From positions 1 to 61,382 of the forward strand of contig CAWDXL010000006.1 of the NCBI GenBank assembly GCA_963806325.1: a stretch of 61,382 nt of DNA, written 5' to 3'. This document shows, one piece after another, positions 1 through 61,382 of this stretch. The position numbers were made by a program, and so were the translations under genes. The notes beneath the pieces are model-generated. The model was not told the DNA's origin. It made no database searches and was given only the letters and a program-made list of their open reading frames with translations. The DNA is from Candidatus Parcubacteria bacterium (GTDB taxonomy: Bacteria > Patescibacteriota > Minisyncoccia > Phycocordibacterales > JAKAEA01). Positions within the stretch are counted from its first letter, which is position 1, and every line of letters starts with the position of its first letter.

Positions 1-2081
1 GCAACCTCAATCCACTCATCTTCGCCGACCGAAACGGTGACTGAAGGATTGTGTTCGGTGTAATGCGTCTTCACAAGCTTCCAATGCTCGAGCTGATCAA
101 TGGCTGAGATGTCGTCTTTGTAGATCGAACCCTCCGGAGCTTTACCGGGAATTCCAGGACGTAGGTGGTGGCGTTTTCCGCGGATTGTCCGACTTCAGGG
201 TGATACGGAACGCCCTGGTCTTTGAGCATCTTAAAGAGCGAGTCAGTGGCAGAGATTCTGATTCTTCGGATATAATATGGGCGTGTCGAGGATGCATGCC
301 GGAAGAGCAGTCAACGGTTTGGGAGAGAGTGCCGGAAGGTTTGACTGCAGTGGTGCAGGTGGAAGCGATTAATGCCGAATCTTTTTGGCGTATATTTCGT
401 TGACCTTAATGACTTCTTTCTTCAATTTTTCAAGGACTCTGGCATTTCTGACAGCTGGGCAATCCCACTGGCCGGTAACCGAGACGCCAAGAAGGCTTTC
501 TTTTTCGCAGCGCTCTTTCCATTCTTTTGAAAGGTAGGGGAAATGGGTAAGACTTGCTTGGTACGTGCCAAGAATTGTCGCGAGACGGATTTTTCTCAAG
601 AGTGATTTTTCAGTATCTTCTGCCCGGGCGACAACTTCCGAAAGGTTGCAGAATTGTTTTGATTGCAGAATGATTTCTCCGCATGGGTTGGTGCCGATAG
701 GGCCGATGATATTCTTGCCGGTAGGGTCAAAATAGCCGCTCGTATTCCTTCAGGACTTTGATTCTTCGCTCCGGCAATGTCTTTGCAAGGATCCTCTATT
801 GAATATGCCTCGTTCGCCCGAGCCGGATTTCATCAGGGCAGTCCATTCCTCCAAAAATTCGGTATTTGAGGGCTTCTGGGGATAAACCGCCGAGTTGTTG
901 GCGAGCATTCGTTGAGGCTCGTTGACATAAAAAGCTCCTTTTTTCGATCGCGGATATCGTTGTCGTCCAAATCGGAAAGGGAAATCATGGCGCTTCGTCG
1001 GACTCCTCCGGAAACAACACAATCGCCGATCATGCAGATAATGTCATGAACATCTATATTGCGGAGTCGTCGTGCCTTGTCGGGCAAGCATTTTACTCGA
1101 GTGAAGGCAAAAGTCGTTTGCAATGGTTCCGGCCCGGATGCTTTGCCTCCCATGGTCTTCAGTCGCGTACCTGCAGGGCGGAGTAAGAGAAATCAAAATC
1201 AATATCCTGACCTTCAGCCCATGTTTTCATACCGAGCGTGAGTGCGTCTGCCCAGCCCTCTTTGCTGTCCGGCAATCTGTGTGTCGGCAGTTTTTTGCCA
1301 GTCTGGATTTTGATTTGTGGGAATTTCTGAACGTTTTGGCTTTCGACAGACCAGCCGCGCTCCGTACCGCACATTGAAACGTACATGATTTCAGCCAAAT
1401 CTCTGAAAATATTCCGGCGCGATGTATGAGCAGTTGTAGGCGCAGACGTTTGTCTTGCGCGCGGCAGCTCCGGCAAACTGCAAAAGTCTCATTGACGGCA
1501 TTGCTTCGTGCTTTAAAATACCTTCTCGAAGCTCTTCGTATTCAGTTTCTTTGAGCTTGTTGCCAAGATTTTCTTTCATGAAAGAGATATAGCGGTCGAC
1601 GGTCTCAATCCACGTCTCTCGGCGGCCTTCCTCGTTCGATCCAGCGGGAATAGGTGCGGTAGTAGACGAATTCTCCCAAGGGAATTTCTGAAATATTTCT
1701 TGCTGTCTTCGGCCAATTTTTTGACTTTTTCCGGTACCCGCATACCTTGGGCTCGCGAGATTTGAGCGTTTTTCGCGGTAGAGGATGTAGGCTTTCGCTG
1801 TTTTCACGTATTCGCTTAAAATAAGCTCTTTTTCGACAGTATCCTGGATTCCTTCAACTGTCGGAATGAAATTTTTGTATTTTTTGGTGATGCGCAGAGC
1901 ATCGGCATACACTTTATTGGCTACCATCAGAGCTTCTTTAGGGATCCTTCCTCGAGGCAATCATCGCCTTGTTGATGGCATTGCTGATTTTTTGAACATC
2001 AAAGGGCACAATCGATCCGTCACGTTTCTGGATACTCTTCACGATTGTCTCGACAGCCGCAGTGCTCTTTTTTGTTGCCAT
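1..2081 (-). CDS. nrdJ: Class II (adenosylcobalamin-dependent) ribonucleotide reductase with N-terminal ATP cone; runs off window start; several frameshifts
   Basis: Stitched minus-strand frames give MATKKS...KRDGSIVPFDVQKISNAINKAM (ATP cone), AMPSMR, CAYNCSY, GGVRRSAMISLSD, GTNPCGEI, ESLLGVSVTG and a C-terminal HNPSVTV segment. Confidence 0.93.
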
Positions 2082-2324
2082 AAATTTTTTATTAGTAGTA
2101 AATTGATTGCCGAACTAGTATATCAAATTTCACTCGTTGAGTGGAAGCAAAAACAAGGAAAAAATCAGTTGGAACATCATGCAAGACTCACTGTCAATTT
2201 AGACGCTTTTATTCCTATTGTTTTACAACTCATTAACCTATTTCATTTAATATTTATAAAAAATTCGGGAATATTTCATATATAATCTGTTTTAATGTAC
2301 TATTACTAATAATTCCAATTAAGT

Positions 2325-3131
2325 ATGAATACAACGAGCGAAAAGATTAATACTGACCTATCTATGAAGAAGAGTATTAAAAACTTAAAACCGTCTGATG
2401 ATTTTATCAACAGAATTATCTGTGGCAGTGCTGTTGATGTTATGAAGCAAATGCCTGACGCATCTGTTGATTTGATTATCACTTCACCCCCCTATAACCT
2501 AAAAAACTCTACTGGTAATGGCATGAAAGACGGAAGGGGTGGCAAGTGGGCCAACGCAGCCCTCCAGAAGGGTTATAGCCACCACAACGACTGTATGCCT
2601 CACGACGAGTATGTTAAATGGCAAAGGGACTGTCTAACGGAAATGATGCGTCTTATTCCTAATAATGGTGCTATCTTCTACAACCACAAATGGCGTGTTC
2701 AAGGCGGCCTGTTACAAGACCGACAAGATATTGTGAATGGATTCCCTGTTAGACAGATTATCATCTGGAGGCGAAAGGGGGGTTTCAACTTTAACGCAGG
2801 ATACTTTGTGCCAACGTATGAAGTAATTTATTTAATTGCCAAACCAGAGTTTAAGTTGGTACCAAAGGCCAATGGCCATGGAGATGTTTGGGAATTTACT
2901 CAAGAGATGAATAATGAGCATCCTGCTGCTTTTCCTGTAGATTTAATTGATAGAATTGTCGGGTCAACTCATGCCAAAACCATTCTCGATCCATTCATGG
3001 GTTCCGGTACTACTGCGCTCTCGGCAATAAATTTTCAAAGAAATTATATTGGTATAGATATTTCTCCTGAATACTGTACTATGGCTGAGAAAAGAATTGA
3101 AGAACATAAGGCGCAGAATAAATTCTGGTAA
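2325..3131 (+). CDS. Beta-class N4-C/N6-A DNA methyltransferase (type II R-M)
   Basis: Catalytic TSPPY motif precedes the SAM-binding DPFMGSGTT motif; HPAAFP motif present. Confidence 0.92.
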   Translation: MNTTSEKINTDLSMKKSIKNLKPSDDFINRIICGSAVDVMKQMPDASVDLIITSPPYNLKNSTGNGMKDGRGGKWANAALQKGYSHHNDCMPHDEYVKWQRDCLTEMMRLIPNNGAIFYNHKWRVQGGLLQDRQDIVNGFPVRQIIIWRRKGGFNFNAGYFVPTYEVIYLIAKPEFKLVPKANGHGDVWEFTQEMNNEHPAAFPVDLIDRIVGSTHAKTILDPFMGSGTTALSAINFQRNYIGIDISPEYCTMAEKRIEEHKAQNKFW

Positions 3132-3135
3132 AACC

Positions 3136-3934
3136 ATGCAAAATGAACCTATAATCTACACGAAACAAGCCCTGATTCAAAAATTTAAGGAAATTGCGAC
3201 AATGGATTGGATTCCTAATGCTCGCCACAAAAATCATGGAGGTGTCGGCAACACACTGGAAGATTTGCTCGGTATAAAAGAAAACAACCTACCTATTCCT
3301 AATGCGGCAGAATGGGAACTTAAAACTCAAAGATTAGGCACAGCTTCGCTAACAACCCTTTTCCATATAGAGCCATCACCTCGAGCAATTGGTTTTATTC
3401 CGAAAGTTTTATTGCCTAAATACGGCTGGCCCCACAAAGAGGGTGGCAAGAAGTATCCAAAAAATGAAATGAGTTTCCGTCAGACTATTCACGGTTTATC
3501 CAGAAGTGACAGAGGGTTTATGGTTAAGATTGATAGAATTGAAAAGAAAATAATAATTTCATTTGATGCTTTGTCGGTTGACGTTAGACATAAAACTTGG
3601 TTGAAAGCTGTAAAAACAAAAGTAGGTTTAGGGGAGTTAAACCCACAACCTTATTGGGGTTTTGATGATTCTTGAACATAAGGCTGGAACAAAATTGCTC
3701 AACTGTTTTTATGTACAAGCAGAAGTGAAAAAGGTGCGAGGTAAAGAATTCTATAAATATACAAAAGTGATGATGCTCCAAAAGTTTAATTTTGAAGGAT
3801 TTTTGAAAGGATTAGAAGAAGCAAAAGTGCTCGTAGATTTTGATGCACGGACGGGTCATAATCACGGTACAAAATTTCGAATGAGAGAGGACGCGTTGCC
3901 AATGCTCTACGATAAAATAACTGTAATTATGTAA
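3136..3934 (+). CDS. MvaI/BcnI-family restriction endonuclease (one frameshift near 3665)
   Basis: GVGNTLEDLLGIKENN...WELKTQR and the C-terminal HNHGTKFR motif; directly follows the methyltransferase; ORFs 3097-3675 and 3662-3934 join as YWGFDD/LEHKAG. Confidence 0.85.
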
Positions 3935-3978
3935 GCATTGCACAGTGTGCAATATTGTTGCGCGATGGTTGGTAGCTA

Positions 3979-4008
3979 TTGCTATCAGATAGCGCTGGGG
4001 TATACAAT
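3979..4008 (+). promoter_or_regulatory. Putative sigma70 promoter for the B12 operon
   Basis: TTGCTA (3979-3984), 18 nt, TACAAT (4003-4008), ending just before the riboswitch. Confidence 0.5.
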
Positions 4009-4014
4009 CCTGCT

Positions 4015-4175
4015 ACGGTTATTTGTCGAGCGAATGCTCGGGTCCATGAAAATGGACTGGAAGTAAGGTTAAATTCCTTCACTGTGCCGCAACGGTAACG
4101 TTCCGCGATCGCAAGAGCGAATTGCGGAAACAAGTCCGGTCAGCAAATAGCCTCATCCCGAGCAGGAAATGGATC
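4015..4175 (+). promoter_or_regulatory. Cobalamin (B12) riboswitch
   Basis: Core GGAAGTAAGGTTAAATTCCTTCACTGTGCCGCAACGGTAA (4059-4098) and AAGTCCGG (4132-4139) resemble the conserved cobalamin-riboswitch blocks; closing helix GGTTATTTG (4017-4025)/CAAATAGCC (4144-4152); lies upstream of DUF4430 genes. Confidence 0.85.
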
Positions 4176-4206
4176 ATGTGTCTATTTTTATATCGTTGTA
4201 TCAACG

Positions 4207-4232
4207 AACCCTGCTCGGCAGAGGTTTTTTTA
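4207..4232 (+). terminator. Riboswitch-controlled intrinsic terminator (expression platform)
   Basis: CCCTGC-TCG-GCAG(A)GG hairpin followed by a T run, 7 nt before the ATG at 4239. Confidence 0.75.
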
Positions 4233-4238
4233 TTTTAT

Positions 4239-4814
4239 ATGAACAAAAAAATACTATATATAAGTGTCGTTGCGCTTGTGATACTTGCTGCTGCGGGAAT
4301 ATTTCTTGATAGCCACAGGGAATATCCACAGTCTGCGACGCAACAGGAGGCGATCAGTACGGCGGTTTCGGTAAATACTGGATCAACAGCATCTACAACT
4401 GCTATTTCTGAACAAAATACTTCTGGGAATCTAAAAACTCAGAGCAAAAATCAAACGCTTGCTCAGGAATCAACGCAAACATCCACCACTTCCTCGACTA
4501 CCGTTTCATCTGGCGAAAATACACATCAAATTCAAATCAGTTTTGTGGCGGGAAGCACGACATATGCCGAAAGTGTTCCTCAAGGATCGACCGCATACGA
4601 CGCGATGGCCATTCTTGCTTCAACCACACCCTCTTTTAATTTTAAAGCCGCATATTATTCAGGACTCGGTTATTTTGTTCAGGAAATTAACGGCATCAAA
4701 AATAGCAGCAGCATGTATTGGACGCTCTACATAAATGGAGCGTATTCGACGGTTGGCGCGTCGAGCTACGTGGTAAAAAATGGCGATACGGTAGAGTGGA
4801 GATTTGAAAAGTAG
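4239..4814 (+). CDS. Membrane-anchored DUF4430 (transcobalamin C-terminal-like) protein
   Basis: N-terminal TM helix, Thr/Ser-rich stalk, then STAYDAM...GYFVQEINGIKNSSSMYWTLYINGAYSTVGASSYVVKNGDTVEWRFE, the typical DUF4430 signature. Confidence 0.85.
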   Translation: MNKKILYISVVALVILAAAGIFLDSHREYPQSATQQEAISTAVSVNTGSTASTTAISEQNTSGNLKTQSKNQTLAQESTQTSTTSSTTVSSGENTHQIQISFVAGSTTYAESVPQGSTAYDAMAILASTTPSFNFKAAYYSGLGYFVQEINGIKNSSSMYWTLYINGAYSTVGASSYVVKNGDTVEWRFEK

Positions 4815-4845
4815 CAGGTATTAATCATTCAGGCTAACAGATTAT

Positions 4846-7170
4846 ATGAAAACACATCACATGAGAATAAAATTGATGGCAGGCAGTGCAGCTATTGTTT
4901 TAATGGCTTCAATAAACATTTTTTTGCCATTCATGCATGTGTCTGCCGATGATGCGACAACTACAGCAACGACAGCAACTACAACTATTACAGATTCTGG
5001 TGCGTCTGCTACTACGACGAGTCCAATAATTCCAGTAGATAGTGCAACAACTACCCCAGCTTTGGTTTTGGGAACAACTACCATTCCAGCTATTGCGACT
5101 ACAACGCCAGCTATTGATATAAGCACGACTACTGCGACAACTACGCTGTCTCTTGCGCCGGTTGTTGCGGCTTTTGTGAGTCCGCAAGATGTGTCTACGA
5201 GCACACCAACGACTACGCCTGTGACAAATACAGTGACTTTGAATGTCCGCTACCAGGATTCCGTTGTATTTTCCGGAACAGTGCTTCTGCCTGTTGCCAC
5301 GACCACGACGCTTAATGATTCAACCGGAACACCACACCCTATTTCGTCAGATAGTGCTCTCTATCTCTTGTCGCAAGCCGCAGCGTCCTCTACTGTATTT
5401 TCTCTAAGCGATCTTGATTATTATTCCTCCTTTGGCGAATTTTATGTCAATTGTCTTGATATAAATGCAACACCTGCAATCGCATCATCGACGGTTCATG
5501 CTTGTGCTGATTGGCAGTATGCAGTAAATAATTCCAATCCATCTGAAGGTTCTGATCAATATATAGCTGCGCCAAACGACGATATCTATTTCTACTACGG
5601 CAATCAGCGGCAATTTTCAGTTTCAGCGACGAGTACCGATACGGTGACACCGGTTACTGTCACGGCTCAAAAATATGATTATACAAACAATACATGGGTA
5701 CCACTTGCCGGAGAAGTTGTAGGCGCGACACAGCCAGATCCAAGTAATCCATGGAGCCCTCTTGTCGTGGCCACCTCAACAACCAATGCGAATGGGACAA
5801 CCACTCTCCTTATGACTGACGCCGGCGTCTACGATATCGGGCTTTCTGATGACGGTTATTATCCAACAGTAGCCGTGACTGTTGCTACTTCAACGGCAAC
5901 AACAACATTGCCAGTCGGTACATCTGGGGGTGGAGGAGGCGGCTCGACCCAATCATTATTTAATGTTTCGCAAGCACTCAGCTATCTCGCGTCAAAACAA
6001 AATGCCAACGGTTCGTTTGACGGCAGTCTCTACACCGATTGGGCGGCAATCGCGCTTGCTGCCGGCCCTCAAAGCCAGAGCAGGAGTGAAATTACAAATT
6101 ACGAGCAGTCGGCGCCAAACACAGCAGTGAGTGCGACAGATTATGAACGTCACGCAATGGCCCTTGAGGCACTCGGGATAAATCCATACACTGGAACATC
6201 TGTTAATTACATCCAAGGAATCGTCAATGATTTTGACGGCACTCAAATAGGCGATCCATCGCTCGTCAATGACGATATTTTCGCGATATTTCCCCTCCTT
6301 AAAGCTGGCTATACAATCTCCGATCCTATTATTTCAAAAGATATTCAATTTATTATTTCGCAGCAATCCGGAAATGGCTCGTGGGGAAGCATCGATCTCA
6401 CTGCTGCTGCAATTCAGGCACTGTCACAGGTGCAGTCTCTAAATGGCGTCTCTGTGGCAATGGGTAGAGCAGAAAATTATTTAAAAAGTTCGGAGACAGG
6501 CGGCGGTTTTGGTACAAGCTATGCTACAAGCTGGGCTCTCCAGGCTATTGCCGCGCTCGGCCAAAGTCCATCGCAGTGGCAGCAAGGAAGCGTCACACCG
6601 CTTTCATATCTTGCGGGGTATCAGCAGACGGACGGCGGTGTGGAGGTGAGCACGACGCCGGATGATAGCAGGGTGTGGGCGACGTCATACGCGATTCCCG
6701 CAGCACTTGGCGAATCATGGCCGGCAATGCTATCTTCATTTCCTAAATCAACTTCTTCATCAGGATCTTCCGGCAGCAGTTCGGGAACAAGTGGAACGAC
6801 AAGCACATCAACTCCGGCTGTTGTTGCAACATCTACAGTATCAACAACAAATAATGATGCCACCTCAACCCTCGCTGTGGCGCCGCGATCTCCCGTATTG
6901 CCACTGTTCGCCGGTACCCCAATAAAATTTGCGGTTAAAAATTTTCAGCATAAAAATAGTGTGTCAAAAATAACCGCTGCCAGCACATCTTCAAGTACGG
7001 CAGCAGTTAAGAGCAGTAATCAAAATTCGTCATCAACAACACCTCTTTCAAATATTGCTGCTGCTGGAGCGAGCGGGCAGGGAATTCCGTTTAAAGACAT
7101 CTCGATTGTCGGTGGAATTTCAGTGGTAGTCGCGGGGGCTTTCTATATTTATAAAATGAAATATAATTAA
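4846..7170 (+). CDS. Large surface protein: signal/TM, Thr-rich linker, DUF4430-like domain, Ig-like domain, prenyltransferase/squalene-oxidase alpha-alpha toroid, C-terminal TM anchor
   Basis: FGEFYVNCL...WQYAVNNSNPSEGSDQY...DDIYFYY (DUF4430-like); repeated QW-like motifs YLASKQNANGSF, ISQQSGNGSWG, AGYQQTDGG; C-terminal hydrophobic helix with basic tail. Confidence 0.75.
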   Translation: MKTHHMRIKLMAGSAAIVLMASINIFLPFMHVSADDATTTATTATTTITDSGASATTTSPIIPVDSATTTPALVLGTTTIPAIATTTPAIDISTTTATTTLSLAPVVAAFVSPQDVSTSTPTTTPVTNTVTLNVRYQDSVVFSGTVLLPVATTTTLNDSTGTPHPISSDSALYLLSQAAASSTVFSLSDLDYYSSFGEFYVNCLDINATPAIASSTVHACADWQYAVNNSNPSEGSDQYIAAPNDDIYFYYGNQRQFSVSATSTDTVTPVTVTAQKYDYTNNTWVPLAGEVVGATQPDPSNPWSPLVVATSTTNANGTTTLLMTDAGVYDIGLSDDGYYPTVAVTVATSTATTTLPVGTSGGGGGGSTQSLFNVSQALSYLASKQNANGSFDGSLYTDWAAIALAAGPQSQSRSEITNYEQSAPNTAVSATDYERHAMALEALGINPYTGTSVNYIQGIVNDFDGTQIGDPSLVNDDIFAIFPLLKAGYTISDPIISKDIQFIISQQSGNGSWGSIDLTAAAIQALSQVQSLNGVSVAMGRAENYLKSSETGGGFGTSYATSWALQAIAALGQSPSQWQQGSVTPLSYLAGYQQTDGGVEVSTTPDDSRVWATSYAIPAALGESWPAMLSSFPKSTSSSGSSGSSSGTSGTTSTSTPAVVATSTVSTTNNDATSTLAVAPRSPVLPLFAGTPIKFAVKNFQHKNSVSKITAASTSSSTAAVKSSNQNSSSTTPLSNIAAAGASGQGIPFKDISIVGGISVVVAGAFYIYKMKYN

Positions 7171-7183
7171 CTATCCAATATAT

Positions 7184-7756
7184 ATGTCCGTAAAAAAATC
7201 TCTCATCATTTCATTTCTTTTGGTTGTCGTCGGAGTCGCAGGGCGCTTTCTTCCGCATCTTCCAAACGCTACGCCAATCACAGCCATCGCGCTCTTTTCG
7301 GCAACATACCTAGGCCTCCGCTATTCGTGGTCTATTCTCATTGTGACTATGCTTATTACCGACGCATTTATCGGTTTCTATGATTGGAAAGTCATGGCCG
7401 CTGTCTACGGAAGCCTTATTTTGAGCGCTATAATCGGCTTATTGGTCAGGAAATATAAAACAGCAGGAACAAAGATAGTATTTGCCGGCAGTGTATTTTT
7501 TGGCACACTCGCTTCATCATTATTATTCTTTCTCATCACCAATTGGGCTGTCTGGCAGTTTGGAATGATGTATGTTCATTCATGGCAAGGTCTCATGGAA
7601 TCGTATGCGATGGCTATTCCATTCTTTAAAAATTCTCTTCTTGGCGACCTCACGTACACCGCTACGCTCTTCGGTGCATTTGAAACAGCTCGCTACGCGG
7701 TCTCTCAGAAAATAAAAATCCGCAGCGCTGTGCGGTCATTGAAAAATCAGTTCTAA
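7184..7756 (+). CDS. DUF6580-like integral membrane protein, putative ECF-type S-component (B12 uptake candidate)
   Basis: About six hydrophobic segments; RFLPHLPNATPITAIALF, SSLLFFLITNWAVW and YAMAIPFFKNSLLGDL motifs; last gene of the riboswitch operon. Confidence 0.7.
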   Translation: MSVKKSLIISFLLVVVGVAGRFLPHLPNATPITAIALFSATYLGLRYSWSILIVTMLITDAFIGFYDWKVMAAVYGSLILSAIIGLLVRKYKTAGTKIVFAGSVFFGTLASSLLFFLITNWAVWQFGMMYVHSWQGLMESYAMAIPFFKNSLLGDLTYTATLFGAFETARYAVSQKIKIRSAVRSLKNQF

Positions 7757-7801
7757 TAACAGAACATTTGAAATAAAATCGTTTTTGCTTTACACTTGAG
7801 T

Positions 7802-8320
7802 ATGGCAAAAATAACTATCTTTGGACTAGCAGGGACGGGGACAACAACGCTCGGCAAGATGCTTGCTAAAAAGCTTGAGTGTGAATTTGTGTCGACGGGC
7901 AAGATATTCCGTGCAAAAGCAGCGTCGCTCAGCCTCGATCTCTATCAGTTTGAAAAGCTATGTAATGAAGATTATAGCTACGATCGGGCTATTGAAGATG
8001 AAATTGGCTTATATGGCAAACAGCACGACAATTTTGTTCTAGAAAGCCGGCTTGGGTGGTATTCAATCCCAGATTCTTTTAAGATAAAAGTGATTTGTGA
8101 TTTTGAAACTCGTATCAAGCGTGTGGCTGATCGTGACAATATTCCGTACAAGGAAGCGGAGGTAAAAACTCTTTTTAGAGAAAATTCGCACATTGAGCGG
8201 TATGCCGCAAATTATGGTATTACCGATTTTGGTGCCGATCATTATTTTGATGTGATTATTGATTCTACTGAAAAAAACCCGGAGCATATGCTGCAGATTG
8301 TGGTTGATTCATTGCGCTAA
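7802..8320 (+). CDS. cmk: Cytidylate kinase, archaeal-type (AAA family)
   Basis: GLAGTGTTT P-loop, STGKIFR, DRAIED, ESRLG and RIKRVADRD motifs; own promoter-like TTGAAA-17-TACACT just upstream. Confidence 0.75.
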   Translation: MAKITIFGLAGTGTTTLGKMLAKKLECEFVSTGKIFRAKAASLSLDLYQFEKLCNEDYSYDRAIEDEIGLYGKQHDNFVLESRLGWYSIPDSFKIKVICDFETRIKRVADRDNIPYKEAEVKTLFRENSHIERYAANYGITDFGADHYFDVIIDSTEKNPEHMLQIVVDSLR

Positions 8321-8350
8321 AAACACCCCGCTGACTCGGGGGTATTTTTA
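8321..8350. terminator. Bidirectional terminator between convergent genes
   Basis: ACCCCG-CTGACT-CGGGGG hairpin with A run before and T run after. Confidence 0.65.
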
Positions 8351-8377
8351 GTAGTAGGGGATTTGTGTGGGCTTTAT

Positions 8378-8566
8378 TTATGCATGGCTATGCATATTTC
8401 TGTCGGCAAGGCTGGAAGGGGACGCGAGAGCTCCCCACAACGCCAGACCGGCAACGACAATTCCGCTCAACACAAGACTTGTCGTCATTGCACCCGCGGA
8501 AAAGCCAACGTATGCCGACAAAATGATCCACAAGCCCACAATAACGTTTATCCACTGTTGCCACAT
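8378..8566 (-). CDS. SPW-repeat small membrane protein
   Basis: WQQWINVIVGLWIILSAY...SLVLSGIVVAGLALW two-helix pattern. Confidence 0.75.
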   Translation of the reverse strand: MWQQWINVIVGLWIILSAYVGFSAGAMTTSLVLSGIVVAGLALWGALASPSSLADRNMHSHA

Positions 8567-8719
8567 ATAGTTTAAAATTACTGGCTAATAAAGGACCTTT
8601 GCGTCCAGAGACGCTTTCAATCTGCCTTCCTTACAAACGGCTGTGTACGAGCATGATGTCCAATGCTGCATACATGGTACACTGAGACGGTTCTTATTAG
8701 TCAATCATACATAGCATAT

Positions 8720-8818
8720 ATGGCAGGCTCAAAATCAAAAAACTCTCCGAAAAATGTAAAGCGTATCGGAAAACAAGTAGTCAATAACAAAAGCAGCAAA
8801 AATAAGACGCGAAGGTAG
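8720..8818 (+). CDS. Putative 32-aa highly basic small protein
   Basis: Manual translation MAGSKSKNSPKNVKRIGKQVVNNKSSKNKTRR; extended -10 TGGTACACT at 8675-8683. Confidence 0.4.
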   Translation: MAGSKSKNSPKNVKRIGKQVVNNKSSKNKTRR

Positions 8819-8864
8819 ATATGTCTTCACTTTTTCTTCATGTACCATGTGATATGTTTTTGGA

Positions 8865-10064
8865 GTGGGAGAAATAAATAAGCGTAATAGACGGATTTTG
8901 ATACTTGTTTTTATGTGTATCGGTATTTTTGCAGCGGTGAATATTATTATCGGGATTGTTAAGAAAACATTCGACAGTTCTTCGTCAATGCAGCGATATG
9001 GCCAAAATAATTTTCCACAATCAGCGGTGTTTTGGCCGGAACACAACAACGAAAATCTTCTCTCGCTTATTATTGAGCCTCGCGACGGTATTGCGCCTGT
9101 GCTCTCGTTGATACAACGTGCTTCTACATCAATTGATCTTGTGATGTACGAGCTTGATGATGCACAGATAGAACAGGCACTGGCTCGTGCACAGTCGCGC
9201 GGCGTGGCTGTGCGGGTCATTCTTAACCAGGGTTATTACGGACAAACAGCTTCTAATAATTCTGCTTTTTCAAATCAATCGGCGTATGAATATCTGAAAG
9301 ATCATAACGTGTCTGTTGAGTGGGCACCCTCTTACTTTGTTTTGACGCATCAGAAGTCTCTCGTTGTCGACAGCGCTCAGCTGCTCGTTATGACATTCAA
9401 TATGACGCCGAAATATTATCCTTCGGCCCGGGACTTTGGTATTGTCGACCAGGATCACCTTGATGTATCGGCTGCCGATCTCATTGATGCCGACTGGCAG
9501 GAAAGCTCCGCATCTCCATCGCCTGCATTACAAGGGGATAATCTTATTTGGAGTCCTGGTTCGGAAAATGAAATGCTTTACCTTATTGAAAATGCCACCT
9601 CCTCGCTCTCTATTTATAATGAAGAAATAAATGATCCTGCACTTGTGAATGCACTTGAGCTGGCTGCAGAGCGCGGAGTGGATGTAAAAGTTGATATGAC
9701 GTATGAGACCGCTTGGAAACCTATATTTATCGAGCTCGTCTCCGCTGGTGTGCATGTGCGCACGTATGCCGCCCATGCATCAATCTATATCCACGCCAAA
9801 ATGATCATTGTTGATAATTCAGCAGCATTTATCGGTTCGGAAAATTTTTCTGCTTCGTCGCTCGACGACAATCGCGAGCTTGGTATTGTGTTTGATGATC
9901 AAAAAATCATTGATTCTCTAAAATCTGTTTTTGATGCCGACTGGCAAAAAGCGGAGAGTGTTCGTTGGTACATAAAACTATTTCCAGCCTACCCAGCGGT
10001 CTATTTCTGGCTATTGTTTTTTATGAGTTCTTCGTCAATTCGGCGCGGCGCATCAGCAGGATGA
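8865..10064 (+). CDS. Membrane-anchored phospholipase D-family protein (true 3' end may be near 9975)
   Basis: Two HKD motifs (HQKSLVVD, HAKMIIVD), GSENFS and NRELG; N-terminal TM. The C-terminal tail overlaps the convergent gene. Confidence 0.85.
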   Translation: MGEINKRNRRILILVFMCIGIFAAVNIIIGIVKKTFDSSSSMQRYGQNNFPQSAVFWPEHNNENLLSLIIEPRDGIAPVLSLIQRASTSIDLVMYELDDAQIEQALARAQSRGVAVRVILNQGYYGQTASNNSAFSNQSAYEYLKDHNVSVEWAPSYFVLTHQKSLVVDSAQLLVMTFNMTPKYYPSARDFGIVDQDHLDVSAADLIDADWQESSASPSPALQGDNLIWSPGSENEMLYLIENATSSLSIYNEEINDPALVNALELAAERGVDVKVDMTYETAWKPIFIELVSAGVHVRTYAAHASIYIHAKMIIVDNSAAFIGSENFSASSLDDNRELGIVFDDQKIIDSLKSVFDADWQKAESVRWYIKLFPAYPAVYFWLLFFMSSSSIRRGASAG

Positions 10065-10710
10065 TCACGATAGTAATCCTCAACCTCAGTGGCGCCGCGA
10101 TGAGCATGAGCATAGTCTTTGCCTTCACCCATGAGGAATCGTTCATCGAAGCTCGTGAAGCAAATGAAATTGAGCTCATGCCGCGGCGGACAGTCTTAAG
10201 CCAGATTTCATTTTTCGAAATAAAGAGGTATACCCGATCATGCCCGCCGTCGGCATATCTATAAACAGATAATCGCGCACGGCTTTGCCGTCGACGAGCC
10301 ACACTTTGAGCATGCCTGTGCTGTATTTTGTGAGCATCTGCTTATGTATCTTATCCACAATTTCCTTTTTGGAATTTTTGACAGCGTTCCGGTCTTCAAG
10401 GTGAATGAGCTTCAGGCCCGCTCCTTTATTTCAACAAGATCAGCTTTTTTCACGGCTTCTTCGTATGGTGCGCCTTGCTCGATTTCCCACTGTTCGCTGA
10501 TAAGATGATCGATAAAAAAATACCACTCGTTTTTATTTGAATCTTTATCGATCCAAAATTCATCCTTCCAATGAAGGGCAGGTGATAGTGCTCGTCGTAT
10601 TCTACAAAATTTTCATTCAGCTCTTTTCTGATATATTCTCCGTCAACAAGCCAGACCGTGTGCTTGCCGATAGTCTCTATTTTTTCGACATACACTTTTT
10701 TTGTATTCAT
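10001..10710 (-). CDS. Conserved hypothetical protein with a tandemly duplicated domain (frameshifted)
   Basis: Stitched fragments show two copies of VWLVDGxx(I/V)R...H..Y.FI..(N/D)E.W; the second copy carries an LHELxER...AH motif after indel correction. Confidence 0.55.
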
Positions 10711-10745
10711 AAAATAAAGTGAGTGAGGGGGGTGGGCAGCTTAGA

Positions 10746-11009
10746 TTAAAACCCGAGGCTTTGTTCGATACCTTGCACGTCAACGGTGCTTGTGCCGCTG
10801 CCGGTCGCACCCTGGAGGCTGCCGACATAGTTTGACATAAATGATGGCAGGACGAACATGAGTCCAATGAGCGGCAAGACAAATAATGCGACGCTGATCA
10901 TTGTCCAGAGAAAATATTTTCTCGTTTTTTCCACCGATACATACACAGCCTCAATACGAGCCTTGAGGCCTTCAATTTCATCGCTGATATGAGCATTGTC
11001 CGGCTGCAT
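10746..11009 (-). CDS. Small single-TM hypothetical protein
   Basis: Short coiled coil, KTRKYFLW, then a hydrophobic helix. Confidence 0.6.
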   Translation of the reverse strand: MQPDNAHISDEIEGLKARIEAVYVSVEKTRKYFLWTMISVALFVLPLIGLMFVLPSFMSNYVGSLQGATGSGTSTVDVQGIEQSLGF

Positions 11010-11089
11010 GATAATGAATAGTATAGCATGTGTCTGTTCTACTTTGCGCATCTGCTTGTCTGAAGTATACTTAGTCTGCATTTATGTAC

Positions 11090-11542
11090 ATGAACACGTC
11101 GGCAAAATTTCTTGTGGTGCTTTTGCGGGTGAGCCTCAGGCTGGTATTTTTTGTATGAAGGCTTGCAGGCGCTGAAAGATTCCGGATGGACGCTCGGCCA
11201 CTACATCCAGCACTCCGCGATATTGCCCAACGTGTATACATTTTGTCCTGAGTCCTACGGTTGTGGTGGCGCTGAGCTATGCGACAAAAATAGCATTTAT
11301 CATTATTGGCGCATGTTGATTCTAGGTCTGTTTGTGAGGATCAGCAGCATTGTCGCTGCGCTCATTGTGCTCTTTTTGTACCTGCGCTCGTCCGTTTCCC
11401 GTTTGTCACCGGCGCATACTATAGCGGGTACTATATCGTAAATGAGCAAGTCATCATTATCTTGTCGCTTCTTATATTGGCAACGGTGCGGGCAGGAGAA
11501 TATTTAGGACTGGGAGCAATCTTCAAATTCTCGAGATTTTAA
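11090..11542 (+). CDS. DoxX-family membrane protein (frameshifted)
   Basis: LLRVSLGWYFLYEG, LILGLFVRISSI and GAGEYLGL-type motifs spread over three frames. Confidence 0.65.
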
Positions 11543-11553
11543 ACTTTTGAAAA

Positions 11554-12051
11554 ATGTCAGAGTTTACCTCACCCGAAAAAGATTCTACCGAGACTATTAT
11601 TATTGTCAGTGGAGTAGTTGTCGGTATCCTGATAATTATCGGCGGCATCGTGTCGCTTGTCTCGGTCCTGTCGTGGCATCCCGGCGATGCATCTGTCCCA
11701 AGTCAAACGTCTGGAGTATCTCTGACGAGTACGTTTGTACCTGTTGCGAATACAAATCCACCCGGCGCTTCTTCATCGGCCTTTACGCTTTCCGACAACC
11801 AAAGCAGTCAGACAATCAGCTATCCAACCGTCTTTACTCTGGAACTGCCGGCCTCTCTCTACCCGCGGGCAAATCTTTTGCTGTTTGGCAATCCTGCCAA
11901 TTCGATTGTGCTGGTTCGCGATACTACACCTACACAAACAGGCGATTGGGCTGTCGAGCTTCAAACAGCCACGACAGGGGTGGCTGATATCATTGTCGGA
12001 GCTGCCCAAACTTCTACTTCTGATTACCACGTGTCGCTAACAATCCAATAA
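11554..12051 (+). CDS. Membrane-anchored hypothetical protein
   Basis: N-terminal TM, Ser/Thr linker, beta-rich C-terminus. Confidence 0.6.
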   Translation: MSEFTSPEKDSTETIIIVSGVVVGILIIIGGIVSLVSVLSWHPGDASVPSQTSGVSLTSTFVPVANTNPPGASSSAFTLSDNQSSQTISYPTVFTLELPASLYPRANLLLFGNPANSIVLVRDTTPTQTGDWAVELQTATTGVADIIVGAAQTSTSDYHVSLTIQ

Positions 12052-12130
12052 TAGACTACAATAGACGGATAAGGTGAAAGGGTAGAGTTGTGCACCGGTT
12101 GCCGTATTTTTTACGTACTATATCATCATT

Positions 12131-12965
12131 ATGCCTCGCCATTCCCTCACGATCGCTCTTGGAGTCACGGTGGCTGCCGGAGCAATAACTGCTTTAGTGC
12201 TTACGGCCGGCCAGTTTCGGCCTCTGCTGTTTTCCAAATCACTTGCCGCATCAATTTCTGGAGTAAGTTCGCCGGATACGAATAGCCGCATATCTTACCG
12301 CTGCAGGAGTGATAAGTCTCACCAATAGCGATCGGGCGCAACAAAATCTTTCAGCTCTGCAGGAAAATGCAAATCTCGACGCTGCAGCTGAAAGTAAGCT
12401 GGGTGATATGTTTAAACAGCAGTATTTCGAGCATATATCGCCGGAAGGCAATGGTCCCGACTATGTGGTCTCACAGGCCGGTTATGCCTATCTCGTGACG
12501 GGTGAAAATCTTGCCATGGGAAATTTTAGCGATGATGCGGCGCTCATGGCAGCATGGATGGCAAGTCCTGGACATCGGGCAAATATTTTAAATACCGGTT
12601 TTGTTGATATTGGAGTCGCGGTCGGGCAGGGAACCATGAACGGAGAGCGGGTTTGGCTTGCGGTACAGGAATTTGGGGCGCCTTCTACGGAATGTCCTGT
12701 CGTTAGTGCTTCTCTAAAATCAACGATTGAAACTGATAAAACTTCTATTGCTGTGCTCACATCGTCTCTCGATGCTGATAAGACTACTCTTGCTGCATTG
12801 CCACAAAATACCGAAGCTGAGCGTACTGTCTACAATACAAAAGTTGTAGGATACAATATTCTGGCCAATACCTACGCGGTTCTTGCTGCGCGTCTCAAGA
12901 CGGAGATTGATCAATATAACGCCGATGTTCAGGCATTCAATAGTTGTTTAAATAAGAAAATATAA
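12131..12965 (+). CDS. CAP/SCP domain secreted protein (frameshifted near 12290)
   Basis: LTNSDR, YFEHISPEG, GENLA, WMASPGHRANIL and IGVAV motifs followed by a coiled coil. Confidence 0.85.
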
Positions 12966-12977
12966 TATAATCAATCA

Positions 12978-13430
12978 ATGAATACAAAATACGTTATTGG
13001 CATTATCGTGGCTGCGATTGTCCTTATTGCAGCTTTTGTTTTTGTTAATGAAAAAATGAACGACACGAGCTCCTCCGGCGTTGATCTCACAAGTTTTGCA
13101 ATGTGCTTGAAAAGCAGCGGCACCATTATGTATGGCGCATTCTGGTGTCCTCACTGTGCTGCTACGAAAAAGATGTTTGGTGCAGCGGCGGAGGATCTTC
13201 CATATCATGAATGCTCAACGCCTGATGGGAATAGTCAGCTTCCTGATTGTACAGCCAAGGGTGTGAAAGGCTATCCGACATGGGTATTTCCTGATGGTAC
13301 ACGGCTCCAGGGTGAAACAACATTGCAGGTACTTTCACAGCGCTCCGGCTGCGCGCTTCCTGCGGGTATTGCTGGTGCGGCATTGCCGACCGCTTCAACG
13401 ACCGCATCGTCTTCGAGCGCCGCCGAGTAA
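12978..13430 (+). CDS. Membrane-anchored thioredoxin-like protein (CPHC)
   Basis: MYGAFWCPHC, YHECS and C..KGVKGYPTW motifs; N-terminal TM. Confidence 0.8.
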   Translation: MNTKYVIGIIVAAIVLIAAFVFVNEKMNDTSSSGVDLTSFAMCLKSSGTIMYGAFWCPHCAATKKMFGAAAEDLPYHECSTPDGNSQLPDCTAKGVKGYPTWVFPDGTRLQGETTLQVLSQRSGCALPAGIAGAALPTASTTASSSSAAE

Positions 13431-13459
13431 TCTTTCTCTCGGATCGAATTTAATTTTTC

Positions 13460-14062
13460 ATGACCCCTCTTGTTACTTCAGTTACAATGATTTCATCGGT
13501 GCTTACCGTTTGCGCCGATCTCGCGGTGGTCTGCGCCATTATCTTTTTTGTCGCAAGTTTAGCTTCTCACTCAAGCAGTAAAATAAATCGTTGGCTTGCG
13601 GTCTATGAATCGTATGCTCTGATCGCGAGTTTCGTCATAAGCCTCGGCGGCGTCCTTGGCAGTCTGTTCTATTCTGAGATTGCCGGCTTTGCTCCGTGTG
13701 AACTGTGCTGGTGGCAGCGCATCTTTCTTTTTCCGCAATTTATTATCTTAGGACTTGCGGTGTGGTATAACCATAGTTCAAAGCGTGTGCCTAAAGACAC
13801 CGAGCGGCATGTTGAGTATTTCGCACTTCTTACAAGCCTCGCACTTTCTCTCATTGGCGGCGCGTATGCCTTGTATCATTCGTATGGCCTACTCATAAAC
13901 CCTGACGTCTTGCCCGCTTGTGCTGCGGTAGGTGTTTCGTGTTCGAAACTCTATTTCCTTTATTTTGGATATGTTGCAATCCCTACAATGTCGCTCACGC
14001 TCTTTCTCATGCTTCTTGCCAATGCCGCTTTGCATTTTAGAGGCAGAAAATATCGTACATAA
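13460..14062 (+). CDS. dsbB: Disulfide bond formation protein B family
   Basis: GSLFYSEIAGFAPCELCWWQRI and a second Cys pair (PAC...SCS); four TMs. Confidence 0.85.
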   Translation: MTPLVTSVTMISSVLTVCADLAVVCAIIFFVASLASHSSSKINRWLAVYESYALIASFVISLGGVLGSLFYSEIAGFAPCELCWWQRIFLFPQFIILGLAVWYNHSSKRVPKDTERHVEYFALLTSLALSLIGGAYALYHSYGLLINPDVLPACAAVGVSCSKLYFLYFGYVAIPTMSLTLFLMLLANAALHFRGRKYRT

Positions 14063-14107
14063 ATCTCGGCTGTATCCGTCATAGAAAGGCCATTCTTCAA
14101 AGAAAAT

Positions 14108-14701
14108 ATGCTCATACATATTGTTATTGCATTCGGCTATATCGGAATTTTTATCGCTGTTTTCGCCGAGTCGGGTTTTCTTTTGGGATTTTTCCTGCCG
14201 GGTGATTCTCTTCTTTTTACGGTCGGCCTTTTGGCAGCAGGTGGTTATTTTTCTATCATAGCTTTAATCGTACTTGCCGCAGTAGCTGCGATCGTAGGGG
14301 ACAGTTTTGGATATGCGACCGGCAGAATATTTGGCCCAAAAATATTCAAACGCCCTGATTCGCTCTTTTTCAGCACTGCGTATGTGGAACGGACTGAAAA
14401 ATTCTTTAAAAAATACGGCAGGAAGACTATTATCATGGCGCGCTTTGTTCCTATTGTGCGCACCTTTGCTCCAGTGATGGCAGGCGTCGCAAAAATGAAG
14501 TACCGTACGTTTGTAAGCTTCAATATCATTGGCGGCGTAGCATGGACGGCAGGGTTTCTCTGTTTATCATATTGGCTTGGCGGCCGATTTCCGTTTCTTT
14601 CAAATTACTTAAGCTATATCATTATTGTCATTGTGATTCTTTCTATTGTTCCCATTGCGGTAGACTACGCAAGGACTCGCAGCGTTCCAAAGAAAGTCTA
14701 G
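14108..14701 (+). CDS. DedA/VTT family membrane protein
   Basis: FAESG...FFLPGDSLLF, GDSFGY, ARFVPIVRTFAP motifs. Confidence 0.92.
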   Translation: MLIHIVIAFGYIGIFIAVFAESGFLLGFFLPGDSLLFTVGLLAAGGYFSIIALIVLAAVAAIVGDSFGYATGRIFGPKIFKRPDSLFFSTAYVERTEKFFKKYGRKTIIMARFVPIVRTFAPVMAGVAKMKYRTFVSFNIIGGVAWTAGFLCLSYWLGGRFPFLSNYLSYIIIVIVILSIVPIAVDYARTRSVPKKV

Positions 14702-14745
14702 TGCAATTTCATCATTTTTCTCTAAATATATGCTAGTATCAAGAA

Positions 14746-15696
14746 ATGGATTTTAGCATTGTTATTACGAAGCCCGAAAAGGATTATGAGCTCTTGGATA
14801 GCGGGGAAGGCGAGAAGCTCGAGCGCTATGGCAATATTACTGTTGCGAGGCCTGATCCGCAGGCGCTCTGGAAAAAACATTTGGCGCCCGTAGAATGGCA
14901 AAAGGCGCAGGCTGTATTTTGCCGTGAAAAAAATGAAAAAGAAAAAGACAGTATCCGAAATTCATCAATGCATATAGGATGGGATGTTGCTCCGGGCATT
15001 CCCCAAAAGTGGCACATTGAGCTCGCTGATTTGAAATTTTGGATCAAGCTTACGGCATTTAAGCATACCGGTATTTTCCCTGAGCAGGCAAACAATTGGA
15101 TGTGGATTGAAAAAACTATCAAACAAAATTCCCGTGCCTCAGCTGTGCGTGTCCTTAATCTCTTCGGATACACCGGCGGCGCAACACTTGCCGCCCTTAA
15201 GGCGGGGGCCGAGGTAACACATGTTGACGGTTCAAAATCCGCCATTGCCTGGGCGAAAGAAAATGCCGAGTTGTCCGGCCTTGGTAGTGCGCCTGTACGC
15301 TGGATTGCTGATGATGCACGCAGTTTTGTGAAGCGAGAAATAAAGCGCGGCAAAAAATATGATGCCATCATCATGGATCCCCCGGCTTTTGGGCGGGGGG
15401 CAAAAGGCGAAGTGTGGAAACTGGAAGATGACCTTCTGGAGCTCCTGGATTTGTGCCGGGAGCTTCTTTCTGATAAGCCGCTTTTCTTTCTGATAAACGG
15501 GTACGCATCGGGCTATTCAGCGATTGCGTATCGCAATGCTGCCCAGAATATTTTAGAAAAAGTTTCTCTGAAGACGGAGGGTGGGAAGCAGGAATATTCA
15601 AGGGGGAATATAGAGGCTGGAGAAATGGTGATTGAAGAATCCGGCTCTCAAAGGCTTCTGCCTGCAGGCATATTCTCCAGGTTGCTATTTGTATAA
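14746..15696 (+). CDS. Class I SAM-dependent methyltransferase (RlmI/RlmK-like)
   Basis: YELLDSG..EKLERYG, HTGIFPEQ, VLNLFGYTGG and MDPPAFGRG motifs. Confidence 0.85.
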   Translation: MDFSIVITKPEKDYELLDSGEGEKLERYGNITVARPDPQALWKKHLAPVEWQKAQAVFCREKNEKEKDSIRNSSMHIGWDVAPGIPQKWHIELADLKFWIKLTAFKHTGIFPEQANNWMWIEKTIKQNSRASAVRVLNLFGYTGGATLAALKAGAEVTHVDGSKSAIAWAKENAELSGLGSAPVRWIADDARSFVKREIKRGKKYDAIIMDPPAFGRGAKGEVWKLEDDLLELLDLCRELLSDKPLFFLINGYASGYSAIAYRNAAQNILEKVSLKTEGGKQEYSRGNIEAGEMVIEESGSQRLLPAGIFSRLLFV

Positions 15697-15763
15697 GGGA
15701 AGGTAGAATAGGTGATACTTGACAAGGCCTCCATTTACACAAAAAACTAACTAAAATTAGTCT

Positions 15764-16336
15764 GTGAAAAATCAGCGTGCAACAAAACACGAATCAGGAT
15801 TAGACGAGAAGCAGAAAGAAGATCCTGAATTTGTAAAGATCTATAATGAGATGTCGCAGCAGCTGTTTAGGCATGTTTTTTTCAAGCTTTCAAATCACGA
15901 TCTTGCCCTTGATATTGTTCAAGAAACATTTGCCCGCACATGGCAGTATATTTCTTCCGGCAAAGAGGTTGCTAATATCAAAGGTTTTATTTTCAAGGTT
16001 GCCAATAATCTCATTATCGACGAATACCGAAAAAAGAAATCAGTATCTCTTGACACGCTGCAGGAAGACTCTGGCTTTGACGCTGCTGTCTCCGATCATT
16101 TGCGGTCAATTTTGAATGTTGAAATAAGCAATGTAGTGACGTATATCAATAAGCTTGACGATAAGTATCGTGATGTGATCATTATGCGGTATATCAATGA
16201 TTTTTCGCCGAAAGAAATCGCTAATATTCTCGGGGAGTCAGAAAATGCGGTTTCTGTGCGCATCAATCGCGGCATCAAGAAAGTCCAAACAATGCTTAAG
16301 GTGACACCCGACCGTCTTGACAAGAGCGGGCAGTAA
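15764..16336 (+). CDS. ECF-type sigma-70 factor
   Basis: Region 2 (ALDIVQETF..TW, FIFKVANNLIIDEYR) and region 4 (SPKEIANILGESENAVSVRINRG). Confidence 0.88.
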   Translation: MKNQRATKHESGLDEKQKEDPEFVKIYNEMSQQLFRHVFFKLSNHDLALDIVQETFARTWQYISSGKEVANIKGFIFKVANNLIIDEYRKKKSVSLDTLQEDSGFDAAVSDHLRSILNVEISNVVTYINKLDDKYRDVIIMRYINDFSPKEIANILGESENAVSVRINRGIKKVQTMLKVTPDRLDKSGQ

Positions 16337-16420
16337 TACTACTGTCTTTGCAGTCTATGCAAGATTTTCTGCGCCTGACCCGGCAGATTTCCGGAGTATT
16401 TTGTATACAAGGAGTATCCA

Positions 16421-16747
16421 ATGAGTAGCAAGCTTGCTCTTGATAGGAATGCGCTCGAACTGACTCGGTTGCACATTGTCACTTTACAGAAGATACAAAG
16501 TGGCGAAATGACGCTTGACCAGTGGGCATGGCTCATTGGCCACCAGTACGGCATTGAAGGGAATACCTTTGGCCATACATGTACTGAAATTCTAGTTTCC
16601 CTGCAAATTATGACGTTGCAGCAAGTTGCCACCGAGGAACTTTCCCTCGAGGAGTGGGGAGAATTTCTCAGGCTGACATTCATTGGCAGGGAAGCTTTAA
16701 TCGGCACATTCAAAGCACGAAAACCAAAACTGTTGTCTCATTCATGA
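16421..16747 (+). CDS. Orphan hypothetical protein with internal repeat
   Basis: AAGGAG SD 6 nt before ATG; TLQKIQSGEMTLDQW resembles TLQQVATEELSLEEW. Confidence 0.55.
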   Translation: MSSKLALDRNALELTRLHIVTLQKIQSGEMTLDQWAWLIGHQYGIEGNTFGHTCTEILVSLQIMTLQQVATEELSLEEWGEFLRLTFIGREALIGTFKARKPKLLSHS

Positions 16748-16825
16748 TTTCCGATCTCTCGAGTCCTTGCTTTACTGCACGGGCTCGATTTTTTATATTA
16801 AAACCCACTCTGCTATACTTAGGGA

Positions 16826-17608
16826 ATGAAAAACTTCCGGCATCTTTTTATTTTTTTCACAACTATTCTGGATAGCATATTATTGTGTTTGTTTGGGATG
16901 CTTGCATACGGCGTATCATTTCCAGGCCGACTTCAAACGCTAATCTTTTCGTATGATAATTCTGTTGCAGGTATTATAGCCGAACATTCTCCCCAATGGT
17001 TTGTGAGTGATATGAATATTCTTACATATCTCGCTGATCCGGTAGTAATGATTTTTTTTGCCGTTATCGTGCTCATTGTTTTGGTACATATTCATGAAGA
17101 GGTTGTTGGTGCATTGTTGACCGGTGCTATGATTATAGGTGGCTTGCTTTCGCTTGCTATAAAAGAGATTGTGCTGCGGGCGCGGCCGAATAGTATTTCT
17201 CCGGTTTCGTTGCATGTACTTTCGCTCATAGACCGCTTTGGTTCGTCGTTTCCAAGCGCGCATGCGCTCGTCTCCATTATTTTTTATGGCTTTCTAGCTC
17301 ACACTCTCGGTCGCGTCTACTCCAAAACATGGCAAAGAACAGTAGTATATGCTGCTGCTGTTTTTATGATTGGCGGCATCGGCTATTCGAGAATTGTGAT
17401 TGGTGCGCACTGGTTTTCTGATGTTGTGGCTGGATGGCTTTTAGGCGGGGCCGTTCTCGGTACTCTTATTATTGCCCTCTATCGTGTCGAAGAATGGCAT
17501 GCCAAAAAAGAACATCCAAGCCACTCGCTTGTCATTGTCAGCATCGCTGTCGCTGCCTCTTGCATAACTTTCTTGGCTGTATTTGATCTGATGCGCTATA
17601 CTTTATAA
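16826..17608 (+). CDS. PAP2-family membrane phosphatase
   Basis: K...RARP, SFPSAH and SRIVIGAHWFSDV motifs. Confidence 0.88.
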   Translation: MKNFRHLFIFFTTILDSILLCLFGMLAYGVSFPGRLQTLIFSYDNSVAGIIAEHSPQWFVSDMNILTYLADPVVMIFFAVIVLIVLVHIHEEVVGALLTGAMIIGGLLSLAIKEIVLRARPNSISPVSLHVLSLIDRFGSSFPSAHALVSIIFYGFLAHTLGRVYSKTWQRTVVYAAAVFMIGGIGYSRIVIGAHWFSDVVAGWLLGGAVLGTLIIALYRVEEWHAKKEHPSHSLVIVSIAVAASCITFLAVFDLMRYTL

Positions 17609-17632
17609 ATAACCAGTCTAATCAAAATTATT

Positions 17633-18442
17633 ATGGACGATAAAAAAATTCTTACGATTACCGCCGCAATCCTTCTTTCCCTCGGTTCTCTTTTTCTGCT
17701 TGTTGAAACAATGAGCGTCATTCATGCATGGAATGACGGCGAGCCAAAAGACAGCAGGGCAGAAATTAGTGTGACGGGCACCGGCGATGCATTTGCGCTG
17801 CCTAATACCGCAGAATTTTCTTTCACTGTTATGGAATCAGCAAAAACAGTGGCTGATGCCCAAGCCGCCGCAACCATTCTTTCAAACAAAGCTCTAGCCT
17901 ATTTGAAAACTGCCGACATTGCCGACAAAGACATTCAGACCGAGTCGTATGATATTGAGCCTCAGTACGCCACCACCCGCGTGAATATTCCTGTCGCTGA
18001 AAATGTTTCGTCGAGCATGCCGTGCATTGGTTGTGATCAGGCAACAAAACAAACTATTATAGGATACCAGGCATCAGAAAACATTGATGTGAAGGTTCAT
18101 GATACATCAAAAGCCGGCACGATTCTTGCTGGTATCGGCAGTCTCGGTGTCCAGAATGTATCCGGTCTCAGTCTTACTGTTGATAATCAGGATGCTGTAA
18201 CTGATGAAGCGCGGACAAAAGCTATTGCTGATGCGCAGTCAAAGGCTCAAATCCTTGCTCAGGAGCTTGGCGTGTCGCTCGTACGAATTACATCTTTTTC
18301 TGACGACAGTGGAATGGCAATGCCATATGCGGAAAGGACACTCTCAGCAGCCTCTTTGGAAGGGAATGCGCCAGTTCCTCAGGTTGCGGTCGGGCAGAAT
18401 AAAACCACCTCCAACGTTACTATTACCTACGAAATCCGTTAG
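17633..18442 (+). CDS. SIMPL (DUF541) domain protein
   Basis: ISVTGTG...P, A..DA..KA..LA and I.G.QN.....NVTITYEI patterns. Confidence 0.88.
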   Translation: MDDKKILTITAAILLSLGSLFLLVETMSVIHAWNDGEPKDSRAEISVTGTGDAFALPNTAEFSFTVMESAKTVADAQAAATILSNKALAYLKTADIADKDIQTESYDIEPQYATTRVNIPVAENVSSSMPCIGCDQATKQTIIGYQASENIDVKVHDTSKAGTILAGIGSLGVQNVSGLSLTVDNQDAVTDEARTKAIADAQSKAQILAQELGVSLVRITSFSDDSGMAMPYAERTLSAASLEGNAPVPQVAVGQNKTTSNVTITYEIR

Positions 18443-18443
18443 T

Positions 18444-18472
18444 TTGACATATTGTTTATAAAGGAGTACTAT
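18444..18472 (+). promoter_or_regulatory. Sigma70 promoter of secE-nusG-rplK
   Basis: TTGACA (18444-18449), 17 nt, TACTAT (18467-18472). Confidence 0.7.
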
Positions 18473-18518
18473 GGGAATACATGGCCCAGCGGCCTGTTTT
18501 TATTAACCACATATTTTT

Positions 18519-18704
18519 ATGGGATTAGGAGAATATATCAAAGAAACGCGGGGTGAATTGAAGCATGTGTCGTGGCCGACGCGCAGTCAGGCGATCGTAT
18601 ACAGTGTAATTGTCATTGTTCTATCTCTCGGCCTTGCGGCTTTTTTGGGTGCCTTCGATTATCTTTTTTCACACGGTCTTCAGTATTTTATCAATCGCTT
18701 CTAG
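18519..18704 (+). CDS. secE: Preprotein translocase SecE
   Basis: ELKHVSWPTR motif, single TM, position before nusG. Confidence 0.93.
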   Translation: MGLGEYIKETRGELKHVSWPTRSQAIVYSVIVIVLSLGLAAFLGAFDYLFSHGLQYFINRF

Positions 18705-18734
18705 CTTCATGCGCCATTAGTTTAACGTCTACAT

Positions 18735-19280
18735 ATGTCGAAACAAAAAATAGATGAAGGGAGAAATTGGTATGTAATTCATACCTATGCCGGCTATGAA
18801 AATGCCGTTGCCCGAAATTTGCGCCAGCGCATTGAATCTTTGGGCATGCAGAATAAAATTTTTAATGTAGTTGTTCCAACTGAAAAGAAAATTAAAGTGA
18901 AAGGCGGGAAGAGGGTGGAGGAAGAGGAAAAAGTATATCCTGGCTACATTCTCGTTGATATGATTGTTACCGATGATTCATGGTATGTGGTTCGCAATAC
19001 GCCGCGCGTTACCGGCTTCGTCGGTTCCGGCGTGTATCCTGTGCCTATCAATCAGTCGGAAATGGATGTTCTTCTCGGGCGTATGAGTGCCGATACTCCA
19101 AAGCACAATATCGATCTTGATCCCGATGATCATGTCATGATCGGCGACGGTCCTTTCAAAGATCTCGAAGGAAAAGTCAGTGAAGTCGATCAAGATCGCG
19201 GCAAGGTGAAAGTCTTGGTCAACATGTTTGGCCGCGAGACGCCTGTCGAGCTCGACTTCTTGCAGATTCGGAAGATTTAA
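18735..19280 (+). CDS. nusG: Transcription factor NusG
   Basis: WYVIHTYAGYE, VRNTPRVTGFVG, KOW domain and FGRETPVEL. Confidence 0.97.
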   Translation: MSKQKIDEGRNWYVIHTYAGYENAVARNLRQRIESLGMQNKIFNVVVPTEKKIKVKGGKRVEEEEKVYPGYILVDMIVTDDSWYVVRNTPRVTGFVGSGVYPVPINQSEMDVLLGRMSADTPKHNIDLDPDDHVMIGDGPFKDLEGKVSEVDQDRGKVKVLVNMFGRETPVELDFLQIRKI

Positions 19281-19325
19281 GTATTATAAAGCAACTGTTA
19301 CGCGCTTCAACGTATCATTAATATT

Positions 19326-19748
19326 ATGGCAAAGAAAATTACAAAACAGCTCAAACTCATGATTCCCGGCGGCAAAGCCGTTCCTGGTCAGCAGCTCGGC
19401 CCTGCGCTCGGCTCAGCTGGTATCAACATTGGCGAATTCGTTAAGCGTTTCAACGACGAGACAAAAGGCCGCGTTGGCGAAACTGTCCCTACCGTTATTT
19501 CAGTTTATGAAGACCGTACCTACCTCCTCACCTACAAAGTGGAGCCTATGTCAGGCCTCATTTTGAAAGCGATGGGCAAGGAAAAGGGTTCAGGAAAGCC
19601 AAATACTGCAAAGATTGGTTCTATCAGCAAAGCTCAGGTAAAGCAGATCGCAGAGAAGAAAATGCCCGACCTCAATGCAGGCTCGATCGAAGCCGCTATG
19701 CGCATCGTCGAAGGATCGGCCCGCTCGATGGGAGTAGATATTAAATAA
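19326..19748 (+). CDS. rplK: 50S ribosomal protein L11
   Basis: LGPALG..GINIGEF..FN, KMPDLNA and GSARSMG. Confidence 0.97.
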   Translation: MAKKITKQLKLMIPGGKAVPGQQLGPALGSAGINIGEFVKRFNDETKGRVGETVPTVISVYEDRTYLLTYKVEPMSGLILKAMGKEKGSGKPNTAKIGSISKAQVKQIAEKKMPDLNAGSIEAAMRIVEGSARSMGVDIK

Positions 19749-19756
19749 CACTTCAA

Positions 19757-19792
19757 CAAAAACTGCTCGGATTCATTTCCGGGCAGTTTTTG
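19757..19792 (+). terminator. Intrinsic terminator after rplK
   Basis: CAAAAACTGCTCGG...CCGGGCAGTTTTTG inverted repeat. Confidence 0.75.
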
Positions 19793-19848
19793 TTTGATTC
19801 TAAAATCCTTTTGCTTTTTCCATATCCCTGCCGTATGATTGAGGCACT

Positions 19849-20454
19849 ATGAAAAATTCAGGACTGGCGATAAGCTCGGGAATATTTAGCCCGGAATCAA
19901 ATTTTAAAGAGCGTTTTTTCTCGGATTATAAGAAAATAAGGCACATTGTCGGGCATTTTCGCGGCCTTGGCTGCAAAATTGTGCTCACGCAGGGTTCATA
20001 CGATATGGTGCACATTGGCCACGCCCGCTATCTTGAAGAGGCCAAGCGTCACGGAGATTTTCTTATTGTCGGTGTCGACAGCGACGAAAAAATCAGATTT
20101 CGAAAAGGACCCGATAGGCCGGTAGTGCCCGAAGCGGAGCGCCTTGAGATGCTGACGCATCTGCGGTGTGTCGACGCAGTCTTTCTAAAACAGCTCAAAG
20201 CAAAAAAGTGGGAGCTCATCAGGACAATCGAGCCTGACGTGCTTGTCGCGACCAAGGAAACATATAACGATAAGCAGCTGAAAGAGCTGGAAAAATACTG
20301 CGGCAAAATTGTCGTGCTCAATCCTCAGGCTACGACATCAACAAGCGCAAAAATCCGCCGCCTTCAGATGGGTACCGCCCAAAAAATAGGGGAAGCGCTC
20401 ACGCCAAAGCTTGTAGCTACTATCGAAGAAGTGTTAAATCAGATTAAGTCTTAA
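19849..20454 (+). CDS. Cytidylyltransferase-like (RfaE/TagD family) nucleotidyltransferase
   Basis: GSYDMVHIGHARYL, GVDSD, KGPDRP..ERLEML and TTSTSAKI. Confidence 0.85.
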   Translation: MKNSGLAISSGIFSPESNFKERFFSDYKKIRHIVGHFRGLGCKIVLTQGSYDMVHIGHARYLEEAKRHGDFLIVGVDSDEKIRFRKGPDRPVVPEAERLEMLTHLRCVDAVFLKQLKAKKWELIRTIEPDVLVATKETYNDKQLKELEKYCGKIVVLNPQATTSTSAKIRRLQMGTAQKIGEALTPKLVATIEEVLNQIKS

Positions 20455-20508
20455 TATAAATTTTTTCTAAATTAGAATCAGAAATAGGCTCATTGTTTTA
20501 TAAAACTC

Positions 20509-21429
20509 ATGGAAAAAATCATTATTGCCTATGTACCCGTTTTGCATGATGGTTACCGGAAATTTTTTGAACGGCACAATGATGCATCTGTAATTTATAT
20601 TTTAGGCAAAGATCTCATCAGCCAAGTCTACTATCTTTCAAAAGAAATTCGCGAGCTCGATCCTGAGCTTATGGTGAAAGCCATTGATTCTCTGAAAATC
20701 ATTCCTCATGTACAGGTAAAAATCATAGCAGAAGAAATTCTTAAAGATTTTGCAAAAAAAGATGCAAAAAAGCTTGAAATAATTATGCCGGACGAGGATG
20801 TCTCAAGGCTTATTGCTGAAAAATATTTAGGAAATCAGCAGGTGATTTTTGACACCATATTTCTCCGCTGGGACAAGCACAATACGGTGCTCGAAAAGCC
20901 TGTCATCCCCGACAATATGATATCGAAAAAAGAGTTTGATATTAAGATTTTAAATATAGCAGAAAAAGAAGCTGAAAAAAGTTCCGACTGGTGGCGCAGG
21001 GTGGGGACGGCGGTTGTGCGAGACGGTAGCATTATCATTCAGACTCACAATGCTCATGTGCCGTCGGAACATACGCCATATGTAAACGGTGACCCTCGCA
21101 ATGCATTCAGCAAAGGGATAAATATTGAGCTTGGCACGAGCATTCATGCCGAAGCTTGCGCTGTCGCAGAAGCTGCTCGAAAGGGAATTACCCTTGAAGG
21201 AGCTGATATGTACGTCTCCGTTTTTCCATGTCCGCCGTGTGCCAAGCTTATCGCTTATTCAGGCATCAAAACACTCTATTGTGGCGGGGGATACGGAATC
21301 CTCGACGGCCAGGATATTTTGAAATCAAAAGGTGTGAAAATAATTTTTGTAGAAAATGAAAAAGAATTAGGCAAAGAAGGTGATTCAAATAAGAAAACAG
21401 AAAAAAAGTGGGAGGGGTATAAAAAGTAA
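20509..21429 (+). CDS. dCMP deaminase-family protein with extra N-terminal domain
   Basis: HAE and PCPPC zinc motifs; SSDWWRRVG; N-terminus IIIAYVPVLHDGY. Confidence 0.8.
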   Translation: MEKIIIAYVPVLHDGYRKFFERHNDASVIYILGKDLISQVYYLSKEIRELDPELMVKAIDSLKIIPHVQVKIIAEEILKDFAKKDAKKLEIIMPDEDVSRLIAEKYLGNQQVIFDTIFLRWDKHNTVLEKPVIPDNMISKKEFDIKILNIAEKEAEKSSDWWRRVGTAVVRDGSIIIQTHNAHVPSEHTPYVNGDPRNAFSKGINIELGTSIHAEACAVAEAARKGITLEGADMYVSVFPCPPCAKLIAYSGIKTLYCGGGYGILDGQDILKSKGVKIIFVENEKELGKEGDSNKKTEKKWEGYKK

Positions 21430-21440
21430 AGAATAAAAGA

Positions 21441-21471
21441 ACCGCCGACTGTGCAGTGCACAGTCGGCGGT
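21441..21471. terminator. Perfect 14-bp hairpin between convergent genes
   Basis: ACCGCCGACTGTGC-AGT-GCACAGTCGGCGGT. Confidence 0.7.
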
Positions 21472-21497
21472 CATGTTCTCCTTTTTAACCCTTATTT

Positions 21498-22136
21498 TTA
21501 TGTTGTTGAGGCGACGAGTCCTGGCACCTTACGATCTTTGACCCGATCTCGATCTTCGTCCGTGAGTCCAGTTGTGTCGCCGTTTGCCAACCGGATCTTT
21601 TCCATGACGATTGCGGACATGAGACTCCTTGCATCAGCATCCGCTCCCTTATAAAAGGGTGATTCCACTCGGCCAGTGCCGTCGGGTACCATGATGTGGA
21701 AATGAAGATGTTGGATGCTTCCTGCGCCCAATCTCGCATCTCCATCGCGAACGAGTTCGCCCCGGCTTGTATAGCCGAATTGCGCTTTCAGCTGTCGCTT
21801 CATCGCGAGGAATGCCCGTTCTTCGCGTTCGGTCAGCTCTACTGAGTCGGTGACATGCCGTTTCGGAGCAAGCATGATATGGAGCTTGGTGAATGCTTCC
21901 GGCGACGTGCTATACCATGATCGGAAGAGGTCGCTCTCCATGATCAGCTTGTTTCGATTGGAATCGAATTGGCAGAAAGGGCAGTGACCTGAGATTGCAT
22001 CTGTGATTGCGTCGCAATATTGCCTGTATGACCGCGCTCGTGAGATGCATACCAGAGTGGTAGAATCTGTGACTCCAGGGATGGACAATTGTCCGATGAC
22101 TCCTGGCAACGTTAGGACAGCGTCTTGCTGCTCCAT
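21498..22136 (-). CDS. HIT-family protein 1
   Basis: CPFC, KLHIMLAPKRH and IQHLHFHI; GAGGAG SD before ATG at 22136. Confidence 0.75.
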   Translation of the reverse strand: MEQQDAVLTLPGVIGQLSIPGVTDSTTLVCISRARSYRQYCDAITDAISGHCPFCQFDSNRNKLIMESDLFRSWYSTSPEAFTKLHIMLAPKRHVTDSVELTEREERAFLAMKRQLKAQFGYTSRGELVRDGDARLGAGSIQHLHFHIMVPDGTGRVESPFYKGADADARSLMSAIVMEKIRLANGDTTGLTDEDRDRVKDRKVPGLVASTT

Positions 22137-22217
22137 AAATATCTCCTCAAAAAGGTTAAAAATAACAATGCGCACTCAACGCAACTGCGATTAAAATAAA
22201 CACTTTCAGGAGAAAAG

Positions 22218-23184
22218 TCAATAATTTTCCTGTTTCTTTTTCGATTGGCCAATTTTGAATCGGACCGGTTCTGCATCGGGATTATCTGCGTCAGGTACGA
22301 TAAACTGAGCATGCAGATGTCTCACTGTTCCGCCGGAATATCGCATGTCGCCGAAACGCATAGCAAACCCTCCGCCTAAAATTCTATTTGATCGCTCTGC
22401 CCACTGAAAGAGTTCAAAAAGCTCCGCGCCTTCTTCGGGCGTAAGCTCACCGAGGCGCTCCGCGTGTTTTTTTAAAATAGCCAAAAGGTGCAATTTTGTG
22501 CCTTCATAAGGCCACTGATTTTTGGTCAGTATCCAGTATTTTCCTTCTTTCAGGATTGGTTCTTTGTGATATTTTCTCAGATTTTCTACACAGAAAGGGC
22601 AGTGTTTTTCATTCTTGATATTTTCCATGACTTCTCGCTGATCGTCGTGTCGAGCATTTCCAAGAAAAACAAAATTTGAGGCTTCCTCGGCATTTTTTAC
22701 ATACTCCTCAAAGCTATAATTGTACTGATTTTTTTCATCAGCAGAATGCTTTTCTGAGGCTGTTAGTTTCCAGTGTTTTGGATCATACGCTGGGAAAAAA
22801 GCATCCCCATCTGCTGTGGTGTGGACTTTTGTAATATACATTTTATCAGCATAGGGAAGCGCGAGAATATAAATATATGCTCCGCCAATGACGAAAACTT
22901 CTTCAGTTGCTGCTGCTTTTACGGCTTTCTCGAACGTATCCACAACGATGCAGTCGGGAGCTTTAAAATCTTTTTGTCTGGTGATGATAATATTTTGGCG
23001 GTCTGGAAGCGGCTTTCCGAGGCGGGCAACTATAGATTCATAAGTTTTCCTGCCCATAATAACCGAATGGTTTTTTGTAAGAGAAGAAAAATGTTTCAAG
23101 TCGGCGGATACACGCCACGGCAGCTCATTGTTTTTTCCAATGACGCCATTTTCTGAAAACTGCTGCAATAATAGAAATACTCAT
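22218..23184 (-). CDS. folA: Dihydrofolate reductase fused to a C-terminal HIT domain (indel near the start)
   Basis: MSISIIAAV/ENGVIGKNNELPW, IMGRKTYES, LPDRQNII, VIGGA and GDAFFP, then CPFC...VRHLHAQF in one frame. Confidence 0.9.
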
Positions 23185-23188
23185 GAGA

Positions 23189-24103
23189 TTAAATAGCGAC
23201 CGGAATGCCTTTAATGCCGGGGTGCGGATTGTAATCCGACAATTCGAAATCTTCTTTTCTGAAATCAAAAAGATCTGTTTTGTTTTTGTTGAACGTGACG
23301 GTGGCAAGCGGTCGAGCTTCGCGTGCAAGCATCGTCTCTACAGCCGGCACTTGGTCAACATATATATGCGCATCGGAAAAGCTGTGAATGTATTCGTAGG
23401 GAATGGTACCGGTGACATGGGCGAGCACCACAGTGAGTGCGGCGTATTGCACCATATTTGACGGTACGCCAACGGGCACATCAGCCGAGCGCTGAAACAT
23501 GTGCAGCGAAAGCTTGTTTTCAATAATGCGGACATGGATCCAGCCGTGGCATGGACAGACGACAACTTTCTGCCGTTTGCCTTTGCCTCGGCCCATATAT
23601 TGCGGAATCCACGGCGTAATAAAATGCGTGCGCAGCTGCGGCTCTTCTTTGATCTGCTCCACGAGATGCTTGAATTGATTGAATGTGCCGCCATCAATCA
23701 TCGGAAAATCATGAAAGGCTGCGCCGTATGAGCCGGGGCCGAGATCGCCGGCCGGAAGCCCGCGCTTAGCGCATTTTTCTGGCGTGGCCCACGACTTCCA
23801 CCAATAGCAGCCGAATTTTTCCAATTCTTCCGTGGTGCGCGCACCGTTGATAAAGCCAAAAATTTCAGCGATAGCCTGCTGCCAGACGGTAACCGGCAGA
23901 TTTTCTGAAACTTTTGGATTCATATTGCGTTCGTTGATGATAGGAAAGCCATTGTCGAGCTTGAAGTGAAGCGGTGCAGGACCTATGAGAGTGAGAGCGT
24001 CGACACCCTGCTGGCTCGGCGTGCGTACGCCTTTTTCGAGAATATCTTTTAAAAGCCGTTGATATTGGCTGTCGGCGGTGCGCTCTGCAAGTGGTTTATA
24101 CAT
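23189..24103 (-). CDS. thyA: Thymidylate synthase
   Basis: GPGSYG, PCHG, QRSAD..GVPSN and DAHIY motifs. Confidence 0.93.
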   Translation of the reverse strand: MYKPLAERTADSQYQRLLKDILEKGVRTPSQQGVDALTLIGPAPLHFKLDNGFPIINERNMNPKVSENLPVTVWQQAIAEIFGFINGARTTEELEKFGCYWWKSWATPEKCAKRGLPAGDLGPGSYGAAFHDFPMIDGGTFNQFKHLVEQIKEEPQLRTHFITPWIPQYMGRGKGKRQKVVVCPCHGWIHVRIIENKLSLHMFQRSADVPVGVPSNMVQYAALTVVLAHVTGTIPYEYIHSFSDAHIYVDQVPAVETMLAREARPLATVTFNKNKTDLFDFRKEDFELSDYNPHPGIKGIPVAI

Positions 24104-24155
24104 GGCCTTTAAATTATGAATAGGTGTCTTTATTGTATCTGCTTATAAAAATATG

Positions 24156-24185
24156 AAAAGCCCTGGTTTTTGATCAGGGCTTTTT
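24156..24185. terminator. Hairpin terminator
   Basis: AAAAGCCCTG...CAGGGCTTTT inverted repeat. Confidence 0.65.
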
Positions 24186-24221
24186 GAGGAATAAGGAACT
24201 TACTTATGTAGACTGCAGGCT

Positions 24222-24937
24222 TCAGATTGCTCCAGCGCGACGGGCAAGCATCATCGATCCTCGAAGCAGGGAATCTGGTGTGCCGAGATCAATGTACGAA
24301 TTGGGCGGCAGCATGGTATGGGTCATGAGACCTTCTTCCACATACTGTCGCGAAATATCACCAATATGAATTTCGTTCTGAGTCTTGGTGGCCAGGGCGC
24401 GGGCTCTAGCGTAGACATCGGGCGGGAAGAACCATGTGGCCGTCTGGATGATATGGCTGAACTCAGCCTTTGTTTTTTGCGGATATCAACAACTCGATCA
24501 CCATCTACCTTGACCTGTCCGTATTTTGATGGATCGTCAATGCCGTCTAATGACATTGTCCAGATGTGCGGCGGAACGATATTGGTGAAATTAAGCGGAT
24601 GCAGATACAAGCTGTCGCCCAGCATGACTACAAACGGCTCGTTGCCCGTGTAGTGGCGGGCAATGCAGAGTTCTCGGCCGGGGCCGTTCACTTCGCGTAC
24701 ATAGGTATAGCAGATATGACACCCGAAACAGCGGCCGTCTTCCAAGATTTCTAAAATTGTTTCTGGATGACGGTTGTTTAGCATGACGAGGATATCATCA
24801 ATGCCGCTCGCCGCAAGCGTCTGGACAACATGCGAGATCATCGGCTGATCATACACTGGCAAAGCATGCTTGTTTTGCAAGCCTTTGGCGCAGGACAGCC
24901 TCGTTCCTTGGCCACCGGCAAATACAACTGCTTTCAT
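24222..24937 (-). CDS. Sugar-phosphate nucleotidyltransferase (RmlA-like), frameshifted near 24465
   Basis: AGGQGTRL, NKHALPVYDQPMI, LGD, PSKYG and C-terminal YIDLGTPDSL. Confidence 0.8.
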
Positions 24938-24938
24938 C

Positions 24939-25496
24939 TTAATCCTTTCTGCCAAGTGTTTTAGACAAGGCGCGTAAAAGCGTGTTACGAGCTTTCTTGA
25001 TGGGAACTGGAAACACGATAAGTTTTGGTTTGTCTTCGGTTATTGTAAAGAAATGTCCGAGCTTGTCAAAGCCGCGCAATGGATCGCTCGGCTGAGAAGG
25101 GACGATATGCCAATGAAGGTGAGCAATGCTTCCTTCTGAGCCTGCCCCGGTCTGAAGAAAAATTTCAATGCCTGCGCCATGATATAATTTTTGCAAAGCT
25201 TCCGCTGCGATCACGATCAATTCTTCGCGATCTTTTATTTCCTGAGCAGACTCTGTTCCGAGTTTTATTACGTGTCTTTTCGGAACGATCATAGTGTGCC
25301 CTTCGAATTTTGGATACATATTCACTATCCATCTGTAGTTTTTATTTTCGACCAAGATGCTGTCAGAGTATTTCACCGACTGTTTAGCCATATTTTTTGC
25401 GTTGCAGAAAGGGCAGTCTGAATCCGTTTTTCTTCCCTTGTACTTATTCCTGAACGGGGTGTAATAATAGGCCATATTTTTAGGTGTGTATGCCAT
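24939..25496 (-). CDS. HIT-family protein 3
   Basis: CPFC, N.YPKFEGHTMIVPKRH and SIAHLHWHIVP. Confidence 0.85.
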   Translation of the reverse strand: MAYTPKNMAYYYTPFRNKYKGRKTDSDCPFCNAKNMAKQSVKYSDSILVENKNYRWIVNMYPKFEGHTMIVPKRHVIKLGTESAQEIKDREELIVIAAEALQKLYHGAGIEIFLQTGAGSEGSIAHLHWHIVPSQPSDPLRGFDKLGHFFTITEDKPKLIVFPVPIKKARNTLLRALSKTLGRKD

Positions 25497-25576
25497 AATA
25501 GTACGCACTACTAGAGTAAAAGCAATATGTGATAATATAGTTGTATTATCCAATTTGGTTTCTAACAGTACTGTCA

Positions 25577-26752
25577 ATGAAAGACAAGCAAATAGAAAAG
25601 TTGATCAAAGAAGAGAAGACCCGTCAAAAAAAAGTTATCAATCTTATCGCGTCTGAAAATTATGTTTCCGACGATGTGCTCAAAGCGCTCGGCTCCGAGC
25701 TCACCAATAAATACGCCGAAGGCTATTCCGGCAAGCGCTACTACGGCGGACAAAAATTTATCGATCAGATCGAAGACTTGGCAAAAGCGCGGGCGCTCAA
25801 GCTTTTTAAATTGTCGCCTGAAAAATGGCATGTGAATGTCCAGCCTCTTTCCGGCTCACCGGCCAATCTTGCGGTATATGTTGCGCTCGTTCCTGCGGGC
25901 GGAAAAATCATGGGCATGAGTCTCGATAATGGCGGACATCTCACACACGGTCACAAAGTATCAGCGACGGGGAAATTCTGGGTGCAGGTACCATACGGCG
26001 TCCATGAAAAGACGGAACAGATTGATTATGATGAAATAAAAAAGATTGCGGAAGAACAGAAGCCGAATGTCATTGTTGCCGGCTTTACAGCCTATCCCCG
26101 CAGAGTGGATTTCAAGAAATTCCGGGATATTGCCGATGCGTGCGGCGCAATTTTAATGGTGGACATGTCGCATTTTGCCGGTCTTGTAGCGGGCGAAGCA
26201 TATCCAAGTCCGTTTGAGTATGCTGATGTGGTGACGACGACGGTTCACAAAACGCTCCGCGGCCCGCGCAGCGCACTCATTTTTGCTAAAAAAGATGCAC
26301 GAGAATTAGATAAAAAAATAGATAAGGCGGTATTTCCAGGCCTTCAAGGCGGACCGCATATGAATCAAATTGCCGCAGTTGCAGTCGCTCTCAAAGAAGC
26401 AGCTACTCCTGCGTTTAAAAAATATGCAAAGCAAATCGTGAAAAATGCTGCGGTGCTCGGAGAGGAATTGAAAAAGAAAGGCTGGAAAATTGTTTCCGGC
26501 GGCACCGATAGCCATCTTTTGCTCGTAGACACGTGGATGAATGGCTTGGGAGTATCAGGCAAAGAGGCGAGCGAGCTTTTGGAAAAGGCCGGCATCATTG
26601 TCAATAAAAATACGATTCCCGGCGAAAAGCGCAGCCCAATGGATCCGTCAGGCATCCGCCTCGGTACTGCTGCCGAGACGACTCGCGGCAAGAAAGAGAA
26701 GGATATGAAAAAAATCGCCGAGCTGATTGATAAAGTGCTGAAGAAGAAGTAA
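25577..26752 (+). CDS. glyA: Serine hydroxymethyltransferase
   Basis: LIASENY, NKYAEGY, GGHLTHG, TTTVHKTLRGPR and FPGLQGGPH. Confidence 0.97.
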   Translation: MKDKQIEKLIKEEKTRQKKVINLIASENYVSDDVLKALGSELTNKYAEGYSGKRYYGGQKFIDQIEDLAKARALKLFKLSPEKWHVNVQPLSGSPANLAVYVALVPAGGKIMGMSLDNGGHLTHGHKVSATGKFWVQVPYGVHEKTEQIDYDEIKKIAEEQKPNVIVAGFTAYPRRVDFKKFRDIADACGAILMVDMSHFAGLVAGEAYPSPFEYADVVTTTVHKTLRGPRSALIFAKKDARELDKKIDKAVFPGLQGGPHMNQIAAVAVALKEAATPAFKKYAKQIVKNAAVLGEELKKKGWKIVSGGTDSHLLLVDTWMNGLGVSGKEASELLEKAGIIVNKNTIPGEKRSPMDPSGIRLGTAAETTRGKKEKDMKKIAELIDKVLKKK

Positions 26753-26760
26753 CAAAATCC

Positions 26761-26783
26761 TAAGGTCACAATTTGTGACCTTA
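26761..26783. repeat. GGTCACAATTTGTGACC palindrome, copy 1
   Basis: TAAGGTCACAA-T-TTGTGACCTTA, 11-bp arms. Confidence 0.9.
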
Positions 26784-26795
26784 AACAAAACGCCC

Positions 26796-27311
26796 TCATT
26801 GGGTGTTAAATCCTATTGGAGGTTTTTCCGGTATCTCTGGTTGAGTCATTATTTCGCGCAGTGCATCGAAGACTATTTTGAATTGTTTATTATATTTTTG
26901 TTCAAGTTCTTCAAGTTTATAAGCCAGATGGGTACTATTTGAAAGTATATTCCGAAGCTGAATAAAAGTTTTTATAATTGTAATGCTTACTTCTACCGCA
27001 TGTTGATTGTTTAGAATTGTTGCTACCATAAGGGCTCCATATTCAGTAAAAGCATACGGTAATTGTGATGAGAATTTTAAGGCAGAGAGGTGGTCACATT
27101 TTGTGACCACCTCAAGTTTTTCTGATTGAGTTAGTTGAAACATGAAATCAGCTGGAAATCGGGCACTATTACGTTTGGTAGCTTGATTTATAACTTTAGT
27201 AGTAGTGTTGTAAAGTCTTGCTAGATCATAATCAATAATTACCTTTTGATTTCTTAGTAGAAGAATAACCCGATTGATTTTTTCAGGGAAAATTATTTGT
27301 GGTGAATTCAT
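26796..27311 (-). CDS. ORF6N (KilA-N-like) DNA-binding protein
   Basis: LRNQKVIIDYDLARLY, INQATKRNSARFPADFMFQLT and PYAFTEYG...KPPIGF. Confidence 0.9.
   Translation of the reverse strand: MNSPQIIFPEKINRVILLLRNQKVIIDYDLARLYNTTTKVINQATKRNSARFPADFMFQLTQSEKLEVVTKCDHLSALKFSSQLPYAFTEYGALMVATILNNQHAVEVSITIIKTFIQLRNILSNSTHLAYKLEELEQKYNKQFKIVFDALREIMTQPEIPEKPPIGFNTQ
27087..27113. repeat. Palindrome copy 2, inside the ORF6N coding sequence
   Basis: GAGGTGGTCACA-TTT-TGTGACCACCTC, encoding EVVTKCDHL. Confidence 0.85.
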
Positions 27312-27367
27312 ATGATTTTTTGATAAACAGTATCATATTGAATATGAAGAAAATCTCAAGAAAAGAT

Positions 27368-27402
27368 AAAACTTGAGGTCACAATTTGTGACCTCAAGTT
27401 TT
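27368..27402. repeat. Palindrome copy 3, between the divergent ORF6N and dut starts
   Basis: AAAACTTGAGGTCACAA-T-TTGTGACCTCAAGTTTT, 17-bp arms. Confidence 0.9.
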
Positions 27403-27444
27403 GAATAATCTTTAAAATTCTCAGCAGTATGCTAGGATGACTAC

Positions 27445-27873
27445 ATGACACTTGAGCTAAAGGTTAAAAAAATCGTCTCTGACGCAAAACTGCCCGCCTA
27501 TGCACATCCAGGTGATGCGGGGTTTGATCTATATACTTCGGAAGCTATTTCTCTAAAGCCTGGAGAGCGGGTGCAGGTGCCTACAGGTATTGCCATGGAA
27601 ATACCTGATGGGTTTGTTGGCCTCATTTGGGACAAGAGTGGTTTGTCGCACAAGTTTGGTCTGAAAACGCTTGGCGGCGTCATTGATGCCGGCTATCGCG
27701 GCGAGGTGAAGGTGGGTATGATAAACTTAAGTAAAGAGCTTTATACATTTGAAAAAGGGCACAAAGTTGCCCAGATGATTATTCAGAAAAGGGAAGAGCC
27801 AACAATCATCGAAGTATCAGAGCTCGATGATTCGGAGCGGGGAACAGGCGGATTTGGCAGCACGGGAAAATAA
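27445..27873 (+). CDS. dut: dUTP diphosphatase
   Basis: GDAGFDL, KSGL, GVIDAGYRGE and RGTGGFGSTG. Confidence 0.97.
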   Translation: MTLELKVKKIVSDAKLPAYAHPGDAGFDLYTSEAISLKPGERVQVPTGIAMEIPDGFVGLIWDKSGLSHKFGLKTLGGVIDAGYRGEVKVGMINLSKELYTFEKGHKVAQMIIQKREEPTIIEVSELDDSERGTGGFGSTGK

Positions 27874-27912
27874 AATTGTAGAAAAGAGGAATGAATTTTA
27901 CGATAGAACTGT

Positions 27913-29691
27913 ATGCACGATCGAATTAAAAATATCATAGAGCAGGCCTTGGTGAGCTTTGGCGTGCCGAAAGATATGGTAGCGGTGAGTGTCGAGCATA
28001 CTGCCGATTTTCGATTTGGCGATTATACGACTAATGTTGCCATGATTCTCGTGAAATCAATGGGCGCGACGGTTAAGGATCCGTTTGAGCTTGCCCAGAA
28101 TATTGTTAAAAAAATTCAAAGTGAACTTACGCTCGCGAAAAGTATTTCGATTGAAAAAGTGGAGGCGGTGCGGCCAGGCTTCATCAATTTTCACCTTTCA
28201 AAATCGGCATGCATCGAGGCTGTCGAAGAAGCACATGAAAAGAAAGTGTGGTACGGCAAAAGCACCAAGCTATGGAATAAGAAAATCATTATTGAGCATA
28301 CAAACTTCAACTTATTCAAGCCTTTTCATATTGGCCACTTGGTGAATAATGCAGTGGGGGAATCACTTTCTCGCCTTTTTGAATTTCAAGATGCAAAACT
28401 GACGCGTGCGAGCTATGGAAGCGATATTGGCCTGCCGGTCGCCAAAGCTGTGTGGGGAATTATGCAATATAAAGGAGAGTTTGCTGATAATTCATCAATG
28501 AAAACTCACATTGATTTTATTGGCCGAGCCTATGCGCACGGCTCAAAAATGTTTGACGAGCAGGAGGAAAGCAAAAAAGAAATCCAGGAAATAAACAAAA
28601 AAATTTATTTGAAAAACGATCCTGTAGTGAATGAAATATATGCCTGGGGCAGGGATATAAGTATGAAGTATACTCAAGAAATTCATGCTCTCCTCGGTAC
28701 CCACATGGATTACAATTTTTGGGAAAGCGATGTGGCCGACGAAGGCGTGAAAATTGTGATGGAAGGTTTGGAAAAGGGAATCTTTGAGAGAAGCGAGGGA
28801 GCAATTATTTTTCCAGGTGAAAAGTATGGTTTGCATAGCAGGGTTTTTATTACTTCGCAAGGATTGCCGACATATGAAGCCAAAGAGCTAGGGTTGACCA
28901 AGAAAAAGTTTGAATTACATGATTTTGACCGTTCGATTGTTGTTACCGATAATGAGCAAAAAGACTACTTTAAGGTGGTGATAAAAGCACTGGAACTCAT
29001 GTATCCGGAAATTGCTTCCCGTACGCAGCACATCAGCCACGGTACTCTCCGTCTTGAGAGTGGAAAAATGTCGTCTCGAAAAGGCGGGGTGATTATGGGC
29101 GAATCTCTTTTGAATGACACTAAAACTGCTATTGCAAGTAAAATGTCAGAATGCAGTGACATGTCTGAGGCGGAAAAAAATGAAATTGTTTTGAAGGTGG
29201 CAATAGCAGCAATAAAATATTCAATTTTGCGCCAGTCGATCGGCAAAGATATTGTGTTTGATCCTGAAAAATCAATTTCATTTGAAGGAGACTCCGGCCC
29301 GTATCTGCAGTATACATTTGTGCGTACAAAATCAGTCTTGGCTAAGGCGCTGAAAGATGGAGTCTCATCAAGTGTGCATGATGATGCTGATAAAAAAACA
29401 AAAAACAATCACAAAAACGATTCAATAGAAAGTCCTGTTTTTCTTTTAGAACGACTGCTTGTGCGATTCCCGGAAATCGTCCAGCGCGCCGCTACCGACT
29501 ATGCTCCAAGCACGATTGCGACATATCTCACGCACCTTGCAGGCGAATTCAATAGTTTCTACGCGCACACTAAAATAGTAGATAAAAAAGACGAAACATC
29601 ACCGTACAAAATCGCGCTTACTGAAGCTGTGGGTATTGTCTTAAAAAACGGTATGTACCTTTTAGGTATTGATGCACCGGAGAGGATGTGA
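27913..29691 (+). CDS. argS: Arginyl-tRNA synthetase
   Basis: FGDYTTN, KPFHIGH, KMSSRKG, GDSGPYLQY and APERM. Confidence 0.97.
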   Translation: MHDRIKNIIEQALVSFGVPKDMVAVSVEHTADFRFGDYTTNVAMILVKSMGATVKDPFELAQNIVKKIQSELTLAKSISIEKVEAVRPGFINFHLSKSACIEAVEEAHEKKVWYGKSTKLWNKKIIIEHTNFNLFKPFHIGHLVNNAVGESLSRLFEFQDAKLTRASYGSDIGLPVAKAVWGIMQYKGEFADNSSMKTHIDFIGRAYAHGSKMFDEQEESKKEIQEINKKIYLKNDPVVNEIYAWGRDISMKYTQEIHALLGTHMDYNFWESDVADEGVKIVMEGLEKGIFERSEGAIIFPGEKYGLHSRVFITSQGLPTYEAKELGLTKKKFELHDFDRSIVVTDNEQKDYFKVVIKALELMYPEIASRTQHISHGTLRLESGKMSSRKGGVIMGESLLNDTKTAIASKMSECSDMSEAEKNEIVLKVAIAAIKYSILRQSIGKDIVFDPEKSISFEGDSGPYLQYTFVRTKSVLAKALKDGVSSSVHDDADKKTKNNHKNDSIESPVFLLERLLVRFPEIVQRAATDYAPSTIATYLTHLAGEFNSFYAHTKIVDKKDETSPYKIALTEAVGIVLKNGMYLLGIDAPERM

Positions 29692-29695
29692 TTTA

Positions 29696-29736
29696 CCACA
29701 CCCCCTGGCCCCCTCTCAAACTGAGAGGAGGAAACT
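29696..29736 (+). repeat. CCCCTCC-hairpin intergenic repeat, divergent copy
   Basis: CCCCCTGGCCCCCTCTC-AAACT-GAGAGGAGGAAA resembles the reverse complement of the 32180 and 53557 copies. Confidence 0.55.
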
Positions 29737-29823
29737 GCTAAAGAATCTCCTGTGGATAACGTTTCACCCCCCCATTGCTATGCTACAATGTAACTACAAT
29801 TTAATACTTTCCTAATCCACATC

Positions 29824-32115
29824 ATGAAAAAATTCTCTTCTCTTCTCTTCTCTTAGCTAGTTTTGCGATTGGAATAATTATTTCTCCATATAAAGTTTTT
29901 GCTACAACACTTTTACAAGATTCTTTTAGTGGTACGACAATAGATACGACAAAATGGACTGAGTCTGATTCTGGCGGTTTGGGTGGAACTGTAGGTAATG
30001 TTCAACAAAATAATGGTTTAAATATGATTGGTGACGAAGGAACGTGGGGAGACAATGCTTTGGTAAGTAATTCTACTTTCAGCCAAGGTTCAGGTGATAT
30101 CACGATTAATGTTGACATAACATCTTCCGATTGTTCCCAGACAGAAGATGCGGTTGTTGGATATGGTACTGATGCTATTGATAACCTCTCTTCACGCAAT
30201 ACATACGGTTTCTCAAATAGTGGTACTACTTTATTTTACATAAATGGTACTTATAGCCCAGTTGATACTGGTTTTACATGTACAAATGGTGTTCCATATC
30301 ATGCAAAATTTGTGATTTTACAATCCGGCGGAGCACAAGTTTATATAAATAATTCTGTAACCCCAAATGCCTCAGTATCCGGTCCGGTGCTTACCAATCA
30401 GCCTGTTTATTTAATGACTAAAAATAATAATGCACACATTATTTTTAACAATTACATTGTAACTCAAACAGGTAGTTTATCTCTGGCAGCACCATCATTT
30501 ATTTCGACGGGGACAAGTACACTACAAGTTTCTGATTCAGTAGCAACAGGAGGAGTTAGTCCTTATACGTATCAATGGAAACGTAGTACTGTATCTGGTG
30601 GCCCATATACAAATGTATCCGGCGCTACAAATCTTTTATTAAATGATAACAATCTTTCTTCTGCAACAGATTATTATTATGTTTTGACCGCAAACGATTC
30701 TTCAGTGTCATTAGGTACGAGCACTGAAATTCATATAAAAACTCAACCGTCGACCATATCAAATGCCGTTATTGTTGGAATCGGAGACTCAATAACAAAT
30801 GGAGGAAATAATACAGGAGGTATTTCTCCACTTGTACCTTTACAAAATCAAATGTTGGCGACTAATCATTTTAATTCAGTTAGTACTTATAATCATGGAG
30901 TTAGTGGTTCAGCAACGGGTGATTGGCAACCTGGAAGTTCAAATTTGAATTCTGCAATCAGTGACATACAGAATAATGGGGCAAACATTGTAACAATTTT
31001 ACTTGATGCCAATGATGCTAAAATTGCTGCTAATACATCAACTTCTACCTTTCAGACTAATTTTTCCAATATTTTAACCACTTTGCAAAATCTAGGAATT
31101 CAGCATATTTTTGTTAGTGATCCCACATATATAAATTATTCGCTAACCTCAGGTGTATGGACTGCACAATCACTGATAGATATTTTAAATTACCGAAGTA
31201 TTACTAATTCTTTTGCTAATGGTTCAAGTATTCAAGAGATTGGGAAGAATCCTAGCTTATATGTTACAACTCAAAATTATCCCACAACCTATATACTTTC
31301 TGATGGTGCTCATCTAACAACCGCAGGCGTTAATCTTGTTGGCGACGAATGGGCTCGGGACATCGACAACATCCTCAATCCCGCCACAATTTCTTTTACA
31401 ACACCAACAAGCGGTTCAATAGTCTCAGGAACATCCACTGCTCTCACGGTGTCAACGACAGGTAATGTTGCCGGGGGTTCAATTCATGCTTGATGGATTA
31501 AATATCGGTACTCAAGCAACCACATCTCCATACTCAATTGTCTGGGATACCACAAGTGTAGCTGATGGCAACCACACTTTTCTTGCGGTGGCTCAAGATA
31601 CTACGGGTAATTATTCAACATCTTCTCCTCTAACTATTACTGTTCGAAATCATACTGTTACTCCCACTACAACCCCCACCTCCACCGGTGTCGGCATCCC
31701 CTCCTCCAGCGGCTCCTACGGCATCCCATTCACACCCGTAGTATCATCAACCAGTCCAACCTGTCCCCCTGGAGCACTGTACAACTCTCAGACAGGCTCC
31801 CACTGCCCTGGCACCTACACCTACGTCAAACAACCCTCCACTCCTCACATACCAGCTACACCATATACATACCCTCCAACTCCAACCTCTTCCTACACCT
31901 TTACCCACAACCTAACACTGGGAAGTACTAATCCAGACGTTAAACAACTCCAGCTTTTTCTTACAACCCAAGGCTTCCTCAACAAGAAGTATGACACTGG
32001 CTACTTTGGCATACTCACTCGTACTGCTCTCTCTAAGTTCCAAGCTAAGTATGGCATTAGTCCGAGTGTAGGGTACTTTGGAGCTGTGACGAGAAAAGCT
32101 ATCTCTACTCAATAA
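29824..32115 (+). CDS. Secreted multidomain protein: beta-rich N-terminus, SGNH/GDSL hydrolase, Ig-like domain, Cys motif, C-terminal peptidoglycan-binding domain (frameshifts near 29830 and 31480)
   Basis: Signal-like LLLASFAIGIIISPYKVFA; SGNH blocks GDSIT, NHGVSG, ANDA and DGAH; FTHNLTLGSTNPDVKQLQLFL...GYFGILTR (PG-binding). Confidence 0.8.
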
Positions 32116-32134
32116 CTGTCACAATCAGGATGCT

Positions 32135-32163
32135 CTGGATTCCCGCCTGCGCGGGAATGACAG
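32135..32163. repeat. ATTCCC-N8-GGGAAT (dRS3/REP-like) palindromic repeat, copy 1
   Basis: CTGGATTCCCGCCTGCGCGGGAATGACAG differs at 2 of 29 nt from the reverse complement of 49991-50019. Confidence 0.85.
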
Positions 32164-32179
32164 AGTGTATTATTTGGGC

Positions 32180-32215
32180 TTCCCCTCCTGTGCAAGGAGG
32201 GGATTGAGGGGAGGT
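32180..32215 (-). repeat. CCCCTCC-hairpin intergenic repeat
   Basis: TTCCCCTCCTGTGCAAGGAGGGGATTGAGGGGAGG is nearly identical to 53557-53589. Confidence 0.85.
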
Positions 32216-32267
32216 TGAATATTGCATTTTTGGCATCCACTCTAAAAAGTGCTAGTATTTAAGCCAT

Positions 32268-35200
32268 ATGTCAGAAGAACAGAAGCAGAAAAAGAGCCTG
32301 ATTGCCGAACGCGAAGAGGCAACGCTCAAATTTTGGCAGGAAAACAAAATTTTTGAAAAGTCATTAGCCAAGCCTTCTCCGAAAGGCAACTTTGTCTTTT
32401 ATGATGGTCCGCCGTTTGCCACAGGCTTGCCGCACTACGGGCATATTCTTGCGAGTACCATTAAAGATGCAGTACCTCGCTACAAAACGATGCAGGGCTT
32501 TCACGTTGACCGAAGATGGGGCTGGGATACTCATGGCTTGCCGATTGAAAATATCGTTGAAAAAGATTTGAAAGTCTCCGGCCGAAAAGAAATTGAAGCG
32601 CTTGGCATTGATACATTCAATGAGCACGCGCGTTCTAAAGTGCTCCAATATGTCCATGAATGGAAACGGACGGTGTCGCGCATTGCCCGCTGGGTTGATT
32701 TTGATGGGGCATACATGACGATGGACAATAGCTACATCGAATCTGTTTGGTGGGCACTCAAAGAAATGTACAGCATGGATTTGCTGTATGAAAGTACGCG
32801 CGTGCTGCCGTATTGTCCGCGCTGCGAGACGCCGATTGCCAACTCCGAGATCGCCATGGATAACAGCTACAAAGACATCGCTGATATTTCGGTGTATGTA
32901 AAATTTGAGCTCAAAGATGAGCCAGGCACTTTTTTAATTGCGTGGACTACTACACCCTGGACACTTCCTGGAAATACTGCGCTTGCCGTGCACCCTGATA
33001 TAGTCTATGTAAAAATAAAAACAGATTCTGAAAATATTATTCTTGCTAAAGAAAAACTAACTATCAAAGCCTTGGAGGGTGTGAAGTACGAGATTTTAGA
33101 AGAATTTACAGGTGAGAAATTGGTAGGGAAATCATATAAGCCTGTGTTCGATTACTACGTCGACACACCAATGCCGGACAAAGAAAATATTTGGAAAATT
33201 TATCCTGCACCGTATGTCACGCTGGAGTCAGGCACGGCCATTGTGCACCTTGCGCCAAATTACGGCGAAGAAGATATGGCACTTGCCAAAAAGCTTGCTA
33301 TCCCGACCATTCATCATGTCGGGCTTGATGGCAGATTTTTGCCTGAAGTGAAAGATTTTGCCGGGCTCAAAGTGAAGCCGAAGGAAGATCATCAGGCTGG
33401 TGATGTGGAAATTATTAAAAATCTGGCGAAGAGGGGAATGCTCTTTGCTAAAGAAAAAATTGTCCACTCGTATCCGCACTGCTATCGCTGCGATACTCCG
33501 CTTATTTATTATGCATTACCGGCATGGTTTGTCCGCATTCAAAATGTGAGCCTCGGCTTGTAGAGCTTAATGAAAAAATCCACTGGGTACCTGATCATCT
33601 CAAAGAGGGGAGATTTAGGAAGAGTATGGAAGCGGCACCCGACTGGAATATTTCCCGCAATCGTTTCTGGGCATCGCCGCTGCCTATTTGGACATGCAAA
33701 GCCTGCGGGAAAAAAGAAGTGATCGGTTCTATTGAGGATCTTAAAAATCGTACGCGCAGAAATACATACACTGTTATTCGGCATGGCGAAGCATTGAGCA
33801 ATGTCGAAGATATTTTAAGTTGCGATCCGCAGGCTGCATATCCGCTGACAGCAAAAGGCAAGCAGCAAGTTGCCGATGCTGCCGCTCTGCTCAAGAAAAA
33901 TAATACAGACATGATTATCAGTTCCGATATTGTCCGCACAAAAGAAACGACAGAAATTCTGCAAAAAAATCTGAGTATAGATTCAAAGAATGTTTTTTAT
34001 GACGAGCGCCTGCGGGAATATGATTTTGGAAAGTACGACGGGAAAAAGCGCGACGAACTGCATAAATATTGGCAGACGAGAAATTGGGCGGATGTGAGTG
34101 ATAAAGTTCCCGGAGGAGAATCACCGCTCGATATGCAAAACAGATTGGCTCAGTTTATTGGGGAAATAGACGCAAAATATTCCGGAAAAAATATTTTAAT
34201 CGTGTCGCACCAGGATACGATCGGTTATTTAATATGCTACGCAAACGCGGAAAATATCGCCACGATCTCGAAAGAAAAATGGGATCGCTATCAGATTGAT
34301 AATGCTGAAATCAGGCCTTTAGACTACGCTAAGCTTCCAAGAAATAAAGAGCATGGTCTTGATTTGCATCGTCCGTATATTGATGAACTGCGTTTTTCAT
34401 GCACATGCGGCGCAACACTTGAACGCATTCCAGAAGTCATTGATTGCTGGTTTGAATCCGGCTCGATGCCTTTTGCGCAGGGACACTACCCATTTGATAA
34501 AAAACAGTGGTTCCACGATAATTTCCCGTCTGATTTTGTGGTGGAATATATTGCTCAGACACGCACGTGGTTTTACTACATGCTCGCCGTCTCTGGAATT
34601 TTATTTGATGAAATACCGTTTAAGAATGTAGTTACGACAGGAACTGTCCTCGCGGAAGACGGGCAAAAGATGTCTAAATCAAAAGGCAATTTTCCTGACC
34701 CATGGATTCTCTTTGATAAATATGGTGTTGACGCACTGCGTTTTTATCTTCTGTCATCGCCGCTTATGAAATCGGAAGATCTTAATTTTTCAGAAAAAGA
34801 CGTTGATGCGGTGGCAAAAAAACTCATCATGCGCCTCAACAACGTGGTCTCTTTCTATGAGCTCTATGCACATGGTGACGTGGCGGCACAGGCCTCAAGC
34901 AGCAATATTCTTGATATGTGGATCATTGCCCGTCTTTATACATTGATCGGAGAAGTGGGTGAACATATGGAAACGTACGAGCTTGATCAGGCGGTGCGGC
35001 CATTTGAGCTTTTTATTGACGATCTTTCCACCTGGTATCTCCGCCGCTCGCGCGATCGGTTTAAAGATGAGAGTGATGATAAAAAAATGGCTGTTGGCCA
35101 CTGACAAAATTTGTTTTGGCTGAGCTCTCAAAACTTTTGGCTCCATTCATGCCGTTCTTGGCAGAAGATGTATATCAGAAAGTGAAAGGTGAAAAAGGGC

Positions 35201-35766
35201 TTGAAAGCGTTCATCTCGAATTGTGGCCAAAATGTGTTGCACCCAACAAAACTCTGCTCGAAAAAATGCAGGCAGTCAGAACTATTGTTTCCCTCGGGCT
35301 TGAAGCGCGGGCCAAAGCCGGTATTAAAGTACGGCAGCCGCTCGCATCGCTTGCGATAAAAAATGATGCATATGCGGACGATCAGGATCTTGCTGAATTG
35401 ATTAAAGACGAACTGAATATCAAAGAGCTGAAATCAAACCCTTCAATGACTGAAGAGGTGCTGCTCGACACAGCAATGACTCCTGAGCTCACACAAGAAG
35501 GGCAGGCTCGGGAGTTTATACGATCCGTGCAGGAACTTCGCAAAAAAGCAAAATGCGATCCTCATGAAATGCTTGTTCTTTCTGTTGATACATCCAAGGA
35601 GGGCAGAGAGCTCATAGAAAAATTTAAGGCTGATATTTCAAAAACCGCTCAGCTTTCCAGTATCACATTTAATTCTTTGTCCGGTGAATCAGATTCAAAA
35701 GAAATCATGCAAAAGGAGGAGGTAAAAGTAGACAAGCTTTCGTTTAGTATTGCTATCATCCGGTAG
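32268..35766 (+). CDS. ileS: Isoleucyl-tRNA synthetase (type 2) with an inserted histidine-phosphatase domain; frameshifts near 33545 and 35100
   Basis: GPPFATGLPHYGH, WTTTPWTLP, WNISRNRFW, DLHRPYID, WFESGSMP and KMSKS; insertion from RHG to SH at about 33760-34330. Confidence 0.95.
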
Positions 35767-35768
35767 GT

Positions 35769-36371
35769 ATGGCGCATCATATTTACACTACCGATGCGCT
35801 GGTTGTGGAGGGGACAAATTCCGGCGAAGCAAATAAAAGCTTCCTGCTTTTTACCTCAGAGCTCGGCATGATACGCGCTCATGCTCAGGGTGTGCGGCTT
35901 TTGAAATCGAAACTTCGATTTTCTCTCCAGGAATATGAGCATGTCTCGATATCGGTCGTGCGCGGGAAAGAGATGTGGAGAATTACGAGCTGCCGACCTC
36001 TCAAATCTCTGTTTAAACAAGCTGAGCTCGGAGACGCAGAGGAGAAAGATATGCTCATCACTCTTGCCCGTGTGTGTGCTCTCATCAAACGCCTCATGCC
36101 GCACGAAGAAAAGCACGAAAAGCTTTTTGAATATGTCATCAGTGTTTTTTTGTACGCGTGCCATGAGCTGCTCGACACTGAAGACATTAAGAATTTTGAG
36201 TGCATTATCGTACTCAATCTTCTTTATGAGCTCGGCTATCTTGGACGCATTATTGAGCTCGAAGAATTTATCTACGCTCCGCTTTCGGGAACACTTCTGA
36301 AAAGGCTTGGTAGTGTCAGAAAAATAGCCTACCAAGAAATCAACCGATCACTGCGGGAGACGCAGCTCTAG
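35769..36371 (+). CDS. recO: DNA repair protein RecO
   Basis: GEANK..LLFT.ELG.I.A.AQGVR..KSKL OB-fold N-terminus. Confidence 0.8.
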   Translation: MAHHIYTTDALVVEGTNSGEANKSFLLFTSELGMIRAHAQGVRLLKSKLRFSLQEYEHVSISVVRGKEMWRITSCRPLKSLFKQAELGDAEEKDMLITLARVCALIKRLMPHEEKHEKLFEYVISVFLYACHELLDTEDIKNFECIIVLNLLYELGYLGRIIELEEFIYAPLSGTLLKRLGSVRKIAYQEINRSLRETQL

Positions 36372-36391
36372 ACATGCTATAATTATTTATC

Positions 36392-38318
36392 ATGGCAAAA
36401 GACCCCGGTTCTATCGATGGTATCGAGCGTATGGAGAAAAGTATATACGCTCGCAATTATCCAAATCAAATTACGCCGCGCGCTCCGCTTTCGCAGGAGC
36501 ATTTTGACGTGAACGATGACTGGAAAGACAAGAAAAACTGGGATGATGATACTGACCCCAATGCAAACATTCCGCCCGGCTCGGTATTTAAAAAAATTCT
36601 CATTGGCTCAATGGTGTTCTTTTTTTTGTGCGCCGGCATCGCAGCTTTTGCTTTTTGGCGCGGTATTAATGTGGTTTCTGCCGACAAAGTGGATGTAACA
36701 TTTGTGGGTCCGACTGCCGTAAATGCAGGCGATAGTACGTCAGTCACCGTCAATATTGCCAACAATAACTCCACACCCCTCACAAATCTTGTTTTGTATA
36801 TTAGCTATCCCGACGGCACAAAATCCGCGCTCAATATTTCATCTGATCTTTTGCACGAGACTGATACGATTGGTGCAATTCCAGCTGGGGGGAGTGCTCA
36901 GAAAGATCTGACATTCGTTCTTTTTGGCGCTGCTCCGTCGCTTAAAGATATTGATGTGAAGCTTCAATATGGCATTCCAAATTCAAATCAGGTATTTACA
37001 AAAGATAAAGTGTATGAAGCTCAGATTGTCTCGTCTCCGCTTAGCTTGTCGGCGGATTATCCTTCGTCAGTTTCTTCAGGAGGGAATGCAACATTTACAC
37101 TCACGGTAGTATCAAACTCAAGCTCACTGCTGCCAAATATGCTTCTCGAAGCCGATTATCCGTTCGGTTTTTCGTTTCAAAGTGCCTCTCCCACACCGAC
37201 GCTTGGTCAATCGCTGTGGAGCCTGCCTGCTATGAAGCCGGGCGATAAAAAAGTATTTACTATTACCGGCGAGATGGATGGTGAAGAAGGAGATGTAAGG
37301 ATCATGAGATTTTCAGTAGGAGCGGCAAGCTCTTCAAATCCAAGATTAATATCAACAACTTATGTCACTGCATCGGATCCGGTGACGGTACATAAAGCAC
37401 CGCTCGCCGTCACTGCTGATTTTGGTGTAGACAATCAGCCAATGGTAACTCTAGCTCCAGGAAAAGATGAGCCAGGCTCAATCACGATCACCAACAATCT
37501 TCCTGTGCAAGTAGTCGACAGCCAGATCTCCCGTTAAATTTTCAGGAAATGGTTTTGATCCGGCATCTGTAGCGAGTGGAGATGGCCTCTATCGCCAGCC
37601 TGCACAGAGCATTATGTGGGATAAAACAGTATATCCGGCGCTTGCCACGCTCAATCCTGGCGACAGTGTCGAAGTCAATTTTGACTTCGCGTCTCTTTCA
37701 GCATCACAACTTGCCAGCGTTAAAAATGGGACTGTTACACTTGCGATTAGTGTGACAGGTCTCAAAGTTGGAGATAGTGCACAAAATGACGCTCTTTCCT
37801 CCACACTCACGCGCTCGCTCAAAATACAGCCGCAGATTGATCTCATTCCTCGTTTAGTATATTCACAGGGACCATTTAAAAACACGGGCCCTGTACCGCC
37901 GAAAGCCGATACAAAAACGACGTACACGGTCATGTGGACTATTACAGGTTCTCCCGATGATGTTTCAGGTCTTACGGTGACCGCCGTATTGCCAAGCTAT
38001 GTCACCTGGCTCGGTGCTGTAAATCCTTCTACTGAAAACATTACTTGGAATGCTGAGCAAAATGAGGTAGTGTGGCATGTGGACGATATTCCTCCTGGGC
38101 AGGCGGGGGCTCCGGCAAAAGAAGTCGATTTCCAGATAGCGTTTACACCTAGTACCAGCCAAAAGGGTATCCAGCCGCCTCCGGATGTTGTTCAAAACAT
38201 GACATATCAGGCCACCGACAGCTACACAGGCGCTACATTATCGGGGACAAAAACCAATCTGAATACAAGCCTCTCGACTGATCCCCAGTTCTCATCCACA
38301 TCGGGCATCGTACAATAA
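36392..38318 (+). CDS. Single-TM protein with multiple Ig-like (DUF11-like) domains; frameshift near 37535
   Basis: Cytoplasmic N-terminus, one TM, repeated beta-sandwich patterns and GPVPPKADTKTTYTVMW. Confidence 0.65.
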
Positions 38319-38327
38319 TTTACTTAT

Positions 38328-39725
38328 ATGAAATCACAACCAGAAGATCTGAAAAAGGAAGAAAAAAAATCAACCATGGAAGATTTGATATCGCTTGCCA
38401 AGCGCCGCGGTTTCATTTATCAGGGCTCTGAAATTTATGGCGGTCTTGCCGGCACCTGGGACTACGGTCCGCTCGGCGTGGCTCTCAAGAAAAATATAGA
38501 AAATCTCTGGTGGAAACGGTTTGTCGAGGATAGGGAAGATATGTATGGTATGGACGCCGCAATTTTAATGAATCAGAATGTTTGGAAAGCTTCCGGCCAT
38601 GTTGGCGGGTTTTCTGATCCACTTGTAGAAGACATAAAGACAAAAAAGAGATATCGCGCTGATCATTTGCTCGAAGAACAGAATATTGACCCGAAAGGCA
38701 TGACACTTGCGGAGATGGATGCACTTATCAAAGAAAAGAAAATCAAAAGCCCTGATGGCAACCAGCTTGGTGACGTTCGCCAGTTTAATATGATGTTTAA
38801 GACGCACGTAGGTGCGACAGAAGATGAATCTTCTACCTCATATTTGCGGCCGGAGACAGCTCAAGGTATGTTTATAAATTTTAAGAATATCATCGATAGC
38901 TTCCATCCGCGGTTGCCATTTGGCATGGCTCAAATCGGTAAAGCATTCCGCAATGAAATTGCTCCCCGCGATTTTATTTTCCGCGTGCGTGAGCTTGAAC
39001 AGATGGAAATAGAATACTTTGTGAAGCCAGATGTCTGGAAAGATATTTTTGGAGCTTTTCAAAAAGAGCAGGTTGATTTTCTGGTGTACAATCTTGGTCT
39101 GACTCCTTCTAAAATTCATCAAGTTGATATTCCTGCCGCCGACCGGGCTCACTACTCAAAACACAGCGTAGACACCGAATTTGATTTTGCTATTGGACAG
39201 AAAGAGCTGCTTGGTCTCGCGTATCGGACCGATTATGATCTCAAGGCACATATCACCGCGAGCGGTACCGACCTTTCGTATTATGATGAAGAAACAAAAG
39301 AGAGATTTATTCCGCATTGCATCGAGCCGACCTTCGGCCTCGGACGACTGCTGCTTGCAGTCATTTCTGATGCGTATACCGAAGATGAGCTTGGTGGAGA
39401 AAAAAGAATTTACCTCAAGCTTTCAAAAAATGTCGCTCCGGTGAAAGTGGCAGTCTTTCCATTATTAAAAAACAAACCGGTGCTTGTCGAAAAAGCTCGG
39501 GAAGTGTATGCGATGCTCAAAAAAGATATTAAGGGTGTGGTGTTTGATGATAACGGCAATATCGGCAAGCGCTACCGACGCCAGGATGAGATCGGTACGC
39601 CATTTTGCGTCACTATAGACTTTGATACTATTGAAAAAGATGCTGGCGTCACCGTCCGTAATCGAGATACGGGAGAGCAGAAGAGGGTTGCTATTGTTGA
39701 TCTCAAGCAGACACTCGGCCTATAG
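38328..39725 (+). CDS. glyQS: Glycyl-tRNA synthetase, alpha2 (class II) type
   Basis: KRRGF, YLRPETAQG, GKAFRNEI, FRVRE.EQME and GKRYRRQDEIGTP. Confidence 0.96.
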   Translation: MKSQPEDLKKEEKKSTMEDLISLAKRRGFIYQGSEIYGGLAGTWDYGPLGVALKKNIENLWWKRFVEDREDMYGMDAAILMNQNVWKASGHVGGFSDPLVEDIKTKKRYRADHLLEEQNIDPKGMTLAEMDALIKEKKIKSPDGNQLGDVRQFNMMFKTHVGATEDESSTSYLRPETAQGMFINFKNIIDSFHPRLPFGMAQIGKAFRNEIAPRDFIFRVRELEQMEIEYFVKPDVWKDIFGAFQKEQVDFLVYNLGLTPSKIHQVDIPAADRAHYSKHSVDTEFDFAIGQKELLGLAYRTDYDLKAHITASGTDLSYYDEETKERFIPHCIEPTFGLGRLLLAVISDAYTEDELGGEKRIYLKLSKNVAPVKVAVFPLLKNKPVLVEKAREVYAMLKKDIKGVVFDDNGNIGKRYRRQDEIGTPFCVTIDFDTIEKDAGVTVRNRDTGEQKRVAIVDLKQTLGL

Positions 39726-39809
39726 ACAAATCTATTGATTAGCTGTAATCTCTTGCGAGATGTGCGTCAGGTGGCGCACACGATCCAATAGCATAAAGGA
39801 GTTACTATC

Positions 39810-40040
39810 GTGACACAACAGGATCAGGGAATTGTACTTGAAGAGCCGATTGCTGCTGAAATATCAGCCGATTCTCTCAGTGAGCCTGAACAGCATGCGC
39901 TCAATTACATTCGGGCGAAGCTGAGAAGGACCGTTAAGGAAGCTCTTGAGGGTCTTGCCCGACTGCCCCAAACATGGGAGGTGAGGGTATTTGTTAATAT
40001 GCTGAAGTTGTTTGATTCTGATATTCTTTCCGGCAAGTGA
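39810..40040 (+). CDS. Orphan small hypothetical protein
   Basis: AAGGAG SD 8 nt before GTG; fills the gap between glyQS and the M16 gene. Confidence 0.45.
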   Translation: MTQQDQGIVLEEPIAAEISADSLSEPEQHALNYIRAKLRRTVKEALEGLARLPQTWEVRVFVNMLKLFDSDILSGK

Positions 40041-40165
40041 TATTCGGCAATGAAATCGAGACCCTTGGATATAAAACTCCAAGGGCCTTTCTTATTACTT
40101 TTTGATATGTATACGTGGTAAAGTATTTCCTGGACTTTGCTCCTAGATTTAACTATAACTACCAT

Positions 40166-41434
40166 ATGAACTACAAACGAAAAATTTTAAAAAATGGCTT
40201 GCGAGTTGTTATGATACCGATGCCGCAATCACCAACGGTGACCGTGCTTGTAATGGTGGAAGCCGGCTCGGAATATGAGACAAAAGAGAAAAACGGCATC
40301 TCGCATTTTTTGGAGCATATGTGTTTTAAGGGTACAACCATGCGTCCAACCGCTCTCTCTATCAGTAAAGAGCTCGAATCGATCGGTTCCCAATATAATG
40401 CCTTCACCGGAGAAGAGTACACCGGCTACTACGCAAAATCCCATCCGAAGCATGTTCATAAAATACTGGATGTGGTTTCCAATCTCTACTTAAATCCCGT
40501 CTTTCCTGAAAAAGAAATCGAGAAAGAAAAAGGAGTGATCATCGAAGAAATAAATATGTACCGCGACATGCCGCATCGCCATGTGCAGGAGCTGTTTACT
40601 GAGCTTCTCTATGGCGATCAGCCGGCAGGCTGGAATATTGCCGGTACGCACGAATCAGTGCGCGGTATGTCGCGTAATGACTTCATTTCATACCGTTCGG
40701 CAAAATATGTTGCGCCAGCCACGACGGTGATTGTTGCTGGAAAATTTAATGAGCAGAAAATACTTAAAGATATTGAAGCAAAATTTGGAATTCTTTCCAC
40801 CGCTAAAATAGAAAACAAGTCTCATGTGACAGAAACTCAAAATTTACCAATGATAAAAATAGAAGATAGGAAAACCGATCAAGCTCATATTGTGCTCGGT
40901 ATGCGCGGCGTGCCTGTTGCCCACAAAGATACGGCTGCGCTCCGAGTACTTTCCGCGGTCCTTGGTGCTGGTATGAGCTCGCGGCTTTTTCAGAAGCTGC
41001 GAGAGGAAATGGGGGTAGGTTACTACGTTCGCTCATCATATGATGGGTACGCGGATCATGGTATTTTTTCCGTTTCTGTTGGTTGTGATGTTAAACGAGT
41101 CGAAGAGGTGGTGAGTGCTGTCATGAAAGAGCTTTTAGCTTTTACTACAGAAAATGTGGGTGATGAAGAGCTTAAAAAGACAAAAGACTATCTCATTGGC
41201 AGCATGTACCTCGGTCTTGAATCATCCGATTCCTTGGCTGAATTTTACGGCTTCCAGGAAATCTTGCGCCGCGATTTGAAAAAGCCTGCACAGATTGTGA
41301 AAGAAATTCAGGCGGTGACTGCAGCCGATATCCGCAAAATTGCCAAAAAATATTTTGTCGATAAGCATCTCAATCTCGCTATTGTTGGGCCAGTCAAAGA
41401 CGAAGAAGCTCTGAAGAAAATTTTGCATTTCTAA
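40166..41434 (+). CDS. M16 (pitrilysin) family peptidase
   Basis: GISHFLEHM (HxxEH), NAFT, EKGVIIEE and SSRLFQKLRE. Confidence 0.93.
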   Translation: MNYKRKILKNGLRVVMIPMPQSPTVTVLVMVEAGSEYETKEKNGISHFLEHMCFKGTTMRPTALSISKELESIGSQYNAFTGEEYTGYYAKSHPKHVHKILDVVSNLYLNPVFPEKEIEKEKGVIIEEINMYRDMPHRHVQELFTELLYGDQPAGWNIAGTHESVRGMSRNDFISYRSAKYVAPATTVIVAGKFNEQKILKDIEAKFGILSTAKIENKSHVTETQNLPMIKIEDRKTDQAHIVLGMRGVPVAHKDTAALRVLSAVLGAGMSSRLFQKLREEMGVGYYVRSSYDGYADHGIFSVSVGCDVKRVEEVVSAVMKELLAFTTENVGDEELKKTKDYLIGSMYLGLESSDSLAEFYGFQEILRRDLKKPAQIVKEIQAVTAADIRKIAKKYFVDKHLNLAIVGPVKDEEALKKILHF

Positions 41435-41475
41435 GCCAGTATTGAAAATAGTCCGGTGGATGCTAGTATTACTCT

Positions 41476-42909
41476 ATGTCCGACAAAAATTTCTATATCA
41501 CGAGTCCGATATTTTACCCGAACGCGAAGCTCCACATGGGCCATGCGTATGTTATGACGCTGTGCGATATTTTGGCGCGCTACCACAGGCTTATCGGCGA
41601 CACGACATATTTTTTGACGGGTTCGGATGAAAACACTGGCAAGCTCATCAAGGCTGCTCTTGAGCAGAAAAAAGAGGTCAAAGAATATCTCGATGAGATC
41701 GTGAAAAGTTTTGGCGCGCTCTACGGTGCGCTTCATATTCAGTACGATCAGTTCATTAGAACAACCGATCAGCAAAAACATTGGCCGGGGGCAATAAAAC
41801 TTTGGAATGCACTCGTCGTATCGGGAGATATTTATAAAGCAAAATACACGGGTCTCTATTGCTTGGGCTGTGAGACTTTCTATACCGAAAAAGATTTAGT
41901 AGACGGAAAATGCCCGATTCACCTCACTGTTCCTGAAAAAATTGAGGAAGAAAATTATTTTTTCAAGCTTTCCAAATACACAAAAATAATAGAAGAAAAA
42001 ATAAAAAAGGGCGAATTGAATGTTGTGCCAGATTCAAGGAAAAACGAAATTTTGGCGTTGCTCGGGCGCGGACTGGAAGACATTAGCTTTTCGCGGCCAA
42101 GAAAAACCGTGCCACACGGCATTCCCGTGCCGAATGATCCGGAACAAGTGATTTATGTCTGGTGCGATGCGCTCGTGAATTATATCTCTGCTCTCGGCTA
42201 TGGGGGATCTGATACAAAAAACTTTGAAAAATTTTGGCCGGCAGATGTGCATGTCATCGGCAAAGATATTTTGCGCTTCCATGCCGCCATCTGGCCGGCG
42301 ATGCTCTTGTCTGCCGGACTGCCGCTTCCAAAAAATATTTTTGTGCACGGCTTGATCACTTCAGGCGGTCACAAGATGTCCAAGAGTTTGGGAAATGTCA
42401 TAGACCCATATGAGCTTATCCAGGAATATGGAGCTGAAGCAGTGCGTTACTATCTTGCCCGGGAAATCTCGCCGTTTGAAGACGGGGATCTTACAAAAGA
42501 AAGTTTTAAAAATGCCTATAATGCGAATCTTGCCAATGGTCTCGGTAATCTCGCGTCGCGCATACTCAAAATGTCCGAAACTCATCTCGAGGCTCCCGTT
42601 TCTGTTGCTGTTGAAAATATAAAAATCCCGGAAGATTATGCGCAGGCACTAGAAAACTTTGAAATCAAGAAAGCCGTCGATGTTGTGTGGAAAGAAATCA
42701 CCTTGCTTGATGAACGAATCCAAACGACCCAGCCCTTCAAGCTCATCAAGACAGATAAAGAACAGGGTCAGAAAGTAATTAAAGAATTAGTAAGCACGCT
42801 TTCCGAAATAGCGTATCTTCTCAGGCCTTTTCTTCCGGAGACAGCAGAAAAAATAGAAACTTCAATCAAAGAAAACAAAATGCCAGCACCGCTTTTTCTA
42901 AGAAAGTAA
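41476..42909 (+). CDS. metG: Methionyl-tRNA synthetase (short form)
   Basis: YPNAKLHMGHAY, YVWCDAL, GKDILRFH and KMSKSLGN. Confidence 0.97.
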   Translation: MSDKNFYITSPIFYPNAKLHMGHAYVMTLCDILARYHRLIGDTTYFLTGSDENTGKLIKAALEQKKEVKEYLDEIVKSFGALYGALHIQYDQFIRTTDQQKHWPGAIKLWNALVVSGDIYKAKYTGLYCLGCETFYTEKDLVDGKCPIHLTVPEKIEEENYFFKLSKYTKIIEEKIKKGELNVVPDSRKNEILALLGRGLEDISFSRPRKTVPHGIPVPNDPEQVIYVWCDALVNYISALGYGGSDTKNFEKFWPADVHVIGKDILRFHAAIWPAMLLSAGLPLPKNIFVHGLITSGGHKMSKSLGNVIDPYELIQEYGAEAVRYYLAREISPFEDGDLTKESFKNAYNANLANGLGNLASRILKMSETHLEAPVSVAVENIKIPEDYAQALENFEIKKAVDVVWKEITLLDERIQTTQPFKLIKTDKEQGQKVIKELVSTLSEIAYLLRPFLPETAEKIETSIKENKMPAPLFLRK

Positions 42910-42913
42910 AAAT

Positions 42914-43711
42914 ATGTATGACTATGTAGATATTCACTCGCACCTCAACCTTTCCGAGTATGATGCCGATAGGAAAGAGGTGATTGCGAAGCTTAAAGAA
43001 GAAAATATAGCTACTATCACAGTGGGAACCGGCTACATAACTTCTAACGAGGCCGTAGTTCTTTCTGAAGAGTACGAAAATTTGTATGCATGTGTCGGCC
43101 TCCATCCAATTGATCGTCAGGAGGAAACGTTTGATGAGGCCGAATTTACAAAGCTTATAGCTCATAAAAAAGTGGTGGCGGTAGGTGAGTGTGGCCTTGA
43201 TTATTCATGTTTGTCGGAAGTTGTTGATATTGAGGCTGAAAAAAAGCGGCAGAAAAAGGAATTTGAAACGCAGATAGAATTTGCTGTACGGCACGACAAG
43301 CCTCTCATTATTCACTGCAGAGAGGCATATCCCGATGCTTTGACGCTTCTTGAGAGCAAGAAAAAAGAATACGGTGAAAAATTGAGAGGGGATTTCCATT
43401 TCTTTACATCCCCCATTGAAATTGCTCAACAGTGCTTAGATATGGGTTTTACAGTATCTTTTACGGGTCCAATCACTTTTGCTAGGCAGTATGAAGAAGT
43501 GGTGGCGTACGTCCCGCTTGAAAAAATGATGGCCGAAACTGATGCTCCGTATGCCTCTCCTAAGCCATATCGAGGCAAACGCAACAACCCTCTTTATGTC
43601 AAAGAGATTGTCGGGAAAATAGCAGAAATAAAGAAGTTGGATATTGACATCGTACGAAAAAAGTTGGCGGAAAACGCTTTTTATCTTTTCTTAAGGTCTA
43701 TTTCATCTTAA
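42914..43711 (+). CDS. tatD: TatD family deoxyribonuclease
   Basis: DIHSHL, GLHP, GECGLDY, IHCR and ETDAPY. Confidence 0.93.
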   Translation: MYDYVDIHSHLNLSEYDADRKEVIAKLKEENIATITVGTGYITSNEAVVLSEEYENLYACVGLHPIDRQEETFDEAEFTKLIAHKKVVAVGECGLDYSCLSEVVDIEAEKKRQKKEFETQIEFAVRHDKPLIIHCREAYPDALTLLESKKKEYGEKLRGDFHFFTSPIEIAQQCLDMGFTVSFTGPITFARQYEEVVAYVPLEKMMAETDAPYASPKPYRGKRNNPLYVKEIVGKIAEIKKLDIDIVRKKLAENAFYLFLRSISS

Positions 43712-43764
43712 ATCCGTATAATCTATTGCATAGCGCTATAGTATGTGATAGTCTGTGAGCTACT

Positions 43765-44250
43765 ATGGAAAAAACAGAGAAGACATCAAAAATCTACGAA
43801 TTAGGCTACCTTGTCGTGCCTACGATAGCTGAGGAGAACCTTATCCACGAAGTACAGGCCATTAAGACTATTTTGGCTGAAGGTGATGCAGTTACCATCA
43901 CTGAAGACTCTCCAAAGCTTCGCCCGCTAAGCTATACCATGCTTAAGGTGATCGGCAGCAACCGCTCAAAATACGACAAAGCCTATTTTGGATGGATTAA
44001 ATTTGAGGTGTCTCCAACTGTTCTTGCTTCAATAAAGACAAAAATTGAAAAAATCGAGAGTCTCCTTCGAACCATGATTATTGAAACAGTCCGTGAAAAT
44101 ACAATGGTTGCACCTAAGGTGGCTGTTAGAACTGCCGATACCCCTCTATCTGCTGATGCTCCAAAAAAAGCAGCTTCAGAAGAAGACGTTCATGTTTCAG
44201 ATGCTGATCTCGATAAGACCATCGATAGCCTCGTAGGAGTTCAAAACTAA
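43765..44250 (+). CDS. rpsF: 30S ribosomal protein S6
   Basis: YELGYL, LSY.M and LLRTMII; lies before ssb-rpsR. Confidence 0.88.
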   Translation: MEKTEKTSKIYELGYLVVPTIAEENLIHEVQAIKTILAEGDAVTITEDSPKLRPLSYTMLKVIGSNRSKYDKAYFGWIKFEVSPTVLASIKTKIEKIESLLRTMIIETVRENTMVAPKVAVRTADTPLSADAPKKAASEEDVHVSDADLDKTIDSLVGVQN

Positions 44251-44291
44251 TTGCATAGAGCCCTAATAATCAATTTAGCCTATAACCAATT

Positions 44292-44795
44292 ATGTACATA
44301 AACAAAGCCATACTTTTTGGAAACCTTACCCGCGATCCAGAGCTTAAATCGCTTCCGTCAGGCATCCAAGTGGCAAGTTTCTCTGTAGCAACAAATCGCG
44401 TATGGAAAGATAAGGCAGGTGCAAAGCAGGAGGCTTCCGATTTTCATAATATTGTTGTATTCGGAAAACAAGCCGAGCTTGTCGCGCAGTACCTTAAGAA
44501 GGGCTCGTCAATCTTCGTAGAAGGAAGAATGCAGACTCGCTCATGGGATGCTGCTGACGGACAGAAAAAGTATCGTACTGAAGTGATCGCCGATCGCATT
44601 CAGTTTGGTCCTCGCGCTCAGAGCGGGGGAAGCTACCAGGGTGGCGGAGCATCAGTTCCTGCCGAAGCTGGAGCAGACAAATCAGGTTCAGCGGGAGCTT
44701 CGTCAGGAAAGGGAAGCAAGGTTGACAAAAACGACAGTCTTGATACTATCGAATATCCAACAGAAGAAATAAACCCGGAAGACATCCCATTCTAA
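44292..44795 (+). CDS. ssb: Single-stranded DNA-binding protein
   Basis: NKAILFGNLTRDPE, VEGRMQTRSW and C-terminal DIPF. Confidence 0.97.
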   Translation: MYINKAILFGNLTRDPELKSLPSGIQVASFSVATNRVWKDKAGAKQEASDFHNIVVFGKQAELVAQYLKKGSSIFVEGRMQTRSWDAADGQKKYRTEVIADRIQFGPRAQSGGSYQGGGASVPAEAGADKSGSAGASSGKGSKVDKNDSLDTIEYPTEEINPEDIPF

Positions 44796-44830
44796 CTAAT
44801 ATCAAAAACCAATCTTAGAAATTTAAACCC

Positions 44831-45061
44831 ATGAACGCCCCTACCACCACAACCATGTCGAATAAGCAGTGCTATTTCTCACAAAATAACATCAAGCATA
44901 TCGATTATAAAGATATCGAGACACTCAAGAAGTTCTTGAATCCTCATGCTCGTCTTATGTCGGGCAAGCGCACCGGCGTCAGTGCTAAAAGCCAGCGTCA
45001 GCTCGCCGAAGCCGTCAAGCGCGCCCGCTTTATGGGGCTCCTCCCGTTTGTTTCGAGATAA
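44831..45061 (+). CDS. rpsR: 30S ribosomal protein S18
   Basis: IDYKD..LKKF, RTG...QR.LA.AVKRAR..LLPF. Confidence 0.95.
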   Translation: MNAPTTTTMSNKQCYFSQNNIKHIDYKDIETLKKFLNPHARLMSGKRTGVSAKSQRQLAEAVKRARFMGLLPFVSR

Positions 45062-45077
45062 TTTCTAAAGAATATAA

Positions 45078-45110
45078 ATAAAAACTCCCTAAAATTTAGG
45101 GAGTTTTTAT
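45078..45110. terminator. Bidirectional terminator between rpsR and efp
   Basis: ATAAAAACTCCCTAAA-A-TTTAGGGAGTTTTTAT. Confidence 0.85.
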
Positions 45111-45156
45111 TTTGAACTAATTTCTATTTCTTTCTCTATCTAGACTAAATCTGGAA

Positions 45157-45738
45157 TTAAAACCTCTTCTCCCCCACACGCTCTACATATTCGCCAGTAT
45201 CGGTATTGATGCGGATGACTTCGCCTTCTTCGATAAACATCGGGCCGTTGATGGTGGCGCCGGTTTCAAGCTTAATCTGCTTCGTACCGCCTTTTGCTGT
45301 ATCGCCTTTGACCGCTGGGAAGGCTTCTATCACCTTTAGATCGACTTTGATAGGGATTTGCACGTCAATGACTTTTTCATCAAAGCTGAGGGCAGTGAGG
45401 ATGCTATTCTGCTTCATAAACTTGAGCTTGTGGCCGACGAGAGCATCCGGAAGCATAAAACGTTTTGAAGGATCGTTTGCCTCGCAAAACCAGTATTCTC
45501 CTTTGTTTGAATAGAGGTATTTAATGTCGCGCTTGCTCAATTCTGCCTCCTCAACCTTTTCAGAGACGTGAAATGAGATTTCCTTGATGTTGCCTGTAAT
45601 AAGGCTTCTCATTTTTACCGCATTAACCGGCTTTCGCTGTTGTTTGCGGAAGACGTGCGAATCGAGGACTTCGTAAGGCTGGCCTTCGAAGTTGATAATC
45701 TTTCGGAGCGTTATTTCGTTGTATTCAAGCATTGCCAT
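45157..45738 (-). CDS. efp: Elongation factor P
   Basis: YLY...EYWF, VKGDTA.GG.K...LETG and P.FIEEGE.IRINT.TGEYVER. Confidence 0.93.
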   Translation of the reverse strand: MAMLEYNEITLRKIINFEGQPYEVLDSHVFRKQQRKPVNAVKMRSLITGNIKEISFHVSEKVEEAELSKRDIKYLYSNKGEYWFCEANDPSKRFMLPDALVGHKLKFMKQNSILTALSFDEKVIDVQIPIKVDLKVIEAFPAVKGDTAKGGTKQIKLETGATINGPMFIEEGEVIRINTDTGEYVERVGEKRF

Positions 45739-45794
45739 AAGCGTAACAAATTTATGTGTAGTCTTTCGATACTAGCTCAACTCTGAAAAAAAGT

Positions 45795-46067
45795 CTATTG
45801 GATCGCGAGCTTGGTTTTGACGAGCCTCATATCATCCTCAAGCTGTTCAACTCGTCCGGACAAGCCTGTGACTTTAGCATTTACGCCATCTATTTTATCC
45901 CCGAGCCTTTTCTCAAGCTCATCAAAACGCACATCATGGGCTGCAAGATGATCTTCGATACTATTAAACCTTTTATCCATAAAGGTAATGACTTCCGCCA
46001 AGACTTCAGTGGTCTCTGAAGCAGTCAGGGATGCATCTTTATTATGTTTTTGGTTTTTCTTAAGCAT
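45795..46067 (-). CDS. Small coiled-coil hypothetical protein
   Basis: Heptad pattern MDKRFNSIEDHL...RFDELEKRL...RVEQLE. Confidence 0.6.
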   Translation of the reverse strand: MLKKNQKHNKDASLTASETTEVLAEVITFMDKRFNSIEDHLAAHDVRFDELEKRLGDKIDGVNAKVTGLSGRVEQLEDDMRLVKTKLAIQ

Positions 46068-46085
46068 GTTTTTTGTGGCTTTTTT

Positions 46086-47138
46086 CTACTCAGAGTCTTC
46101 CGAGCTTGTGCCGCCTTTTACCGCGAGGGTAGAATCATCCTTGAGCTTCTCCCTGATCTTAGCGAGAAGTTCTTCCTTAACATCTTTATTTTCACGAAGA
46201 AACGTGCGGGTGGCATCATAGCCGCGGCCGAGCTTGGTAGACCCATATCCATAGGAAGTACCCGATTTTTGAATCAAGCCCATTTTCTCGCCGAGCGCGA
46301 TGATTTCGCCCTCCTGGGAAATTCCTTCATTATATATAAGGTCGAATTCTGTCTGCTTAAATGGAGCCGCAACTTTATTCTTTACCACTTTTACGCGTAC
46401 GCGACCTCCGACGATTTCTTCACCTTTTTTAATCTGAGCGATTCTTCGGATATCAATACGGACGGAAGAGTAAAATTTAAGAGCCTTGCCGCCAGGAGTA
46501 GTTTCCGGATTGCCAAACATGACGCCGATCTGCATGCGGATCTGATTGATGAAGATTACCATCGTCTTTGACTTTGCGACAATAGCGGTGAGCTTGCGCA
46601 GGGCTTGCGACATTAAGCGCGCCTGCTTGCCCATGTGCTGAGCTCCCATATCGCCCTCAATTTCGTCTTTCGGCGTGAGCGCCGCTACTGAGTCGATAAC
46701 AACAATATCTACTTTGCCGGAACGCACTAAGCTCTCGGTAATTTCGAGGCCTTGTTCGCCTGTATCAGGCTGGGAAATGAGCAAATCATTGATATTGACC
46801 CCGAGCTTCTGGGCATATTCTGGGTCCATGGCGTGTTCTGCGTCGATATAGGCGCAAATACCGCCTTTTTTCTGAGCTTCGGCTACGACATGCAGGGCAA
46901 GCGTAGTTTTACCCGAAGACTCTGGACCAAATATTTCAATAATTCTGCCGCGGGGAAGGCCGCCGACGCCGAGCGCTGCATCAAGGCCGATTGAGCCCGT
47001 GGGTACAGTATCGATATCCACTCTCGGTTTGTCACCGAGCTTCATAATAGCTTCGTCGCCAAACTTCGTCTTAATCTCCGCGATTGTTGCTTCAATCGCG
47101 CTGCCTGTCGTTTTCAATTCTTTTTCTTTTTTTGCCAT
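46086..47138 (-). CDS. recA: Recombinase RecA
   Basis: [28 protein letters not shown] and [10 protein letters not shown]. Confidence 0.99.
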
Positions 47139-47174
47139 AATATCAATGTTAGCATTCTCTGGATAAAATTTTCC

Positions 47175-47528
47175 TCAACTTTTCTTAAAGATTAGCTCAA
47201 TATTTTTTTCTGTGGTTCGGCCAAATTTATCCCGGGCCTCCAGTCTCCAGTCATTATACCCTGGCGCGAGCAGCAAGTCTTCGTTGAATGTGCCGTTGCC
47301 GTCAACGTAAATTTGTTGATTGTTTAAGCTTATGTAGGTGATGTTTTGAGCAGATCCGGAAAAATGTACAAGCGGATCTGTAAGTGTGGCCCCGTTTTCA
47401 GGGTTTGTGAGTGTAATTTGAGGTCCTTCAATAAGATGTCGAGCCTGATACAATGAATATCCTATGATGCCGACGAAAATCAGCAAAGATGCACCGAGCT
47501 TCATATATGTCTTATATCGTTGGTCCAT
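47175..47528 (-). CDS. TM-anchored Ig-like hypothetical protein
   Basis: TM then GPQITL..P.NG, LNNQQIYVD..G.F.EDLLL.PGYN. Confidence 0.7.
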   Translation of the reverse strand: MDQRYKTYMKLGASLLIFVGIIGYSLYQARHLIEGPQITLTNPENGATLTDPLVHFSGSAQNITYISLNNQQIYVDGNGTFNEDLLLAPGYNDWRLEARDKFGRTTEKNIELIFKKS

Positions 47529-47539
47529 ACAGTCGGAGG

Positions 47540-49897
47540 TTAAGCAGGTATGTCGTGTGATGTATTTTCTCCATTCTCGCTTTCAGTCGATGATACTGCA
47601 TTTACTGAAGCTGCACCAAGAACCTCTCGAGGCTTTGCACCTTCGCCCGGGCCGATAACGCCGCGTTCTTCAAGGATATCGATAAGTCGGGCAGCTCGTG
47701 CATAACCAATTCTAAACTTTCGCTGAAGATATGATGTAGAAGCTTTTCCTGCGGCAATGACTACATCGCGCGCCTCTTCATAAAGATCATCGTCATCGGC
47801 AGCATCGTCATCAAACGACGAAGAAAAGATAGCGTCCTTATCGCTCGGGGCTTCGGTGAGGTTGATTTCTTGCGGCAATTCATCGGCGTAATTGTCGGTA
47901 AGATATTTAACGATTGCTTTGAGCTCTGATTCGGAAATAAATGCTGATTGGATACGCTGCGGCTTTGACATTTCTCCCGACATAAACAGCATGTCGCCTG
48001 CGCCGAGAAGTTTTTCCGCCCCTGCCATATCAAGAATGGTGCGTGAATCAATCTGAGATGCTACCTGAAGAGCGATGCGTGACGGCACGTTGGCTTTAAT
48101 GAGGCCGGTAATAACGTTGACCGATGGTCGCTGAGTCGAAATTAAGAGGTGGATGCCCACTGCGCGGCTCATTTGAGCTAAGCGTACAATGGCCGATTCA
48201 AGCTCGCGGGGATATGCCTGCATCAGGTCAGCCAATTCGTCGATAACAATGGCAACATAAGGCATGGCCTCGGGCATTTGTGGAGGAAGCTCATTGCCGG
48301 CGGTGTCGTTGACCACGAATCCATCACCTCTCTCTTCTCGCCTTTTTAAGTGCTGGTGCAAGAATGGTTTTGTGATATGAGTCTATATCACGTACTTTTT
48401 CGGCTTCGAGGATATCGTAGCGTCGATCCATTTCCTTGAGCAGCCCATTTCAATGCGAGAATCGCTTTTTTTGCTTCAGTAATAACTGGAGTCAGTAAAT
48501 GAGGAATGTTATTGTAGAGAGGTAAGCTCGACGCGCTTTGGATCGATCATGATGAATTTGAGATTTTCAGGAGAATTGCGGTAAAGAAGGGATGTAATAA
48601 TGGTGTGAATGGTGACTGATTTTCCGGAGCCCGTGGCGCCCGCGATAAGAAGATGAGGTGCTTTCGCTAGGTTTGTAAATATTGATTTTCCTGAAATGCC
48701 TTTGCCGAGTGCGATAAGAAGCGGTTTGTCGGAATTTTTAAATTCTTCCGAAATCAGCATCGTGCCAAGGCCGACCGTTGTTTTTGTATTATTTGGAATT
48801 TCAATGCCGACCAGTGATTTTCCTGGAATCGGAGCTTCGATGCGCAGCGGATGAGCAGCAAGTGCCAGCGAGAGATCATTTTGCAGTCCGACTATCCTTG
48901 AAAGTTTTACACCCTCTGCCGGTTTTAAGGCATAGCGGGTGACTGATGGTCCGATCGAAATTTCATCCATCTCGACATTGATGCCAAAATTTTGGAGTGT
49001 GCGCTTGATAATATTAGCATTTGCTTTAATGTCTCCTACTCCAGGCTTGCCCCGGTCTTCGTTGAGTAGTGAGAGTGGCGGAGGGAGATATACTTTACCG
49101 AAGAAACGGCTGGTAGCGATAGCAAAACCTTCAGCTTCAACTTTCTTATCTTTATCCAGTCCGAGTATTTTTTTGAGACCCTTGCCCGTGTCTTCACCTT
49201 TATCCTCAGCATCTTTTTTGTCTTTCTTCTCTAGTATTTCCGGTTCGACAGGAAGAGATACTTTTTTTTCACCTTCTACAATGAGGGGCTCCTTGTCCTC
49301 TTGTTCAATATTTTCTTCATCATCGATGGATTTCTTTTTGAAGAGTGTGAAGATAGAGGATACCGAAAGCTGATTATCAAAAAGAATAATTGTGGAAATG
49401 ATAAGCACACCGACAAGAATGATGACAGTGACCCATATATCAAAGAGTCGAATGAGAGGTGATGCAACAATGGTGCCGATAAGGCCTCCGCGTCCTATAC
49501 CCTGAGTATCTTTAAAAGTGATATTAATGATTCCGAGGGCTGCAAAAAGAAAGAGGACGGCACCAAGAATTTTTGGCCATGTCACGCTTCTTTTATTGAG
49601 AGATTGAATGAGAAGAACAGCAAACACCGCAAGCAGAAGGGGAATGAGATAGTAGCCGATACCGAAAAGAGAATGGAGCGCGGCATACGTATATATACCG
49701 ATAGGGCCCGCAAACCCCTCATTATTTTTTTTATTCGGAAAGGAAGAAAAGATAAGGAATAACGCAACTACAAAAAGAATGATTGCGTAAATGACGCGAA
49801 ACGTCTCCTCCGTGAGGGTTGGCTTTCGTCCGAAATCATCGTCATTGTCAAAATCATCATTGTGCCCCTTTCGCTTCCGTTTGTTCTTTTTTGCCAT
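47540..49897 (-). CDS. ftsK: DNA translocase FtsK/SpoIIIE (frameshifts near 48360-48510)
   Basis: N-terminal TMs, [37 protein letters not shown] and gamma domain [10 protein letters not shown]. Confidence 0.95.
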
Positions 49898-49990
49898 GAA
49901 TCAGGTACTAAGAAAAATTTATCTAATCTAATTAAGCATATTTTATCACATATCATGAGTTTTGATACTGTACATTTCTGCTCCTCCGTA

Positions 49991-50019
49991 CTGTCATTCC
50001 CGTGTAGGCGGGAATCCAG
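49991..50019. repeat. ATTCCC-N8-GGGAAT repeat, copy 2
   Basis: CTGTCATTCCCGTGTAGGCGGGAATCCAG. Confidence 0.85.
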
Positions 50020-50086
50020 ATTTTTGACAATAAGACATTGACCAGCGTATAGTACATCCACGTAAAAGACTTCTTTAAAAGACACC

Positions 50087-50881
50087 ATGATTAACGACAA
50101 AAAAGACAATCAAAATCACAAGGACGTATCTCTGTCCGTAAAGATGTACTCGGACATATTTCATGGCAATGAACTATCTTATATTGTATTCAGACAGGCC
50201 CAAAATATAGCCTCAGCTCTGTCCTTGCTTTCGTCAAATGTTGTTGGTAATGATATTCTAAAAAAAGCTCTGTTTGAAGGAGCATTATCATGTATTCATT
50301 CTGCGAGTGAACTTGTGGAAATTCGGGCACTTCATGGTGAAGAAAAATTAAGAAAGCTGCTAGGGGTTGTTTTTGAACTCCAATCATTGAGTAATGCTGG
50401 TTTCTGGACTGGCGACATCTCAGATATGAACAATAATCTCGTCCAGCAGGAAATGAAACATCTAGAAAAAAACCTCTATGATCTTATAGTTAGTCAGTCC
50501 AGCAAATTTATTGTCAGTACATCTCTATTCAAGGACACCCACGACCTTGAAGGTGATTTTATGTACATCAGAAAGGATATAAAATATAAAGGACAAGATA
50601 AAGGACAATATACGGTAAAGGACAATATAAATATGTCCAATACCAATGTACCACCAAAGGTGAATGCGGTGCGTGAAGATCGATCTGAGAGGCGAGGTAC
50701 ACTCCTAAAAGTTTTAGGAGAACTTGGGCCAGTGAGTATTAAAGATATCGCAGAAAAGCTTCCGAGTATTGGTGAGAAAACAATTCAGCGCGAATTGGCA
50801 GCTCTTATAGCTCAGGGTGTGATAAAGAAGGAGGGTAACGGCGCTGGAGTCTCTACTCTTTACCACTGTAAAGTTACTTAA
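50087..50881 (+). CDS. Hypothetical protein with C-terminal DeoR-like winged HTH
   Basis: Helical N-terminus; SIKDIA...GEKTIQRELAALIAQGVIKKEG. Confidence 0.7.
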   Translation: MINDKKDNQNHKDVSLSVKMYSDIFHGNELSYIVFRQAQNIASALSLLSSNVVGNDILKKALFEGALSCIHSASELVEIRALHGEEKLRKLLGVVFELQSLSNAGFWTGDISDMNNNLVQQEMKHLEKNLYDLIVSQSSKFIVSTSLFKDTHDLEGDFMYIRKDIKYKGQDKGQYTVKDNINMSNTNVPPKVNAVREDRSERRGTLLKVLGELGPVSIKDIAEKLPSIGEKTIQRELAALIAQGVIKKEGNGAGVSTLYHCKVT

Positions 50882-51062
50882 TGTCGCGTCTGTCGTAATA
50901 ATCTGCAGAAGATAGTGATTGTGGATGCTCGCTCTGCGGCTATTGACTTTTCATCTGAAAAGTGTAGTTTTATAGCCGTGGCGAGCTCTTGTATATTTCT
51001 AGTATACAGGGACTTATCCACATAATCGCTAATCTTAGGCGTAGTGGGGGCTCATCTGTTTG

Positions 51063-51444
51063 TGCTATACTCACTACGTTTACTGTGATATATGCCGTTT
51101 GCGGCATATATCAGCCGAATAAGAACGTTGAAAATTTAATAGATTAGAGAGTACATAAATTACAGAAAATTCTTTATTCCGATATTTGACTGCAATGAAT
51201 GAATTTCAGACTAAATTTCACAAGCTATTTTTTGCTTGGTGTCGATCAAGCAAAAAGCAAAAATAGTGGGAGTATGGCGGAGGTCTTGTTTCGAACTTCA
51301 GAGATCTCTGCGTCACTGCACATCAGCCGAACGTCGATCGTAGGATGATGCGCAGAATAAAGTTCACACACGTCATAATTCCACCCACATTATTATTAGT
51401 AAGCGGGAACGGGTTATGCAAAAATTTAACAACATTATTATAAT
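51063..51444 (+). promoter_or_regulatory. Promoter and long structured 5' leader of the S-layer-like gene
   Basis: Extended -10 TGCTATACT; 12-bp hairpin at 51086-51113; further hairpins near 51224-51266 and 51308-51356. Confidence 0.5.
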
Positions 51445-53456
51445 ATGACTAAATCAACACAGAAAATTCTTGCGGGCGTTCTTAGCATCGCAATGGTTCT
51501 TACAGTAGTTGTAGGCGTTTCTGTATCTGCAAAAGCAGACACAACAACAACGACAACAACAATGTCTTCTACATACACCCGCGACCTCACTGTAGGTTCA
51601 ACAGGTGCAGATGTAACGGCATTGCAGTCGATGCTTTACTCGGCCGGATATCTTAAAGTAGCTCCTACAGGCTACTTTGGATCTTGACACAGGCAGCTCT
51701 TGCTTCATGGCAGGCATCTGTTGGAATTTCTCCAGCAAGTGGCTACTTTGGACCAATCACACGAGCATACATCTCTAGCATGTCAACAAGCTCAACAAGT
51801 ACTGTCACAACGACAAGTACTGTTCCTGGATGTGCAGCTGGAGCTGTATACAGCGCAACAACAGGTGCTCCTTGCACGCCAGCAACTTCAACAGTTCCTG
51901 GCTGTGTAGCAGGCGCAATGTTTAGTGCAACAACAGGTGCTCCTTGCACATCAACCACAACTTCAACAGTTCCTGGCTGTGTAGCAGGCGCAATGTTTAG
52001 CTCAACAACTGGTGCTTCATGCGCTGGCAGCACAACGACCGTTTCAGGTCAGGGTGTCTTGACAGTAACGCAGGATCCAGCAGTTGTCACAAACACAAAC
52101 ATCACCTCGTACTCAAATGTACCTGTCTACGGTCTCCAGCTCCAGGCTCAGCTTGGTACTGTCACCGTCAACCAGCTTACACTTGATGTAAACGACCTTA
52201 ACGGATCAGCTAACTACGAGAATCCGGGAGCATTCATCAACAACATCAGTATCGTTGATCCTTCAACAAACACAGTTATCTACAATCAGCCAGTTTCAAC
52301 GGCTAACTTCATTGTTAACCCTTCAAACTCGACTGACTTCTATGTTCAGTTGACAGGTCTCAACTTCCAGGTCCCACAAACAGCACAAAGGATCTTGTTG
52401 TTGAGTTCAACACAAGTGGAAGTATTGACAACAACCGCACAATTACTGTTAAGGGCTACAGTTCAAATAGCCTCCAGTACTTCACCGGTAACAACATTGT
52501 CAACTACACCGACATTACAGGCATTAACACCGTTAGTGTCTTCAAGAATGCCGGAACAAACACTTCAGTAGTCTTTGGTACTGATTCAACGAACCCAATT
52601 GCAGCTACAAACTATGTCAACACAAACAGTGGTGACCAGGGTGTAACCCTCTTGGCCTTCAATGCTCAGGCATCTTCGGGCAGTATCACTCTCACGAATG
52701 CTACTGGTACGATCACCTCGACTGCTACATACCCAACAGCTGTCTACCTCTATGATGGTTCGACACTTCTCACATCTGCAACACTCAATGGCTCAAACTT
52801 TGTTTTCGCTAACAATTTCACTGATGTCATAACTGCAGGTGTTACGAAGGTCTTCACAATCCGTGCTGACTTCCCATCAAACACAACGGCAGGTACTGTT
52901 GCTTATGCAACTCTTGGAAGTGTAACCTACACCACGAGCGGTGACAAGATTACAACGAAAGGAAACCTCGGAATTACTGGTAACAACCAGACATTCTACG
53001 CAGCAACACCTGGCTTCACCTTCATCTCTGGCTCTGCTTCAACGCAGACAGCTCAGTATACTGGGTGGCCCAGCAACTGTTACTGGTACGTTGGTCTTCA
53101 CTGTTAAGCCACAGCCTGGCCAGATGGATCAGCCACAGCCATCAGACTTCTCAGTATACTTGGGAACATCGAATGGTAACGGCGGAATCACTGTTCCTGT
53201 AGCAAGTACTTCAATTCAGGTTTCGAACCCTACACCTTCATCAACAACAGCTCAGTTGTCAGCAAACTCTACGTACACTATTACATTGTCAGCAACTGCT
53301 AACATTGCAAGTTTGCCGGGCAGCGGTAGCTACGCGTTCTACTTGAGAAGCGCTTCAACGACTGTCTACGACATCAATGGCAATCCTCAGGTACAGACAA
53401 CAGCTGCAGCTTCGTTGACGAACTTCTACACAACGAACACCTCAGTATCTAAATAA
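51445..53456 (+). CDS. S-layer-like major surface protein: signal peptide, PG-binding domain, three Cys repeats, beta-rich body (multiple frameshifts)
   Basis: Signal MTKSTQKILAGVLSIAMVL..AKA; YTRDLTVGSTGADVTALQ...GYFGPITR; visibly biased codon usage; strong downstream terminator. Confidence 0.75.
51810..52034 (+). repeat. Three tandem 75-nt coding repeats (25 aa, Cys pair)
   Basis: TVPGC.AGA.(Y/F)S.TTGA.C three times; 41-nt identical stretch starting at 51885 and 51960. Confidence 0.9.
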
Positions 53457-53501
53457 TCACTTGTGAGTCTTTGTTAGGTTAAACTAATAGAGATTGATTA
53501 G

Positions 53502-53535
53502 GCAAAACCCCCGTCCGAAAGGATGGGGGTTTTGC
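53502..53535 (+). terminator. Intrinsic terminator
   Basis: GCAAAACCCCCGTCC-GAAA-GGATGGGGGTTTTGC. Confidence 0.85.
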
Positions 53536-53556
53536 GTTGGGGGAGTTTTCCGGATT

Positions 53557-53589
53557 TTCCCTCCTGAGCAAGGAGGGGATTGAGGGAGG
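53557..53589 (-). repeat. CCCCTCC-hairpin intergenic repeat
   Basis: TTCCCTCCTGAGCAAGGAGGGGATTGAGGGAGG, matching 32180-32215. Confidence 0.85.
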
Positions 53590-53656
53590 CTGTTCTTCAG
53601 AAAATCTTTAACTTTAATTGATGAGAATTTCACCATGAATGCGCTTTGATAGTGGT

Positions 53657-55738
53657 ATGAAAATATATCATCACGTACAATCAAGCAGTGCTAGTTTAGT
53701 ATTATTTTTTATTGCGAGTCATGTTGTTGTTATCGGTGCGTTGTTTCCGTTGGCTGCGGCTCCAAGCTGTCATTACAATCGGTCCTCGGCCTGTAAAAAA
53801 TTCAAACGTTATTTTCATTCCCGGCATCGAAGCGAGCCGGCTTTATATGAACGGTTCACAAATTTGGGAACCCAACATCACTTCGGGGGTTATGGGCACC
53901 ATCAAAAATCTCGATCTCTCATGCTTCAGGGAAAAGCATTAATCCTATTACTACGAAAGATATTGTGACGAGTGGTCTTGGCTACGATGTGTATGGCGGT
54001 TTACGACATATATGAATAGCCGGGGTGACCCTGGAACATTTTCTGCATGGGAACCGTTTCGTACGATTGGCGCATGGACGTGCGAGATGTGGTCTCGCAG
54101 CCAGTTCAATTGTCGGATGGTACGAGCTATAGTATGGTCTCCGAATTGGCACGCCTTGCTTCCACCTCACCGACAGGTAAGGTAAGTATTATTGCGCATA
54201 GCAATGGTGGATTAGTTGCTAAGGCCTTGATTAAATATCTTGAAGATAGCGGCCGCCCCGATCTTGTGGAAAAGATAGATAAAGTAGTTTTGGTGGCTGT
54301 GCCTGAGCTTGGCACGCCTTTTGCGGTGCCGGCGCTTTTGCATGGGTATGGCGAAGCAATTTTTGGGGGCTTTGTACTCTCTGCATCAACAGCACGAACG
54401 TTGGCAATAAATACTCCTGATGCGTACGAGCTTATGCCGTCCCAAGCATATTTTTCAGCTGTTCCTGGACCTATCATTACATTTGATCCATCAATTCCGA
54501 ATTCAACAGGTTTTCAGAAGTATGGATCATCTATCAGTGATAGCGCCTCACTCAACAGTTTTCTTCTTGCTGTAAAAGATAAACGGTCACAGCCTGATGC
54601 AGATGACACTTTTGATCCGGCAGTACTCAATTCAAAGCTTATTGCAAATGCTGCCACTGCTCATGCTACGCTTGATTCTTTTCAATTTCCAAGCTCCATA
54701 CAGGTCTATCAAATTGCCGGGACAGGAATAGACACTGTTTCTGGTTTTACGTATACCCTGCAAAACAAATGTGATGCAGACACAACTTGTTTTAAACAAA
54801 CTCAAGAGCTTGATGAAATACCTATCATGAGCACACTCGGGGACGGAACAGTTATGAGCAGAAGTGCTATAGATTTAAGCACAACAACTTACTACATAGA
54901 CCTTAATGCATATAATAAAAATCAAAATCAAAATATGTCACATGCAAGTATTATGGAAATAACTGATCTCAGTGAGACTATAAAAGATATTATTACAAAT
55001 ACTGCAGTGGCATACTCTCCATTTATTACTCAACAGCAGATGAGCCTCACGCCGGTTGGGAAAAAGTTTTTGTATGGTATCCATTCTCCGGCAACGCTTG
55101 ATGCGTATGATGCGGAAGGTAATCACACAGGACTTGTTGTGAATACAAACGTTGTAAATTCTGATGTGCAGCAGATAGAAGAAAATATTCCAAATAGTTC
55201 TTATATGCAATTTGGGGAAGGGAAATATCTTGACGTTGATGCTGACAGTGGTTCAAAAGTAACTCTTCAAGGCACAGGGGTTGCACATTTACGCTTGATA
55301 TGGATACGGTAGAAAATGGAACAACTACTGCTCACGAAGAATTTGCGGATGTACCCGTCACACCAGCGACTATCGCTACAATTATCGAATCGGCAACAAG
55401 CAGCGTTCCTGAATTGGCTTTGGATGAAGATGGAGATGGTACAATAGATGCTACGATAATTCCAAATCAGCCATTCGATTCTTTGCTATATCTGCAGACA
55501 ATGGGAAAGACGGTTGTAAGCATGAATCTTGCACCTTCAATTGAAAAAGATTTGCTCAAAAAAATAGACCGGATGGTACAGTTGATACAGCAGGATAAAA
55601 CTGAAACAGCTCGAGAAGAAACTTAAAAATCTCATTAAGAATGTTGATTATCAAAAACGACTAAGAAAAATGTCTGATGCCGACAAACAGGATTTTGTAG
55701 ACTTGCTGTCGGGTTTACTGGATGGCATACAGAGTTAA
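53657..55738 (+). CDS. Secreted LCAT/PGAP1-like alpha/beta hydrolase (lipase/acyltransferase); multiple frameshifts
   Basis: VIFIPGIEASRL, YDWR, IIAHSNGGL, GTP..., GDGTV and HASI; C-terminal HSPATL.AYD.EGNHTG domain. Confidence 0.8.
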
Positions 55739-55748
55739 ATGAAAATAT

Positions 55749-56069
55749 ATGAAACTAATAATTCTTGAGAAGAGCATCCTCTTGTTTGAGTGTTTAGTTC
55801 TTTTAGGATTCGTGCTGTCTATTGTTGTTGTGTTTATAACCAAAAATTCAGGAGATTTTGTCTTGCCATGCCTCATATATTTCTTGTATCCACTCGTTAT
55901 TCTATCTACGGTATTAATTTTTGTTAAGCGTATGACGTATCAAGCTATCGCACTTACTTCGTTTGAGCTAACCATGCTTATATTGAATATTTTTCTGCTC
56001 ATTTTACTTAGTGTACTGGTATACATAATTTATTTTACAAACCCATGGCAAAATTTTGGTAGAATATAA
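55749..56069 (+). CDS. Small three-TM hypothetical protein
   Basis: Very hydrophobic ORF directly after the lipase stop codon. Confidence 0.5.
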   Translation: MKLIILEKSILLFECLVLLGFVLSIVVVFITKNSGDFVLPCLIYFLYPLVILSTVLIFVKRMTYQAIALTSFELTMLILNIFLLILLSVLVYIIYFTNPWQNFGRI

Positions 56070-56125
56070 CACCCTCAGCTTTCCCTTGACCCAGTTAGAA
56101 TAATAGTGTACTGTCTTTGTATACA

Positions 56126-56235
56126 AGCCAAAGACAAGAGGCAGTTCGCATAAGCGGATAGAAGTCCTCTCGAGGTTATTGAGGTACTTTTTTAGCAATC
56201 TCGTATCTTGAAACGGCCTTGTGGTCGATTTTTTA
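56126..56235 (+). promoter_or_regulatory. L10 leader (rplJ autoregulatory RNA)
   Basis: CCAAAGACAAGAGG...CCTCTCGAGG kink-turn-type motif directly upstream of rplJ. Confidence 0.75.
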
Positions 56236-56254
56236 TTGTTAGGTAACAAAACCT

Positions 56255-56765
56255 ATGCCACTCACAAAAACACAAAAGAAAGTAGTACTGGATAAAGTTA
56301 ATGATATTGCGAGCACCGCAAAGACTGTCGTGTTTGTTAATTTTCACGGCTTGCCGGTAAATGATACGACAGCGATGCGCAAAACATTGCGCGAAGCAGG
56401 CGTCGAAGCTTACTGTTGCCAAGAAAACCTTGCAACAAAAGCGTTCACTGGACAGAAAATTGCGGGCGAAATGCCTGAGCTTCTCGGCGAGCTCGCTATT
56501 GCGTATGGTGCCGATATTATCGCACCGGCCCGCGAAGTCAGAAATTTTGAAAAGAAATTTGACGGTAAATTCTCAATTTTGGGTGGAGTTTTCGACGGTA
56601 CATTCAAGTCGAAAGATGAGATGACCGTCATTGCTTCAATTCCATCACGAGAAACACTGTACGGACATGTTTGTTAATATCGTCAATTCTCCAATCCAGA
56701 GATTTGTCATTGCAATGGATCAGATAGCGAAATCAAAGGCGGCATACGATACCACCCCGCCCTGA
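56255..56765 (+). CDS. rplJ: 50S ribosomal protein L10 (frameshifted)
   Basis: TKTQKKVVL, VFVNFHGL.V, LRKTLRE, ILGGVFDG and ASIPSRE.LY. Confidence 0.93.
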
Positions 56766-56825
56766 CGGGCAGCCACTGCCTCAGGATAAGGAAGGGAAGA
56801 ACAAATTATTATTTAAATTATCATT

Positions 56826-57248
56826 ATGGCAGAAGAAACAACCCAGGCTGCTCCAGCAGCAGAAGTAAAAGCAGAAATTCCGGCACAATTTAAGACACTC
56901 ATTGAGAGTGTTGAGAAAATGTCGGTCATCGAGCTCAATGATCTCGTAAAGGCTCTTGAAAAACGTTTCGGCGTATCAGCCGCAGCAGTGCCAGCTCCAG
57001 CCGCAGCAGGAGCTGGCGCAGCCGCAGCAGAAGAGAAGTCACTGTTTACTGTACATCTTAAAGAAGTTGGTGCTCAGAAAGTTGCGGTTATCAAGGCCGT
57101 CAAGGAAGTCCTTGCCCTCGGTCTTGCAGAAGCAAAAACAATGGTTGAGTCAGCGCCCGTCGATCTTAAGGTTGGCATGAAGAAGGAAGAAGCCGATGCC
57201 TTCAAGAAGAAAGTTGAGGAAGCAGGAGGTAAAGTTGAATTGAAATAA
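56826..57248 (+). CDS. rplL: 50S ribosomal protein L7/L12
   Basis: [23 protein letters not shown] and [10 protein letters not shown]. Confidence 0.97.
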
Positions 57249-57262
57249 TTTTATATATTTCT

Positions 57263-57297
57263 CAAAAAACCGCTTAAAAAATAAAGCGGTTTTTTTG
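57263..57297 (+). terminator. Intrinsic terminator after rplL
   Basis: CAAAAAACCGCTT...AAGCGGTTTTTTTG. Confidence 0.85.
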
Positions 57298-57392
57298 TTG
57301 GGCTAGTCAATAAACCTTGTCCGCCAAGTGCTATACTAGGCACTACCAGCAGTTATTATTCAAAAGTAGCCTGTACGAAATATATGATAGAG

Positions 57393-58009
57393 ATGCTTGA
57401 GAAACTATTTCGGATCGGCTCGCGCGTGAAGATCATGCGGCTTTTTCTGTTTAATCCGGCTGAAGTGTACGATCTTTCTGAAGTGATTGCACGGGAAAGG
57501 TTGGTGCCGGAAGCGCTCGGCATGAAATAGCTCTTCTTGAAAAAATAGGCCTCATACGCAAGCGCAGTTTTTTCAAAGATGTAGTGTCTGCCAAAAAAAG
57601 ATTCCCGAGCGCAAGCGTGCCTCTGGCTGGGTGCTCGACGAAACTTTTGAATATCTTGGTCCTCTTCAGACGCTTTTAACGCACGTAAGCCCGACCCGGA
57701 ACAAGCAGATTTTGCACAGGCTTGCGCGTGCAGGAAAATTAAAGCTTGTTATTCTTTCAGGATTTTTTATTCAAAATTGGGATGCGCGCGTCGATCTTTT
57801 TATTGTCGGGGACAATCTCCGCAAAGGCACGCTTGAAAATATTGTCAGACTTATTGAATCAGAGGCTGGCAGGGAAGTCCGCTATGCATCATTCGAAACA
57901 GCTGATTTCAAATACCGCCTCGGCGTCTACGACAAGCTCGTGCGCGACGTGCTCGATCTTCAAGCATGAAATAATTTTGGACAAACTCAGCTTGCCAGAT
58001 GTGAAATAA
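57393..58009 (+). CDS. Hypothetical protein: winged-helix N-terminus plus nucleotidyltransferase-like C-terminus (frameshifted)
   Basis: MLEKLFGS.SRVKIMRLFLFN at the start; VDLFIVGD and EIRY-like motifs. Confidence 0.6.
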
Positions 58010-58104
58010 AATTTTCTCGCGCAAGTGGCATACTACTATAGCAATAGGTTCACCGAAGGTCGGTGATTACGTTTTTTGCGGCTACGGGTATAATTAGGAT
58101 ATCT

Positions 58105-58367
58105 GTATGATTCATTGCTCAAACATTCACGCAGCCCAGTAGGAACAGAGTCGGGTCAGGATTTTGCTAATGTTACTCGGCACTTAGCCAAACTCCTGCA
58201 TTTGAGATGATCTCATGTTGATCACCGAATAAAAGATTCTTGAAGCAAATAGTTCTGTTCAAGTGCAACAATTAAATGAGCATCGGTGCCCACGCACGAT
58301 CACATTTAAATCACTGGAGTGGCGCTCCGGGTTGCACTTCTCTTAGTGAGGCTGTCGTATCTCATAC
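58105..58367. ncRNA. Candidate structured non-coding RNA of unknown family
   Basis: No ORF; nested helices including 58261-58269/58331-58339 (9 bp), 58143-58149/58254-58260, 58132-58136/58350-58354 and 58105-58110/58362-58367; TATAAT at 58089-58094. Confidence 0.4.
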
Positions 58368-58490
58368 AAGAATTGGTCGCAGATTTATCAGCCGGCCTTT
58401 CTCCGCCGGCCATTTATCCCATATTTAGGCCTACTATTTAGGCCTTCTGAAACCAGCGAAATAAACCTTATTTATAATGCTAAAAATCGC

Positions 58491-58517
58491 TTGACACTGC
58501 AACTTGCCGTGTATAAT
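58491..58517 (+). promoter_or_regulatory. Putative rRNA promoter upstream of the 23S gene
   Basis: TTGACA (58491-58496) and TATAAT (58512-58517); the 15-nt spacer is short (possible indel). Confidence 0.6.
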
Positions 58518-58869
58518 GGCTCTTATCCCTGAAATTATGTTAAACACACTAAATCACAAGCGGATATAGCAAGCTTCTCTATAAAAAAGGCTTACTACTC
58601 CGCGCAAGCGGTTTTTTGTTTTAATTTCAGACCGACCGTAACTTAAAAATATCCTCGCAGTCTCGATTTTCGTCGGACTGCATTAGAAGGATCATTCTGT
58701 CGCAGCACACAAAACTTTTTTCTGGACTAATAAATGGTTCAGAGAGGGTCTTTTCAAGTGTTGCAGACAGAGTAGGTAAACAAACAAAAACAATAAATTG
58801 TTATATGTTAGAAAATGGATTCTATGTAACAGAGTAAAACGATATGTGGTTCTTACATTTCCTAATAGG

Positions 58870-61382
<2,513 letters not shown>

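Follow-up and report, generated by a model that had tools for sequence, protein, structure and literature searches.

The window analyzed here, a 61,382-nucleotide stretch of DNA from a Candidatus Parcubacteria genome (921 kb, 85% complete), contains an operon that, with a probability of roughly 0.8, serves cobalamin-riboswitch-controlled capture and import of B12, in which two surface proteins would deliver the ligand to a membrane protein that operates free of an ECF module. The operon is most likely the route by which this tiny-genome, Patescibacteria-type bacterium scavenges B12 for a class II ribonucleotide reductase (RNR). It comprises three open reading frames on the forward strand, designated g1 (4239-4814), g2 (4846-7170), and g3 (7184-7756), with intergenic gaps of 31 nt (g1-g2) and 13 nt (g2-g3), in agreement with the tight spacing and common orientation given in a preliminary description of this DNA. 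The overall reading proposed there, a riboswitch followed by two transcobalamin-like proteins and an S-component-like transporter, is supported by the analyses presented below. The g1 protein is 191 aa long when read from the ATG at 4239, and a longer open reading frame that begins with TTG at 4122 crosses the riboswitch; g2 and g3 encode proteins of 774 and 190 aa, respectively.

A Divergent Cobalamin Riboswitch in the Operon Leader

Inspection of the region upstream of g1 revealed a candidate cobalamin riboswitch aptamer at 4019-4170 on the forward strand, which contains an invariant core, CACUGUGCCGCAACGGUAAC, at 4080-4099, a B12-box-like element, AAGUCCGGUCAGC, at 4132-4144, and a conserved 3' box, CCCGAGCAGG, at 4157-4166. 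A consensus scan placed a promoter-like site just 5' of it, at 3979-4008 on the same strand (TTGCTA, an 18-nt spacer, and TACAAT; 9 of 12 consensus positions), which is weak evidence on its own. The Rfam scan suggested as a check in the preliminary description did return both relevant families, RF01689 (AdoCbl-II) on 4043-4117 with 27.4 bits and RF00174 (Cobalamin) on 4006-4162 with 22.5 bits, but the curated gathering thresholds of 36.5 and 31.5 bits, respectively, were not reached by the leader in the window, and no Rfam family matched it at those thresholds. It is nonetheless the sole RF00174 match across the whole 921-kb genome. RF00174 matches were present in 24 of 50 related genomes, mostly one per genome, and in 19 of those 24 the match lay on the cassette strand, 0-251 nt 5' of the gene that opens the cassette. 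Three of the 19 scored above the gathering threshold, namely L043 (43 bits), L066 (34.1 bits), and L050 (32.9 bits).

The leader was accepted as a riboswitch because of comparison with related loci, not on the basis of Rfam thresholds. A riboswitch model derived from the window, termed R1, against which the window itself scores 125.5 bits, found the element in the window and, among 80 related loci, directly 5' of the cassette in 40, each time on the strand that carries the cassette; the L066 and L050 elements were among those recovered. An invariant CUGUGCCGCAACGGUAA core was seen across alignments of the riboswitch elements. In the covariation analysis, 94.6% of cells were paired and compensatory changes were observed at 14 of 22 pairs, a result equaled in 0 of 500 shuffles, whereas slid controls gave pairing of only 25-48%. 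The element was found with 35 of 39 three-gene cassettes versus 4 of 24 two-gene cassettes. At the level of sequence comparison, these data establish the leader as a divergent cobalamin riboswitch that is real and conserved.

The putative expression platform occupies 4150-4231 on the forward strand and consists of a long hairpin (4150-4225; folding ΔG of -32.5 kcal/mol, z of -5.33, with 0 of 200 shuffles equally stable) followed by a U-tract that extends to 4231. Within this hairpin, the conserved 3' box pairs with CCUGCUCGG (4210-4218), and the closing stem is formed by GCCUC and GAGGU. The platform looks like an intrinsic terminator, as the preliminary description had proposed for the RNA, and was missed by a simple terminator scanner because its loop is long. 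In close relatives, the conserved 3' box carries a Shine-Dalgarno sequence, 1-15 nt before the start codon.

Association of the Cassette with Class II Ribonucleotide Reductase

The cassette is tied to class II RNR, PduO, and DUF4430 by co-occurrence, adjacency, and gene fusion. Among 80 related loci, g1, g2, and g3 were present together in 43 and g1 and g3 in 26, and a g1-like gene lay directly 5' of the DUF6580 gene (g3 type) in 69. A natural fusion, P0299, joins DUF6580, an extra transmembrane helix, and DUF4430 in one polypeptide. The co-occurrence of the operon with B12-dependent RNR, put forward earlier as a check, was borne out: class II RNR was found in 66 of 94 genomes with DUF6580 (70%) versus 88 of 307 without it (29%), an odds ratio of 5.9 that ignores phylogeny, and the cassette often adjoins RNR and PduO genes. 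No class II RNR match was obtained in 28 of the 94 DUF6580-bearing genomes. RNR is the commonest gene 5' of the cassette, and RTPR, PduO, DUF4430, and DUF6580 genes are contiguous in relatives with the same gene order. A PduO adenosyltransferase is encoded in the genome that holds the window.

In the window itself, a class II RNR gene lies at 3-2114 on the reverse strand, divergent from the cassette, an arrangement likewise seen in L002, L003, L004, L007, and L008. The neighboring NrdJ of the preliminary description is present as a class II enzyme, but it is of the adenosylcobalamin-dependent RTPR type (TIGR02505, with matches on four fragments), is truncated at the start of the contig, and is broken by ∼12 frame changes, as shown by a frame-hopping alignment with the L003 orthologue, which is intact; these frame changes are probably assembly errors. 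The RTPR reductase is the likely consumer of imported B12.

A Membrane Protein with an S-component Fold and No Detected ECF Module

The g3 protein (7184-7756, forward strand) was assigned to DUF6580 (PF20221) with 139 bits, and its AlphaFold2 (AF2) model is of high confidence (pLDDT 92, pTM 0.84). Structural comparison of this model gave TM-scores of 0.63 with BioY (4dve), 0.64/0.68 with ThiT (3rlb), and 0.58/0.66 with 4huq_S, and of at most 0.35 with other folds. A Foldseek search returned matches at E ∼1, which is not significant. The only PDB match of the DUF6580 profile, 6fnp_A from the ECF-CbrT entry, was weak (E of 4e-4, residues 6-82); from its length of 182 aa, we infer that this chain is CbrT. 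Matches to ECF S-component Pfam families (PF12822 and PF07155) were weak and occasional in the DUF6580 family. The S-component case for g3 rests on the TM-scores and one weak profile match over the first ∼80 residues, and on the modeled structure the assignment of g3 as a six-transmembrane protein with the ECF S-component fold holds. This is the type of transporter that had been suggested for g3 at the outset. The protein contains no cysteine.

Candidate partners were sought at three scales. Within the operon, no BtuCDF, TonB-receptor, or ECF A/T genes were present, as stated in the preliminary description, and the survey of the whole genome (85% complete) extended this result, with neither CbiQ/EcfT nor FecCD/BtuC being detected. 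Across relatives, CbiQ/EcfT was absent from 79 of 80 DUF6580 genomes, most of which are 95-100% complete; the same search was positive in 11 of 14 control genomes. A clear FecCD/BtuC-type permease was likewise missing from 79 of 80 DUF6580 genomes, and neither an ABC ATPase nor any other conserved partner flanked the cassette across relatives. Taken with the modeled fold, these observations point to g3 as a predicted module-independent B12 translocator.

Two other roles for g3 were weighed. The operon may be B12-related with the DUF6580 protein serving as a dock or receptor for the binders, or carrying cobinamide, a lower ligand, or another cobamide, while B12 itself enters by some other path. 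The transport role of g3 is a prediction and its similarity to CbrT is weak, CbrT itself also carries cobinamide (PMC5997447), and the 28 DUF6580 genomes with no detected class II RNR would fit such a role. We consider it unlikely, however, given that no other candidate importer was found in these 0.6-1.7-Mb genomes, that S-component folds belong to transporters, and that RTPR and PduO, to which the cassette is linked, require the complete cofactor. Alternatively, DUF6580 may be an ordinary ECF S-component whose energizing module, a divergent ABC ATPase plus scaffold, is encoded elsewhere. The solved protein nearest to DUF6580 in sequence belongs to the 6FNP ECF-CbrT entry, and CbrT requires an ECF module; moreover, proteins of the CPR frequently diverge beyond the reach of Pfam models, and the ATPase survey was confined to the cassette flanks. 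That CbiQ/EcfT was missing from nearly all of these mostly complete genomes yet found in most controls, and that the cassette flanks show no conserved ATPase, makes a hidden module quite improbable. Module-independent translocation by g3 is the preferred reading in what follows.

Two Predicted Surface-tethered B12-binding Proteins

The g1 protein (4239-4814, forward strand) matched DUF4430 (PF14478) with 56.4 bits, well above the cut-off of 23.8, and aligned to the β-domain of transcobalamin-1 (4kki; phmmer E of 0.017). A transmembrane segment at residues 1-26 is followed by a stretch (residues 31-95) with 40-53% Ser/Thr, consistent with the transmembrane-anchored DUF4430 protein on a stalk that had been described initially. 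From its sequence, g1 is predicted to be a tethered extracellular B12 binder with just one transcobalamin β-type SLBB domain.

The g2 protein (4846-7170, forward strand) scored 21.9-22.7 bits against DUF4430, just under the same cut-off, and gave no match to Cobalamin_bind (PF01122). Among its 54 homologues, DUF4430 was matched in 45 and PF01122 in 41. The AF2 model of residues 130-660 (pLDDT 90.3) revealed a β-grasp domain (∼130-252) with an invariant cysteine pair, C203/C220, an Ig-like domain (∼255-348), a Gly6 linker, and a 12-helix α/α toroid (∼370-630). A helix at 42-52 precedes a hairpin at 56-77 in the model, as in SLBB β-grasp domains with a hairpin insert. The polypeptide also contains a signal or transmembrane segment at 8-34, Ser/Thr-rich regions at 35-135 (Thr-rich) and 631-750, and a C-terminal transmembrane anchor at 751-770. 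The model and the family-level matches agree with the 774-residue surface protein with DUF4430-like domain and toroid of the preliminary description.

Foldseek searches with the g2 model returned transcobalamin and intrinsic factor (2bb6, 3kq4) among the matches at E ∼1e-5. The toroid matched a squalene-cyclase repeat, and squalene cyclases and complement TED domains were at least as close to it as transcobalamin in both sequence and fold. A reading with no B12 role, in which g2 is a terpene cyclase/prenyltransferase-type enzyme or an α2-macroglobulin/complement-like protein and the RNA match arose by chance, draws on these best toroid matches (squalene-hopene cyclases and TED domains) and on the NCBI names of homologues ("prenyltransferase/squalene oxidase repeat" or "terpene cyclase"), but it is already disfavored and highly implausible in view of a riboswitch whose position and covarying pairs are maintained in 40 loci, the extracellular location of g2 indicated by its signal peptide, stalks, and anchor, and the Cobalamin_bind matches of most g2 homologues. 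Cyclase and thioester functions for g2 are each argued against by its sequence: the DxDD motif of the cyclases aligns to SIDLTA in g2, and the toroid is devoid of cysteine, so a thioester is impossible. From its model and the matches of its homologues, g2 is predicted to bind B12 at the cell surface, with the domains of transcobalamin arranged in the opposite order.

A Model for B12 Capture and Import

The operation of the system can be described by the following minimal model, in which B12 binding by g1 and g2, hand-off, and the translocation by g3 with its energetics are steps that we infer. When B12 is scarce, the leader would permit read-through transcription. Binding of cobalamin to the aptamer would free the conserved 3' box to enter the terminator hairpin, switching the operon off; in close relatives with a Shine-Dalgarno sequence in the conserved 3' box, the operon would likewise be shut off. 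The g1 and g2 proteins, membrane-tethered on long Ser/Thr stalks, would bind B12 outside the cell and hand it to g3, which would carry it across independently of any ECF ATPase/EcfT module. Import would probably be driven by intracellular trapping, in which B12 is adenosylated by a PduO-type enzyme and bound by the AdoCbl-dependent RTPR reductase.

Comparison with Known Systems

The leader shares with the Rfam families RF00174 and RF01689 (clan CL00101) a conserved core, covarying helices, and a place before a B12 transport operon; in comparison with these families, the Patescibacteria subgroup is divergent and mostly below gathering thresholds (19-34 bits).

Two S-component systems bear on g3. 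CbrT of Lactobacillus delbrueckii (ECF-CbrT, PDB 6FNP) is a B12-specific S-component that needs EcfA/A'/T and ATP, and its gene lies in an nrdJ-cbrS-cbrT-pduO cluster (PMC5997447). The g3 protein has the S-component fold in its model, and that cluster mirrors the RTPR-PduO-DUF4430-DUF6580 sets of the relatives, but EcfT is missing from 79 of 80 DUF6580 genomes and the similarity to CbrT is marginal (E of 4e-4 over approximately the first 80 residues). BtuM of Thiobacillus denitrificans is a solitary S-component-like protein that functions with no ECF module and is implicated in B12 uptake, in which an invariant, essential Cys80 ligates cobalt and decyanates B12; it occurs mostly in Gram-negative proteobacteria and is co-localized with btuB (PMC6072759). 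Like BtuM, g3 is small, has a modeled S-component fold, and is encoded in a genome with no ECF module detected. Unlike BtuM, it contains no cysteine and has tethered transcobalamin-type binders as predicted partners, and a sequence match to BtuM was not found.

On the capture side, g2 resembles the animal carriers transcobalamin, intrinsic factor, and haptocorrin (2BB6, 3KQ4, 4KKI) in having a toroid and a β-grasp domain whose helix is followed by a hairpin. The animal proteins, which combine PF01122 and DUF4430, are soluble, with the toroid followed by the β-domain, whereas g2 has the order β-domain, Ig-like domain, Gly linker, and toroid and is predicted to be membrane-tethered on Ser/Thr stalks. 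The Bacteroides lipoproteins BtuG, BtuH, and BtuJ (PMC8941943, PMC10404256) are likewise surface B12 binders that feed a transporter, but their folds are unrelated to those of g1 and g2 (the B12-binding domain of BtuH has no known structural homologues) and the transporter that they feed is a TonB-dependent one in the outer membrane.

The preliminary description knew of no characterization of such a system in the CPR. A DUF6580 protein without an ECF module as partner of capture proteins appeared in no paper found by literature search, but the capture half was predicted in 2007, and the idea of two transcobalamin-like paralogues capturing B12 is not new, having been put forward for Gram-positive bacteria (PMC1796856). 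In that work, Burroughs, Balaji, Iyer, and Aravind described bacterial transcobalamin-like SLBB operons, predicted to scavenge B12, in Firmicutes, planctomycetes, and some archaea; these contain genes for a CbiO-like ATPase and a CbiQ-like membrane protein and occur in organisms without B12 synthesis (PMC1796856). The toroid is fused N- or C-terminally in the bacterial SLBB proteins, so that the reversed order was already known (PMC1796856). The present operon shares with these systems anchored or secreted SLBB (DUF4430) proteins, the toroid fusion, Ig-like domains, and a second SLBB paralogue, and differs from them in having DUF6580 alone as partner, in its riboswitch control, and in its occurrence in Patescibacteria.

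Organization of the Operon and Its Surroundings

Three co-oriented genes follow a structured leader of ∼230 nt. The first, g1 (4239-4814, forward strand), encodes a 191-residue tethered protein with a DUF4430 domain (56.4 bits, Pfam); the second, g2 (4846-7170, forward strand), encodes a 774-residue surface protein whose DUF4430 match (21.9 bits) is just below the Pfam threshold; and the third, g3 (7184-7756, forward strand), encodes a 190-residue membrane protein that matches DUF6580 (139 bits, Pfam). Gaps of 31 nt (g1/g2) and 13 nt (g2/g3) separate them. The genome of origin comprises 921 kb in 23 contigs, with a GC content of 43%, and is 85% complete. The nearest homologs are nearly all encoded by Patescibacteria MAGs, and the cassette is widespread, not peculiar to the window. 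The preliminary description had read these genes as a B12-scavenging system; that observation was confirmed, and its interpretation is supported by comparative riboswitch, fold, and co-occurrence evidence, from which the function of the operon is predicted to be B12 capture and import.

After a gap of 39 nt, g3 is followed by a co-oriented archaeal-type (d)CMP kinase gene (7796-8320), which was rejected as a member of the system because it neighbors the cassette in 1 of 80 related loci encoding DUF6580 proteins. Elsewhere in the window, a 399-residue protein with two PLD-like domains is encoded at 8865-10064; in NCBIfam, it most resembles the DISARM phospholipase D-like protein DrmC, with a score (82.7 bits) under the cut-off of 133. 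The 23S rRNA gene (58864-61382) runs off the contig end and takes 2519 nt to span model positions 1-2069, an excess of ∼450 nt over the model that includes one insertion of ∼40 nt past model position 282 and another of ∼21 nt past position 312.

The neighboring gene at 3-2114 (reverse strand), cut by the contig start, had been named NrdJ; it does encode a class II ribonucleotide reductase (RNR), but one of the RTPR type (TIGR02505) and not of the dimeric NrdJ type. Comparison with the intact ortholog at locus L003 revealed ∼12 frame changes in 2.1 kb, with strong protein similarity in each piece. Recoding of TGA as an amino acid was rejected as the cause since the true frame hops among all three frames. 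Most likely, the gene is not dead, and its breaks are indel errors introduced where the contig end was poorly polished. The RTPR ortholog at locus L002 is likewise split, into three ORFs. A search of the window's own genome for PF02867-type RNRs found none.

A type II restriction-modification pair (2325-3934) lies between the RTPR gene and the riboswitch and consists of an N4/N6 DNA methylase (2325-3131) and an endonuclease of the MvaI/BcnI family whose gene is split in two ORFs (3097-3675 and 3662-3934). The RNR gene and the riboswitch adjoin in divergent orientation in the closest relatives, L003 and L008, and the restriction-modification pair therefore looks like an insertion.

Leader RNA and Expression Platform

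Scanning with Rfam at gathering thresholds returned no riboswitch in the window, and for this reason permissive filters, genome-wide scans of relatives, and a covariance model of our own were used. With permissive filters, the leader matched AdoCbl-II (RF01689) at 27.4 bits, under the gathering score of 36.5, and a search of the whole genome with the Cobalamin model (RF00174) gave a single match, at 4006-4162 (22.5 bits, E = 4.4e-4). As far as Rfam is concerned, the cobalamin-riboswitch-like RNA described earlier fails at gathering thresholds and is recovered at the leader by these two sub-threshold matches.

The comparison set comprised the 80 loci encoding DUF6580 relatives, and for 50 of these loci the complete genome was searched with RF00174. 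Matches were obtained in 24 of the 50, usually one per genome; in 19 of these 24, the match shared the strand of the first cassette gene and lay 0-251 nt upstream of it, with 3 of the 19 exceeding the RF00174 gathering score. The model built from ten of the relatives' cassette leaders (R1) scored 125.5 bits on the element in the window and recovered it at 40 of the 80 loci, on the cassette strand every time. In the R1 alignment, which was fitted to the model and is therefore biased towards the structure, 94.6% of cells were paired, and compensatory changes were present in 14 of 22 pairs; none of 500 shuffles reached the observed pairing and covariation values, and sliding the partners gave pairing of 25-48%. 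It is this comparative evidence that is decisive for the predicted identity of the leader, placing the whole operon under a divergent cobalamin riboswitch.

The riboswitch is associated with three-gene cassettes, being present at 35 of the 39 three-gene loci with enough upstream sequence versus 4 of the 24 two-gene loci. The two-gene DUF4430-DUF6580 form is often placed immediately after a gene for class II RNR. Genomes with two-gene cassettes at L015 (G013), L016 (G014), and L021 (G018) each have a single RF00174 match away from the cassette, at distances, if on the same contig, of ∼37, 3.6, and 9 kb, respectively.

Downstream of the aptamer, a conserved box, CCCGAGCAGG (4157-4166), pairs with CCUGCUCGG (4210-4218) to give a hairpin (dG -32.5 kcal/mol, z -5.3) that is closed by GCCUC/GAGGU and followed by a U-tract. 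As folded, the hairpin and U-tract look like an intrinsic terminator. Together with the occurrence at 40 loci and the covariation, this hairpin bears out the earlier description of a riboswitch-like RNA with a terminator. In the close relatives L008, L003, and L036, the model match ends just past the box, 1-6 nt short of the start codon, and in L008, the AGGA of the box is ∼7 nt upstream of the ATG, at the position of a ribosome-binding site. Given these two settings of the box, a dual use is probable, with translational control in close relatives and termination in the window.

Association with B12-dependent Enzymes

To our knowledge, Patescibacteria are unable to make B12. Many of them rely on a B12-dependent RNR for all DNA precursors. 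In an evenly drawn sample of 401 genomes from the phylum, DUF6580 was found in 94 and a class II RNR match in 154; in control genomes, this RNR model matched only organisms that we take to have class II RNRs. Class II RNR was present in 66 of the 94 genomes with DUF6580 versus 88 of the 307 without (odds ratio 5.9, Fisher p ∼1e-12, not corrected for phylogeny), so that the proposed co-occurrence of the operon with B12-dependent RNR across Patescibacteria was observed. In at least ∼33 genomes, the two genes share a strand and lie within ∼6 kb of each other. The family encoded most often immediately upstream of the cassette is that of the RNR domains; two B12-binding radical SAM genes also occur in this position. 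The order RTPR, PduO adenosyltransferase, DUF4430, DUF6580 is found in a relative from the same order (G387), DUF6580 immediately follows RNR in G103, and DUF6580, RTPR, and PduO are side by side in G259, G450, G190, G315, and G054. In the window's own genome, a PduO-type adenosyltransferase is encoded on contig C16.

Surface Proteins g1 and g2

An N-terminal transmembrane (TM) segment and a stretch of 40-53% Ser/Thr precede the DUF4430 domain of g1, the C terminus of which aligns with the human transcobalamin-1 beta domain (PDB 4kki). The g2 protein carries a signal/TM segment at its N terminus and a TM anchor at its C terminus, as well as stretches rich in Thr and in Ser. An AF2 model of g2 residues 130-660 (54-sequence alignment, pLDDT 90.3) has four parts, namely a beta-grasp domain, an Ig-like sandwich, a Gly-rich linker, and a 12-helix alpha/alpha toroid. 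The modeled beta-grasp domain contains a helix and then a hairpin, an arrangement that is the signature of the transcobalamin-like clade of SLBB domains, the beta-grasp class covering DUF4430 (PMC1796856). Both proteins are thus transcobalamin-like, as first described.

The Foldseek neighbors of the g2 toroid were squalene-hopene cyclases, drimenyl-diphosphate synthases, and the thioester (TED) domains of complement/alpha2-macroglobulin; significant matches also included transcobalamin (2bb6, E = 4.6e-6) and intrinsic factor (3kq4, TM-score 0.49). Pfam matches among 54 g2 homologs were similarly spread (SQHop_cyclase_C in 53, DUF4430 in 45, Cobalamin_bind (PF01122) in 41, and TED_complement in 30). 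Accordingly, the toroid is a generic member of its superfamily, and the specific feature of g2 is its pairing with a DUF4430 domain. A thioester protein was rejected because the toroid has no cysteine, and a terpene cyclase was rejected because the cyclase motif DVDDTA aligns to SIDLTA and the catalytic motif is not kept; the protein is, moreover, extracellular. On these grounds, an enzymatic role for g2 is unlikely. In a 372-residue database protein (P0241), a DUF6580 domain is joined in frame to the C-terminal part and Ser/Thr stalk of a g2-like toroid protein; this may be a genuine fusion of g2 and g3 or an artifact of gene calling or of a frameshift.

Membrane Protein g3

A profile of 31 DUF6580 proteins matched a sole PDB sequence, 6fnp_A (E = 4e-4). 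PDB 6FNP is the ECF-CbrT vitamin B12 transporter, and its 182-residue chain is, we infer, the CbrT S-component. For g3, the AF2 model (pLDDT 92.1, pTM 0.84) gave TM-scores of 0.58-0.68 with the S-components BioY, ThiT, and 4huq_S and below 0.35 with all other matches; these scores agree with the S-component-like assignment made earlier, with Foldseek E-values that are not significant.

The DUF6580 family comprises 5,913 clusters at 50% identity. In one representative, P0299, DUF6580 and DUF4430 are naturally fused through an extra TM helix, which puts DUF4430 outside the cell, as in g1; the fusion supports physical contact of the two proteins. DUF6580 was found in 4 of 24 sampled genomes of the window's own class, including its own, and in 90 of 377 elsewhere in the phylum, and the closest g3 relatives are labeled Paceibacterota or Liptonbacteria. 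This rarity and the foreign labels hint at horizontal acquisition.

Absence of a Conventional Importer

BtuCD and ECF genes had been reported missing from the operon, and neither CbiQ/EcfT nor FecCD/BtuC was found anywhere in the 85% complete assembly. CbiQ/EcfT was not found in 79 of the 80 genomes bearing DUF6580, the majority of which are 95-100% complete, and FecCD/BtuC was clear in just 1 of the 80. A hidden energizer beside the cassette was rejected since a survey of the flanking genes at the 80 loci found neither an ABC ATPase nor any other partner conserved downstream.

Proposed Transport Design and Relation to Known Systems

In the proposed mechanism, a membrane-tethered transcobalamin-beta-type (DUF4430) domain would load a solitary S-component-fold carrier (DUF6580) directly. 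DUF4430 and DUF6580 may together constitute a binding-protein-dependent, ATPase-independent vitamin importer with direct loading that is the main B12 entry route of Patescibacteria and that adds a third B12-specific family with the S-component fold to CbrT and BtuM, a reading to which we assign a probability of roughly 0.45. The evidence assigns a predicted function to a large uncharacterized membrane-protein family, DUF6580, which is not mentioned in any paper within the literature searched. That literature likewise held no description of a B12 entry route into Patescibacteria and no paper combining Patescibacteria, cobalamin, and riboswitch.

Bacteroides BtuH was rejected as a DUF4430 protein; its B12-binding domain is without known structural homologs (PMC8941943, PMC10404256), making it merely a functional analog. 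The characterized B12-specific S-component-fold proteins are two, CbrT (PMC5997447) and BtuM (PMC6072759), and g3 is neither. CbrT has an ECF module, whereas g3 has none. BtuM has an invariant Cys80 (PMC6072759), but the g3 sequence contains no cysteine and so lacks this defining residue. On the capture side, Burroughs et al. (2007) described bacterial transcobalamin-like SLBB proteins with signal peptides and Ig-like domains, toroids fused on either side of SLBB, and a second SLBB paralog in the operon; these operons, with CbiO-like and CbiQ-like partner genes, were predicted to scavenge B12 (PMC1796856). The capture proteins are therefore already predicted, and it is the transporter that belongs to a previously uncharacterized S-component-fold family without an ECF module. 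In the proposed design, tethered transcobalamin-type binders would feed such a carrier, which would extend the 2007 proposal that animal B12 carriers descend from bacterial surface B12 scavengers (PMC1796856).

Follow-up and report, generated by a model that had tools for sequence, protein, structure and literature searches.

The window, that is, the whole 61,382-nucleotide stretch of DNA that was analysed, carries on its plus strand an operon with the order AdoCbl-II riboswitch, small SLBB protein, 774-aa surface protein and DUF6580 membrane protein. The frame of the surface protein gene (4846..7170) is open for 774 aa, whereas the gene as called in the database begins at M11, with a product of 764 aa. 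From the N to the C terminus, the product consists of a signal peptide, a T-rich stalk, an SLBB/DUF4430 domain, a beta-sandwich, a GTSGGGGGGS hinge, an alpha/alpha toroid, an S/T-rich stalk and a C-terminal membrane anchor. The succession of DUF4430-like beta domain, Ig-like spacer, hinge and toroid had been read in the initial annotation, and Pfam, AlphaFold2 and the sequence itself all bear it out. More than 1000 homologues align over 97-100 % of the three-domain core; thus, the three-domain layout did not arise by chance.

According to hydropathy and composition, residues 1-34 (ending in ...VSA) form a signal peptide or N-terminal anchor, and the T-rich stalk behind them (residues 35-124; both at 4846..5217, plus strand, as are all features of this gene) consists of S, T, A and P to 71 %. 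The SLBB/DUF4430 beta-grasp domain (residues ~125-251, 5218..5598) was delimited by Pfam, hhalign and AlphaFold2 and is followed by the Ig-like beta-sandwich spacer (residues ~255-347, 5608..5886), for which AlphaFold2 predicted seven strands with pLDDT of ~88-96. A Pfam scan of the 774-aa protein assigned no family to this spacer, and its closest PDB match is a weak cohesin-like one (E 0.1). The flexible hinge (5887..5964), which contains the GTSGGGGGGS stretch at residues 358-367, is evident from the sequence and appears as a low-confidence linker, with pLDDT below 50 at model residues 229-239. The toroid (residues ~374-628, 5965..6729), defined by a toroid-only model, Foldseek and Pfam on the family, leads into the S/T-rich stalk (residues 629-751) and the C-terminal transmembrane anchor (residues 752-768, hydropathy 2.18 over 17 residues), after which the chain ends in KMKYN (6730..7149). 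Among 120 homologues, 111 have an N-terminal hydrophobic segment and 57 a C-terminal hydrophobic anchor. AlphaFold2 folded the SLBB domain, the beta-sandwich and the toroid each with high confidence, while the full model reached a pTM of only 0.65.

In hmmscan, the fused SLBB domain scores 21.9 bits against Pfam DUF4430 (E 2.5e-4), just below the 23.8-bit cut-off, and in a six-frame search of the genome it scores 25.5 bits and passes; DUF4430 is also matched in 57 of 68 family members. By Pfam PF14478, the domain belongs to the transcobalamin clade of SLBB domains. Its model is reliable (pLDDT ~90-98), its C203 and C220 are the invariant cysteine pair of the family alignment, and 91 of 92 sequences hold exactly two cysteines in this domain. 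The gene directly upstream (4239..4814, plus strand) encodes a small membrane-tethered protein with an N-terminal transmembrane helix, an S/T-rich linker and a transcobalamin-beta-type domain. It had been taken for a DUF4430 protein, and Pfam verified this (E 6.3e-15, 55.8 bits). The small protein also matches haptocorrin (4kki), and the PDB matches of its family profile are only the beta domains of transcobalamin, intrinsic factor and haptocorrin. Comparison of the fused and the small SLBB families by hhalign gave 96.6 % (E 6e-10), and a hydrophobic N-terminal segment is found in 74 of 77 members of the small family. Because 74 of the 79 loci with the reversed domain order keep the small gene at position -1, in the same orientation, gene content gives evidence that the fused SLBB domain does not replace the small one.

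The toroid-only AlphaFold2 model is of high quality (pLDDT 96, pTM 0.93), and the domain carries the conserved motifs DYERHAMAL, xNDDIF, SxDxTAAAIQAL, GGFGxSxxTSWALQA and RxWAT. In a Foldseek search with this domain alone, E is 1e-6 for terpene cyclases and ranges from 4e-5 to 2e-4 for transcobalamin, intrinsic factor and haptocorrin (TMq 0.53-0.66 for these three). Across 68 family members, Pfam finds SQHop_cyclase_C in 67 and Cobalamin_bind in 47; six of eight scanned homologues pass the Cobalamin_bind gathering score, with Cobalamin_bind as the top family in four of these, and the GGFGxSxxTSWALQA motif of the homologues aligns to profile positions ~204-253. The toroid of the 774-aa protein itself gives no PF01122 (Cobalamin_bind) match at E <= 0.01. 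In the PDB, the best solved relatives by family sequence profile are terpene cyclases (SHC, E 2e-8), and the same profile finds no transcobalamin chain at E <= 1, so it is Foldseek, Pfam and the SLBB domain that provide the link to transcobalamin. Judged from profiles and predicted models, the toroid is about as similar to class II terpene cyclases as it is to transcobalamin/intrinsic factor. Taken together, Foldseek, Pfam and hhalign uphold the initial annotation of a transcobalamin-like pair in reversed order, both modules being homologous to or folding like the transcobalamin halves with the beta-sandwich lying between them.

Upstream of the gene pair, at about 4036..4165 on the plus strand, Rfam, alignment and our own model locate a divergent AdoCbl-II-type cobalamin riboswitch aptamer with an enlarged variable stem. 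The Rfam match (RF01689, clan CL00101) covers 4043-4117 with 27.4 bits (E 2.7e-4), below the gathering score of 36.5, and the aptamer core and AAGTCCG box can be aligned to those of relatives that score above this threshold. An outer helix GCUCGGG/CCCGAGC can be read off the sequence. Our model scores 63.6 bits at this locus, which is one of its 5 training rows, and matches 64 of 85 related loci, all on the plus strand and just upstream of the gene pair, as well as 8 of 16 more distant loci. Moreover, 5 of 8 related loci have an Rfam AdoCbl or AdoCbl-II match above threshold immediately in front of the small SLBB gene. The minimum-free-energy fold places a terminator-like long hairpin followed by U7 at 4149..4232 (plus strand), overlapping the 3' strand of the aptamer outer helix, as the presumed expression platform, and the fold of 4030-4245 has a z-score of -5.3 against shuffled sequences.

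Downstream of the surface protein gene, 7184..7756 (plus strand) encodes a polytopic, S-component-like membrane protein of the DUF6580 family (Pfam, E 2e-40), presumed to be a B12 permease. By hhalign (88 %, E 3e-6), the DUF6580 family is related to the ECF-S-like neighbours of other loci, and no locus contains members of both families. The best PDB match of their joint profile is a 182-aa membrane chain of 6FNP (E 3.7e-6), the structure of ECF-CbrT (PMC5997447); judged by its size, we take this chain to be CbrT. Of 83 loci, 28 have a class II ribonucleotide reductase in the neighbourhood, 17 have PduO and 41 have an S-component-like membrane protein. Patescibacteria present three layouts within the same operon context, namely, the toroid alone, the SLBB-first order of the 774-aa protein, whose clade is well supported (97/96), and the canonical toroid-first order. 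Of 16 distant loci that were sampled, 7 encode a toroid-only protein (383-523 aa) beside a small SLBB gene, and the canonical relatives, sampled in 4 loci, lack this gene in 2 of them. The presence of three layouts in one operon context indicates that domain order is plastic and that pairing with the small SLBB protein in trans is feasible.

At the start of the window, 1..2081 on the minus strand encodes a fragmented class II (adenosylcobalamin-dependent) ribonucleotide reductase, nrdJ, which is spread over several frames and truncated where the contig begins. With intact relatives as queries, tblastn reached E 1e-112, the HSPs lying in frames -2 and -3, and only short minus-strand ORFs are open in this region. 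The reductase of a relative matches the window start and the end of another contig, C16, in several frames, and the two contigs overlap, the start of the present one (C6) being 88 % identical to the end of C16. A search of the genome with TIGR02504 (NrdJ_Z) returned no match. Apparent frameshifts were seen in nrdJ and also in an endonuclease gene. The nrdJ product is the likely consumer of imported B12, and PduO is present in the genome. CbiQ/EcfT, CobS and CbiC were not found in the assembly, absences that are provisional at 85 % genome completeness; by the two markers CobS and CbiC, the host lacks B12 biosynthesis.

According to the above-described results, we consider that the 774-aa protein probably captures corrinoids (vitamin B12) at the cell surface of a Patescibacteria (CPR) bacterium unable to make B12 itself. 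The connection of the locus to B12 is strong and comes from context, that is, from the riboswitch, the CbrT-like permease and the NrdJ/PduO neighbours, and B12 itself is the presumptive ligand. In the mechanism that we propose, the small SLBB paralogue, the 774-aa protein and DUF6580 would be co-transcribed under the AdoCbl riboswitch, and the S/T-rich stalks would hold the unit of SLBB domain, rigid beta-sandwich, hinge and toroid away from the membrane. B12 would be caught by the toroid and an SLBB domain in a transcobalamin-like sandwich and handed to the small SLBB protein and from there to DUF6580. After import, the PduO-type transferase would adenosylate it for use by the class II ribonucleotide reductase. 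For the capture step, we prefer closure of the clamp in cis, made possible by the Gly hinge, and a shuttle role for the small SLBB protein.

We favour this cis clamp only slightly over an arrangement in trans, in which the toroid of the 774-aa protein and the small SLBB protein would be the functional pair, and the fused SLBB domain and beta-sandwich would serve as an extra station, e.g., for first capture or host-surface contact. This alternative is a serious though tentative one. Pairing in trans is the only option for the toroid-only proteins encoded beside a small SLBB gene, and the retention of that gene in nearly all reversed-order loci, compared with its loss from half of the canonical ones, points the same way, although the latter sample comprises only 4 loci. 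The small SLBB protein also matches DUF4430 and transcobalamin far better than the fused domain does (by the DUF4430 scores given above), and separate alpha and beta proteins have been proposed to pair in L. sakei (bioRxiv 10.1101/864751). However, the fused SLBB domain is strongly conserved throughout its clade, with the invariant cysteine pair and the motifs NWQYxVNG and PxVGxDxY, and the Gly hinge would permit closure in cis. It is also conceivable, though rather unlikely, that the toroid clamps alternately with its own SLBB domain and with the tethered small one, as a relay of two stations that passes B12 to a solitary DUF6580 protein independent of an ECF module, which would have no animal counterpart. 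In that case, the inverted domain order and the Ig spacer would be adaptations for hand-over, and the B12 that these episymbiotic bacteria take from their surroundings or hosts would run their only deoxyribonucleotide route.

The remaining alternatives concern the ligand and the nature of the toroid. It seems improbable that the same system captures another tetrapyrrole or corrinoid (heme, cobinamide or other cobamides) instead of cobalamin. An L. sakei ECF operon with separate transcobalamin-like alpha and beta proteins has been tied to heme uptake (bioRxiv 10.1101/864751), cobinamide is a further substrate of ECF-CbrT (PMC5997447), and Burroughs et al. left room for a distinct metabolite in some lineages (PMC1796856); but most loci have upstream cobalamin riboswitches, the neighbours are an AdoCbl-dependent reductase and a cobalamin adenosyltransferase, and no CobS was found that would complete cobinamide salvage. 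Much less probable still is a catalytic toroid, i.e., a surface-displayed class II terpene-cyclase/prenyltransferase-type or corrinoid-modifying enzyme using the NDD acids. The top profile and Foldseek matches are squalene-hopene cyclase and drimenyl-diphosphate synthase, N475, D476 and D477 are fully or almost fully conserved, and the NDD would lie near D303 of SsDMS, a residue mutated in the deposited structures, when the ungapped HMMER-aligned stretch is extrapolated beyond its end. As regards the initial concern that the toroid might be a cyclase with intact DxDD, it does align to class II terpene cyclases at least as well as to transcobalamin, but the motif scan found no D.DD anywhere in the 774-aa protein, nor is there a DDxx[DE]; a literal D.DD occurs in 18 of 92 homologues, mostly as DNDDIF, and the first Asp is not conserved in the family. 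In addition, the single toroid sits on an extracellular stalk and is fused to a B12-type SLBB domain, the cyclase similarity is carried by the repeat (QW-like) segments, and the riboswitch and B12 neighbourhood offer no isoprenoid context. The lack of DxDD leaves the catalytic terpene-cyclase reading unsupported. An alpha2-macroglobulin/complement-like thioester (TED) protein with a macroglobulin-type beta-sandwich, working as a protease trap or adhesin, is the least credible reading. It is suggested by the top whole-model Foldseek matches (C4, A2ML1, C3 and A2M, E 4e-7 to 1e-5) and by weak TED_complement matches in 36 of 68 family members. We rejected it, because the CxEQ thioester motif is absent from the 774-aa protein and from all 92 sequences, the global superpositions are poor (TMq 0.21-0.36, rmsd 21-35 Å), and TED falls behind cyclases and transcobalamin (E above 2e-3) once the toroid alone is searched.

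Compared with the animal carriers transcobalamin, intrinsic factor and haptocorrin (PDB 2bb6, 2pmv, 3kq4, 4kki; PF01122 + PF14478), the 774-aa protein likewise joins one toroid and one SLBB domain on a single secreted polypeptide, at an identity of 11-14 % and with B12 binding as a prediction only. The animal proteins place the toroid before the SLBB domain with a short linker, whereas the 774-aa protein is membrane-anchored on S/T-rich stalks, has the SLBB domain first, with the beta-sandwich and Gly hinge in between, and is accompanied by a second SLBB protein. Class II terpene cyclases (SHC 1gsz/2sqc; drimenyl-diphosphate synthase 7xq4/8zg0; MstE 6sbf) belong to the same toroid superfamily and share the QW-like repeats, but the 774-aa protein differs from them in being extracellular and SLBB-fused, in having no DxDD and in lacking isoprenoid genes around it.

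The reversed order had already been reported by Burroughs, Balaji, Iyer & Aravind 2007, who described bacterial proteins that fuse an SLBB domain and a toroid in one order or the other, as well as Ig fusions and a paralogous SLBB neighbour, and predicted computationally a B12-scavenging role in hosts without B12 synthesis (PMC1796856). The 774-aa protein falls within their definition, a secreted or anchored fusion of SLBB domain and toroid in either order (PMC1796856). Likened by description, their proteins, which include a Bacillus type with the toroid C-terminal to the SLBB domain, share with ours a signal peptide, Ig-fold fusions and a paralogous extracellular SLBB gene in the operon. However, their examples come from Firmicutes and archaea with CbiO/CbiQ (ECF) neighbours, while ours is from Patescibacteria, with DUF6580 and no EcfT detected; riboswitch control and the linkage to NrdJ and PduO are documented here. 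In the L. sakei ECF operon lsa1836-1840, Lsa1839 is beta-like and Lsa1840 alpha-like, and hand-off of a tetrapyrrole to the S-component has been proposed (bioRxiv 10.1101/864751). There, as in our locus, extracellular transcobalamin-beta-like and alpha-like modules are encoded beside an S-component transporter. The L. sakei modules lie on separate polypeptides, as in the toroid-only Patescibacteria variants and unlike the fused 774-aa protein; a full ECF module is present there, and the authors argue for heme (bioRxiv 10.1101/864751). The nrdJ-cbrS-cbrT-pduO cluster of L. delbrueckii (PMC5997447) parallels the Patescibacteria loci in bringing NrdJ, PduO and an S-component together. CbrT works with EcfAA'T, and no EcfT was found in the present genome; the ECF-CbrT paper (PMC5997447) describes no transcobalamin-like surface proteins, whereas the operon reported here has them.

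A literature search found nothing on this protein family in CPR. The finding adds no new principle, the architecture and role having been predicted in 2007 (PMC1796856), but it does give a testable function to three poorly annotated families of ultra-small bacteria, namely, the "prenyltransferase/squalene oxidase repeat protein", the DUF4430 protein and DUF6580. The split, SLBB-first and toroid-first layouts in one operon context form a natural experiment that can show whether a two-domain ligand clamp depends on the order of its domains, and they bear on the proposed bacterial origin of the animal B12 carriers. For the organism, the locus points to a B12 dependency, through the class II ribonucleotide reductase, that is to be met from neighbours or hosts.

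The open reading frame at 4846-7170 (+) encodes a protein of 774 aa, P0001, for which the database gene call starts at M11. From the N terminus, it contains a signal-peptide-like segment ending in ...VSA, a first stalk of 90 residues (S/T/A/P, 71%), a beta-rich domain (residues 125-251), a seven-stranded beta-sandwich (255-347), a linker with GTSGGGGGGS (358-367), an alpha/alpha toroid (374-628), an S/T-rich second stalk on the C-terminal side of the toroid, and a hydrophobic C-terminal helix followed by KMKYN. The AlphaFold2 model from a 92-sequence alignment has a mean pLDDT of 92.9 and a pTM of 0.65, with the glycine linker as its sole low-confidence stretch, and the toroid modeled alone reached a pLDDT of 96 and a pTM of 0.93. 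Because the reading frame, the sequence features, and the models agree, the layout and coordinates proposed in the initial annotation (DUF4430-like beta domain, Ig-like spacer, GTSGGGGGGS hinge, and toroid) are correct.

The beta domain of P0001 scored 21.9 bits against DUF4430 in hmmscan, slightly below the 23.8-bit cutoff, and 25.5 bits in a six-frame genome search; in Pfam, 57/68 family members matched DUF4430 (best E, 4e-13). Its profile also matched the family of the small SLBB protein encoded directly upstream (96.6% probability; E, 6e-10), whose gene product (4239-4814, +) is itself a DUF4430 protein (E, 6e-15). The only significant PDB matches of this small SLBB family were the beta domains of transcobalamin, intrinsic factor, and haptocorrin (TC/IF/HC; E, 4e-4 to 0.03). 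In the fused domain, C203 and C220 are invariant and exactly two cysteines occur in 91/92 sequences, a pair that would fit an extracytoplasmic disulfide. Genes for a thioredoxin-like membrane protein and a DsbB-like protein adjoin one another at 12978-13430 and 13460-14062 (+); of the 83 loci surveyed, 16 and 14, respectively, have them no more than 8 kb from the B12 operon. Given the invariant cysteines of the SLBB domain, they fit oxidative folding of surface proteins.

By sequence profile, the best solved relatives of the toroid are class II terpene cyclases (squalene-hopene cyclase, E 2e-8; drimenyl-diphosphate synthase, E 8e-7), the similarity residing in repeated QW-like segments, and no transcobalamin chain in the PDB was matched at E ≤ 1. 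By fold, the toroid-only model matched the cyclases (Foldseek E, 1e-6 to 9e-5; TMq, 0.60 to 0.67) and TC/IF/HC (E, 4e-5 to 2e-4; TMq, 0.53 to 0.66) about equally. Over 68 family members, Pfam reported SQHop_cyclase_C in 67, Cobalamin_bind in 47, TED_complement in 36, and Prenyltrans in 24. Cobalamin_bind exceeded Pfam's own threshold in 6/8 homologues scanned and was the top family in four, with matches centered on profile positions 204-253, which, by reading of the consensus, probably correspond to the 'GGFGNSFSTSWALQA' segment. The D.DD, DDxx[DE], and CxEQ motifs are all absent from P0001; the family motif is xNDDIF, and literal D.DD occurs in 18/92 family sequences and CxEQ in 0/92. The toroid does align to cyclases, yet P0001 lacks the intact DxDD that a catalytic reading had called for. 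The toroid is thus a member of the superfamily comprising cyclases as well as B12 carriers; taken by itself, it is assignable to neither group. The observation in the initial annotation is confirmed, with both modules resembling the halves of transcobalamin by homology or fold and standing in reversed order, and its interpretation is borne out in part.

Upstream of the operon, an AdoCbl-II aptamer match was found at 4043-4117 (27.4 bits against an Rfam gathering score of 36.5; E 2.7e-4 for the searched stretch). Read alongside related loci, the element extends over approximately 4036-4165, and its variable stem is enlarged; a long hairpin and U7 come next, shortly ahead of the ATG at 4239. In 5/8 related loci, AdoCbl or AdoCbl-II scored above the Rfam threshold immediately 5' of the small SLBB gene. 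A covariance model, R1, built from five rows (four above-threshold hits and the window), matched the element in 64/85 sources at E ≤ 4e-4, five of them training rows, corresponding to 62/83 distinct loci, always on the coding strand and shortly upstream of the gene pair, and in 8/16 more distant loci. A segment 3' of the aptamer, UCCCGAGCAGG, is conserved between divergent loci (window 4149-4232; L040, L041, and L061); in the window it can pair either with 4035-4042, in the aptamer outer helix, or with CCUGCUCGG (4210-4218), which lies ahead of the U7 run. Taken at face value, this would set the outer helix against the terminator, which differs from the usual OFF logic.

The gene neighborhood was surveyed in 83 loci (80 GTDB genomes, two additional metagenome contigs, and the window). 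The small SLBB gene occupies position -1 on the same strand in 74/79 loci, and within 8 kb we found a class II ribonucleotide reductase in 28 of 83 loci (typically at -3) and a PduO-type cobalamin adenosyltransferase in 17 (typically at -2). Of the 83 loci, 41 encode an S-component-like membrane protein: DUF6580 in 13 (7184-7756, +, in the window) and, in the other 28, a family that matches ECF-ribofla_trS. These two membrane families are homologous to each other (hhalign, 88%; E, 3e-6), and no locus contains both. The best PDB match of their joint profile was the 182-aa membrane chain of 6FNP (E, 3.7e-6), the B12 transporter ECF-CbrT (PMC5997447); judged by size, this chain would be CbrT, whose gene in L. 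delbrueckii lies within an nrdJ-cbrS-cbrT-pduO cluster (PMC5997447). In 10 loci (L004, L041, and eight others) an ArsR-type HTH gene takes the +1 place of DUF6580, and another 10 carry an F420-0:gamma-glutamyl-ligase-like gene in the vicinity, in most cases a short way downstream and in opposite orientation. Because of this riboswitch and gene context, P0001 is tied to B12, and the supported core of our reading is that it probably captures B12 at the cell surface, as part of an uptake operon under riboswitch control that would supply PduO and NrdJ.

In the window, the order is nrdJ, an inserted restriction-modification pair, riboswitch, small SLBB gene, P0001, DUF6580, and CMP kinase. The class II reductase gene nrdJ (1-2081, -) is readable only across several frames, and neither this region nor the last ~1070 nt of C16, another contig of the assembly, holds a long open reading frame; the first 824 nt overlap the C16 end at only 88% identity with indels, and the gene may look fragmented because of noise at the contig ends, without being a true pseudogene. 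The inserted pair (2325-3934, +; GC lower, 0.38) comprises an N4/N6 DNA methyltransferase (2325-3131, +) and an MvaI/BcnI-type endonuclease split over two overlapping open reading frames (3097-3675 and 3662-3934, +), one matching the N-terminal and the other the C-terminal part of the Pfam model, which indicates a probable frameshift or assembly error. An archaeal-type CMP kinase (7796-8320, +; TIGR02173, E 3e-27, 95.6 bits, slightly below the 102.1-bit cutoff) follows DUF6580 after 39 nt and may or may not belong to the operon transcript. Farther on lie a membrane-anchored protein with two PLD-like (HKD) domains (8865-10064, +), resembling cardiolipin synthase or phospholipase D-type nuclease, and a 23S rRNA gene (58864-61382, +) cut by the window end. 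The source genome (921 kb, 85% complete) has a PduO gene and no detectable EcfT/CbiQ, CobS, or CbiC.

Among 301 genomes sampled evenly across the phylum, 21 had a toroid match at E ≤ 1e-20, and 16 of these loci were scanned with our own HMMs, R1, and Pfam. Three layouts share one operon context: toroid-only proteins of 383 to 523 aa adjoining a small SLBB gene (7 of 16), SLBB-first fusions (4 of 16, plus L105, in which no SLBB was matched in the long N-terminal region), and the canonical order, in which DUF4430 follows the toroid and an Ig-like domain usually forms the C terminus (4 of 16). Two of the four canonical loci lack the small SLBB gene, the big gene standing alone behind the riboswitch. 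The Patescibacteria genes at L098:4776-6743 and L100:4101-6182 show the canonical transcobalamin order directly behind a cobalamin riboswitch, with no small SLBB or DUF6580 gene within 5 kb; the L100 protein runs toroid, DUF4430, and Ig-like domain. In a maximum-likelihood tree of 41 toroid domains, P0001 falls in a clade of 26 SLBB-first proteins (support, 97/96), and a second small SLBB-first clade (100/99) is separate, the separation being weakly supported. Layout changes were rare, five in all, compared with an average of 11.4 when the labels were shuffled. Across the phylum, domain order is plastic; the few changes and the supported clade argue that the reversed order is old and has been inherited stably rather than arising as a local accident, and the split versions suggest that the two modules can function from separate chains.

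As to which beta domain the toroid closes on, P0001's own domain is favored by the glycine hinge and by how strongly the fused SLBB is conserved, while closure on the small SLBB protein would explain the toroid-only operons, the retention of the small gene in 74/79 fused loci, and its absence from two of the loci with canonical order. Closure in cis seems slightly ahead: the clamp would shut through the glycine hinge, and the small SLBB protein would act as a shuttle to DUF6580.

The SLBB superfamily was defined by Burroughs, Balaji, Iyer, and Aravind in 2007 (PMC1796856), who described bacterial proteins in which a toroid precedes or follows the SLBB domain, fusions to Ig folds, and operons with a second, paralogous SLBB gene; they noted that the hosts do not synthesize B12 and predicted that it is scavenged. 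A split alpha/beta pair in an L. sakei ECF operon was tied to heme uptake by its authors. A search of the open-access literature yielded no paper that treats DUF6580, the P0001 family in CPR, or its control by riboswitches. P0001 is of a kind already predicted computationally, to which we add the riboswitch and gene-context census, the CbrT-like assignment of the DUF6580 neighbor, and the three layouts in one operon context.

Follow-up and report, generated by a model that had tools for sequence, protein, structure and literature searches.

Genes of a probable thymidylate module in Patescibacteria: a divergent ThyA with a HIT protein, a nucleotidyltransferase and a two-domain dCMP deaminase

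Known thymidylate routes and the genes of the locus

The closest described systems are the routes formed by a dCTPase, a dCMP deaminase and a thymidylate synthase (TS), as in gp56-Cd-Td-Frd of phage T4, human DCTPP1-DCTD-TYMS and ComEB-ThyA of Gram-positive bacteria. Thymidylate-cycle enzymes are also adjacent in the thyA-folA operon, and fused in the bifunctional DHFR-TS of protists and plants. Two protein families have to be considered in addition: the HIT superfamily (Hint, Fhit, the Ap4A phosphorylase Rv2613c, GalT), and the HxGH transferases CCT, ECT, GCT and HldC, which belong to the Kennedy pathway, teichoic acid and ADP-heptose synthesis. We know of no precedent for a tie between a HIT protein and ThyA or DHFR, and no description of the gene set presented here was found in the literature searched.

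The locus lies in a window of 61,382 nucleotides, the whole stretch of DNA that was analysed, from a Candidatus Parcubacteria bacterium. It resembles the dCTPase routes in having a Cd-type zinc deaminase, in the clustering of ThyA, DHFR, SHMT and dUTPase, and in a C-to-U step at the deoxynucleotide level that feeds ThyA. It differs from them in that there is no MazG- or dUTPase-type dCTPase, its place being taken by an HxGH nucleotidyltransferase (NTase) and a HIT protein; moreover, the deaminase carries an orphan domain of 140 residues, and ThyA lacks two phosphate-binding arginines. As in the thyA-folA and DHFR-TS systems, the cycle enzymes are adjacent or fused, but the recurrent fusion partner of the module DHFR is a HIT domain and not TS. 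Gene calls and profile searches confirmed every gene that the initial annotation had placed here. The features are:

19849–20454, + strand: CTP_transf_like NTase (PF01467, 76 bits); core module gene 1
20509–21429, + strand: dCMP deaminase with orphan N-domain, 306 residues (PF00383, 63 bits); core module gene 2
21440–21472, no strand: terminator-like palindromic hairpin between two convergent operons
21498–22136, − strand: HIT1, stand-alone, HLHFH and CPFC (PF01230, 29 bits)
22218–23184, − strand: DHFR-HIT2 fusion, HLHAQ (PF00186, 191 bits, plus a HIT match); core module gene 3
23189–24103, − strand: divergent ThyA, here called ThyA-B (PF00303, 204 bits); core module gene 4
24222–24937, − strand: RmlA-like short sugar-1-phosphate NTP_transferase (PF00483, 70 bits); outside the thymidylate module
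24939–25496, − strand: HIT3, HLHWH and CPFC (PF01230, 49 bits)
25577–26752, + strand: GlyA serine hydroxymethyltransferase (PF00464, 556 bits; NF000586, 549 bits)
26796–27311, − strand: ORF6N-domain gene between glyA and dut (PF10543, 92 bits)
27445–27873, + strand: Dut dUTPase (TIGR00576, 150 bits against a cut-off of 103)

The hairpin has a 15-pair stem, with 10 G-C pairs, followed by a T-rich tail. GlyA is a variable member of the extended cluster and Dut a frequent one, dut lying less than 7 kb from HIT2 in 42 of 80 Patescibacteria loci. The ORF6N gene did not figure in the initial annotation. It is an inserted cassette and not a member of the module; it is flanked by the palindrome GGTCACA(A/T)TTTGTGACC, whose three copies in the 921-kb genome all fall inside 26764–27393.

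Two genes of the locus are interrupted. The reading frame of DHFR shifts by one base within a T4 run at 23156–23159, between MSISIIAAV and SENGVIG, and that of the RmlA-like gene breaks off within an A6 run at 24473–24478, the C-terminal 80 residues resuming in another frame. Both breaks are probably assembly errors, since at least 12 further conserved genes of the same assembly are split in the same way.

Conservation of the module

A set of 100 related loci was compared, 20 from the same order and 80 from across Patescibacteria. A HIT2-type gene directly adjoins thyA in all of them (20/20 and 80/80), often fused to DHFR, which bears out the suggestion that a HIT gene is conserved near thyA and folA. 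The convergent pair of NTase and N-domain deaminase is then present in 97 of the 100 loci, the two genes adjoining each other in 77/80 of the phylum-wide and 19/20 of the same-order loci; the cytidylyltransferase-like gene and the deaminase belong to a module with ThyA and HIT2, as had been proposed. Among the best 150 representatives of the HIT2 family, about 41 have the length and layout of a DHFR-HIT2 protein, and seven of these candidates were verified by Pfam. A single HIT2-ThyA fusion was also found, as was one DHFR-HIT-HIT protein.

Co-occurrence was analysed in 61 related genomes, in which divergent ThyA scores 138–226 bits and canonical ThyA 318–428 bits. The genomes that have divergent ThyA, those that have HIT2 and those that have the N-domain deaminase are the same 22; the 12 with canonical ThyA have none of these three. 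One genome (G039) has lost thyA and the deaminase, and its leftover HIT2 contains a stop codon.

These observations make us confident that this genome carries, in the region described, its copy of a thymidylate module conserved in Patescibacteria and organised as two convergent operons. The first consists of an ECT/HldC-like NTase followed by the protein that joins an orphan N-domain to a T4-type dCMP deaminase. The second consists of a ThyA without Arg21 and Arg127', then DHFR-HIT2, then HIT1, with GlyA and Dut alongside. With the same confidence, the four core genes are inherited all-or-none, and HIT2 is a dedicated partner of ThyA and DHFR rather than a stray housekeeping gene.

A divergent ThyA, a T4-like deaminase and a group of nucleotide-handling enzymes are also reminiscent of phage sets for DNA base hypermodification, in which the ThyA-like protein would act as a hydroxymethylase, with the processing of a modified pyrimidine nucleotide left to the other genes. 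We regard this as highly improbable here. GlyA lies alongside and DHFR is either a neighbour or a fusion partner; a DHFR is needed only if dihydrofolate is made, which implies true methylation; ThyA-B keeps N177 and all the residues of the methylation cycle. In many lineages the module has housekeeping genes (nusG, rplK, argS) as its neighbours. Nor is it a phage cassette, because HIT2 has no homologue in 50,697 phage records.

The three HIT domains of the locus do not make up a single system. They are 24–30% identical to each other (E 3e-11 to 4e-8), and a tree places HIT1-type proteins and HIT2 (24% identity, E 3e-11) as sister clades, with HIT3 outside. The proposed paralogy of HIT1 and the fused HIT therefore stands. 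HIT1 is a local duplicate of HIT2, and a HIT1-type gene lies beside HIT2 in about 15 of the 100 loci. The N-terminal CPFC motif is indeed common to all three, but is not diagnostic. HIT3 belongs to a separate HIT family common in Patescibacteria (111 clusters found), with closest PDB matches 3o0m, 6af2 and the Ap4A phosphorylase 3ano. An NTP_transferase follows HIT3 in two of three contexts examined, with no thyA nearby. The RmlA-like protein, which matches PF00483 at profile positions 1–160, scores 69–76 bits against RmlA cut-offs of 320–360 and is RmlA-like only in the sense of a generic short sugar-1-phosphate nucleotidyltransferase with an RmlA-like fold.

The initial annotation had read all of these genes as a single supercluster, in which the three HIT proteins and both nucleotidyltransferases supply ThyA with (d)NMPs released from NDP-sugars, CDP-alcohols or NpnN. 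As this reading would have it, the HIT domains are all related and share CPFC, and every HIT type is partnered with a nucleotidyltransferase. However, none of the 100 related loci has a homologue of HIT3 or of the RmlA-like protein, the pair is found elsewhere beside cell-envelope or unrelated genes, HIT3 lies outside the HIT1/HIT2 clade, and between the pair and thyA lie a terminator-like hairpin and a promoter-like site. The supercluster is thus not upheld, and salvage by all five proteins is very unlikely. Our confidence in the module extends to the reading of HIT3 and the RmlA-like gene as a transferase-HIT pair that is unrelated to it and has been inserted between thyA and glyA. The more general idea that (d)NMPs are freed from conjugates, or the pool sanitised, appears compatible with the sequence data, but leaves the distinct ThyA subfamily unexplained.

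The four core proteins

On sequence grounds, the NTase is assigned to the HxGH cytidylyltransferase-like family as an ECT/HldC-like member. It scores below every equivalog cut-off, including that of TIGR02199 (RfaE domain II; 111 bits), and retains HxGH as VHIGH. The closest PDB matches are human ethanolamine-phosphate cytidylyltransferase (3elb, 4e-20), HldC (5x9q), CCT and TagD. It is thus, like CCT, ECT, GCT and HldC, an HxGH Rossmann-type transferase, with human ECT as its best match, but it is translationally coupled to a dCMP deaminase and not to lipid or envelope genes.

The deaminase has an orphan α/β N-domain (residues 1–140) followed by a T4-type dCMP deaminase (residues 143–290; the profile match covers 143–259), with T4 Cd (1vq2) and a cyanophage protein (4p9c) as best PDB matches. 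The deaminase has the same zinc residues (H213, E215, C241 and C244) in all of 79 orthologues, and HAE and PCxxC are kept. An AF2 model (pLDDT 90.5) predicts a five-strand β-α fold for the N-domain, which has no sequence matches in Pfam or PDB and for which hhalign gave no convincing likeness to the NTase (E 0.065, probability 0.85%).

ThyA-B is the most altered of the four. Its score of 204 bits compares with 318–428 bits for the canonical ThyA of relatives. C146, H147, E58, R166, S167, D169, N177, Y94, W80 and W83 are invariant. R21 and R127', two of the four phosphate ligands of ThyA, are missing from 78/78 orthologues, which have Q, G or A at the first of these positions and T at the second. 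Before PCH there is a conserved insertion, PQYxxRGxGKxQK, forming a basic loop that adjoins the catalytic cysteine. The loss of the arginines may be neutral drift, since L. casei and E. coli TS reportedly tolerate substitution at both positions. The thyA stop lies 5 bases ahead of the folA start codon.

In the fusion, DHFR_1 matches residues 5–158 (191 bits), and HIT2 occupies approximately 185–300, with the HIT match at 224–287. Across 81 orthologues C34, H79, H128 and H130 never vary and P35, F36 and C37 hardly do; HIT2 keeps the CxxC and two His that are the four zinc ligands of other HIT proteins, together with both histidines of the HxH nucleophile motif. The third HIT motif residue can be Q, H or N, with no evident pattern, and many orthologues have a GalT-like HxHxQ variant. 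The AF2 model (pLDDT 92) is predicted to adopt the HIT fold, and its best structural matches include the zinc-bound HIT proteins 3r6f and 3o0m. HIT2 differs from known HIT proteins in forming a distinct clade with an additional N-terminal helix; its model reaches TM-scores of only about 0.45–0.54 to solved HIT structures, and GalT is not among its top 50 structural matches. Catalytic residues are kept in all four core proteins, ThyA-B retaining every one of its own.

It is worth considering that HIT2, and perhaps the transferase, might bind or turn over a signal or by-product (NpnN, or a nucleotidylated protein or cofactor), as accessory or regulatory subunits of a ThyA-DHFR-deaminase complex, and leave the pathway intermediates alone. 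The solved HIT structures closest to HIT2 are generic ones of the Hint, Fhit and Ap4A-phosphorylase types, dCMP deaminases of the T4 type are allosteric, and fusion to DHFR or ThyA proves physical proximity, not a common substrate. We consider such a role unlikely: the nucleophilic histidine and zinc-type residues are strictly conserved, and four genes inherited all-or-none with a remodelled ThyA phosphate site exceed the usual demands of regulation.

Possible function of the module

Tentatively, we hypothesise that the pyrimidine deoxynucleotide is handled as a 5'-nucleotidyl conjugate, which the transferase would form and HIT2 would cleave. The transferase would use dCTP to load dCMP onto a phosphorylated acceptor and so form dCDP-X; the deaminase would turn C into U, with the handle or the transferase perhaps held by its extra domain; the remodelled ThyA would methylate the deaminated product; and HIT2 would strip off the handle by means of its invariant histidine nucleophile, giving dTMP, or dTDP with phosphate as acceptor. 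The loss of R21 and R127' together with the gain of a basic loop counts in favour of this route. The operon order and fusions, which put the transferase with the deaminase and HIT2 with ThyA and DHFR, fit a sequence of load, deaminate, methylate and unload. On the other side, we know of no thymidylate synthase that accepts 5'-substituted dUMP, and the cluster has no conserved gene for making the acceptor X-phosphate. The variable third residue of the HIT motif, the possibly neutral loss of the two arginines and the lack of a convincing match between the deaminase N-domain and the transferase also count against the route.

The genome context also bears on the conjugate route. In this order, tmk is absent from 20/22 module genomes, compared with 13/39 others (p = 1.2e-5), and no ribonucleotide reductase (RNR) was found in 16 of the 22; both absences count in its favour. 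The tmk argument is a local one, because outside the order tmk lies less than 10 kb from the module in 46/80 loci and is kept in 9/15 module genomes.

The frequency of tmk and dut as neighbours elsewhere in the phylum would suit a free dTMP product, as expected if the transferase and HIT2 are together a converter of dCTP to dCMP that feeds the deaminase, with ThyA-B an ordinary dUMP enzyme. The two steps would be dCTP + acceptor-phosphate → dCDP-X + PPi, and dCDP-X + water → dCMP + acceptor-phosphate. T4 gp56-Cd-Td and human DCTPP1-DCTD-TYMS would be functional analogues. Moreover, the module genomes use dCMP deaminase, with dCTP deaminase above cut-off in only 1/22, and an alternative cassette, tmk-dcd-folA-thyA, is found both within this order and in Southlakia, a cultured Saccharibacterium. 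This supply role nevertheless seems to us rather doubtful. HIT2 is co-transcribed or fused with ThyA and DHFR, not with the transferase or deaminase; the need for a distinct ThyA subfamily, and the fact that canonical ThyA never occurs with the other three genes, are left unexplained; and in the 16 genomes without RNR deoxycytidine nucleotides must come from salvage, which gives dCMP directly. Taken as a whole, the module together with the conjugate route is an explanation that may well be right, although we would stop short of calling it probable.

The gene set is conserved in many ultra-small (CPR) bacteria. That ThyA-B is always accompanied by a dedicated HIT protein, a nucleotidyltransferase and a two-domain dCMP deaminase points to a step towards the DNA base T that is not yet known.

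Gene content of the cluster

The window is contig C6 of a 921 kb genome (G000) of the Patescibacteria type, assembled in 23 contigs and 85% complete. Its genes were identified from an ORF listing together with Pfam and NCBIfam scans, and every gene named in the initial annotation was found at its place.

Genes of the cluster (window positions, strand, identification)
19849-20454, +, HxGH cytidylyltransferase-like nucleotidyltransferase (NTase), PF01467
20509-21429, +, 306-residue protein with a dCMP deaminase as its C-terminal half, PF00383
21498-22136, -, HIT1, histidine-triad motif HLHFH, PF01230 at 28.8 bits
22218-23184, -, DHFR-HIT fusion (HIT2), histidine-triad motif HLHAQ, PF00186 for the DHFR part
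23189-24103, -, ThyA, PF00303 and TIGR03284
24222-24937, -, RmlA-like NTP_transferase, generic family match
24939-25496, -, HIT3, histidine-triad motif HLHWH, PF01230 at 48.8 bits
25577-26752, +, GlyA, from the Pfam/NCBIfam scans
26796-27311, -, ORF6N-domain gene
27445-27873, +, Dut, from the Pfam/NCBIfam scans

The cluster is flanked by nusG and rplK upstream and by argS downstream. All three HIT domains do carry the CPFC motif described for them, and the HxH is intact in each, with pairwise identities of 24-30%.

Two of the genes have broken reading frames. The DHFR domain scores 191 bits against PF00186, but its first strand (MSISIIAAV) sits in another frame, put out of register by one base too many in a T4 run at 23156-23159. 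The final 80 residues of the RmlA-like protein are likewise in another frame, past an A6 run at 24473-24478. Comparison of the whole G000 assembly with the ORFs of its relatives identified at least 12 other conserved genes with the same kind of break, each spread over two or three frames, often at homopolymers (examples are C3:9129-10540, C15:13680-15952, C5:30910-32365 and C1:592-1720). Single-base indel errors appear to be numerous in this assembly, and because so many other genes are split likewise, the breaks in the DHFR and RmlA-like genes are probably errors of this kind and not decay.

Two further features of the window are worth adding. The 23S rRNA gene (58864-61382) runs past the contig end, and may contain an insertion or intron of about 450 bases, since model positions 1-2069 span 2519 bases. 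A 17-bp palindrome, GGTCACA(A/T)TTTGTGACC, has three copies in the whole 921-kb genome, all of them within 26764-27393: one on either side of the ORF6N gene and one within it. An ORF6N gene, 43% identical, also lies between dut and glyA in a relative (G010, locus L030). The ORF6N gene with its palindromes resembles a small cassette, regulatory or mobile, that carries operator sites of its own.

Conservation and inheritance of the module

A HIT2 domain is present in 24 of the 57 genera of the window's order (60 relatives searched). Regions of up to 20 kb around 20 of the HIT2 matches were excised and searched with the window's proteins using tblastn. In 19 of these the arrangement is nusG-rplK, NTase-deaminase, convergent HIT2-(DHFR)-ThyA, and then GlyA-Dut-ArgS, with HIT2 adjoining ThyA even where DHFR has moved off. 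The exception is genome G039, where thyA, the deaminase and the NTase have been lost and a HIT2 remnant with an in-frame TAA is left (locus L024, G039:C66, 2816-3262); there, a tmk gene lies between glyA and dut.

The search was extended to the phylum using one genome per GTDB species, which gave 174 HIT2-type stretches. The best 80 of these were taken as loci, and come from bins labelled Saccharibacteria, Woesebacteria, Pacebacteria/Paceibacterota, Kaiserbacteria, Uhrbacteria, WWE3 and Microgenomates. In all 80, ThyA is directly followed by HIT2, against the condition named as refuting the initial annotation, namely HIT genes not conserved near thyA/folA; the convergent deaminase comes next in 78, and the NTase too in 77. 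These four genes form the conserved unit; the presence of DHFR, Dut, GlyA and Tmk nearby varies from locus to locus. A strong HIT2 match occurs in about 15 of 400 genomes sampled evenly across the phylum, and the module is therefore widespread but patchy in Patescibacteria.

Clustering of all neighbours within 7 kb in the 80 loci yielded, apart from housekeeping genes, only Tmk, Dut and a NadD-like transferase, and no further partner such as an acceptor kinase. In 38 of the 80 (L041-L120), the NadD-like gene, an HxGH nucleotidyltransferase of the nicotinate-nucleotide adenylyltransferase type, is found just ahead of thyA, about 1.5 kb upstream of HIT2 (for example L067:7160-7750), and its position probably reflects clade synteny. 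Other frequent neighbours are NadE, RecR, DprA and TopA.

The module is also inherited as a unit. Scores against PF00303 divide the ThyA proteins of 61 genomes into two kinds, canonical in 12 genomes (318-428 bits) and divergent in about 22 (138-226 bits). The window's ThyA, at about 203 bits, is of the divergent kind, here called ThyA-B. The same 22 genomes carry the low-scoring ThyA, HIT2 and the N-terminal domain of the deaminase, whereas neither HIT2 nor this N-domain accompanies canonical ThyA in any of the 12 genomes that have it. Co-inheritance is thus strict.

The initial annotation placed all three HIT genes and both nucleotidyltransferases in one thymidylate/folate supercluster. When all HIT-like ORFs of the loci were placed in one tree, the HIT1 type came out as the sister clade of HIT2, as expected from the paralogy proposed for them, and about 15% of loci have a HIT1-type gene next to HIT2. 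The HIT1/HIT2 clade excludes HIT3 with its 111 homolog clusters, and also the two generic HIT genes of the genome. Neither a HIT3 ortholog nor the RmlA-like gene occurs in any of the 100 related loci (20 from the order, 80 from the phylum), which contradicts their assignment to the thymidylate cluster. In two of three long contigs examined, a HIT3-type gene is followed by an NTP_transferase of 234-244 residues like that of the window; no thyA lies near them on these contigs, the neighbours being envelope or unrelated genes. The stop codon of HIT3 in the window directly adjoins the start of the RmlA-like gene, and a terminator-like hairpin and a promoter-like site lie between the pair and thyA. 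On these grounds, the two form an independent transferase-HIT pair that landed in the window. The RmlA-like protein itself (about 238 residues with the frameshift bridged) is a generic NTP_transferase, scoring 69-76 bits against RmlA equivalog cut-offs of 320-360 (TIGR01207/TIGR01208).

The enzymes of the module

The HIT2 domain taken alone scores only 18.4 bits against PF01230, under the cut-off of 21.5 that HIT1 and HIT3 both exceed. Its AF2 model (pLDDT 92) has the HIT alpha+beta fold, with Foldseek probability 1.0 to 3r6f, 3ano, 3o0m, Hint1 and Fhit, and the best matches are zinc-bound, non-GalT HIT proteins (3o0m, 3r6f), the Ap4A phosphorylase Rv2613c, Hint1 and Fhit. Across 81 orthologs H128 and H130 never vary, and the CxxC and H79 are conserved. 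The fifth residue of the motif is Q in 52 of 80 orthologs (HxHxQ) and H in the other 28 (HxHxH). A GalT-type assignment is unsupported structurally: HIT2 is a single 150-residue domain with no tandem half-barrel, there is no GalT chain among the top 50 Foldseek matches, and sequence matches to GalT reach only E 0.97. The idea that Q or H at the third HIT residue tracks the presence of tmk was also discarded, as the trend is opposite to naive expectation and confounded by phylogeny.

Searched with a profile, a set of 1.84 billion representative proteins yielded 214 clusters of the HIT2 type (E <= 1e-30). Among the best 150, about 41 are 280-340 residues long with the HIT domain C-terminal, and all seven of these that were scanned have an N-terminal DHFR; fusions of DHFR and HIT2 like that of the window are therefore common in the family. 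Single metagenomic cases were found of a HIT2-ThyA fusion with a divergent-type ThyA (P0139, 464 residues) and of a DHFR-HIT-HIT protein (P0211, 429 residues). A third metagenomic protein, P0172 (272 residues), is a tandem HIT-HIT of the HIT2 family. The frequency of DHFR-HIT2 fusions is good evidence for a physical partnership between HIT2 and the ThyA/DHFR pair.

ThyA-B is recognisably a thymidylate synthase (for the window's protein, 170 bits against the TIGR03284 cut-off of 108). Residues were numbered by alignment with E. coli ThyA, checked against a PDB alignment, in 78 orthologs. All 78 retain the catalytic C146 together with H147, E58, Y94, W80, W83, R166, S167, D169 and N177, and H207 is invariant or nearly so. 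The site that binds the dUMP phosphate in canonical ThyA through four arginines (R21, R126', R127' and R166) is altered. Position 21 is Q (69 orthologs), G (8) or A (1) and never Arg, and R127' is replaced by Thr in all 78, while R126' is R or K and R166 is retained. There is also a conserved insertion, PQYxxRGxGKxQK, directly ahead of the catalytic PCH. The chemistry of dUMP methylation thus looks intact, with two of the four phosphate ligands lost. It is unlikely that the module is instead a cassette for DNA base hypermodification, given the conservation of N177, the coupling to DHFR and GlyA, and the absence of phage homologs of HIT2.

The deaminase retains its zinc residues (H213, E215, C241 and C244, all invariant) within HAE and PCxxC motifs. 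Its model matches 1vq2 (2.5e-10) and 4p9c in Foldseek, and it is nearest to T4 Cd and a cyanophage dCMP deaminase. It is not of the single-domain ComEB type (TIGR02571, 44 bits against a cut-off of 219), having an extra N-domain of 140 residues, modelled by AF2 as a five-strand alpha/beta domain with pLDDT above 90. A profile search found no relatives of this N-domain in Pfam or the PDB, and Foldseek with the full-length model matched deaminases only. The possibility that it is a degenerate copy of the NTase is not supported: the hhalign match is insignificant (E 0.065, probability 0.85%) and confined to the surroundings of an HxGH-like motif, PVLHxGY.

The NTase belongs to the HxGH, Rossmann-like family (PF01467, 76 bits against a cut-off of 21; motif VHIGH). 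Its nearest relatives are human ethanolamine-phosphate cytidylyltransferase (ECT, PDB, 4e-20), HldC, CCT and TagD. Its substrate cannot be assigned, because no NCBIfam equivalog cut-off is reached.

Thymidylate kinase and the possible function of the module

In the window's order, tmk is missing from 20 of the 22 module genomes but present in 26 of the 39 others (p = 1.2e-5), a contrast that persists within genera. One of the two remaining genomes has a tmk copy with an in-frame TGA, and the other a 25-bit match. No hidden Tmk was found in G000 with an HMM built from the Tmk of 15 relatives, which detected only an adenylate-kinase-like protein at 23 bits. The proposal that the module replaces Tmk in general was rejected: on the phylum scale tmk is present in 9 of 15 module genomes and 281 of 385 others (p = 0.37), and in 46 of the 80 loci the module has tmk within 10 kb. 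The module does not stand in for Tmk as a rule. Ribonucleotide reductases of classes I, II and III are all absent from 16 of the 22 module genomes, and reductase class, considered as a clue to the source of dCTP, showed no correlation with the module.

Several module-free relatives (G005, G007, G011, G017, G018, G020, G032 and G037) have canonical thyA and tmk within about 3 kb, often with a protein of 370-390 residues composed of two dCTP-deaminase/dUTPase-like (Dcd/Dut-like) halves. This cassette and the module replace one another within a genus (G010 versus G007 and G011 in genus g8). The cultured Saccharibacterium Southlakia has tmk-dcd-folA-thyA, all four genes being non-essential; this sole Tn-seq study in Patescibacteria concerns a strain with the canonical genes and not the module (PMC10633639). 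In several other Patescibacteria the Tmk domain lies within open frames of 737-791 residues, which are uncharacterised Tmk fusions.

Tmk domains within long open frames
G277:C1:262468-263022
G364:C1:252275-252835
G123:C1:333028-333597
G377:C1:298035-298604
G402:C1:84297-84866

We infer that the NTase makes a nucleotidyl conjugate, which HIT2 takes apart again. In the fullest version of this idea, the NTase would attach a deoxycytidylyl group to a phospho-acceptor, the two-domain deaminase would convert the conjugate, the arginine-poor ThyA-B would methylate it, and the dedicated HIT2 would unload the product, so that many Patescibacteria would make thymidine nucleotides on a carrier. In the window's order, where tmk and ribonucleotide reductase are missing, release could directly yield dTDP, by phosphorolysis. 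Such a carrier route would account for ThyA itself being a distinct subfamily, for the pairing of HIT2 with ThyA/DHFR and of the NTase with the deaminase, and for the absence of tmk in this order; it has no known biochemical precedent, and we put it forward tentatively, as a possibility that is more doubtful than not. A simpler scheme, which we place after it and consider unlikely, is that the NTase and HIT2 merely turn dCTP into dCMP for the deaminase. This leaves the ThyA subfamily, the gene pairings and the local absence of tmk unexplained, and would be superfluous in reductase-free genomes. Less likely again is that the extra enzymes have no role on the substrate, and act in a complex or in regulation. 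The remaining probability lies with other ideas.

Full-text literature searches found no paper describing the module. As far as can be told, the frequency of DHFR-HIT2 fusions and the HIT2-ThyA fusion are new, as are the clean 22/22/22 co-occurrence in contrast to canonical ThyA, the recognition that HIT3 and the RmlA-like gene stand apart from the module, and the order-specific exclusion of tmk. With module genes that are small, soluble and easily expressed, the question is directly testable.

Thymidylate synthesis is among the best-studied and most drug-targeted pathways in biology. In a large uncultured group, three extra enzymes that are catalytically intact, as judged from their conserved residues (an NTase, a HIT enzyme and an added domain on the dCMP deaminase), are locked to a remodelled ThyA; the lock is evident in strict synteny, all-or-none inheritance and repeated gene fusions. 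The carrier route, if true, would represent a new type of thymidylate pathway, with the first thymidylate synthase that does not act on free dUMP. Once solved, the roles of the extra enzymes would reveal either a new way of making dTMP or dTDP, or a metabolic complex of a new kind, and would also explain how DNA precursors are balanced in those genome-reduced epibionts that have no ribonucleotide reductase and, in this order, no tmk.
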